35,311 nt of DNA from a virus (taxonomy: Duplodnaviria; Caudoviricetes): positions 1 to 35,311 of IMG/VR virus record IMGVR_UViG_3300021966_000008. One strand, written 5' to 3'. Below, piece after piece: positions 1-35,311 of the stretch. Every line of letters starts with the position of its first letter. Position 1 is the first letter of the stretch. Both the position numbers and the translations under genes were made by a program. Below the pieces are notes generated by a model that ran no database searches, was not told the origin of the DNA, and saw only the letters and a list, made by a program, of their open reading frames with translations.

Positions 1-55
1 GACCTTTTAGACTGGATGTTGCCTTAATACGTTTTGAGTTATTAGGTATTAGATA
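1..55. repeat. 55-bp terminal overlap identical to 35257-35311 (circular assembly overlap)
   Basis: gaccttttagactggatgttgcc...ggtattagata occurs at both ends; an ORF reads in frame across the junction. Confidence 0.95.
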
Positions 56-1546
56 AACAGCATCACCATCAAAGTCAGCACCTGATAACTTGTGTGCAAC
101 TTTAGGATGAATACCAATAGCATCAGTAGCATTACCTAAGATCTTTCTGGCAGGTCCTTTATTATTGACAGTGAGTTCAGGGATTTCAAATGTACCACCA
201 TGAGGATACCGAATCAGTACAACCTTCTCACCATTACGATAGTTCGGAGCATATACTTCATTTGGTTTCATGTCAGGAAATGGAAGTAGAACATGACCTT
301 TACTTCTAGGAAGACCCAATACTTTAAGATGCTGTTCTTTAGATTCAATACCGTCAGCATATGATTCTAATAGATGCTTCTTAACAATAGGGTTAGTCAG
401 CTTAGATATACTGGCATACTCTTTATCAAGTGATTTGTATGTTGCACTTAGACGATCCTTAACTAATGAAGTGGGTTGCTTGGATAGGAATTGTGCTGAC
501 CATTTATTACCAGACCATCCATCCCAGTCACCTTCCTCATTAACAATATTAAGTGCACCCTTCTGACGATTGATAGTGGTACCAAATGGATTATCTTTTG
601 AGTTCTTCTGTGCTTTAAAGACTTTCTCTTTTGGTGTTCCTTTAGGCTTGTTAGTATTAAAGACTAAGTCCTTACCAGCAGGTATATCATCAGAGTACAT
701 TGCCATACCTTTCATGTAATGTGTTCCATCAATACCAATACGAACTTGTGCATATCGAGAGGATCCTAAATCAAGGTCGTCTACATTACGGCGCATTTGG
801 ATAAGACCATCACGATCTACTCCACCTTTGTCACCATAACGAATAGCCACTCGATCCCAATTAACATTCTCAATAGGCTTAAGTTTAGAATATGATAGTC
901 CACCATCTTCAGACCAAGCTTCAGGCAATCTGATTTCATCTCTATGTAACTTTACAACATCAATGTCAGGTTCTTTAGTTAGAACTCGAACTGTTGTCCA
1001 CTTATCCTTGTCGGTTAATCTACGAACATAAATGTCATGCTCATAATAACCTTCTTCTTTAAGCTTCTCAATAGATGACTTAAGCTTAGTTCTAGATATT
1101 CCTAAGTGCTGTTCAGTACCAACACCAACATCCAAGTATGGAGTTTCTTTCATCAAGCTCTTTAAGGTATCAGTCGTTGTATTAATCTGCTTTGTCTTAA
1201 CTTGATCCTTAGTTGAAATATAGTTTCTAATTGTAGATTCTGGGATCCCAGTCTTTCTATGAATCTCTGCATTAGATAAACCATCTTTCTTCATACTGCT
1301 AACGGTTTCACTTAATGCTTTCTTACGATCTTCATTAGCAATTGCAATTCTGCTACGTAATACTGAAGTTGTAATTCCAAGATGCTTTGCGATCTCTTTA
1401 TCAGTTAAACCTTTTGCTCTTAGATCATCAACATCTCTTAAAATATGATTCTCACTTTGATAGCCATCTTTACCACTACCCCAAGGATAGCGACCTGAAC
1501 GACGTTTAACACCATAATGCTTTAACTTATCCTCATTTGCAGTCAT
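1..1546 (-). CDS. 5' part of ~853-aa two-barrel (DPBB) single-subunit RNA polymerase-like protein with N-terminal HTH motifs; continues at 35256->34241
   Basis: Manual translation from ATG 1546: MTANEDKLKHYGVKRRSGRYPWGSG..., HTHs (GLTDKEIAKHLGIT; GLSNAEIHRKTGIPESTIRNY), GTHYMKG, VLIRYPHGG, LSGADFDGDAV (DFDGD at 62-76). Missing from the ORF track because it crosses the contig end. Confidence 0.85.
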   Translation of the reverse strand, partial: MTANEDKLKHYGVKRRSGRYPWGSGKDGYQSENHILRDVDDLRAKGLTDKEIAKHLGITTSVLRSRIAIANEDRKKALSETVSSMKKDGLSNAEIHRKTGIPESTIRNYISTKDQVKTKQINTTTDTLKSLMKETPYLDVGVGTEQHLGISRTKLKSSIEKLKEEGYYEHDIYVRRLTDKDKWTTVRVLTKEPDIDVVKLHRDEIRLPEAWSEDGGLSYSKLKPIENVNWDRVAIRYGDKGGVDRDGLIQMRRNVDDLDLGSSRYAQVRIGIDGTHYMKGMAMYSDDIPAGKDLVFNTNKPKGTPKEKVFKAQKNSKDNPFGTTINRQKGALNIVNEEGDWDGWSGNKWSAQFLSKQPTSLVKDRLSATYKSLDKEYASISKLTNPIVKKHLLESYADGIESKEQHLKVLGLPRSKGHVLLPFPDMKPNEVYAPNYRNGEKVVLIRYPHGGTFEIPELTVNNKGPARKILGNATDAIGIHPKVAHKLSGADFDGDAVYLIPNNSKRIKATSSLKG

Positions 1547-1548
1547 CA

Positions 1549-2112
1549 CTATTCTCCCTCTTCATCCTGTAGTTGTATTAGGATTGCACTAAACCTCACG
1601 ATCTTATCCATAATGTCTGCAATTCTATATGGATCTGGATTATTCTCTTTGATTCGATTAGCTTGGTACAATCTTTGAACGATTTCTATCTTAGTTGGAT
1701 CTACATCATACTCTAGGCAGAACAAGGCTGCATAGATATCTAATTGATTAAACTTCTTAACTGGAATGTCTCCAGTCTTTAAATCATGGATTCTAAGCAC
1801 ACCATCTCGAAAGCTAATAGCATCTGCTGTTCCAAAGGCAACATCACTATAGTATAATACTTTCTCTGATTCCATGTTGAATCCTATTGCATCATTTACG
1901 AATTGATTAACTGACTTCTTCAAACGTCCTAATTTAATTCGATGCTTAATAGCTTGTGATGCAAATGCATGTAATTCAGTTCCTAATTCCTTTCTCTTTG
2001 AGCTCTCATAAATCTGTCGAACTCTATCTTGGTCATAGTTAAGCCAACTGTTCTGACTGGCTCCTAATAATGCGTGCTTTCTAGATAGATCGTAATGCTT
2101 GTTCCATTGCAT
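1549..2112 (-). CDS. PD-(D/E)XK nuclease, Cas4/DUF2800-like
   Basis: GTELHAFA, E...FGTADAI, IHDLKTG, QLDIYA motifs. Confidence 0.75.
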   Translation of the reverse strand: MQWNKHYDLSRKHALLGASQNSWLNYDQDRVRQIYESSKRKELGTELHAFASQAIKHRIKLGRLKKSVNQFVNDAIGFNMESEKVLYYSDVAFGTADAISFRDGVLRIHDLKTGDIPVKKFNQLDIYAALFCLEYDVDPTKIEIVQRLYQANRIKENNPDPYRIADIMDKIVRFSAILIQLQDEEGE

Positions 2113-2374
2113 TTAAAACATCCTCTTCATTCTCTGGATTGATAAACGAAGCATATGTAAACTTGCTCCAGTATTCAATGTAGTAATCTTGATTGGGTTG
2201 ATGGCTAGCCGTGGGCGACCTTTTAACTTCTAGAAAAGCCCAATTGCTTTTATAAAGAACAATCAAATCCGGGACACCTTGAATATAGTTTGGATCGTTC
2301 TTTAACACCATTGCACCATCTAACCTTTTCTTTATCTTCTTTATGAGCCTTGACTGAAATATAGATTCTTTCAC
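2081..2374 (-). CDS. VRR-NUC domain nuclease (Holliday junction resolvase-like)
   Basis: ESIFQ...GVPDLIVL...FLEVKR...PNQ. Confidence 0.85.
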   Translation of the reverse strand: MKESIFQSRLIKKIKKRLDGAMVLKNDPNYIQGVPDLIVLYKSNWAFLEVKRSPTASHQPNQDYYIEYWSKFTYASFINPENEEDVLNAMEQALRSI

Positions 2375-3540
2375 TGCTTTGCTCCTGATCTCTTAGCCCA
2401 ATTAGATTCATTGAACTTCTTCTTAGTTTTTATTGCTTTCATAACTGAGTTATCAATTCCAGAATGACTTAGTAAGTAATAGTATGTCAGATCATGATAC
2501 TTATTATTTGCTCTGTCTATTCTTCCTTCTGATTGTTCCATAATTCGATATGAGTAGTTAGGAGAGTAGAATATCATGGTTGATGTAGTTGTACAATTCC
2601 ATCCTTCAGATCCAGATGTATACTGCACTAAATATGCCCATGACTTTCCTTTTGGAATCTCATCATGTCGATGTCCATTCCATTCTCCAACAGATCTGCC
2701 ATCTTCTTCTAATACTTTTCGAAGTATGTCTAACTCATAATTGTAATTGTAGAATATGACTGCAGTCTTTTCATTCTCTAATACTTTCTTAAGCTTGTTG
2801 ATACGAGATTGATCTGTTGCTACTATCTTGCGTATGACTTGCGTGAACTGTGATGGATTCTCTAAGGGCTTACGACTCCATGGGTCAGCATGGGCTGTTT
2901 GCACAAAGTGATACATCTTTTTATTAAAGTCTGAGTATAAATACTCATGGCTTCGCGCATTCTTGTTATGATAATCCATATTAACTAGAATGTGGTCACG
3001 TAGTTTCATCAACAGATCAGTGTTATGGTATGCAACAATCTTAGGATACTTTTGAAAACGATCATACTCAACATGTCGAGTTGTGAAGGCTGTCTTATTT
3101 TTATAGAACCCATTGGCAACAAAGATGGGCATGAAGTCCATCCAATTGTCAGCGGGTGTAGCAGACAGCAATATCCACTTGTTCTTGTGAGCAATCTTTA
3201 TTAATGTCTTTCCCCAAGTTCCATACTCAGTTGCTCGCTGCTCATCAAATATGAAGAAAGCGTCACTAATTGATTTGTACTTAGTTATGTTGTTCCATGA
3301 ATCAACTACTAAGTTCTTTACTCCTAAGGCTGCTGCATCCTTTTCCCAATCCTTGGTATCTCTTTTCTTTGCTGTTGTTATGACGAATAGCTTTCTCTTC
3401 TTAAAGTTTGTCTTCCAAAAAGAGAGAGCAGTCAATGTTTTTCCACTACCAACTGCTCCACAAAGAATTGATCCAGAATGCAGTTTATTAACTGCCTCTT
3501 TCTGATAATCAAATAGCTTTACCTTACTAGATGATACCAT
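2371..3540 (-). CDS. SF2 (SNF2/DEAD-like) helicase
   Basis: LFDYQ Q-motif, GSGKT Walker A, FIFDEQ, LSATP, SGSEGWN, QSEGRIDR; start uncertain (3540 or 3552). Confidence 0.85.
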   Translation of the reverse strand: MVSSSKVKLFDYQKEAVNKLHSGSILCGAVGSGKTLTALSFWKTNFKKRKLFVITTAKKRDTKDWEKDAAALGVKNLVVDSWNNITKYKSISDAFFIFDEQRATEYGTWGKTLIKIAHKNKWILLSATPADNWMDFMPIFVANGFYKNKTAFTTRHVEYDRFQKYPKIVAYHNTDLLMKLRDHILVNMDYHNKNARSHEYLYSDFNKKMYHFVQTAHADPWSRKPLENPSQFTQVIRKIVATDQSRINKLKKVLENEKTAVIFYNYNYELDILRKVLEEDGRSVGEWNGHRHDEIPKGKSWAYLVQYTSGSEGWNCTTTSTMIFYSPNYSYRIMEQSEGRIDRANNKYHDLTYYYLLSHSGIDNSVMKAIKTKKKFNESNWAKRSGAKQ

Positions 3541-3982
3541 ACTTATCAGCAAATTCGTCAGTGTCCAAAGTTACATACATTGCTTTCAAATATGCTTTCA
3601 CACCATGCTGACCATTGACTTCCCAATGGTATGGACGAACAACAATATCACATTGTTCAATATCTGCCCAGTCCAACATTCCTAAACTATCTTCTTCAAG
3701 TGCAGTATGTTCTCCATTTGAAATGATGTAGATCTTAGGTGGGTATGCATTAAATCCAATTTGAATAGATAGATATGGTCTTTGGCCTTCTTCTACTTTT
3801 TCGGGTTTTGGATAACGAATGTTCCAACCCTCTTTATCTAGTTTCTTTGCTTCATCATCTTCTAAGAACACAACAAAGTTTCTTGAACCAGCCTGGTTGT
3901 ATGCAGTTTCTTTTCCTGCGAAGTTTCTAAAGCCGATTTCTACATTTCCTAAGTTAAGTGTTCCTGCATTATGTTTAACCAT
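3527..3982 (-). CDS. single-stranded DNA-binding protein (phage type)
   Basis: FRNFAG...RNF, PYHWEVNG.GVKAYLKAMYV and acidic tail; strong RBS AGAGGAG before ATG 3982; between replicase and helicase. Confidence 0.65.
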   Translation of the reverse strand: MVKHNAGTLNLGNVEIGFRNFAGKETAYNQAGSRNFVVFLEDDEAKKLDKEGWNIRYPKPEKVEEGQRPYLSIQIGFNAYPPKIYIISNGEHTALEEDSLGMLDWADIEQCDIVVRPYHWEVNGQHGVKAYLKAMYVTLDTDEFADKYGII

Positions 3983-4029
3983 AATATCTCCTCTTCTGTG
4001 TCGTTGTTTTTCTGCTTGTTGTTGTTTTT

Positions 4030-4050
4030 CTACAAAAAAATTGGAGGCAT
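4030..4050 (-). CDS. putative leader minigene MPPIFL*
   Basis: GGAGG-7nt-ATG CCT CCA ATT TTT TTG TAG, overlapping a terminator hairpin. Confidence 0.3.
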   Translation of the reverse strand: MPPIFL

Positions 4051-4062
4051 ATTCCATCCTCC
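4034..4062 (-). terminator. intrinsic terminator directly after promoter copy 1
   Basis: GGAGG-N10-CCTCC then AA and T7. Confidence 0.6.
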
Positions 4063-4092
4063 TCTACTATAGGGTATGTTTTTTCTGCGGAT
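4062..4092 (-). promoter_or_regulatory. conserved promoter-like motif, copy 1
   Basis: ATCCGCAGAAAAAACATACCCTATAGTAGAG, near-identical to three other intergenic copies. Confidence 0.75.
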
Positions 4093-4129
4093 TTTTTTCA
4101 CGCACGCTATATCCCTTGTGGGAGTAAGG

Positions 4130-7100
4130 CTAAGCTAGGTACCGTTTTGCCTTGTCTCCAAAAACGTCACGAGCTAATCCCACTTTTTGCACATCTGCGA
4201 CTGCATCGGACACCATTTGCTCATAATAATCCATATTAACATCATCCAAGTTAGTATAATCAGTTGATAGTTTCCAGGACACACCTTTAGTCCCAGCTAC
4301 TGCTGCTTCCTTATACTTACGACTTCCATCTTCATTAAGCGCATCAGTATCAATACGCTTTAGTAATTGTCCACCCGTCTTAGAAGCATAGAACTGTCCA
4401 ACCTTTCCAACAAACTCATCATCAATATACATGGTACCTTTCTTAACTGACTTAGTAACAAAGAAGTCAGTTTGATTAACCATCTCACCAGTACACAATG
4501 TTTTAAAGATATAAGGATTTTGGAACTCAGCCCCAATTGCTTCCCATTGTCCATGGTCAGGCCATTCATCATTATCTTCAACTTTACCAACAAGCACAGC
4601 TTTATTAAGTAAGGCAAGTCGATCAAAGATATGTTCAACTTCAAAGTTATAACCATAGTGCTTACCAAAGTCAACAACGAACTTGATTTGCTCATCGGTT
4701 GCCTCCGCCAGTTTAATTGAATCAGTCTTAATATGAATTACTTCAAAGCCTCTGGATTGTGCAGCCTTCTTAAGATCAATCATAAACAAAGCTCCACGCT
4801 TTGCAACAATGTTATCTACATTCAATGGACTTCTAAACTTGTTATCGAATAATGCGGAAGTCATTCCATACACAATATTAATAATAATCTTCATTGCATA
4901 TGCCAGTTGCTTTGCTCTTGCCTTATCACCAAGATATGGTTTCAATGCACCATTAAACATTTTACCAGCTTTATCAAAGTCTCCATGCTTCACATAGATA
5001 CGAGCTTGCTTTAGATCAGCAAATCTTTGAGTGTATGGTCCAAAGTAGTTTAGCTCAATTAAAGATGTTGGATGCATAGATGCCACATCAATTTCTACAA
5101 CATGCTTGTATGTTCCTGGTTTAGAATATACATAGCCACCTTCGCCAACAACTTCACCTTGGTACGTAGACTTCCCACGCCCAGCTTCTTCTTTACCATA
5201 CTTGTTAAACTTGTAACCTGGGAATTGTTTACTGAGATCTGTGTAGACAAATTTATCTTGAGGTCTCTTGTCGTTACCAAATAAGAACTTAGCAGCTTGT
5301 TGCTGTGTTGTTGCATTGATTGGGAGTCCAGATAATTCTGTTAGAATCTCTCTAGCCTTATAATCATCATATGTATAATCAAATAATGCATTTGTTGCAT
5401 CCACATCATTACCACAGTATTCAGCTGCTCGATCCCATTCAGACTTGTCTAATGGTTTGTCCCATGGGAATTCAAACTCGTCATGCTTCATACCCATTTC
5501 AATTTCCCATTTCTTCAATGACTGCTTCTTTGAGTTGTACTCATAAATGTCAGCATACGCTAAATCATAGGCATTAACATTAAAACCACCTTGGGTATTA
5601 TTAATAATGTCTTGTGACCGATGGAACAACTGGATAGGAGTTTCACCCAAATATGCTCCATACAAGATATGATTATCATATCGTCTATTGTTAAACCCAA
5701 CTAAAGGTTTCTTAATCAGTTCTTCAATCTGTTGAGGTGTCGGATTAAACCAGACTGTCTTCTTGTCAGTTCCATACTTCTTAAACTCAACAAGCAATAA
5801 GTTTGGATAAACTTCCAAATCAAAGAAGTATAGATCTTCTTTAGGATATGTCTTACGTGATACATTCTCTTTTTCAATGGAACCGCCATCTTGTTCTTCA
5901 TCTGTATTCTTAAACTTCATCTTAGCTACAAGGTTCAAACAATATGCTTTATGATTAGTAGACTTACTTGCAAATACCATGACATCTTTTGCAAGATCAC
6001 TAACATCATACTGAACCCCTTTACTTTCCGCTTCTTTCAGAATATGATCTATGAAGTCAATGCTTGGTTTAGTTGCTGAGTGATACTCTTTTCTTAAATT
6101 TCTTTCGATTGCTGTTCTCATCTTTTGTTCATTCCAAATCATATCTGTTGAATCATACATAGTCTTTGTCTCCGTTTTCTTTTCTAATTTTAATTCTTCT
6201 TGCGTTGCTTCTGCTATCTTATTTGTGTTCCATAGAACTAGTTTTCTTCTTAACGAACTATTACCTTTAAATACTTTCACTTCAATATTGTGAGATATAA
6301 TTGATGATAATTCAGTGGGGTCACCCTTATAGAGATAATGCAAGTGAACTCCTTTACCTGACTTAGATGTTTCTGCATATGTTGGTGGGTACTTGGACGC
6401 TTCCATTGTATTACGTTCCAAACTCTTGTTACCTTCTGCATCACGTAAGTCGAAGTCAATAACAATTAAATTCAACGGAACCTGCACATAATGCAAGTTG
6501 GTTTCATCAATGTCTGCTAGCGTTGTAGTAACTTGATCCCACTTCTTCTTAGGTGTTCCATTATCATTAGCATATTGAGCTGGAAACTCTTCTCCATACT
6601 CACTAAATGGTTTGACTTGTGGCTTTGATAATTTAAGCCAGCCCATTTGTGTATCCATCTGAACTTCTGGTTCTTTCTTATCTTGATTTGGAAAGAGTAC
6701 ATCATGCTTTAACCCCCAATATAAATTATATTGTGCCACTCCATCCACCATCTTTCTATCTTGATTGTGCTTGTAATATCTTTTAAGTTCATTCTTCAAT
6801 TTTGATTTGGCTCCTTCAGTTGACAGGTCTCTATCATTCAGGAAATCCTTATACAATTCATTTGCTCTTCTTAATGTTACTGAGTCACCTAGACGTTCAT
6901 AGTTCTCGATCATGAAGCTGAACATAATATCTGTAGCTTCTTGCATGTCAGTATTAACGTCATCTCGATATGCAGCTGGTCCTAATTGCTTGAAGACGTC
7001 CATGGCTTTTTGTGCAATTGCTGCTTTCTCTTTAATTATGCCAGCCATCAACTCATTATACCTGTGAGGCTCTACGGTTCTCCCTGAGGGCTCTACGACT

Positions 7101-7978
7101 ATGGCACGTCTATTTATACCAGCATCCACGTTACGGCTCTTATATCGCTGATTAGAGGCTGTTATTAGCAATCCATTAAACGTTACATCATACTCTGCTT
7201 GATACTTCTTATTAACGGTTAATGACTCATGTGACGTAAGCTTCAATAAGTTGGTATCATTCTTGATTATACTAATGTTACTATCTGAATCAATCAGGAC
7301 TGGAATCTCTTGAACATCAGAGGTACCAAAGGTTGAACCATCTGTCAGTTTGTGCAGATCTATGTTAGCTGCATAATCTTCAAATATGGTTTCAAAGATA
7401 TTTATTACAGTTCCCTTACCGGTTCCTTTACCACCATAGATGTATAAGAACTTTTGAATGTTATGCATTGAATTTGTAAGTGTTGCTCCCATTCCCCAAA
7501 GTAACTTAGTCAAGTTTGCATTATCATACAGAGTTCCTAATAACTCATCCAGATTTTCAGTTGATCCCTTCTGTGGTGTATAGGACAATTTGGTTGTGGC
7601 ATAATCCTCTTTAACAATCTGCTCATTACCAAATATGATTCTCGTGTTGAAACTTGGAGCGTCCGTTTCTAATATTTTAAAAGCTTTAACAATTCCATCA
7701 GCAACCTTTGAACTTGCATCCGTTGCTTTCTTTTCAATAATCACCAATTTTGGATTTGACTTAAGCATCTCTTTTTTCTTTGCGTCTACCAGCTTGTCAA
7801 TAGACGACCATAAGTTGTTCATACTTGTATCCCATTTGGTTCCATTCCAGAAAGCGTAAAATGCTCCACCTCTTATTAATAGATCTTTCGTATCTCTCAA
7901 AATTAAGGTTGGCATTAAAACGGCATCAATTTTTCGGTCGTTGGGGTTGGCTATATTTTTGATCTCAATAAAGTCCAT
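4130..7978 (-). CDS. SF3 helicase - AEP primase - family B DNA polymerase fusion
   Basis: GGKGTGKGT Walker A and LIDSD; IDFD and ETSKSGKGVHLHY (AEP); FDLEVY exonuclease, DVASMHP, KIIINIVYG, HIKTDS (PolB); RBS AAAGGAG before ATG 7978. Confidence 0.85.
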   Translation of the reverse strand: MDFIEIKNIANPNDRKIDAVLMPTLILRDTKDLLIRGGAFYAFWNGTKWDTSMNNLWSSIDKLVDAKKKEMLKSNPKLVIIEKKATDASSKVADGIVKAFKILETDAPSFNTRIIFGNEQIVKEDYATTKLSYTPQKGSTENLDELLGTLYDNANLTKLLWGMGATLTNSMHNIQKFLYIYGGKGTGKGTVINIFETIFEDYAANIDLHKLTDGSTFGTSDVQEIPVLIDSDSNISIIKNDTNLLKLTSHESLTVNKKYQAEYDVTFNGLLITASNQRYKSRNVDAGINRRAIVVEPSGRTVEPHRYNELMAGIIKEKAAIAQKAMDVFKQLGPAAYRDDVNTDMQEATDIMFSFMIENYERLGDSVTLRRANELYKDFLNDRDLSTEGAKSKLKNELKRYYKHNQDRKMVDGVAQYNLYWGLKHDVLFPNQDKKEPEVQMDTQMGWLKLSKPQVKPFSEYGEEFPAQYANDNGTPKKKWDQVTTTLADIDETNLHYVQVPLNLIVIDFDLRDAEGNKSLERNTMEASKYPPTYAETSKSGKGVHLHYLYKGDPTELSSIISHNIEVKVFKGNSSLRRKLVLWNTNKIAEATQEELKLEKKTETKTMYDSTDMIWNEQKMRTAIERNLRKEYHSATKPSIDFIDHILKEAESKGVQYDVSDLAKDVMVFASKSTNHKAYCLNLVAKMKFKNTDEEQDGGSIEKENVSRKTYPKEDLYFFDLEVYPNLLLVEFKKYGTDKKTVWFNPTPQQIEELIKKPLVGFNNRRYDNHILYGAYLGETPIQLFHRSQDIINNTQGGFNVNAYDLAYADIYEYNSKKQSLKKWEIEMGMKHDEFEFPWDKPLDKSEWDRAAEYCGNDVDATNALFDYTYDDYKAREILTELSGLPINATTQQQAAKFLFGNDKRPQDKFVYTDLSKQFPGYKFNKYGKEEAGRGKSTYQGEVVGEGGYVYSKPGTYKHVVEIDVASMHPTSLIELNYFGPYTQRFADLKQARIYVKHGDFDKAGKMFNGALKPYLGDKARAKQLAYAMKIIINIVYGMTSALFDNKFRSPLNVDNIVAKRGALFMIDLKKAAQSRGFEVIHIKTDSIKLAEATDEQIKFVVDFGKHYGYNFEVEHIFDRLALLNKAVLVGKVEDNDEWPDHGQWEAIGAEFQNPYIFKTLCTGEMVNQTDFFVTKSVKKGTMYIDDEFVGKVGQFYASKTGGQLLKRIDTDALNEDGSRKYKEAAVAGTKGVSWKLSTDYTNLDDVNMDYYEQMVSDAVADVQKVGLARDVFGDKAKRYLA

Positions 7979-7995
7979 TATAGCTCCTTTCAACC

Positions 7996-8236
7996 ATTTG
8001 TAGTTTTTGTTGTTTTTTTTTCATATACTCTCTATATATATATTTATTTTTTTATAGTAACAATGTCATTTTAGGGGAAAAAAACAACAAGCCATCGGCA
8101 AACCCTTATGGGAGTAGGCTTTAACCCCTGTTAAAATTTGTTGTTTTTTTTCAGGAAAAACCACAAATCCTGAATTCAGGATTAAAATTCTCTAATTTTT
8201 ACCATTTGTTGTTTTTATCCAGGAAAAACCACAAAT
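7996..8236. repeat. candidate replication origin: AT-rich tract, AAAAAC[ACT]ACAAAT iterons in both orientations, 18-bp palindrome
   Basis: 33-bp dyad ATTTGTTGTTTTT-N7-AAAAACCACAAAT at 8136-8168 and 8204-8236; AATCCTGAATTCAGGATT at 8166-8183; non-coding, upstream of the replicase. Confidence 0.6.
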
Positions 8237-8817
8237 TATTTTAGCTGTTTTTTGGCAAATTTATACCATTTTTCCTTCTTTACACGTCCCAAAAAGCTCT
8301 CAAATTCGTATTCAAAACTGTAATATTCGACTGCTCCATTGTCATATTGAGGTAATTTAAACATTGAAACCTCTCCAGTTTTTGAGTTTACGAAGCTTCC
8401 ATTAGCCAAAGATCTTCCCAATTGAGCTAAATGTCGGGCGTCATATTGACCAAATGTTTGAGCTAAACCTAAGTTTTCGAGTATCATATTGGCCCAAAAT
8501 ATCTCATTCAACCCCATCTTTTTAGTCAACTGGTTCACGAAATACATCACAAATTGACCGAAACTTACCTTAGCAAAACGGTCAACATTTAAGTTTGAGT
8601 CATTGGGATTCATTGCATTAATAGCATCTATATACAACTTACCATACAAATCTAAGTCTGCACGTCTCGTTGGTTTTAATCGAATGTAATATAAGTCTTG
8701 AATTTGACGGTGAACTTTCTCCCAATCATTCAGACAGGTCAACTCCTCATCAACCCAATCATTGTATCGTCTACTATCAATGTCTCCTAAATTGTAACGC
8801 CTATCAACAGTCCTCAT
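8236..8817 (-). CDS. hypothetical protein, paralog family member 4
   Basis: Shares P.R..DL, VSF, W..M.LENLGL, SFEYE pattern with the three upstream genes. Confidence 0.8.
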   Translation of the reverse strand: MRTVDRRYNLGDIDSRRYNDWVDEELTCLNDWEKVHRQIQDLYYIRLKPTRRADLDLYGKLYIDAINAMNPNDSNLNVDRFAKVSFGQFVMYFVNQLTKKMGLNEIFWANMILENLGLAQTFGQYDARHLAQLGRSLANGSFVNSKTGEVSMFKLPQYDNGAVEYYSFEYEFESFLGRVKKEKWYKFAKKQLK

Positions 8818-8818
8818 T

Positions 8819-9325
8819 CTAATTTCCCCTTCTAATTGAATATTTATTCTGTGCCTTAGCTGTACGAACTCCTAAATATATAAGGAATTCACTATCAAAT
8901 CCTAAGCCTTTTACTTCACTATACTTCTGATGATCCAATCCAAACATATTGTGACTATCTCTTATCTCTCCCCAACTAGCCTGATCAATTATAATAGCTT
9001 CATTATAAGACGGAACATTAAGGTTATACATAATTAAATGGGCAGCCGATTCATAATCAACAGCACTAATATGATCTTGGATCTTCTCTGAATAGTACAT
9101 TACTACCTCAGAAAAGCTAACAAATCCAGGATCATGCAAGTCATACTTTTTACATAATGATATCCTTTTATCATACATATACTTCCAAACTTCTAAGTCT
9201 TGCTCACGGTGTGGCGTATAACGTACTGTCAAGAGATGCTTAAAAGCCTTTAGGATATCTGGACTATCTAAACCTTCAAGCATTAACTCTTGATAACTAT
9301 TGTATGTCTGAGCCATTGATGTCAC
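8819..9325 (-). CDS. hypothetical protein, paralog family member 3
   Basis: PHREQDL, VSFSEVV, HLIMYNLNV, NMFG, GFDSE; start may be ATG 9316. Confidence 0.8.
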   Translation of the reverse strand: MTSMAQTYNSYQELMLEGLDSPDILKAFKHLLTVRYTPHREQDLEVWKYMYDKRISLCKKYDLHDPGFVSFSEVVMYYSEKIQDHISAVDYESAAHLIMYNLNVPSYNEAIIIDQASWGEIRDSHNMFGLDHQKYSEVKGLGFDSEFLIYLGVRTAKAQNKYSIRRGN

Positions 9326-9854
9326 CTAACTTTCTGATACGATCTTCCAATTCATCGTCATCCAAACCTTTCAAATATAAGTACATTGATGCCTCTGAAT
9401 CAAATGAATCAAAGTCCCTATGCAATTGTCCAGTACCTAATCCATAGATGCCAAAGCCGTCGGGGTCTTCATTAAACATGCCTTCAATTGCCTGATAACA
9501 AATATCCTTAACTTGAGTGGGGTATACATATCCATGACCGATTAATCCTAAATGACCTAAGAATAAATGGCACCAATAGTAAGCTCCAAAGTCATACGCC
9601 TTATCAATCATCTTAGCAGAGACTAATAGGACTTCAGCAAAACTAGCTTTTTCACTAATTGGGCTTCGACCATTATAGAAGTCTTTACGCATACGAATTA
9701 TCTTAAGATATAGTTGTAAATCACCATCTCTGTATGGGTAGAATGGAATCTCAAACAACTCAGTGAGACGTGAATATGTCTGGCTCTCTTTAGGGATTCC
9801 TCGTAACATCCAGTCAACATAGGTTCCCATGGCAGTTGTGTAATCTAACTTCAT
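9297..9854 (-). CDS. hypothetical protein, paralog family member 2
   Basis: PYRDGDL, ASFAEVLL, GAYYWCHLFLGHLGL, GIYG, SFDSE. Confidence 0.8.
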   Translation of the reverse strand: MKLDYTTAMGTYVDWMLRGIPKESQTYSRLTELFEIPFYPYRDGDLQLYLKIIRMRKDFYNGRSPISEKASFAEVLLVSAKMIDKAYDFGAYYWCHLFLGHLGLIGHGYVYPTQVKDICYQAIEGMFNEDPDGFGIYGLGTGQLHRDFDSFDSEASMYLYLKGLDDDELEDRIRKLGDINGSDIQ

Positions 9855-9856
9855 TA

Positions 9857-11098
9857 TTAGTCATCCTCCATTCCAGAGTATCCAATGTCGTCATCAATGC
9901 CATCATCTGGATCATTCCAATTAATATCATCGTCATCATAATCCATATAGCTCTTCTCATCAGCAATGTCTAACTGTGTCTTATTCACAAAGTAATCGTA
10001 TTCATCAAAGAATGAGTTTAGTTCATCAGGGGTGTCGTCATCTAAATCAAATCCAAACAACCCTTGAGTATTAGCATTAGTGTTGACATACTCTCCATCT
10101 GACAACTCAACCAACGTATTATCGATTGTAAAACTTTCACTGGCAGGCGATAAGTTGATGTTATCTAAGAATATGCTGACCCAGTAGTATACGCCTCTGT
10201 TTAAGTCATGATCTGATAATTGTGCAAAGAATAGTAGCACTTCAGCCCATGATATCTCTTCCAAATATGGACTACCTTCTCCAAAGAAGTCCTCACGTGC
10301 CTCTAAACAGCTGTCTATGACGTTATCATCCTCTTCTCGATGGGATATAAACTTACGATAGAAAAGGTCCTCTAACGTCATATATGTCCCACTGCTCATA
10401 GGAATATCCTCTAGTCTACTACGTTTGTAGCTACTCCACTTTGAATGTTCATCTTCATCATATCTCATAATTCCTTCTTGACCTATTTTCTGCATTTCCC
10501 AAACACCATCAATAGAGTTTGAGCCTTTGCTTCCCTTTCCATTGTCTTGTTGTGCTTCAATTGTTTCCGTACTAGTACGAAGAATATGATCCCTACTATG
10601 AACGACATAATCTGTACCTTCCTCTCCTACAATAAGTGATGTGTCACTAGAATTATAATTAGAACCGCTATCGCTATCTGGAGAATATGCTCTCCCATCT
10701 GCATTTCCTCGTGATCTATTTGTGCTCGTGTCTTCTTCTGGTCTTGTGTAGTTTCCTCGTTCATCGTATTCATCCTCATCTATATATTCTGATCCACTAT
10801 AATATAACTTAGGGTCGTCCCAATCAATATCCTCATGGTTGGCACGCATCTTATCAACCAAATCCCATTTAACAGCTGTCTTATCTACAATTTCTGGTTG
10901 ACTAGGCTTAGTGTCTGTGTTGCCTTTAAACTGCTTTTCTAATTCATCAAAGTGCTTTAATGCTGTTGTAATGTTTGATGCATTCTTTGATTCTTCAGGT
11001 TTCTTTACTGACTTTTTCTTCTTGTAAATGTAAAAAGCAGTAGCCATTGCGGCAGATGCAACAGCTACTGTTATTAATAGTTTGGTTTTAGTCTTCAT
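9857..11098 (-). CDS. membrane-anchored acidic protein with C-terminal paralog domain (member 1)
   Basis: N-terminal hydrophobic helix followed by KKKK, acidic linker, then SHREEDD, ISWAEVLL, GVYYWVSIFLDNINL, GLFG, SFFDE. Confidence 0.8.
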   Translation of the reverse strand: MKTKTKLLITVAVASAAMATAFYIYKKKKSVKKPEESKNASNITTALKHFDELEKQFKGNTDTKPSQPEIVDKTAVKWDLVDKMRANHEDIDWDDPKLYYSGSEYIDEDEYDERGNYTRPEEDTSTNRSRGNADGRAYSPDSDSGSNYNSSDTSLIVGEEGTDYVVHSRDHILRTSTETIEAQQDNGKGSKGSNSIDGVWEMQKIGQEGIMRYDEDEHSKWSSYKRSRLEDIPMSSGTYMTLEDLFYRKFISHREEDDNVIDSCLEAREDFFGEGSPYLEEISWAEVLLFFAQLSDHDLNRGVYYWVSIFLDNINLSPASESFTIDNTLVELSDGEYVNTNANTQGLFGFDLDDDTPDELNSFFDEYDYFVNKTQLDIADEKSYMDYDDDDINWNDPDDGIDDDIGYSGMEDD

Positions 11099-11116
11099 GG
11101 CACTAAATCTCCTTTT

Positions 11117-11449
11117 CTATTTATCTTTCATCTTATTCTTGTACTTCTCATGCAATGATATTGGACGCTCTTCGTTACGAATATGCATTAGTGTTAATAC
11201 TGCATAGTTAGCCAAGTCTAATAATGTGTCTTCAATTGATTCGTCTTTAACATTCTGTTGAGCTTTTATCAACTTCTTGAATCTATTAAGCTTATCTGAC
11301 ATACGTATTGCAGGTGCAACTAATCCAAACTCATCTATTGTCTTGTCAAACGAGTCACCATAGTCACTGTTCTTATCAATATATGTGTCTCGCATTTCAT
11401 CAAGGATCATCTTATTAATTGTTAATTTTGTTTCTTCGTCTTTAGTCAT
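11117..11449 (-). CDS. DUF1599-like (nucleotide-modification-associated) protein
   Basis: KNSDYGDSF...IRMSDKLNR...DESIEDTLLDLANYAVL; RBS AGGAG before ATG 11449. Confidence 0.75.
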   Translation of the reverse strand: MTKDEETKLTINKMILDEMRDTYIDKNSDYGDSFDKTIDEFGLVAPAIRMSDKLNRFKKLIKAQQNVKDESIEDTLLDLANYAVLTLMHIRNEERPISLHEKYKNKMKDK

Positions 11450-11456
11450 ATTGCTC

Positions 11457-12443
11457 CTATAGTCCAAATCCATTAGCTTGTGAATAGTCAACCATATCAT
11501 AAATAGGTGTTGGTTTTGTCCAGCTAACAAATTGTCTTGTGTGGAATTCTTGTGTTTCTTCATCTAATTCTGCAATAGCTCGTACTTCAAGAGTAATATC
11601 ATCAGTAGGACCCCAACCCATATATGAACCAGTTCTTGTACGTTCAAATCCAAGTTCGTCTCTTAAATCGTTTAGTAGAATATAACCATTACGGAATTGC
11701 TTATTAAGAATCTTGTCGTTTACAGTTTGTACAAATGTCTTGTTGTATGGTAGATCATCTGATGCAAATTCGGTACTTGAATCAAACCATTCACCAAATG
11801 GAGTTGGCTTATCACCACTAACTTTAACATCTAGCTTTTCACCATTCTTATCTTCACGTTCTTCATAAGTTAATTCGTCTTCAAACTTAGCTGTTTCTTC
11901 TTCACCATATTGTTCAACCATCTTTTCGTGACGTGTTGCCAATTCAGCAGTAGCTCCAGCCAAAGCAGTTGTCAAAGCTTGTGTACGTTTATAGAATCCT
12001 CTCATACCAAATCCAATGGCAGCAATTGAGGCAATACCTAGTGATACAGGAACAATAGTTGCACGAACTACATTGATTAAATACATTCTATCAAGTGTTT
12101 CAATCAACTCTTCATTATCCATAGGATGTTCTTCGTCTTCCATCTCTGCAACATATTGTGCACGTTCAGATTCATGGTCTTTTTTAAGAGCATCTAACTT
12201 TTCCTTAGTTCCAAATGCCAAATATGATGTAGCTACAAGTCCTGCAGCACCACCTGCAACTAACAAATATGGACTTGCTTTCTTTGTTTCAAATGCAGCT
12301 TTATGTGCAAGTCTCGAAGCCTTAACTCCAAATGTTACTTTCTTTTCGGAAGGAATTACTTCCTTGATTTCTCCTGTTATAGCTTTCATTACTTCGTCCC
12401 CTTTAGTTGTGTTATCTTTGAGTGCTTTCTTAAATAGTTTCAT
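11457..12443 (-). CDS. DUF6353-like membrane-associated phage protein
   Basis: SPYLLVAGGAAG hydrophobic segment, coiled coil, C-terminal GYILLNDLRDELG...G...GW. Confidence 0.6.
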   Translation of the reverse strand: MKLFKKALKDNTTKGDEVMKAITGEIKEVIPSEKKVTFGVKASRLAHKAAFETKKASPYLLVAGGAAGLVATSYLAFGTKEKLDALKKDHESERAQYVAEMEDEEHPMDNEELIETLDRMYLINVVRATIVPVSLGIASIAAIGFGMRGFYKRTQALTTALAGATAELATRHEKMVEQYGEEETAKFEDELTYEEREDKNGEKLDVKVSGDKPTPFGEWFDSSTEFASDDLPYNKTFVQTVNDKILNKQFRNGYILLNDLRDELGFERTRTGSYMGWGPTDDITLEVRAIAELDEETQEFHTRQFVSWTKPTPIYDMVDYSQANGFGL

Positions 12444-12513
12444 TACTATTCTCCTTTAAATGTGTTGTATAAAATCATGGTACTCTTTGGTTAATGGATC
12501 TGACAATATAGGT

Positions 12514-13185
12514 TTATCGAAACCATTCCACTTGTGGTAAGTCCAATGCATAACCGTTACGTTTCATAATAATACGTCCTGTTCTCAAGTCAGACCAACC
12601 ATACGTATTATCTGTGTAACTTGATTCAATACCTAATAAGTCATAAAAGTCTGCAATTGATGCTGAACCATATTCATTAATTTGTTCTTGCAAGGTTGCT
12701 AATACATCTTCAGCTTCTGCTCTGTCATCCAATAGAAACGTACTAGCATTGAAATGATTAGTTCTTTGCACTGGGCCATTGTCAACTGGTCCTCTTGAAT
12801 ATGATCTTTGATAGTTCGTTGATGGTCTGTATGATGAATGATAAGTATTACTTGAGCTTGATCGACCTCCATCATCCTTACCATAAATGAGCATACGTGT
12901 CCCACTTGTAATAGCGTTGACTAACATATCTTTAGCAGCCGGAAGAATAATTTCCTCAAGTAAATATCCTGTTACACCTGTTCCGTCAGTATCCTTACCA
13001 GTAATGCTTTGAACTAACTTAGCTCCAAATGATTTCTTTTCTCTCTTGACTTTTGTTACAATTGGTTTACTTCTTGCAACATGATCACCCCCTTTAATTG
13101 TTGGGTTCGGTTCAACCTTCTTAGTAGATTTATCTAAATTCTGCTTCTTTTGTTTTATATCATTATAACTAACTGTTTTACTCAT
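12514..13185 (-). CDS. conserved phage hypothetical protein
   Basis: IILPAAKD...YG.ASIADFYDLLG...DNTYGW; RBS AAAGGAGAG before ATG 13185. Confidence 0.75.
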   Translation of the reverse strand: MSKTVSYNDIKQKKQNLDKSTKKVEPNPTIKGGDHVARSKPIVTKVKREKKSFGAKLVQSITGKDTDGTGVTGYLLEEIILPAAKDMLVNAITSGTRMLIYGKDDGGRSSSSNTYHSSYRPSTNYQRSYSRGPVDNGPVQRTNHFNASTFLLDDRAEAEDVLATLQEQINEYGSASIADFYDLLGIESSYTDNTYGWSDLRTGRIIMKRNGYALDLPQVEWFR

Positions 13186-13216
13186 AATTCTCTCCTTTAA
13201 TTTTCCATAAAAAGAA
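13180..13216 (-). repeat. 37-bp terminator-tail/RBS/start repeat, copy A
   Basis: TTCTTTTTATGGAAAATTAAAGGAGAGAATTATGAGT; 2 mismatches to 14221-14257. Confidence 0.85.
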
Positions 13217-13237
13217 CAGGACTTAATAAGCCTGCTC
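13209..13237 (-). terminator. intrinsic terminator closing promoter copy 2 cassette
   Basis: GAGCAGG-CTTATTAAGT-CCTGTTC-TTTTT. Confidence 0.75.
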
Positions 13238-13247
13238 AATCGTCATC

Positions 13248-13484
13248 TTAGTTTCTGGGATTACGTTTCTTCAATTTTCCGTCCAACATATATGCTACTA
13301 GTACCCAATTGCCTCTAGGTCTATCTCCAATTAATTTGGATTTATAGATATCTAAATGCTTATTGTACCACCAAGCACAGTCGTCAACGAATGGATCAAA
13401 TATAATGTTATCTCGATTCTTAAATGCTGATTCAACACTGTCTGTTAAGTTTCCTGTTATCTTCTTGATTTCTGAGTATGTCAT
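13248..13484 (-). CDS. hypothetical protein
   Basis: ORF track; probable start MTYSEIKK after AAGGTG. Confidence 0.6.
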   Translation of the reverse strand: MTYSEIKKITGNLTDSVESAFKNRDNIIFDPFVDDCAWWYNKHLDIYKSKLIGDRPRGNWVLVAYMLDGKLKKRNPRN

Positions 13485-13494
13485 GTCCTTCACC

Positions 13495-13818
13495 TTATCT
13501 TCCAAATAGTCTTGTTGCTAATGTAAATGATTTGCTTGTAATAATGTCATCTCGTTCAAAGTTCAAGATTAGTAAGATGCTTGTCAAACTAATGATTGGT
13601 GACGTAATATCTTTCCAGTTGATCTTAACCTTCTTAGTCTCTCTCAAGTTTGATTCCTCTTGAGCTAAACTTATTAAAGTCTTAAGTTCATCGCAGATTT
13701 GATTACGTTCATCCAAGTCATTGGACTGCATCAACTCTTCTTTCTTTTTGTTGATTTCTATTTCAAGCGCATTATGTACTTTAACTAAATTTAATCCTTT
13801 AGATATAGTTTTATTCAT
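13495..13818 (-). CDS. small coiled-coil protein with hydrophobic C-terminal segment
   Basis: Directly after promoter copy 2 and its RBS; ILLILNFERDDIITSK. Confidence 0.75.
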   Translation of the reverse strand: MNKTISKGLNLVKVHNALEIEINKKKEELMQSNDLDERNQICDELKTLISLAQEESNLRETKKVKINWKDITSPIISLTSILLILNFERDDIITSKSFTLATRLFGR

Positions 13819-13861
13819 AATATACACCTTCCTCTCTACTATAGGGTATGTTTTTCTTGCG
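13816..13861 (-). promoter_or_regulatory. promoter-like motif copy 2 plus RBS and ATG (46-bp exact repeat with 14540-14585)
   Basis: CGCAAGAAAAACATACCCTATAGTAGAGAGGAAGGTGTATATTATG. Confidence 0.8.
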
Positions 13862-13863
13862 AA

Positions 13864-14226
13864 TTACATGAAGTCCACATTGATAATGTATGCGTCTCCG
13901 ACTTCCATAATTCCTGTAATATGAAAGACAACCTCGTCTCCAACCTTGTAAGGCAATTTATCGAAGTTTGTAATCATAATATTATCACCAATATAGTAAG
14001 CGTAGCCATACAATGGAACTTTCTTAATCTGTTGTACAACTGCCTTTACGGGTCGTTTAGGATTGCTATCTGGATGCGCCACAATCTCTACTCGAGCCTG
14101 ATCTATATCAATTGGTCTTGGTGAAGTAAATTGGACATAACTAATAAACCCAAGTAGTGAAAAGAATGAGATAAAACCGATAATACGTCCAGTAATGCTT
14201 ATACGTTTCTTTGTTTTTTCACTCAT
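13864..14226 (-). CDS. membrane-anchored hypothetical protein
   Basis: N-terminal TM segment IIGFISFFSLLGFISYV; strong RBS. Confidence 0.75.
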   Translation of the reverse strand: MSEKTKKRISITGRIIGFISFFSLLGFISYVQFTSPRPIDIDQARVEIVAHPDSNPKRPVKAVVQQIKKVPLYGYAYYIGDNIMITNFDKLPYKVGDEVVFHITGIMEVGDAYIINVDFM

Positions 14227-14257
14227 AATACTCTCCTTTAATTTTGCATAAAAAGAA
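14221..14257 (-). repeat. 37-bp terminator-tail/RBS/start repeat, copy B
   Basis: TTCTTTTTATGCAAAATTAAAGGAGAGTATTATGAGT. Confidence 0.85.
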
Positions 14258-14276
14258 GACGCAATTAATCTTCTTT
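14250..14276 (-). terminator. weak intrinsic terminator closing promoter copy 3 cassette
   Basis: AAAGAAGA-TTAATTGCG-TCTTCTTTTT. Confidence 0.55.
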
Positions 14277-14378
14277 ATCAAATAGATTATTAACGTCTTT
14301 TCCTTTGAATAGTGCTACTGCTATCACCACAGCTCCATAGATCTCGAGTCCACTTTGAAATAGTTTACCTTTAGTCAT
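14265..14378 (-). CDS. 37-aa small hydrophobic protein (not in ORF track)
   Basis: MTKGKLFQSGLEIYGAVVIAVALFKGKDVNNLFDKED; RBS GAGGT, TAATG coupling to upstream ORF. Confidence 0.65.
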   Translation of the reverse strand: MTKGKLFQSGLEIYGAVVIAVALFKGKDVNNLFDKED

Positions 14379-14542
14379 TATTTGTTACCTCGCTTTGTAT
14401 TAAGTTTGTCTATCAGTTTAGTTGCTTTTACTTGAATATCTCCGTAAGCAACTTCAGTAGCAACTCCTAAAGCTCCTGTAATAATAATTCGTGTTGATAA
14501 TACTATTAAGTTTCGTCCTAATTGTTTTCCTGTTGTGTGCAT
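14378..14542 (-). CDS. 54-aa small protein (not in ORF track)
   Basis: MHTTGKQLGRNLIVLSTRIIITGALGVATEVAYGDIQVKATKLIDKLNTKRGNK; starts at the ATG of the 46-bp repeat. Confidence 0.7.
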   Translation of the reverse strand: MHTTGKQLGRNLIVLSTRIIITGALGVATEVAYGDIQVKATKLIDKLNTKRGNK

Positions 14543-14585
14543 AATATACACCTTCCTCTCTACTATAGGGTATGTTTTTCTTGCG
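14540..14585 (-). promoter_or_regulatory. promoter-like motif copy 3 plus RBS and ATG
   Basis: Identical to 13816-13861. Confidence 0.8.
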
Positions 14586-14587
14586 GA

Positions 14588-14734
14588 TTAATAAGGCTTA
14601 CGATCACGATTAATCTCTTTAGACAATTGTCGTGCTGCAAAGCCTATGACAAATAGTTGACCACCAACATTGATGCATGCGTTTTGTAATCCTTTTAAGG
14701 ATTCATTGAATGATAACAATTCTGTGTTTTCCAT
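14588..14734 (-). CDS. 48-aa hypothetical protein (not in ORF track)
   Basis: MENTELLSFNESLKGLQNACINVGGQLFVIGFAARQLSKEINRDRKPY; RBS AAAGGAG, TAATG overlap. Confidence 0.65.
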   Translation of the reverse strand: MENTELLSFNESLKGLQNACINVGGQLFVIGFAARQLSKEINRDRKPY

Positions 14735-14985
14735 TATTTGGTTTCTCCTTTATCATAAAAATTAATCCAGTTAGTAATTGTCTCGCACATAAATCCTGAG
14801 AACCCATATACATCTTCATATAAGACAGAATAGTTAAAGGGCGTTAAATCCTTATACTTTCTTTTTAATACTGTATACATCTCATATGCCTTTGGACGTG
14901 TAACTTGATCCCCCTCAGGCCCAATGTTCTTGTCCCAGGCCAATCGTTTAAAGTCATTTAATAATTCTTCTGATGCTTGCTTCAT
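14734..14985 (-). CDS. hypothetical protein
   Basis: RBS AAGGAGG before ATG 14985 (MKQASEE); the longer ORF call overlaps the tRNA-like element. Confidence 0.7.
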   Translation of the reverse strand: MKQASEELLNDFKRLAWDKNIGPEGDQVTRPKAYEMYTVLKRKYKDLTPFNYSVLYEDVYGFSGFMCETITNWINFYDKGETK

Positions 14986-15022
14986 AATTCTGTTCCTCCT
15001 TAAATTGTAAAAAATATAGAGT

Positions 15023-15097
15023 GGACGACAGGTGGGCTCGAACCACCAACATTTCATTGCTTACAGTGAATGCTCTTCCAACTTGAGCTATGTCTTC
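15023..15097 (-). tRNA. tRNA-like RNA with atypical anticodon arm (loop contains CU-GUA-A; identity uncertain), no CCA at the canonical position
   Basis: GAAGACA TA GCTC AAGTTGGAA GAGC A TTCA CTGTAAGCAA TGAA ATGTT GGTGG TTCGAGC CCACC TGTCGTC C. Confidence 0.7.
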
Positions 15098-15131
15098 CTC
15101 TCTACTATAGGGTATGTTTTTCTTGCGGATT
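15094..15131 (-). promoter_or_regulatory. promoter-like motif copy 4
   Basis: AATCCGCAAGAAAAACATACCCTATAGTAGAGAGGAAG, running into the tRNA-like RNA. Confidence 0.8.
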
Positions 15132-15135
15132 TTGC

Positions 15136-15158
15136 AAAAAAATAGGGCACAATGGCCC
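15136..15158 (-). terminator. intrinsic terminator ending the structural operon
   Basis: GGGC-CATTGT-GCCC-TA-T7 just after the last tail-module gene. Confidence 0.7.
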
Positions 15159-15163
15159 CATCC

Positions 15164-15292
15164 TTATTTGCTATCAAGTTGCTTCTTTGCCTTATCAACC
15201 TGAGCTTGGGTTACATCACCATTATTGATAAAGATCTTCATATCACTATCTGAGAAATAGCCCATCATATATAATTGAATGTAATAGCTCAT
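15164..15292 (-). CDS. XkdX-like small protein (not in ORF track)
   Basis: MSYYIQLYMMGYFSDSDMKIFINNGDVTQAQVDKAKKQLDSK; RBS GGAGGT; typical position after tail fiber. Confidence 0.65.
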   Translation of the reverse strand: MSYYIQLYMMGYFSDSDMKIFINNGDVTQAQVDKAKKQLDSK

Positions 15293-15576
15293 TTACTATA
15301 TACCTCCGATTCAAGTTTAGCAATCTTTAGTAATGCATCGGCCAGTAACTTATTAGCGTCTAGTGGCTCTGGATGCTCTTCTTTAACAGGAGCTGGGTTA
15401 CTAATTACTCCTGAAATATAGGTTGACTCATTGAGACGAATCTTATCAATTGTATCTTCATCTAAATCAATGTATAAGAATTCATCTTCTTTGTCACCTA
15501 TTTTATGAGCTTTTTCATTAGCCCACCCTTGCTCAATTATAGTGCCTGACTTACTTGTCTTAATTTTTGTAAGCAT
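15289..15576 (-). CDS. tail fiber-associated hypothetical protein
   Basis: Position between RBP and XkdX-like gene; C-terminal coiled coil. Confidence 0.55.
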   Translation of the reverse strand: MLTKIKTSKSGTIIEQGWANEKAHKIGDKEDEFLYIDLDEDTIDKIRLNESTYISGVISNPAPVKEEHPEPLDANKLLADALLKIAKLESEVYSK

Positions 15577-15590
15577 TAGTCATCCTCCTA

Positions 15591-16445
15591 TTAATATGGA
15601 TCATTATCCCAGTCATCAACTGTTACCCAACTTCCAAACCAAGTTACCGACTGAGTAGACGAACTGGTAGTAGGGGCAATCATTGTAAAGGATGCTCTAT
15701 TACCACCGATGGCGCCCCAAACAGGTAATGCATAGTTAGGTGACAAACCAACAGCAAGAGCTTTCATGTCACGAGGTCTAAATCCGGTTGGAATAGTGAT
15801 ACCTGAATCCTTCCAACTGCCTAATCCTGAGGCGTTGATTGTTCCAAGCATCCATACCTTATTTCCAGCTCGATAGAAGAGCATTGAGCCACCTGGTTCA
15901 GCAATCTCAATATAGTTACCTTCTAATCGTTTCAAACGTCCATCAAACTCATTGTCACGGCTAGAAGGTGGATTATACAATGCATTATTTGGATACACGT
16001 TCATAATTGATGATGATAGCCATGAAATATTTGCAATTTGTAGTTGGTACATACTACCTGTGTTGTTAATATCCTCTTGATTAATACTTCCTGTTGCAAA
16101 TGTAAAGGACACCTGATTATTTACAGGCTTATAATTACCTGCATCATCAGATCCTGTAAAAGTGTTATCACGTGATAAATTAATTGTGATACAAAGGGTT
16201 GAATTGACATTTGCTGGAGGAGTTAATGTTACCATTTCGGTATTAACAACTAATCTACCTCTAACAATGACAGCTCCTGGCGCTACATTAAGCGTCTTAT
16301 TACCATTATTAGATATTCGTAACCCACCTGAGTAAGATCTGATAAGACCATCTTTTTCACCATTTAATCCATAGTAAAGTAGCCCATCACGTTCAGGGGA
16401 GACACGCATCTTATCAAATTGAAATCCTGTTAGTGTATTAGCCAT
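15591..16445 (-). CDS. baseplate / receptor-binding protein
   Basis: Last large tail gene; LNVAPGAVIVRGR N-terminus, YRAGNKV...TIPTGFRP head-like C-terminus. Confidence 0.65.
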   Translation of the reverse strand: MANTLTGFQFDKMRVSPERDGLLYYGLNGEKDGLIRSYSGGLRISNNGNKTLNVAPGAVIVRGRLVVNTEMVTLTPPANVNSTLCITINLSRDNTFTGSDDAGNYKPVNNQVSFTFATGSINQEDINNTGSMYQLQIANISWLSSSIMNVYPNNALYNPPSSRDNEFDGRLKRLEGNYIEIAEPGGSMLFYRAGNKVWMLGTINASGLGSWKDSGITIPTGFRPRDMKALAVGLSPNYALPVWGAIGGNRASFTMIAPTTSSSTQSVTWFGSWVTVDDWDNDPY

Positions 16446-16457
16446 GAATTGGCCTCC

Positions 16458-17579
16458 TTAATCATATGTTTCATCAATTGCAAATTGTAGTGTTGATCTA
16501 ACGTTACCACATGTAATTGAGAAGTTCTGATCCTCTGATTTAGCGGACCATTTTGTTACAACTGAATCGTATCGTTTACCTTGATAACCAATGATTACTT
16601 TATGACCTAAGTCAGTAATTTCTTCGATCTTAGGGTACCTATAATCAACTTCAAATGTTATCTCATGTTGATATGTCTGAGTCTTTAATTCTCTCTTAGC
16701 AATTTCCTCGGGGGTTGGTTCAGGCTCTGCATCAGCTGTGGTTGACTTTGTAGTTGGCTCTGTATAGACGTATCCAATCTTTGATACCGGCTTATGGACG
16801 TCTACATTTGTATAGTCATTTGTTATTTCATTCTTCTCAGTAAGATAAAATGTATAATAAATGTTCTTATACAATATCATAATACTGTTAGAGTTACCAA
16901 CATTTTCAGGACGAACATAAATACTAGGCTTAGCAAAGTAGTTGTTGCGATCCAGATAATACACATCTTTAGAAGTTCCACCCTGATGGGCAAGTAAGGC
17001 AAATCCAAACTTCTTATTGGTACGATTGTATGAAAAGCCAAGAGGTTGAATGGAGAACTGAGTCGTCTTATACAAGTTTTGTAATAGAGACGTTAAATTA
17101 TACTCTTTTGGTTTATCTTGGACAATAGACCAATCAATGTCACCCTCAAGTTGAAACATCTTTACATTTGTAAGGTACCGATCAGCTGTAAGCACATAGG
17201 AATCTGTAATCTGCTTAACAAATATAGAAGGATTAGCCGCTTTCCATACCTGTTGAATAGGAACTGAGATATTATAGATCTCGGTTAGAGGTCTTGTTGT
17301 AATCTTTAAATCCTCAAATGAGTCAACTAGACCAATATACATACATGAATAATAGTCTGAGAAAGTTTGAACTTGGGTTGTTGGTCTAAAGGTTTCGCCA
17401 ACTGATTTAACAATTACAAAGTCACCATTTGAAATATGATCGTAATTACTAAAGTTGTCAACCATAAATGTGGATTGGGTACTCGTTAGAATATCATTAT
17501 CAATCTCCCACTTGGAGCACGTGAACTGATATTTTAACAAATCAGTAATGCGATCAATAACCATGACTCGTACATCCAT
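16458..17579 (-). CDS. baseplate hub / Tal-like minor tail protein
   Basis: Follows Dit; DLGHKVII...VVTK...ITCGN C-terminal pattern. Confidence 0.55.
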   Translation of the reverse strand: MDVRVMVIDRITDLLKYQFTCSKWEIDNDILTSTQSTFMVDNFSNYDHISNGDFVIVKSVGETFRPTTQVQTFSDYYSCMYIGLVDSFEDLKITTRPLTEIYNISVPIQQVWKAANPSIFVKQITDSYVLTADRYLTNVKMFQLEGDIDWSIVQDKPKEYNLTSLLQNLYKTTQFSIQPLGFSYNRTNKKFGFALLAHQGGTSKDVYYLDRNNYFAKPSIYVRPENVGNSNSIMILYKNIYYTFYLTEKNEITNDYTNVDVHKPVSKIGYVYTEPTTKSTTADAEPEPTPEEIAKRELKTQTYQHEITFEVDYRYPKIEEITDLGHKVIIGYQGKRYDSVVTKWSAKSEDQNFSITCGNVRSTLQFAIDETYD

Positions 17580-18532
17580 TAGATCACACCCCATTCCTTC
17601 ATAATTGAGATACCAATATGTGGATCCATAACCGACTCAATACCTTGTTGAAACGCAGCACCTACTTGGAATACTGACTGTCCTAATGGGAATTGTATAA
17701 AGCCACGTGTCGTTGGATCAATTGCACTTGTAATATCCTCTTTAGTACCAGCACTCAAGTCATACAAGCTATATTCCTCTTCACCATAGGCTGTATTAAC
17801 CATTAATCGGTATCCCATAGGAATTGTCATTAATAGCTTCTCTGTTTGCAACGTATTGTAGTTCATATCAAGCACTGACCATGATGGATTGGTTATTGGA
17901 CCAGTAATACGATCCGTTGTGAACTCAAACTTCATTCCTGTGTATCGTGAGCCACCTGGTATGATAGAGTCATTGTCTACAACCAAGTTCCAGCCCGCTG
18001 CTAACGTCTCTGAGGCATACTTGTACGGATATGGGTATCCAAAGTAGCTGGTACGATCATAATATCCCTTGACGTCTTTATAATTAGCTGTAGAGTGCAT
18101 TGGTTTGACAATATCCCATCTATACCATGGACTGGTTGGTGTAAGGCTCATCTCAGACAACAGATGCCCCGTAGAATGGTCTACATCGCCCTTAGTTAGA
18201 CTTTTTAGCACAACTTTACGCTCATACTCACCTAAATATGGAACCTTATAGTGCAGATGTAGTGGTGGATTAGACACAATACGTGCAAAGTCATTGAAAT
18301 CCTTATAATTCTCACCATTAAAGCCAAATATAAGGTTGAACGTTAAGTCTTGTGAGCCGTATGCTACAGTTGCAACCGTACTACCATGCATACTTGGATA
18401 TAAGCTATAATCTAGTTCTACACCTAAACCTTTCGGATCATAAGCAAACGAGTTTTTAGCATTCATTTCAGCTCGTTCGCCAATAGCATTTGTAATATAA
18501 AAACCACGAGGATATCCTGAATAATCACTCAT
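17579..18532 (-). CDS. distal tail protein (Dit-like)
   Basis: Immediately after tape measure; PTSPWY, FIQFPLGQS. Confidence 0.6.
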   Translation of the reverse strand: MSDYSGYPRGFYITNAIGERAEMNAKNSFAYDPKGLGVELDYSLYPSMHGSTVATVAYGSQDLTFNLIFGFNGENYKDFNDFARIVSNPPLHLHYKVPYLGEYERKVVLKSLTKGDVDHSTGHLLSEMSLTPTSPWYRWDIVKPMHSTANYKDVKGYYDRTSYFGYPYPYKYASETLAAGWNLVVDNDSIIPGGSRYTGMKFEFTTDRITGPITNPSWSVLDMNYNTLQTEKLLMTIPMGYRLMVNTAYGEEEYSLYDLSAGTKEDITSAIDPTTRGFIQFPLGQSVFQVGAAFQQGIESVMDPHIGISIMKEWGVI

Positions 18533-21500
18533 CTAACAATCCTCAACTTTCTTATTTCATTTGTCATCTCATCTTTGAATGTATCCTTAACAATCTGACC
18601 TGCTTCTTTAGCTGTAACTGCATCCTTAGCATCAATTTGCATGTTGATATCACCAAATGTAACATCAGCAAGTTTAGTCGTATTAAGATTCTGAGCAGCT
18701 TGAGTAACCGGAGTCATAGTTGTAGATAGGGTTGCATTCAATTTCTGTTGATTAAGCTTACTTGCATCAATTACAGGTGTGATAACTGGTGAAAGGTCCA
18801 TCTTATCATCAACCAAAGCTTGTAGACGATCTCCTAAGTCACCAAAGGCACCTAATGTTGCGTCTGATAAACGATTAGCAGATTGAACAACAGTTCCTTG
18901 TTGGTTGGTAATACCTATTGCGAAACCTTCACCAACATAACCACCAATGCCCATCATAACACGTGAAGGTGATTTAATCTTCATAGCCTTTCTGATGGCA
19001 CTTGACGCAGCACTAGCAAGACTTCGTGCAGCACTAGCAGCCTTATCAACCCAGCTACTTAATCCACTAACGAATCCTGAACCAGCATATGATCCTTCAG
19101 AATGTAATGAGACGTGCGATCCAGTCTTAGCATTGTTACCAAGTCCAGCACCTTGTGTTCTAGCGGCACCTTTCTTGCTACCAACACCATTACTAAATTG
19201 TCCACCTGCTTTTGATCCTGCACCATTCAATGATACACTATTGGCACCACCTAAGGCACCGTTACCAATAGAGTTACCTGACGAGTGTGCAGCTCCTGTC
19301 ATTGAGAAGACACCATTACTAAATTGTCCACCCTTTTGACTACCTGCTCCAGCAAGATCAGCACTCATAGCACCATTTTTAGCACCATTACCTAAGACTC
19401 CACCTGCGGCAGATGCATTACCCGCCTGTCCTGCAACATTGGCACTAAATTGTCCACCTTTCTCGGTAGCAACTGTATCAATATCAAAGGCAGATCGTAA
19501 TCCTTCTTTAGCTTGTGTACCTAAGTCAGATGTAACTCCCTTAATACCTGGGATCCATCCAAACATGACATCAACAATCTTAGCAAGTCCGTCAATAACA
19601 ACTTCAAGGACTGCTTCAATTAAATTCATTACTGCATCGACAAGTTGTTGACCATTCTCACGTAACGAATTAGCCATACCATTAACCAATGATAGTATTA
19701 AATTAACACCAGCATCAATCAATGTACCCGCATTCTCAGCAATAGCCGCAGCAAAGTTTGCAACTAACTCAACAGCAACAGTAGCCAATTGATAAATATT
19801 GTCAGCAATTGCACCAATCAATCCAATGATAAGTTGCATACCTGAATTGGCAATAGATGGTGCAGCTTCTGCAATACCTTGAGCTAGAGACGTAACCACC
19901 GTCACACCAAACGTTACCATCTGAGGAATAAGTGTTGTAAGACCTTGCAATAATAGTCCGAGTGATGCAATAACAGCAGCAATAGAAGCAGCAGTCATTG
20001 AAGCAAGTAGGGCAATAGCTGACGTAAATCCAGTTAATACCAAACCAATAGCACCAATTGCAAGACCTAATGATCCAATGGCAACTGAGAATGCTAACAA
20101 CGATGCGGCCCCAGCAACCCCAATAAGACGTGATGCAACACCCATAATTGTGAATGCACCTGCTAAACCAATTAGGGCAACTGCCATACCAGCCAAAGGA
20201 ATAGTTGATAAGATCTTAAGAGGTGGAGCTAGTAATGCTATAGCACCAGCCATAACAGCAATAGCCGCAGCACCTGCTAGACCACCTGAAGCAGCAGCCA
20301 TAGCAACTACCATTTCAGCTAATGCAACCGCCAATCCTAGTAACGCAGTGGCCATCTTCATAGGATCCATTGCCCCAAGAGCAGCAATTGGAACAACCAT
20401 AAGATTTAAGGCAGTAGCAGTTAGTACCAATCCAGCAGCAGCACTCATCAAGTTGAGACCTTTGGTTACAGCTGAGAATAACGCTATTTCCGCTAGAACG
20501 GCAGCAAGACCTGAAAGACCTTGTATCATATTGTCCATATCAATAGCACCTAAAGCAGCTACAGCCCCAGACATTATGACCATTGATGTAGCAACAAGGT
20601 TTAATCCAACAGCCATTGATGGTTTAATACCCACCTTAGACACGGTTAGACAGAATACTGCAACTTCACTTAATACAACTGCTAACCCGGCAAGACCTTG
20701 TACCATGTTCTCAAGAGGCAATGCACCCATAATTGCTACAGCACCCGACATGATGACTAAAGCCGACGCCATTGCTATTAGTGAGCTACCTGCACTCGGA
20801 TCAACACCTTTTATCTTAGATATGGCTTTCAGACCAACAACCAATAAAGTTAATGATGCAGCTAAACCAATTAAAGCAGTAGCCATAGATACGGGATCAA
20901 TTGTTGACATAAGTTTTAAGGCAATAGCAAGGACCATTAAGGCGTTTGCTAAACTTGTTATCATAATGGCAGATTTAAAGGCACTTGTCCCAACGAACTC
21001 AAATGATGATATAGCTTTCAGAGCTCTTGTAAGCATAAGCATTGACACACCTACAACTTCAAGACCTTTAGAGATATCAGTAAAGCTTAATCCTTGAATT
21101 AGCTTCATAGCAACAGCCATAGCAACCATCGCTGCAGCAATTTCTACAAGAGTAGCAGCCTTAACAGCACGTTGCAATCCAACAAGACTATCCTTAATTG
21201 ACGTAAAGTTATCTGCAAACTTCTCAGGTAATTTGAATGAGTCAAGTAAACCTTTAAGAGCATCCTTAATTTCATCTGAACTCTTAGTAAACTTAGTTGC
21301 AGCTCCTACAATTGCTCCAATTCCGGCAGCACCAAACAGCTTCGTAATATCCATGTGACCAACTGTCTTACCAAATTGATCAGCCATTTTCTGTAATCCA
21401 GGAGCCGTAGCATCAGCAACTTTACCAATTAGAGTACCTAGATTCTTAAGTGCATCAATAGCTATACCAACACCAGTTTGAATGATTTGTCCAAGAGCTG

Positions 21501-22974
21501 AGAATGACTTACCAATTCCTGAAGCACTCTTACTCAATCCATCAGACGAACTTACTGCTCGATCAAAGCCTGTTATCATATCACCGATTGCAGAAGTAAC
21601 AGATAGAAGTCCGCTACCTAGTCCACTTGGAATAAGACCAATAAAGGCTTTACCAATAGTTGTAACAACCTTAATTCCCAAATCAATAACTGAGAACAAG
21701 CCTCTAAACGTAGCACGAACTTTAGAAGCCGTTGAATCAGACATTATTAAATGCTTTGAGAAACTGGCAAAGCTTTTTGCAGCATTAGATAATCCTTGAG
21801 CTGTGGCAGGTGGAAATACATCTCTGAATGCCTTTTGAACGGTTGTAATAACTTTACCAAGACCTTCAAAGGTATTCGATAAACCTGTGATGACAGCAGA
21901 TCGTCCACCTAACTCAACAAACCCTTTAGCTAATTCATTACGTGCATTTGCTTGTTTTTGGATTGCTCCAGTTACAACATTTGAAATACCAGTCCATAGC
22001 TTAGGAGCTTCTGTAAATCCACCAATAAGGTATTCAAAGGTTTGCGACCAACCGGACTTAAGCTCATCTTCAACCGTATCCATCAAGTCACTATACGTCT
22101 TAACCTGAGTAGCGGCTTTGAGCATTGACTTATCATTGGCAAACTCTTGAAGTGTCTTCATAAGAACATCAGTCGTCAACCAGCCGTCCTGTAATGACTC
22201 ACGGAACGATTTAGAAGTGTCAACGTTCTTACCCATTGCTTTAGCTGTGTTTTGTAAGGCGGTTTGGAATTTCTTACCACCCATACCTGCATTAACAACA
22301 GAGTTCCAGTCTTGCAAACCAACCTTACCAGCAGCAATAGCTTGTGATAATTGATACATGGCCATGGCCGCTTGTTGTGTAGATGAACCTGATGAAGCAG
22401 CCAAGTTACCAATACCTTGAATGGCAATCTGTGACGTCTTTAAGTCAACACCAGCAGCTGTAAAAGTACCCATGTTCGTTGTCATGTCTTCAAATGAGTA
22501 AATAGTCTTATTAGCATAATCATTTAACTCACCTAAGGACTTTGTTACATCATTAAGATTAGATTTACCTTCTGTATTGGCAAGGATAACCTGAATGGCT
22601 TTCAACTTGCTTTCATACATATTAAATCCAGATAAAATTGGCTCAATAGCAAATGACTTCACCAAAGCTGATCCTGCAGACATAGCCCTGCTTGTGATAT
22701 TGGACAGTGCGGTCATCGCGACAACACTTAATGCCGAGAATTTAGTTTGGACAACCCCGGCGTCGTCACCAATCTTTGAAATGTTTACATCAGTTGCTGC
22801 TTTGCTGACTCCTCGTAGAGACGACTCTGCCTTACCAAAGTCCAGTCCACCTGAGACCTTTTTAAATGCATTTGTTAATGTTGAGAAAGCACTAATTGAT
22901 GACTTTACTTTGTTTAGGAAATCAGAATTATTTAATGATAGTTTTACAATTTTATCATCAACTGGACGGCTCAT
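18529..22974 (-). CDS. tape measure protein
   Basis: 1481 aa, Ala/Gly-rich helical repeats, LNDYANKTIYSF...LQDWNSV tape-measure domain, IKSPSRVM. Confidence 0.92.
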   Translation of the reverse strand: MSRPVDDKIVKLSLNNSDFLNKVKSSISAFSTLTNAFKKVSGGLDFGKAESSLRGVSKAATDVNISKIGDDAGVVQTKFSALSVVAMTALSNITSRAMSAGSALVKSFAIEPILSGFNMYESKLKAIQVILANTEGKSNLNDVTKSLGELNDYANKTIYSFEDMTTNMGTFTAAGVDLKTSQIAIQGIGNLAASSGSSTQQAAMAMYQLSQAIAAGKVGLQDWNSVVNAGMGGKKFQTALQNTAKAMGKNVDTSKSFRESLQDGWLTTDVLMKTLQEFANDKSMLKAATQVKTYSDLMDTVEDELKSGWSQTFEYLIGGFTEAPKLWTGISNVVTGAIQKQANARNELAKGFVELGGRSAVITGLSNTFEGLGKVITTVQKAFRDVFPPATAQGLSNAAKSFASFSKHLIMSDSTASKVRATFRGLFSVIDLGIKVVTTIGKAFIGLIPSGLGSGLLSVTSAIGDMITGFDRAVSSSDGLSKSASGIGKSFSALGQIIQTGVGIAIDALKNLGTLIGKVADATAPGLQKMADQFGKTVGHMDITKLFGAAGIGAIVGAATKFTKSSDEIKDALKGLLDSFKLPEKFADNFTSIKDSLVGLQRAVKAATLVEIAAAMVAMAVAMKLIQGLSFTDISKGLEVVGVSMLMLTRALKAISSFEFVGTSAFKSAIMITSLANALMVLAIALKLMSTIDPVSMATALIGLAASLTLLVVGLKAISKIKGVDPSAGSSLIAMASALVIMSGAVAIMGALPLENMVQGLAGLAVVLSEVAVFCLTVSKVGIKPSMAVGLNLVATSMVIMSGAVAALGAIDMDNMIQGLSGLAAVLAEIALFSAVTKGLNLMSAAAGLVLTATALNLMVVPIAALGAMDPMKMATALLGLAVALAEMVVAMAAASGGLAGAAAIAVMAGAIALLAPPLKILSTIPLAGMAVALIGLAGAFTIMGVASRLIGVAGAASLLAFSVAIGSLGLAIGAIGLVLTGFTSAIALLASMTAASIAAVIASLGLLLQGLTTLIPQMVTFGVTVVTSLAQGIAEAAPSIANSGMQLIIGLIGAIADNIYQLATVAVELVANFAAAIAENAGTLIDAGVNLILSLVNGMANSLRENGQQLVDAVMNLIEAVLEVVIDGLAKIVDVMFGWIPGIKGVTSDLGTQAKEGLRSAFDIDTVATEKGGQFSANVAGQAGNASAAGGVLGNGAKNGAMSADLAGAGSQKGGQFSNGVFSMTGAAHSSGNSIGNGALGGANSVSLNGAGSKAGGQFSNGVGSKKGAARTQGAGLGNNAKTGSHVSLHSEGSYAGSGFVSGLSSWVDKAASAARSLASAASSAIRKAMKIKSPSRVMMGIGGYVGEGFAIGITNQQGTVVQSANRLSDATLGAFGDLGDRLQALVDDKMDLSPVITPVIDASKLNQQKLNATLSTTMTPVTQAAQNLNTTKLADVTFGDINMQIDAKDAVTAKEAGQIVKDTFKDEMTNEIRKLRIVR

Positions 22975-23351
22975 TTAAGCACCTCCTTTAACATCCTGTC
23001 AACCCCCGTCGTAAAGATTGGGCGAAGGGCAGGATTAATGTAATCTCTTGGGGGTATGTAACCACCATGACCATTACCGTGACCATACTGGATTAGCATT
23101 GCAACGTTTGCACTTGTCTCTGTATGTGCATCATTCTTCCAATACAGTTGATAACCTCCTGAAGACTTGTTTACTTGATAAGACCAATGTGACGCTGTTT
23201 CACCAGTATCAACAGGAGTTAAACTACTAAGGTTTTTTACCCCATTTTGACCTAAATCACGAAGGGGTCCAGCAGGACTCCGTGTCTGTACTTTTTTCAA
23301 CCAGCGCTCAATAGCAAACTCTGATTTTGGAATGCTTATATCAATTTTCAT
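22971..23351 (-). CDS. HK97 gp10-like tail completion protein
   Basis: TPVDTGET.SHW, QYGHG, YINPA. Confidence 0.75.
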   Translation of the reverse strand: MKIDISIPKSEFAIERWLKKVQTRSPAGPLRDLGQNGVKNLSSLTPVDTGETASHWSYQVNKSSGGYQLYWKNDAHTETSANVAMLIQYGHGNGHGGYIPPRDYINPALRPIFTTGVDRMLKEVLK

Positions 23352-23357
23352 AAGCGA

Positions 23358-23885
23358 CTATCCTTTCGTTTTCAATTGGGCTCGACGTTGTGCGTTTAAT
23401 GCACGGTTACGTTCCGCCACTGTAGCAGAACCCATCTTCTTCTGTGGTTGAGCACGTATTTGCATTACACGAATTAATGTCATAAGACGATTTATGTTCC
23501 ATACCTCGCAGGCAAGTGGAATGTGCAATTCAAACATCATGGCATACACTAATTCACTTGTCATATACGACCCATTTGATGAAGGAGTTTCAGGTTCTGA
23601 ATGTATGGTTGTAGCTGTGTGTGATTCTGTAATGTATGATGACAACTCTGAGATAAAGGTATCATCCATCAACTCAGTTGGGAATTTGGTTGTGCACATC
23701 TCTTGGATCAATGGAACCAATGTATCTGTTGTCAACTTAGTTGTAAAGAATGGCTTGCACTCTTTTGATTCCCACTCAGCAATAGTCTTCAACGACAACT
23801 CGAACTGGTATGTTCCTTCAGCGGACTCGAACTGCTCACTATGGGAATTGAAATAATCTTTCTTCTTAAACGTATATTCAAACAT
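23358..23885 (-). CDS. tail assembly chaperone (pre-tape-measure)
   Basis: WESK..KPF, TSELVY.MM, W.INRLMTLI, NRALNAQRRA; position in tail module. Confidence 0.6.
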   Translation of the reverse strand: MFEYTFKKKDYFNSHSEQFESAEGTYQFELSLKTIAEWESKECKPFFTTKLTTDTLVPLIQEMCTTKFPTELMDDTFISELSSYITESHTATTIHSEPETPSSNGSYMTSELVYAMMFELHIPLACEVWNINRLMTLIRVMQIRAQPQKKMGSATVAERNRALNAQRRAQLKTKG

Positions 23886-23903
23886 GCTGCTCTCCTTTTT
23901 CAG

Positions 23904-23930
23904 AAAAAAATAGGAGTCCTAGGACCCCTA
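23904..23930 (-). terminator. intrinsic terminator after endolysin
   Basis: TAGGGGTCC-TA-GGACTCCTA-T7. Confidence 0.75.
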
Positions 23931-23939
23931 ACGAAGTAG

Positions 23940-24842
23940 TTAATATCCGAGATTGACATACTTTTGAGCGCCATCATAGTAACGTCCTAAGAATGCTTTA
24001 CGGAAATCTCCTACTCCACATACACCAGCCTTAATTGCTTTAGCCAATGCGCGATTTAAAGTGTCAGCATTAGATGAGCCAAGGGCATAATTGACAACCG
24101 CTTGAACTGCGTCATAATACTTTCCTAAACTATTGATACGATCTTGACCTGAACCATACTTACCCCAAATTGTTTCGTTTGCAATCTTCTCAATGTTCTC
24201 GGTTGCTGGATTTGGAATAGGTTTAGTTGAAACGTCTGGTTTACTTTCAGTTTGAGATGGTTTGGCAAGTGCTTTCCAACCTTCTGCTGAAATGTTTGCT
24301 ACGTTTCGATCAAGTTTACCTTTTGAAGATGTGAATTGCCAGAGGGTATAATAAGGCCAAGGAGACGTCTTATAGATAAAGTTTGGAACCGTCCAAGTAG
24401 CAGCATCTGTCGGATAACCCGCAATCCATAATCCACAATAAGGAGCACAACTCGCTACTTGTGAAATTGCAGAAGCTTGCACATAGACAAGAGGCCAAAC
24501 ATTTGTCAAATCATGTACTCGTCTAACAAAGTTGAGTGCCCATGAGGTATTACCCCAAGCTTTATTCTCTCCTTGTTCCCAGTCAAGAGCCAATACAGCC
24601 GATCCAACGTAGTTCTTAATTGATGCTACGAAATAGTTGGCTTCAGCGACTGGATCTCCACCTTCAGCATAGTGATATAATCCTAACAATTTCCCTGCAT
24701 TTTTAGCAGCGTCATATTGAGCATTACAACTAGGATTAACATACCATGTGCCTTGTGTTGCCTTACTAATACTTCCATCAACACCTGGTAGGGTCGCATC
24801 ACTAATTGGATTATATGATGAAAGGTCAACGAATTTAAGCAT
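23940..24842 (-). CDS. endolysin, GH25 muramidase with CW_7 (Cpl-7)-like wall-binding repeats
   Basis: VDLSSYN, KATQG, GLYHY, LDWE, LWIAGY, WQFTS, LDRN; IANETIWGKYGSGQDRINSLG..YDAVQAVVN. Confidence 0.9.
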   Translation of the reverse strand: MLKFVDLSSYNPISDATLPGVDGSISKATQGTWYVNPSCNAQYDAAKNAGKLLGLYHYAEGGDPVAEANYFVASIKNYVGSAVLALDWEQGENKAWGNTSWALNFVRRVHDLTNVWPLVYVQASAISQVASCAPYCGLWIAGYPTDAATWTVPNFIYKTSPWPYYTLWQFTSSKGKLDRNVANISAEGWKALAKPSQTESKPDVSTKPIPNPATENIEKIANETIWGKYGSGQDRINSLGKYYDAVQAVVNYALGSSNADTLNRALAKAIKAGVCGVGDFRKAFLGRYYDGAQKYVNLGY

Positions 24843-25233
24843 TGTTGTTCCCTCCTTCTACTACTGATAATTGTGCAGGGGCTGAAGCAACTCCTTTACC
24901 GAATACTTCTGCTTTCTTAGGATCATTAAGCAGTCCTTCAAAGAAAGTTGCATATGCTGCAGATTCTGAGAATTGTTTCTTCAATTCAGCGTTCTTAATG
25001 AAACGTTTACCATCTTCTGAACGTTGACCATATGAGTCAAGGATTAATTCGTCCATAAAGTTCAACATCTTATCTACATCTTTTGAGTCAACTAATTTCT
25101 TAACATAAGATTGAATGTCTCCACCAATACGAGCTTGAATACGTGAAGCTTCCAATCTATTCATGTTGAAATATGCAGTTTCTACTTGTTCATTTCCATT
25201 AAAATCTACGTATTTAATATCTTCTTTAATCAT
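24835..25233 (-). CDS. tail assembly chaperone
   Basis: Follows major tail protein; Y.DFNG, SYGQRSEDGKRFIK. Confidence 0.65.
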   Translation of the reverse strand: MIKEDIKYVDFNGNEQVETAYFNMNRLEASRIQARIGGDIQSYVKKLVDSKDVDKMLNFMDELILDSYGQRSEDGKRFIKNAELKKQFSESAAYATFFEGLLNDPKKAEVFGKGVASAPAQLSVVEGGNNNA

Positions 25234-25257
25234 TATTATATCCCTCTTCTAATTGTA

Positions 25258-25950
25258 TTAAGCTTCTGAGCCAGCGTCGCCAGTTGGAGCTGGTATTTTC
25301 AACAAAGAAAGTAGTTCTTTAGGTGTTGGCAACTTAGCTTCTGTATTAGCATCTGATCCGTATAGTGTATCTGTAAGAGTCTTCCAAATTTCAGGAGTTG
25401 TCTTATCTTTACTTAAAGTAATAGATGCAGTTGGCTTATGAGCGTCATCAACTTCTTCAGGTGTTGTTGTAAATGCCCATGAGAATGTAACAGCAGCTGG
25501 TGAGTCATTAACAGTTTCATAAGCACGTTCTGATGGTGAAGCTTTGGCACCATAAATCAAGTGAATCTTTTCCCCGTATGCATCGCCCTTGGTATCATTA
25601 CCTTCAAGTGTACGATATGAGAATCCGAACATTTTACGAGTTTGTTGACCTACTGTTACACCTGCAACTAAGTCAGCAGTACCGTCACATTCACCAAATT
25701 CATCAGGGTATGTGTATGCTTCAATTGTACCCTTTAGTGATTCAGCTGATAGCAATGATAGGTATTTAATATTATCAGCATAAATGTCAGTAGCTTCAGC
25801 ACCTTCTGGTGATTCAGTTACTTTAGTTAAACCATTCCAAGCAACACCTTTCCCGTATGTGCCATCTTCATCGACAGCATACAAGACACCGTGATCAGTA
25901 CCTGTTTCATAAGTGTGCTTTCCTTTTTCGTCCCAAGCAATTTTAACCAT
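25258..25950 (-). CDS. major tail protein
   Basis: YETGTDHGVLY, AWNGLT, YADNIKY, HLIYG. Confidence 0.85.
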   Translation of the reverse strand: MVKIAWDEKGKHTYETGTDHGVLYAVDEDGTYGKGVAWNGLTKVTESPEGAEATDIYADNIKYLSLLSAESLKGTIEAYTYPDEFGECDGTADLVAGVTVGQQTRKMFGFSYRTLEGNDTKGDAYGEKIHLIYGAKASPSERAYETVNDSPAAVTFSWAFTTTPEEVDDAHKPTASITLSKDKTTPEIWKTLTDTLYGSDANTEAKLPTPKELLSLLKIPAPTGDAGSEA

Positions 25951-25955
25951 GTGTA

Positions 25956-26276
25956 TTACGCTCCTTCATTTTTATCCATATAAATTGTAAATACTATGTG
26001 ATTCAAGTTATCTGCAATGAATGATGTCTTAAAACTAGCATAAGGTATTTCATCAATCATCTTAAACGGAATATCGGGCTCTGGGTCCTTAGATATGTAT
26101 GTTACGTCATATGCAATAACCGATGTATATGCCTTATTATCAGCATAGACTACCATATGGTTTGCAATAGTGTATACAATACAAGGATAGGTGAGGGCTA
26201 TATTCGCTGCAGGTTGAAAGTAGACACGATCTGCATAGGTATTTAGCAAATTCTCAATGTATGTTCTACGCTCCAT
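25956..26276 (-). CDS. tail terminator
   Basis: VYFQP...YPCIVY; upstream of major tail protein. Confidence 0.65.
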   Translation of the reverse strand: MERRTYIENLLNTYADRVYFQPAANIALTYPCIVYTIANHMVVYADNKAYTSVIAYDVTYISKDPEPDIPFKMIDEIPYASFKTSFIADNLNHIVFTIYMDKNEGA

Positions 26277-26583
26277 TCCATATTCCTCCTACTGATAATA
26301 TAATACGTGGACGGGCAACAGTCATTGATGTCACCTTCCACTTTTGTCCTTCAAAGACTACGTATCGTATCTGTGAGCAATGCAGAAAAGCATACTTGTC
26401 ACCCACAATACTAATCCTATTAGACAAGGTTACATCGTCATATGCAGTTTGTGAAGGTTCCATCTGTTGAGTATAGTTCAGAACATCTCCACGCATTTGA
26501 CGCTCATCATATGATGTTGTGGCAATCCCATCCACAAGCTTTGGCTCTGACTCATATCCGACTACTCCAGAGAATCTAGCCAT
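26266..26583 (-). CDS. head-to-tail stopper/adaptor
   Basis: Follows capsid gene; ISIVGD.YA, IRYV.FEGQKWKV. Confidence 0.6.
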   Translation of the reverse strand: MARFSGVVGYESEPKLVDGIATTSYDERQMRGDVLNYTQQMEPSQTAYDDVTLSNRISIVGDKYAFLHCSQIRYVVFEGQKWKVTSMTVARPRIILSVGGIWNGA

Positions 26584-26596
26584 TTTGACTTAATCC

Positions 26597-28420
26597 TTAG
26601 GCTTCAGATCCAGAAGCTGCAGCCTTAACAGTAACAGCAATAGCAGCATGTGGGATTGTCAAGGCACCAGATAGACGTGTTTCAATTAGGTACTTGTATT
26701 GGTTAAAGTCAATATCAAAGTCATCAAATGATGTAACTTCTCCACCCTTAGTTGAACCAACAGTATAGTCACTTAAATTGACAATAATCATTTGACCTTC
26801 CGCTAAGAATGTTGTTGGTACAATTTCCTTAACCCCAAGACGAGTTGCAATATTAACGTCTGAAGGAATGTCACCAAATAGGAAACGACCATCATTAGCT
26901 TTAAGCAACTTAAGATCTGCCAATGTGTGTGGGTTGATAAATAGTGAAGGAACACCTGAACCTTGGTAGTCAGCCATCGCTTTAATAACTGTTTCAATTA
27001 ATGAAGCAACGTCTGGTGATTCTGATTTGATTGTGTATAGGTCATCATCAGTAAGAATTGGACGAATCTTATCAGCCTTGATCTTGTCTTCAGCTGTAAC
27101 TTCACGACCATCACCAACTAAGATAGCACGAGCAATTTCTTCGTTAAGCATTTCTCTCATTTCACCATTGATCCAGGCAACAGTATCAAAGTCAGTAATG
27201 TCAACAATGTCGTCACGATCTAACTTTTGTTTCTTGTAGACAGTTTGTGGTTCTGTTGTACGTGTCAAGATAGGGAATACTTCTTCAAGCTTTTCTTTAC
27301 CTTTAATATAACCTTTGGCACGAGCAGTAGCAGGTGTTAAGTCGGCTACAAATGTCTTAACTCTTGAGAATGGTGATTTAGAAATTCCATTAACAATCTT
27401 ATCAGCATTACCTTGTCCAGCATGATAAAGAACGGGAGCACCTGTGATGTTTTGTGCTTCAGGGAATAATTTTTCAACATTTGTGATTGAGTGCTTAATA
27501 ATAGAATCCTTTAATGTTCCTAAATCCTTAGCATCAGCTAGAACATCGTTAAGATCAGAATGTGTTAGTGTTTCACCTTGTGAGCCAGATTCAAATACGT
27601 TGTGTGTCATTGTTGTATCTCCTTTTTTTAACTTAGTTTTGTCGACAGTTTTTGTATCATCTTCAGATGTGTCTTGTGACACAGGTTCAGGCTTGTCATC
27701 ACCATCATCTGGTTTGTCAGAGTTGTTTGTAGCTGTGTCTTCAATAGCCATGGCAATTAACGATTCAACAGTCATCTTTTGCTCGTCAGTCATTGCATTG
27801 TAAACGTCTGCAATAGTCTTATCATCGTCACTTGTATCTGTTGATGTAGGTGGTACTTGTTTTTGGTCTGTATCTGTTGTTTCTGGATCATCTTGTTGTT
27901 TCTTCTTTTGGTCATCAGTGTTCATATCTGGTGATTCCTCCTTTTTATTAAGTACATCATTGGCTGAATGAATCAGGTTTCCTGGATAAATGATGCCTTC
28001 TTCATTATCTCCTGTTGCAGAGTGTTTAACAACGGTGTCAATTAATGCACCAGGGTTCGCACCAGCAAGAACAAGACTTACTTCATAAATATTTCCATGA
28101 ATTACGTCATGACCGTTGGACGCCCGTTGAACATGGTTGGCAGCAATGGACATTGCACTAATGTCTCCGTGTTCGATTAAAGAACGAGCGTGGTTAGCTT
28201 CATCGGTATCATTGAAATGCCCATAACCATACACACCCTCATCCTCATTCGAAAGGTTCACATGACCCAATACGTTTGATGGAGTATTCGAGTCGTGCTC
28301 CCAAACCAATGGGACAACCTTATCAGCATTGCTTAGAAAAGCATCATGCTTAATGACTACACCATCAGCACACAGGATATCATTCTTTGTAACCCATCCT
28401 GCGAAATCATAATCTTTCAT
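26597..28420 (-). CDS. prohead protease - scaffold - major capsid protein fusion (HK97 fold)
   Basis: VPLVWEH, MSI, EVSLVLAGANPGA (HK97-type protease); acidic linker; EIARAILVGDG, YLIETRLSG. Confidence 0.88.
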   Translation of the reverse strand: MKDYDFAGWVTKNDILCADGVVIKHDAFLSNADKVVPLVWEHDSNTPSNVLGHVNLSNEDEGVYGYGHFNDTDEANHARSLIEHGDISAMSIAANHVQRASNGHDVIHGNIYEVSLVLAGANPGALIDTVVKHSATGDNEEGIIYPGNLIHSANDVLNKKEESPDMNTDDQKKKQQDDPETTDTDQKQVPPTSTDTSDDDKTIADVYNAMTDEQKMTVESLIAMAIEDTATNNSDKPDDGDDKPEPVSQDTSEDDTKTVDKTKLKKGDTTMTHNVFESGSQGETLTHSDLNDVLADAKDLGTLKDSIIKHSITNVEKLFPEAQNITGAPVLYHAGQGNADKIVNGISKSPFSRVKTFVADLTPATARAKGYIKGKEKLEEVFPILTRTTEPQTVYKKQKLDRDDIVDITDFDTVAWINGEMREMLNEEIARAILVGDGREVTAEDKIKADKIRPILTDDDLYTIKSESPDVASLIETVIKAMADYQGSGVPSLFINPHTLADLKLLKANDGRFLFGDIPSDVNIATRLGVKEIVPTTFLAEGQMIIVNLSDYTVGSTKGGEVTSFDDFDIDFNQYKYLIETRLSGALTIPHAAIAVTVKAAASGSEA

Positions 28421-28443
28421 CTAGATCCTTCCTTTCTATGAGT

Positions 28444-29703
28444 TTATTCACCATTTTGACTATCTGCAGCTGGGGGCGTGAGTGACCCAGTATCAAATCC
28501 TGTTGGATCGGCAAGAGCTGTAGCCTGATTAACGTCCGCAATATTACGGTTGGCAAGTTGATCAGCATCAGGACTGGAGTTTGGACTAAATCCAATAATT
28601 CCACGAATCTCATTTGGAGTGAGAATAGCATTACGTGAGAATGTGTCTGCAATACTAGCTAGCTGCTCAACTGGAACTAGTTTAAATGGATCTCTGTAGG
28701 CCACAAGTTTTTGTCCTTGAGTCCGAGCAGTTTTTGTCAGAAATTTTCGTGTAAACTCGGAAGTAACGGCTTCTAGAATTGGATCAATCGTACGGTTATA
28801 GTATGCTCGCATTTCCGCTTCATTTGCTGTCCCGTTAAACACATTTTCTGTGAGTCCTATTTCATTGTAGAATTCCTTTGTTAAATACTCAATTTCACTT
28901 TGCATGTTTGGAGCTATTGGACGATTTAGTTGGGTGATCTTCTCTGAAGCATCCACGTAACCAATGCCATACTTGTTACTTTCGTCCATTTGCTTCTGTA
29001 ACAGCTCAACACGTTGCTTTGCCATCTTAGTACGTTCAGCACCTTTAACAGTATATGGCAGTTGCAATATAAGATTTAACTTTCCACTAGACTCTAGATC
29101 ATCAAGGTTATCAGCAATTGCTAACTTCCTAATGAGCCGTCTTAATGTTCCGTTGTTTCCATTAACTACACTGTACAAAGGATTCTGAATAATACCAACC
29201 GTTGACTTTGGTAACGTTATCTCTTCTTCTCGACCTGTTTGGTCATTATATAGTGACACTCGAACAGCTCTTGGATACCAGGTAACAACTCTACCTACTC
29301 TCATTGATACAATATCGTATGATTCCGTCTTCAATAATGACTTGGTTGTATCTACCGGTACAATAGCTACGACACCATAGTCAAGTAATGAATATACTAA
29401 ATCATGCATAAAACTTCGACCCGTTTGATCGACGTTTGCTTCATCTCTCAAGCACTTTTGTAAACCAGAGTCAACCTTAGTTTGATTTCCGGTTTCTGTA
29501 TCCTCTTTAACATGCAGAATATTAACCATAGATGAATCAATGGCAATCCTATTAAAAACGGTACTAGCCAGAGAAGATTCAGATAATGCATGACGTCGAA
29601 TCAATGCTGAATTACTTCCATATCCATACTCTAAATTAGAGTTACTGACATCTTTGGATGTGAACGCATTCCAAGCACTTTTGAATCTATCTGTTAGACC
29701 CAT
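28444..29703 (-). CDS. portal protein
   Basis: Between TerL and protease; ILTPNEIR. Confidence 0.85.
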   Translation of the reverse strand: MGLTDRFKSAWNAFTSKDVSNSNLEYGYGSNSALIRRHALSESSLASTVFNRIAIDSSMVNILHVKEDTETGNQTKVDSGLQKCLRDEANVDQTGRSFMHDLVYSLLDYGVVAIVPVDTTKSLLKTESYDIVSMRVGRVVTWYPRAVRVSLYNDQTGREEEITLPKSTVGIIQNPLYSVVNGNNGTLRRLIRKLAIADNLDDLESSGKLNLILQLPYTVKGAERTKMAKQRVELLQKQMDESNKYGIGYVDASEKITQLNRPIAPNMQSEIEYLTKEFYNEIGLTENVFNGTANEAEMRAYYNRTIDPILEAVTSEFTRKFLTKTARTQGQKLVAYRDPFKLVPVEQLASIADTFSRNAILTPNEIRGIIGFSPNSSPDADQLANRNIADVNQATALADPTGFDTGSLTPPAADSQNGE

Positions 29704-31430
29704 TACATGAATACCTCCTTATTACGATTGTAAGCTACCCATGCATCAATCAAAGCAGCAACATTATCAATCTTCTCGTCAGAACGTTTCTTAGACAATT
29801 TTAGATTACCATTATTATCCTCTATTGCAACTGCATTTCCCATTGAGAAGCTCATCAACGACTCATCAAAGATTAAACAATTTGCTTGAGCAAGATTCTT
29901 GAGATCACCCATGGGAACAGATTCAGTTCTAGCACCTTGACGTACCTTTTCCAATCCATAGGATCCATTATATATCTTCCACGATTCAATAAACTCATAA
30001 GAATTGTATGGATCATATCCCAAGGCTTCAATAATGTACTCGTGCTTATCAATGAACTCATTAAGATCATCGAACACCTTTTTCATGTCCAATGTTGGAT
30101 CATCCATAATAATTAATGAACCTTCTTCAACAAATTCTTGATATTTGATTTGCATGGCTGATGTTAGCTTCCTTACTTTTGAATCTGATACGTATGAACG
30201 AGTTTTGATTCCGTATTTTCCATTCTCCAATGGGAATAAGAATGTAAAGGCACAGAAGTCATCACCCTGTGACAAATCGGCTCCTAGAATTGAGCTCATC
30301 CCGTTATAATTCTGTTTAGCTTTTGTTGGTAAAGTTTCCTCATAGACAAAGTAGTAGGTGTATCCTTCAACTGGTATACCAAATCTTTTTGCTAGCATAT
30401 CATTACGTTTAGATGGTGCAGCCGCTGCCTCATCAACCTCTCTTTGATACGCATCATAACTTACAGTAGCTCCAAGATTAGGATTTGCTTTAAGCCATAA
30501 CTCAGGTTCATTCACTTCATCAAGATTATCCAGTTTGTAGTACCAGATTGAAACGTGTGGATTAAACGTATCTCCATGTAGTATGTTTTCTAACTCCATT
30601 TTGATTGTATCACCAACACCGTCACGATCTGTTCCCTCAGAACTGGTAGCTACAATCGTGTAATCCTTAACCTTTGAGGCACCTTGCTCAACGGCTCCAA
30701 TCACGTCCTCTTTGACATGACCAGAAAGCCATTCATCAACAACATTAACTTTGGTTCTCAAACCTTGCAACTTATCAACAGACATCGGACGAACCTCTAA
30801 CAAAGAGTTGGTTAGAAAGTTCTCAATCCCTTTCTTTGTTGAAGCCATCCCAACCTTAGACCATGAGTTTGATTCTACTGAGCCATCTGTTAAGAATTTA
30901 AACAAAGGTCCAGGGGATCTTGACAGAGCTGTTCGAATAGGTCCCATCGTCTCATTAGCTTGCTTCATTGTTGGAGCGGTGACTAATTGATGCGTGGTAG
31001 TTCGATCCATAACCAAGTTATAAGCTTGTATAAAAGAATCGTACATCGACTTAGCAGCGCCACGTCCAACTATTAGGAATTGCTTGTTTACCAATCTTCG
31101 TTTAACAGTATGGATCTCGTATCTACGGTCCTGTTGATTGTAGAACTTCTCATCACTGTAATAGAACCATGACAATAATGATTCTGCCCATAGTTTAAAT
31201 GAGGGCAATAACTTAACTGGTGAACCGTCTGTTAAAGTCATTTCAGTTTCACAGAACTTAACGAACCCATCTATTGCTTCATCGTCATAATAATACTCGT
31301 TACTATTGATGAGGAAGTCTATTCGATTCATCTCTAGGGACACCTCTTTATTAACAGGAATTTCACCATCAAGAACTTGGTTTCTAAATTCATTGTAATA
31401 TCGAGGAACAGCTGTATTAGATAATGTCAT
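29703..31430 (-). CDS. terL: terminase large subunit
   Basis: VGRGAAKS Walker A, VVDE Walker B, KANPNLG, GADLS, YDPY, KIDNVAA. Confidence 0.92.
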   Translation of the reverse strand: MTLSNTAVPRYYNEFRNQVLDGEIPVNKEVSLEMNRIDFLINSNEYYYDDEAIDGFVKFCETEMTLTDGSPVKLLPSFKLWAESLLSWFYYSDEKFYNQQDRRYEIHTVKRRLVNKQFLIVGRGAAKSMYDSFIQAYNLVMDRTTTHQLVTAPTMKQANETMGPIRTALSRSPGPLFKFLTDGSVESNSWSKVGMASTKKGIENFLTNSLLEVRPMSVDKLQGLRTKVNVVDEWLSGHVKEDVIGAVEQGASKVKDYTIVATSSEGTDRDGVGDTIKMELENILHGDTFNPHVSIWYYKLDNLDEVNEPELWLKANPNLGATVSYDAYQREVDEAAAAPSKRNDMLAKRFGIPVEGYTYYFVYEETLPTKAKQNYNGMSSILGADLSQGDDFCAFTFLFPLENGKYGIKTRSYVSDSKVRKLTSAMQIKYQEFVEEGSLIIMDDPTLDMKKVFDDLNEFIDKHEYIIEALGYDPYNSYEFIESWKIYNGSYGLEKVRQGARTESVPMGDLKNLAQANCLIFDESLMSFSMGNAVAIEDNNGNLKLSKKRSDEKIDNVAALIDAWVAYNRNKEVFM

Positions 31431-31450
31431 AGACTCACCTCCTTGTACAC

Positions 31451-31903
31451 TTAGCTATTTTGTTTATGCTTCTTATAGGCAGTTGTTCCTGCAGCAACCA
31501 ATGCACTTGCAACTAATCCAGTCAATTCTCGATTTCCATTTTGTGTTGGCACTTTCATTCGTCCAACTTGTTGAATGTACTGTCGTCCTTTTGATCGTCT
31601 AGCTGATTGTGCTTGTGCTGTTTGAACCTGTCGTTGGAACTCATTTTCTAGTCTTAATCTTGATACAGCTGTTGATATTTCTTGATTCGACATTTCGCCT
31701 CGACGGTCATACATCTTAGACCATCCCTTAGCTCGTTTTCTACTTGCCTTGGCGTATGCCTTATCTTCTTTTCGTTGTTGACGTGCGTTAGGCTCTCCTG
31801 TTGACTGAACCCTTTGTCTAACACCCCAACGCATTCCTTTTATTCCATGATGTTGAATGTCTGCTACTAGCTTATCAACATACACACTGTCTACATCTAC
31901 CAT
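31451..31903 (-). CDS. basic protein with N-terminal HHGIKGMRWG motif (putative internal virion protein)
   Basis: DIQHHGIKGMRWGVR resembles the KLKHYGVKRRSG start of the RNAP-like protein. Confidence 0.7.
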   Translation of the reverse strand: MVDVDSVYVDKLVADIQHHGIKGMRWGVRQRVQSTGEPNARQQRKEDKAYAKASRKRAKGWSKMYDRRGEMSNQEISTAVSRLRLENEFQRQVQTAQAQSARRSKGRQYIQQVGRMKVPTQNGNRELTGLVASALVAAGTTAYKKHKQNS

Positions 31904-31909
31904 TTATTA

Positions 31910-32266
31910 TCACCTCCTTTCAAGTTCATCTGGAGTTAATAATTGTTCAGATCTCCAAAGAAGTTCTTTTGCTGCTTCGTTCATTGCGGAAAGAGTGGTA
32001 GGCTGTGGCGGATCAAATAAAACTTTTGTCTTCAAATACACGTACTGCTTAAGAAGTACAGATGTTTCATTTTTCTTTTTGTCGTCAGGACTTAGTACAG
32101 TATCCCAATCGGTGTCAGCATCAACAAGTTGTATTGGGGCAATAGTGCCAACTTGACTAAATGCTGCCATTGACGAATTTATGTCTGTTAATAACTCGGC
32201 ATCAAATCCATCGTCGTCTTTTGATACATTTAATATATCTTTTACATCAGCAAGAACTTTTACCAT
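31910..32266 (-). CDS. head-tail connector/adaptor
   Basis: LADVK..L, FDAEL...IN, YVYLKTKVLFDPP, ELLWR. Confidence 0.65.
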   Translation of the reverse strand: MVKVLADVKDILNVSKDDDGFDAELLTDINSSMAAFSQVGTIAPIQLVDADTDWDTVLSPDDKKKNETSVLLKQYVYLKTKVLFDPPQPTTLSAMNEAAKELLWRSEQLLTPDELERR

Positions 32267-32652
32267 AATTGTGTATCACCAGGCTTTCTATCTATTGGAT
32301 TTTCGTATATGGTTCCTTTATGATAGTGCAATTCATTATGTGTTTCATAAGATACACATATCAAATTTTCAGGATTAACTAAATTCTCAGTATGCTCGTA
32401 TAAGTCATCTTCTGTAATAGGATTAATATGATGCACAATGATACGTCCAGCAATATCGCATCCCATAACTGCCAAGTCACATCCGAGATCCCTACGTATT
32501 ATTTCTTTTCGCACCTTAACCCATCCTGGTGACTTGTAAAAACCTTCAGCAATGGCTCTTGGGGAATCAATCTCTCCATGTAGAGCTAAATATTTAAACC
32601 GATCACCGTATGAATCATATGTTAAGGCTTCTGAATAACTACGTCTCGTCAT
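32260..32652 (-). CDS. HNH endonuclease (packaging-associated)
   Basis: W.KVR..II.RD, VHHINP, NLICVS...HNELH; start uncertain. Confidence 0.85.
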   Translation of the reverse strand: MTRRSYSEALTYDSYGDRFKYLALHGEIDSPRAIAEGFYKSPGWVKVRKEIIRRDLGCDLAVMGCDIAGRIIVHHINPITEDDLYEHTENLVNPENLICVSYETHNELHYHKGTIYENPIDRKPGDTQLW

Positions 32653-32950
32653 TTTTACTGCCATACCCTCGAAGTGCCTCAATGGCCTCAGTATATAATC
32701 CACTCTTATCCTCAGCATTAACAATACTATCTGCTTTTGCTTTAACTAGCTTGGATTGACTTCTTAATACCTCTTGTTCCAACTGATCTCTCTGTGTAGC
32801 CATTTTTAAGAAGTGCGTAATGACTGAAGGAGAGGCTGTTCCATCTTTTAATTGCTTGGCTGCTAAATCAACTGCTAAACTAATTAATTGATTCTCTCTA
32901 GCGGTTGGATTTAACGAGGCTTTCTCTTTTCTCTTCTTTTTCTCAACCAT
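32639..32950 (-). CDS. putative terminase small subunit
   Basis: RENQLISLAVDLA.KQL.DGTAS; small helical protein upstream of HNH/TerL. Confidence 0.5.
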   Translation of the reverse strand: MVEKKKRKEKASLNPTARENQLISLAVDLAAKQLKDGTASPSVITHFLKMATQRDQLEQEVLRSQSKLVKAKADSIVNAEDKSGLYTEAIEALRGYGSKNDET

Positions 32951-32961
32951 ATTGTTTACCT

Positions 32962-33273
32962 CTATCTAGATGCTTGTCGAATAGCATTCACAGTTGCATT
33001 GATATAGTCAGAAGCCTGTTCTGGTGTAATCTTGATTCCTACTTCTGATGCATATTCAATTAGTTTAACACAACCTGCAGAATGCTTTTCATCATTATCC
33101 TTATTTAAATCTTGATCAAGTGATCGTGTTATAACTTCTGCCCGATCAGCCAATACTTTAACACGTTGACTTCGTGTCTTTGCAGATATTAAATGTGCAA
33201 CAGCTGTTGCTATAGGCAATAATGAAATTATAACAGTCACAATTGATATCATAGTTGTAATAAATGTACCCAC
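32962..33273 (-). CDS. holin, LL-H-like
   Basis: Single N-terminal TM then A...V..L.Q...EK...A...GIKIT.EQ...INATV. Confidence 0.65.
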   Translation of the reverse strand: MGTFITTMISIVTVIISLLPIATAVAHLISAKTRSQRVKVLADRAEVITRSLDQDLNKDNDEKHSAGCVKLIEYASEVGIKITPEQASDYINATVNAIRQASR

Positions 33274-33285
33274 ACTCTTTCACCT

Positions 33286-33693
33286 CTATTTTGTATTGTC
33301 AGGATTTCCATCTGTATCTTCATCTTCTAAGCTTTGCAAATACTTCTCTACTTTTTTTGTGACAAAACTATTACCGCCAAGCTTCCTATACTTTTTATAG
33401 AAGTACGATACTTCACTTGCTGACAAGCGACGAGATTCAATCCCTTCTAGTATCTGAAGACGAACAATCTCTTTAGTTGTATCACGGTAACGTTCCTCGT
33501 TTAACTCATGTTCCTGGTTTAATTGACTTTTCATTTCATCAATCATTATTTTATGGTTGTCATCAACACGCTTATCAATTCTATTGACCATGTGATACAA
33601 CGTCACCATAATTGATGACACTATGGCAATTATTTCAGGAGTAAAAATGTGACCAAGGGTATAATCTAGCCACTTAACAAACATCATACGCAT
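33286..33693 (-). CDS. membrane protein, holin-associated
   Basis: N-terminal TM, coiled coil, YKKYRKLGGNS; RBS AAAGGAGG; start 33693 or 33687. Confidence 0.65.
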   Translation of the reverse strand: MRMMFVKWLDYTLGHIFTPEIIAIVSSIMVTLYHMVNRIDKRVDDNHKIMIDEMKSQLNQEHELNEERYRDTTKEIVRLQILEGIESRRLSASEVSYFYKKYRKLGGNSFVTKKVEKYLQSLEDEDTDGNPDNTK

Positions 33694-33702
33694 CACCCTC
33701 CT

Positions 33703-33876
33703 TTCATGCCCTTAATAGAAATTCCTACACGACTTTAACATTAGTTGTGTAAGGGGATCAAACACACTCATACTAATTATGTGTATTCTTGAAGGGATTA
33801 CCGATAGTTTAGTATGAGTTAGGCCGTAGTTAAAGCCAGACATGGGTTGTGTAGGAACCTCTATGAAAGGCATGAA
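33703..33876 (-). ncRNA. putative 174-nt rod-like structured RNA or 5' leader
   Basis: ~30-bp closing stem with G-U pairs on the minus strand, nested CTTTAAC/GTTAAAG and ACTCATACTAA/TTAGTATGAGT helices. Confidence 0.6.
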
Positions 33877-33907
33877 GCGAACAGTAATGCGAACACATGT
33901 TCCCAAA

Positions 33908-33984
33908 TGACCCCCGGAGAAAATAGGGATAGCTAGGACGATCATGGGCGGGCGCGAATTTTTTGCGCACCTCCCCTTGGGTCT
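33908..33984. other. putative cos / packaging region
   Basis: GC-rich island (minus: GGGGAGGTGCGC-A6-TTCGCGCCCGCCC...TTTTCTCCGGGGG) in non-coding DNA upstream of the TerS-HNH-TerL module. Confidence 0.4.
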
Positions 33985-34006
33985 TTCATTTTTTTATTTT
34001 TATATT

Positions 34007-34231
34007 TTATTTTGTTTCGTCGAGTTTGTAAATTCCTAAAACATCATTCTTTAAAATTTCTTGAATTGCTGTATCAATCAATTCTTCTGCGTCATCATCA
34101 TCAGCATCGACCGGAACATTGGCAACACGAGCAAGGTACTCGGCTGTGAAGTAGCCATGGTCTTGATCCCATTGCTGCCACTTCTCATAGTCCTTCGATG
34201 GTTGATACGGATTGTCTATTGTTGTTAGCAT
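34007..34231 (-). CDS. small acidic protein downstream of the RNAP-like gene
   Basis: MLTTIDNPYQP...W..WD...GYFTAEYLARVA; RBS AGGAG. Confidence 0.75.
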   Translation of the reverse strand: MLTTIDNPYQPSKDYEKWQQWDQDHGYFTAEYLARVANVPVDADDDDAEELIDTAIQEILKNDVLGIYKLDETK

Positions 34232-34240
34232 GTTGTTCTC

Positions 34241-35311
34241 CTATCCTTTAACTAATCTACTCAACGTTGACTGAGAGACACCAAGCGACTGTGCTACTTC
34301 TGCCTGAGTGTAGCCTCTACTCAATAGGGACTTAGCACGAGATAGCTTAGCTGAACTCATAGTAGTTCTAGCATGAGGTGTAGCTAACTCTTGTACCTTT
34401 GTCATGTCAGCGTTGTTCAATACTTTCTCTAGCATGTTATTACTTATGGCTCCTGCTTGAATAGCTTCCCATTCTTTAGGTGTGATAGTAACAACAGACT
34501 TAGATGCTTTAGCCTTTGCTCTTCCTGTAGCAAGTGCCTGGGACTTAAGCTTCTTTATTTGATCTGGTGACATATCTTCTGTTCTATTTTTATAGTAAAT
34601 GTCGGATGCTAGAATTTGAGCACGACGTTCACGAGGTGCATTAGATATGGATATGTTTACTTTGGTCTCTAAGGATTTAACCTCTTTAGAATATAACTTA
34701 GAGGCTTCCTTATTTCTAACGACTGGATGAATATGATTAGCCTGGTTTCTGGCAGATGATTCTAATTTCTTAAGACTATTAACATATGAAGCATATGCAT
34801 TCTCAACTTCTGTACCTGAAGATAATGTACGAGCATCCTTTGTCTTAAGCATTAATGATTCAGTCTTGCCTCGCTTAATCTTTGTTGTTACTTTGCCAGT
34901 CTTCTTATCAACAACCTTAACTTCTTTAGAAGGAAGTTGATACTGCTTCTTGGATCTTGAGATCAAAGTTGATGCACCAACATGTGACTTTCCTTTTGAA
35001 TCTGTCCAACTCTGGTATTTCTTTTGTAATGCGGCAATACCATTATCTTTTGCTGACTGCTTCCAATCAAGTTGATGCTTCTCAGAATCAATGACAACCA
35101 TTGAATGTCTAACAGCACGAGTTAGTTCAGCAGTAGATGCACCTTTGATTGTCATGTCAGTAATAAGGTTCGATACAACACCCATCTGAGTTTGCTTCTG
35201 TCGTGGACTGATTGTCTTCTTACCAACAGAATAGGAGTTTGGATCAAAGTTCTCAAGACCTTTTAGACTGGATGTTGCCTTAATACGTTTTGAGTTATTA
35301 GGTATTAGATA
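34241..35311 (-). CDS. 3' part of the RNA polymerase-like protein, with C-terminal HTH
   Basis: In frame with 1546->1 across the overlap; MGVVSNLITDM, HSMVVIDSEKH, GYTQAEVAQSLGVSQSTLSRL. Confidence 0.85.
   Translation of the reverse strand, partial: YLIPNNSKRIKATSSLKGLENFDPNSYSVGKKTISPRQKQTQMGVVSNLITDMTIKGASTAELTRAVRHSMVVIDSEKHQLDWKQSAKDNGIAALQKKYQSWTDSKGKSHVGASTLISRSKKQYQLPSKEVKVVDKKTGKVTTKIKRGKTESLMLKTKDARTLSSGTEVENAYASYVNSLKKLESSARNQANHIHPVVRNKEASKLYSKEVKSLETKVNISISNAPRERRAQILASDIYYKNRTEDMSPDQIKKLKSQALATGRAKAKASKSVVTITPKEWEAIQAGAISNNMLEKVLNNADMTKVQELATPHARTTMSSAKLSRAKSLLSRGYTQAEVAQSLGVSQSTLSRLVKG

What the first reader, a model, noticed from the sequence alone, without database searches (positions are those of the whole stretch)
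1..1546. Hidden ~853-aa two-barrel RNA polymerase with multiple HTH motifs, split by the contig end
Seen: joining 1546->1 to 35256->34241 gives one 2562-nt ORF with MKG, RYP and GADFDGD, two clear N-terminal HTHs (possibly a third) and one C-terminal HTH. Established: DxDGD is the catalytic loop of double-psi beta-barrel polymerases, including single-chain YonO of SPbeta and cellular RdRPs. Inference: a compact single-chain DNA-dependent RNAP whose fused HTHs could replace a sigma factor. From memory similar genes occur in some actinobacterial siphoviruses, so the family may not be new, but I know of no characterisation.
Basis: partly seen in the sequence, partly recalled or inferred. Interest (0 to 1): 0.88.

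Follow-up and report, generated by a model that had tools for sequence, protein, structure and literature searches.

The report
Phage single-chain two-barrel RNA polymerase
An intact 853-residue phage gene, split only by where the circular assembly was opened, encodes a predicted single-chain RNA polymerase of the same fold as cellular ones; its family was already predicted in print and appears untested, and this phage carries four copies of a phage-specific DNA signal that is likely its promoter.

Summary
Removing a 55-nt terminal repeat gives one 853-aa frame, identical to a database protein and bridged by independent contigs. The model matches QDE-1, RDR2 and Thermus phage RNA polymerases across both barrels; all eight invariant catalytic residues are kept in 149 of 150 relatives; there are three N-terminal DNA-binding folds (the third winged) and one C-terminal. 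It is not new: it is a 42%-identical member of the Lactococcus phage 1706 ORF75 family (PHROG 4291), called YonO-like in 2010 and described with its HTHs in 2021. I found no bench study. This scan reported the family several times on other DNA. Added here: a CGC-N7-ACA-N5-TATAGT motif heads the non-virion genes and the polymerase's own operon, is nearly absent from five host chromosomes, and loses the sigma-A-critical A in one large clade, which favours reading by the phage enzyme. A 74-aa acidic gene follows the polymerase in 95 of 95 relatives, and a motif-like element abuts cos. Promoter use, timing and virion packaging are inferred.

The parts
1..1546 (-). RNA polymerase gene, first part (residues 1-515: N-terminal tag, two HTHs, winged helix, both barrels, DFDGD)
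   Evidence: phrog_4291, E 1.6e-202
34241..35256 (-). RNA polymerase gene, second part (residues 516-853: predicted bridge/trigger helices, helical region, C-terminal HTH, stop)
   Evidence: (phrog_4291, E 4.5e-116)
35257..35311 (.). 55-nt terminal repeat, copy of 1-55; marks a circular assembly, not a genome end
1472..1525 (-). N-terminal LxHYG..SGRYPWGSG peptide (residues 8-25), disordered in the model, most conserved stretch outside the active site; half-shared with the head-module DUF7211 protein
1214..1447 (-). HTH1 and HTH2 (residues about 34-111)
932..1213 (-). third DNA-binding fold, extended winged helix (residues about 112-205)
512..871 (-). first barrel (DPBB-B equivalent) with D246, R269, K279
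44..304 (-). second barrel (DPBB-A equivalent, residues about 415-501) with R446, P448 and D491-D493-D495 (DFDGD at 62-76)
34244..34354 (-). C-terminal HTH (residues about 817-853)
34007..34231 (-). 74-aa acidic protein (phrog_4303), follows the polymerase gene in 95 of 95 relatives examined; candidate cofactor
33941..33976 (-). cos-proximal G-tract/C-tract element containing a CGCR-N6 core like the promoter motif; candidate late promoter or terminase site
33932..33940 (-). predicted 9-nt cos overhang; contigs of relatives and of one run break here
   Evidence: (run X8 pieces end at L001 8862 and restart at 8873)
15104..15127 (-). promoter-like motif copy 1, first element after the tail module
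14562..14585 (-). promoter-like motif copy 2
13838..13861 (-). promoter-like motif copy 3
4066..4089 (-). promoter-like motif copy 4, heads the operon annealing protein-helicase-endonuclease-exonuclease-RNA polymerase-small acidic gene
1549..4057 (-). genes upstream in the same operon: single-strand annealing protein, helicase, endonuclease, exonuclease
31451..31903 (-). head-module protein with DUF7211 tag (HHGIKGMRWG), the only other frame in the window with this kind of tag

Best explanation
This is an intact 853-aa gene of a cos-type tailed phage for a predicted single-chain two-barrel RNA polymerase of the phage 1706 ORF75 family, which likely copies DNA into RNA and likely finds its own promoters with its fused DNA-binding domains. 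Shown: the frame, the predicted two-barrel core (residues about 226-690) with all eight catalytic residues, four HTH-type modules, and a fixed-spacing motif CGC-R-N6-ACA-N5-YNTNAT-RR in front of the non-virion genes and of the polymerase's own operon. Inferred: the three aspartates of DFDGD bind the catalytic Mg; the HTHs read the CGC and ACA boxes; the downstream TATAGT-like box is melted and RNA starts a few bases later, just ahead of the ribosome site; since its own operon carries the motif, the enzyme would amplify its own expression. How the loop is started is open: in phages that keep a TATAAT-like box the host sigma-A enzyme may give the first transcripts, or a few tagged copies may be injected from the head. 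A degenerate copy of the motif next to cos may serve the virion genes, possibly with the 74-aa acidic protein as cofactor. Odds: two-barrel nucleotide polymerase 0.97; DNA-dependent 0.85; reads this motif 0.6.
For: Fold: AlphaFold2 model pLDDT 86.7; the 25 Foldseek matches at E<=0.001 that are listed are all QDE-1, RDR2, P74 gp62 or P23-45 gp64; VIA Z 15.1 QDE-1 (364 aligned, rmsd 4.7, model 226-688 on chain 683-1186), 13.9 RDR2, 13.8 P74 gp62, against 10.2 for the best non-polymerase barrel. Catalytic set intact in 149 of 150 clusters at 50% identity. Core gene: phage records by genus are the same for this protein and the terminase (Arthrobacter 95/95, Gordonia 55/55, Streptomyces 54/54, Lactococcus 13/13). 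Closest tested phage relatives are DNA-dependent: YonO (PMC5467207, passages), P23-45 gp64 and gp96, the latter using a repeated AT-rich motif before pre-early genes (PMC10770324, passages). Motif: 4 copies here, 0 in 100 shuffles, all on the coding strand, none in the 18.6-kb virion region; within 3 kb upstream of the polymerase in 45 of 75 relatives against 1 of 75 on the other strand and 4 of 37 in the downstream region; present in phages of Actinomycetota and Bacillota with the same spacing. In five host genomes (23.7 Mb) 25 of 26 pattern matches lie within about 30 kb upstream of a prophage polymerase gene on its strand. The A at the -11-like position, which sigma-70-type factors need (established knowledge), is missing in 22 of 54 nearest sites and in all 13 sites of FP_oengus, which has no sigma-70 match of 10/12 or better on the coding strand in 50 kb. 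No excess of sigma-70 sites in the window (72 vs 68.6 and 48 vs 53.1 expected).
Against: No activity, start-site or binding data exist here: no RNA run holds this phage. The best structural match is QDE-1, an RNAi polymerase, and PHROG names the family RNA-dependent. 32 of 54 nearest sites keep a sigma-A-like A, often an exact TATAAT, and loss of it is mostly one clade (19 rows, plus 3 single losses), so host reading of the motif in lytic members is not excluded; Henson et al. read it as a sigma-70 -10 box (PMC9671010, passages). 30 of 75 relatives show no strict site within 3 kb. The pattern was drawn from these same sequences, so only the strand, position and host-genome controls are independent. 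HTH structural matches are to common folds (Z 6-8), with no specific sigma region 2 or 4 assignment. YonO transcribes late genes, whereas this motif sits before early/middle genes.
Confidence: 0.6

Rival explanations
1. Late polymerase like YonO: the repeated motif is read by host sigma-A RNA polymerase (alone or with a phage activator), the phage enzyme is made last in the early operon and transcribes only the virion and lysis genes from a promoter at or just after cos.
For: Gene sits last before cos and upstream of the virion operon; YonO precedent; TATAAT-like box kept in 32 of 54 sites; a CGCR core lies 25 nt before cos in 23 of 61 relatives and CGCR-N6-AC in 19 of 61 (shuffles mean 1.3, max 6); no enrichment of sigma-70 sites after the gene (8 of 43 coding strand vs 7 of 43 other strand).
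Against: No -35 box at sigma-70 spacing; motif nearly absent from host chromosomes; A-less boxes in 22 of 54 and in FP_oengus. The cos element is also an inverted repeat that could serve terminase.
Confidence: 0.25
2. Virion-packaged polymerase: the LxHYG tag loads a few copies into the head, the prohead protease trims it after His, and the injected enzyme starts all early transcription from the motif without host polymerase. This is a stronger form of the best explanation.
For: Tag present in 147 of 150 relatives, H10 144/150, SGR 150/150, disordered in the model; the only other such tag in the window is on a head-module DUF7211 protein; hydrophobic-x-His sites recur in the linker of the protease-capsid fusion (131, 149, 271, 285, 308); its own operon is under the motif; precedent in P23-45 gp96.
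Against: No virion proteomics seen; the RefSeq record of phage 1706 labels orf62 and orf71 'structural protein' but not orf75 (basis of labels not seen). Prophage members must start without an injected enzyme. The His sites were not tested against chance.
Confidence: 0.35
3. RNA-dependent RNA polymerase, as PHROG and RefSeq name it, amplifying or antisense-copying RNA.
For: Best fold match QDE-1 and RDR2; label; QxR..KG and SGxDxDGD signatures are of RdRP type.
Against: dsDNA phage core gene with four dsDNA-binding-type modules; the tested phage relatives with the same RdRP-like signature are DNA-dependent; the label derives from likeness only.
Confidence: 0.07
4. Non-transcription role at the genome end or in replication (primer synthesis, or DNA binding near cos), with the motif read by some other phage protein.
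For: Gene lies in the replication operon next to cos.
Against: The phage already encodes a primase-polymerase; the full catalytic and bridge/trigger region is conserved; no other invariant DNA-binding protein was identified, though none was searched for systematically.
Confidence: 0.06

Closest known systems
Lactococcus phage 1706 ORF75 (YP_001828723.1) = class III YonO-like proteins of Ruprich-Robert and Thuriaux 2010 (PMC2919709) = PHROG 4291 = 'HTH domain protein / putative RNA polymerase' of Koert et al. (bioRxiv 10.1101/842583)
   Same: 42% identity over the whole length (417/988); same motifs, same HTHs at both ends, same place (second-last gene before cos, followed by the small gene).
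   Different: Shorter (853 vs 1029 aa) in a small 35.3-kb genome; no difference of kind. The family is known from computation only in the papers I could read.
YonO of Bacillus prophage SPbeta (PMC5467207)
   Same: Single chain of about 100 kDa, RdRP-like two-barrel signature, phage-encoded.
   Different: A different class in the 2010 alignment; YonO is shown to be DNA-dependent and to transcribe late genes, its promoter unknown. I could not compare sequences or folds directly; YonO did not appear in my structure searches.
Thermus phage P23-45 gp64 / P74-26 gp62 (non-virion) and gp96 (virion) RNA polymerases (PMC10770324; PDB 8f72, 8f5m, 8h2m)
   Same: Core fold: Z 13.8 over 344 residues and Z 10.0 over 256; phage-specific repeated promoter motifs.
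   Different: 13-16% identity; those phages use two polymerases, gp96 is fused to the tape measure; the matches cover only residues 225-673, not the HTH modules.
QDE-1 / RDR2 eukaryotic RNAi polymerases
   Same: Best fold match, Z 15.1 and 13.9, both barrels plus following helices.
   Different: 12-15% identity; cellular RNA silencing enzymes; the HTH modules lie outside the aligned range.
crAss-like phage phi14:2 gp66 virion RNA polymerase (PDB 6vr4)
   Same: Weak fold match (Foldseek E 1.1e-3).
   Different: 2166 modelled residues against 853; far larger.

Membership tests
two-barrel (double-psi beta-barrel) nucleotide polymerases | two DPBB domains in one active centre | tested here: met
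   predicted model aligns to QDE-1 683-1186 over model 226-688, Z 15.1; prediction, not a solved structure
two-barrel nucleotide polymerases | DxDGD metal-binding loop | tested here: met
   D491/D493/D495 in 150 of 150
two-barrel nucleotide polymerases | eight invariant residues of Ruprich-Robert and Thuriaux (4 Asp, RxP, two basic) | tested here: met
   D246, R269, K279, R446, P448, D491, D493, D495 all intact in 149 of 150; mapping from the paper's supplement, except RxP, which I place at RYP 446-448 rather than where their 1706 row has it
two-barrel nucleotide polymerases | template-directed NTP polymerisation | not testable with these tools
   needs purified protein
phage 1706 ORF75 / PHROG 4291 (class III YonO-like) | full-length sequence homology | tested here: met
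   phrog_4291 E 1.6e-202 and 4.5e-116; 42% to ORF75
phage 1706 ORF75 / PHROG 4291 | HTH domains at N- and C-terminal ends | tested here: met
   feature as stated by Koert et al.
phage 1706 ORF75 / PHROG 4291 | lineage context: protease-capsid fusion, primase-polymerase, endonuclease-exonuclease-polymerase-small gene at the right genome end | tested here: met
YonO proper (class I) | sequence homology to SPbeta YonO beyond the catalytic motifs | not tested
   no YonO sequence was fetched; the 2010 paper places the two in different classes
YonO proper (class I) | DNA-dependent transcription of late genes | not testable with these tools
   no RNA run holds the phage
eukaryotic RdRP (Pfam PF05183) | Pfam RdRP profile match | tested here: inconclusive
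   not among the listed hits for P0001, P0002 or P0003 (only the best 25 shown for two of them); precomputed hit in 3 of 120 relatives
eukaryotic RdRP | RNA template use | not testable with these tools
   needs assay
sigma-70 factors (claim that HTHs replace sigma) | region 2 melting domain and region 4 HTH | tested here: inconclusive
   Sigma70_r4-type Pfam hits are among many generic HTH hits; structural matches Z 6-6.5 to sigma HTHs are no better than to other regulators; residues 690-815 were not folded alone
virion-packaged phage RNA polymerases | presence in purified virions | not testable with these tools
   no proteomics seen

The most novel reading that the evidence does not exclude
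A self-sufficient 96-kDa transcription machine: one chain with built-in promoter readers is tagged into the phage head, injected, starts all early genes from the CGC-N7-ACA-N5-TATAGT motif, amplifies itself, and is then switched by the invariant 74-aa acidic protein to a late promoter whose upstream boxes lie at the right genome end and whose start site lies in cos, so that virion genes are read only from joined genome ends. That would make a large lineage of gut, dairy and soil phages independent of host RNA polymerase.
Probability: 0.12. Interest if true: 0.85.

Novelty: new member of a known kind. Interest (0 to 1): 0.4.

Why it matters
The gene itself is an ordinary member of a large family (792 clusters at 50% identity with E<=1e-30; 250 phage records) that is mostly mislabelled as an HTH protein or an RNA-dependent polymerase. 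The open question is biochemical: whether a two-barrel polymerase can recognise promoters without any sigma-like partner. This genome is a compact test case: 853 aa, four near-identical candidate promoters, and one candidate cofactor. If confirmed it would be a small, orthogonal transcription system and a model for minimal ancestors of cellular RNA polymerase.

Tried and rejected
Assembly artefact at the junction: rejected. Sequence searches of solved structures with the N-terminal half and with a 150-row profile found only HTH matches; NCBIfam gave only sub-threshold HTH hits. Expression: no RNA holder listed, so no test. Complex of polymerase with the 74-aa protein: the queue was full, no job ran; no verdict. 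The small protein has no usable Atlas, PDB or NCBIfam hit. Rfam: no match. Ca. Heliusvirales: I suspected membership from memory; the paper's main text has no occurrence of 'RNA polymerase' (PMC11283538) and I did not test its markers, so I make no claim. Specificity switch between polymerase residues and the -10-like box: not pursued, as TATAAT-, TATTAT- and TTTTAT-type boxes coexist in single genomes. One of the 22 'A-less' rows (L125) is probably a chance match nearer the gene; its upstream site is also A-less. The last hit in 1706 and CHPC971 lies inside a gene and is probably chance. My first strict pattern missed CHPC971 and FP_oengus until relaxed. HTH occupancy of 150 of 150 is biased, as rows were the best full-length hits. 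Literature: 10 searches found no bench study of this family; the library lacks most subscription papers, and the original 1706, P738 and ReqiPepy6/Poco6 papers were not seen (not held). bioRxiv supplements (Koert Fig. S1) and file 2 of PMC2919709 were not seen. PMC8525569, PMC5513430, PMC13313380, PMC13432834 and PMC5883640 (passages) said nothing on this protein.

Full report
Observation. The window is a circular assembly: its first and last 55 nt are identical, and IMG/VR classes the record as having direct terminal repeats. Dropping one copy and reading 1546->1 then 35256->34241 gives 853 codons and a stop; keeping the repeat breaks the frame. A database protein of 853 aa seen on 4 contigs is identical to this frame. 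Locus L001 holds the gene unbroken (99.98% over 14,559 nt), and contigs from 4 of 4 other runs cross the junction, one covering the whole gene. The split is only where the circle was opened.

Setting. All genes lie on one strand: holin, HNH, terminase, portal, protease-capsid fusion, tail, GH25 endolysin, then small unknown genes, a 1287-aa primase-polymerase, annealing protein, helicase, endonuclease, exonuclease, the polymerase and a 74-aa gene. The real genome end is about 300 nt after the polymerase: many related contigs stop there, one laid run breaks at exactly this place, and the cultured relative RosaAsantewaa ends with the equivalent 9-mer. I predict cos at 33932-33940. Near-identical DNA occurs in digester, dairy, manure and food metagenomes; the endolysin is closest to Lactobacillus phage enzymes at about 50%, a weak hint of a Bacillota host.

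What the protein is. Both halves match phrog_4291. An AlphaFold2 model from 80 sequences (pLDDT 86.7, pTM 0.75) matches QDE-1, RDR2 and the Thermus phage polymerases, then crAss gp66 and the large subunits of cellular enzymes. The QDE-1 alignment (Z 15.1, 364 residues, rmsd 4.7) spans residues 226-688 and both barrels. The eight residues that Ruprich-Robert and Thuriaux list as invariant map to D246, R269, K279, R446, P448, D491, D493, D495 and are all intact in 149 of 150 diverse relatives. Outside the core are two simple HTHs (34-111), an extended winged helix (112-205) and a C-terminal HTH (817-853); their structural matches are to common folds, so no sigma region can be assigned.

What is known. 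The 2010 review (PMC2919709; I read parts 1-4 of 6 of the text and part 3 of supplement 1) names the phage 1706 protein as one of five YonO-like classes and aligns its motifs. Koert et al. (bioRxiv 10.1101/842583; passages) report the RdRP-like HHpred hit, DxDGD and HTHs at both ends, and call it a possible signature gene. Our protein is 42% identical to 1706 ORF75 over its length. 250 phage records carry it, with the same genus counts as the terminase; 792 clusters at 50% identity match at E<=1e-30; 310 stretches in one-per-species prokaryote genomes encode a relative. Ten literature searches found no bench study (see Tried and rejected), within a library that lacks most subscription papers. 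Earlier notes of this scan reached the same family call on other DNA and also noted the motif and the tag; these are not independent support.

Candidate promoter. A 24-nt motif occurs 4 times (0 in 100 shuffles), all on the coding strand: three right after the tail module and one at the head of the polymerase's own operon. Ordinary sigma-70 sites are not in excess. The same spacing, CGC-R-N6-ACA-N5-YNTNAT-RR, recurs in Streptomyces, Microbacterium, Arthrobacter, Lactococcus (CAC variant) and Faecalibacterium phages, on the coding strand and outside the virion genes. Of 208 loci reduced to 105 clusters at 80% identity, 75 had 3 kb upstream; 45 carry a strict site there, against 1 on the other strand and 4 of 37 in downstream DNA. 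In five host genomes, 25 of 26 matches are upstream of a prophage polymerase gene. Henson et al. and the Mossy paper (passages) noted the repeat in cluster DJ phages and read it as a sigma-70 -10 box or a translation start, without linking it to this gene. Against host reading: there is no -35 box at the right distance, and the -11-like A is lost in 22 of 54 sites and in all 13 FP_oengus sites. For host reading: 32 of 54 keep it, and the loss is mostly one clade rich in prophages of Lachnospiraceae and Oscillospiraceae (4 changes on the tree). One reading that fits both is a dual-use promoter that lytic members let the host enzyme start and temperate members have made host-silent; this is inference.

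Further leads. The 74-aa acidic gene follows the polymerase in 95 of 95 clusters with enough downstream DNA and is found in 239 phage records; it has no known fold and the complex prediction could not be run. A G-tract/C-tract element before cos holds CGCR at -25 in 23 of 61 relatives and CGCR-N6-AC in 19 of 61 (shuffle mean 1.3, max 6); it may be a late promoter or a terminase site. The N-terminal LxHYG..SGRYPWGSG peptide is disordered yet more conserved than the core average (0.81 vs 0.66) and resembles the DUF7211 tag of a head-module protein, which suggests head loading; the 1706 record does not label ORF75 structural, and prophages must start without an injected enzyme.

Verdict. Real, correctly read, and a new member of a family predicted in print since 2010. 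Most likely a DNA-dependent RNA polymerase that reads the repeated motif (0.6); the late-only and virion-packaged variants remain open. Interest 0.4: not surprising to a specialist, but the motif and the small partner make the untested question directly testable.

Noticed in passing
window 33690-33935 (-): The leader between cos and the first late gene folds into a long hairpin (-86.3 kcal/mol, z -6.3) that buries the ribosome site of ORF 33696; similar anti-ribosome-site stretches are visible by eye in several relatives. Possible translational control of lysis genes.
   Followed up: partly
window 15021-15098 (-): tRNA-like element with an undefined anticodon directly after motif copy 1; no Rfam match at gathering score.
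   Followed up: partly
window 7990-8236 (-): A-rich gap before the primase-polymerase gene with a 38-nt direct repeat (8131-8168, 8199-8236) and repeated AAAACAACAAA units; candidate replication origin.
   Followed up: no
window 4130-7993 (-): 1287-aa fusion of primase-helicase-like and DNA polymerase domains (phrog_4210), typical of this lineage.
   Followed up: no
window 26597-28420 (-): Protease-capsid fusion with recurring hydrophobic-x-His sites in the linker (residues 131, 149, 271, 285, 308); candidate maturation cuts, not tested against chance.
   Followed up: partly
whole window: At 35,256 bp the circle is smaller than most cultured relatives (mostly 43-62 kb); CheckV estimates 59% complete although all modules are present, no integrase was seen, and close relatives lie on contigs of 35-42 kb.
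   Followed up: partly
window 8236-9854 (-): Three adjacent 168-193-aa ORFs without PHROG match between the unknown early genes and the primase-polymerase.
   Followed up: no
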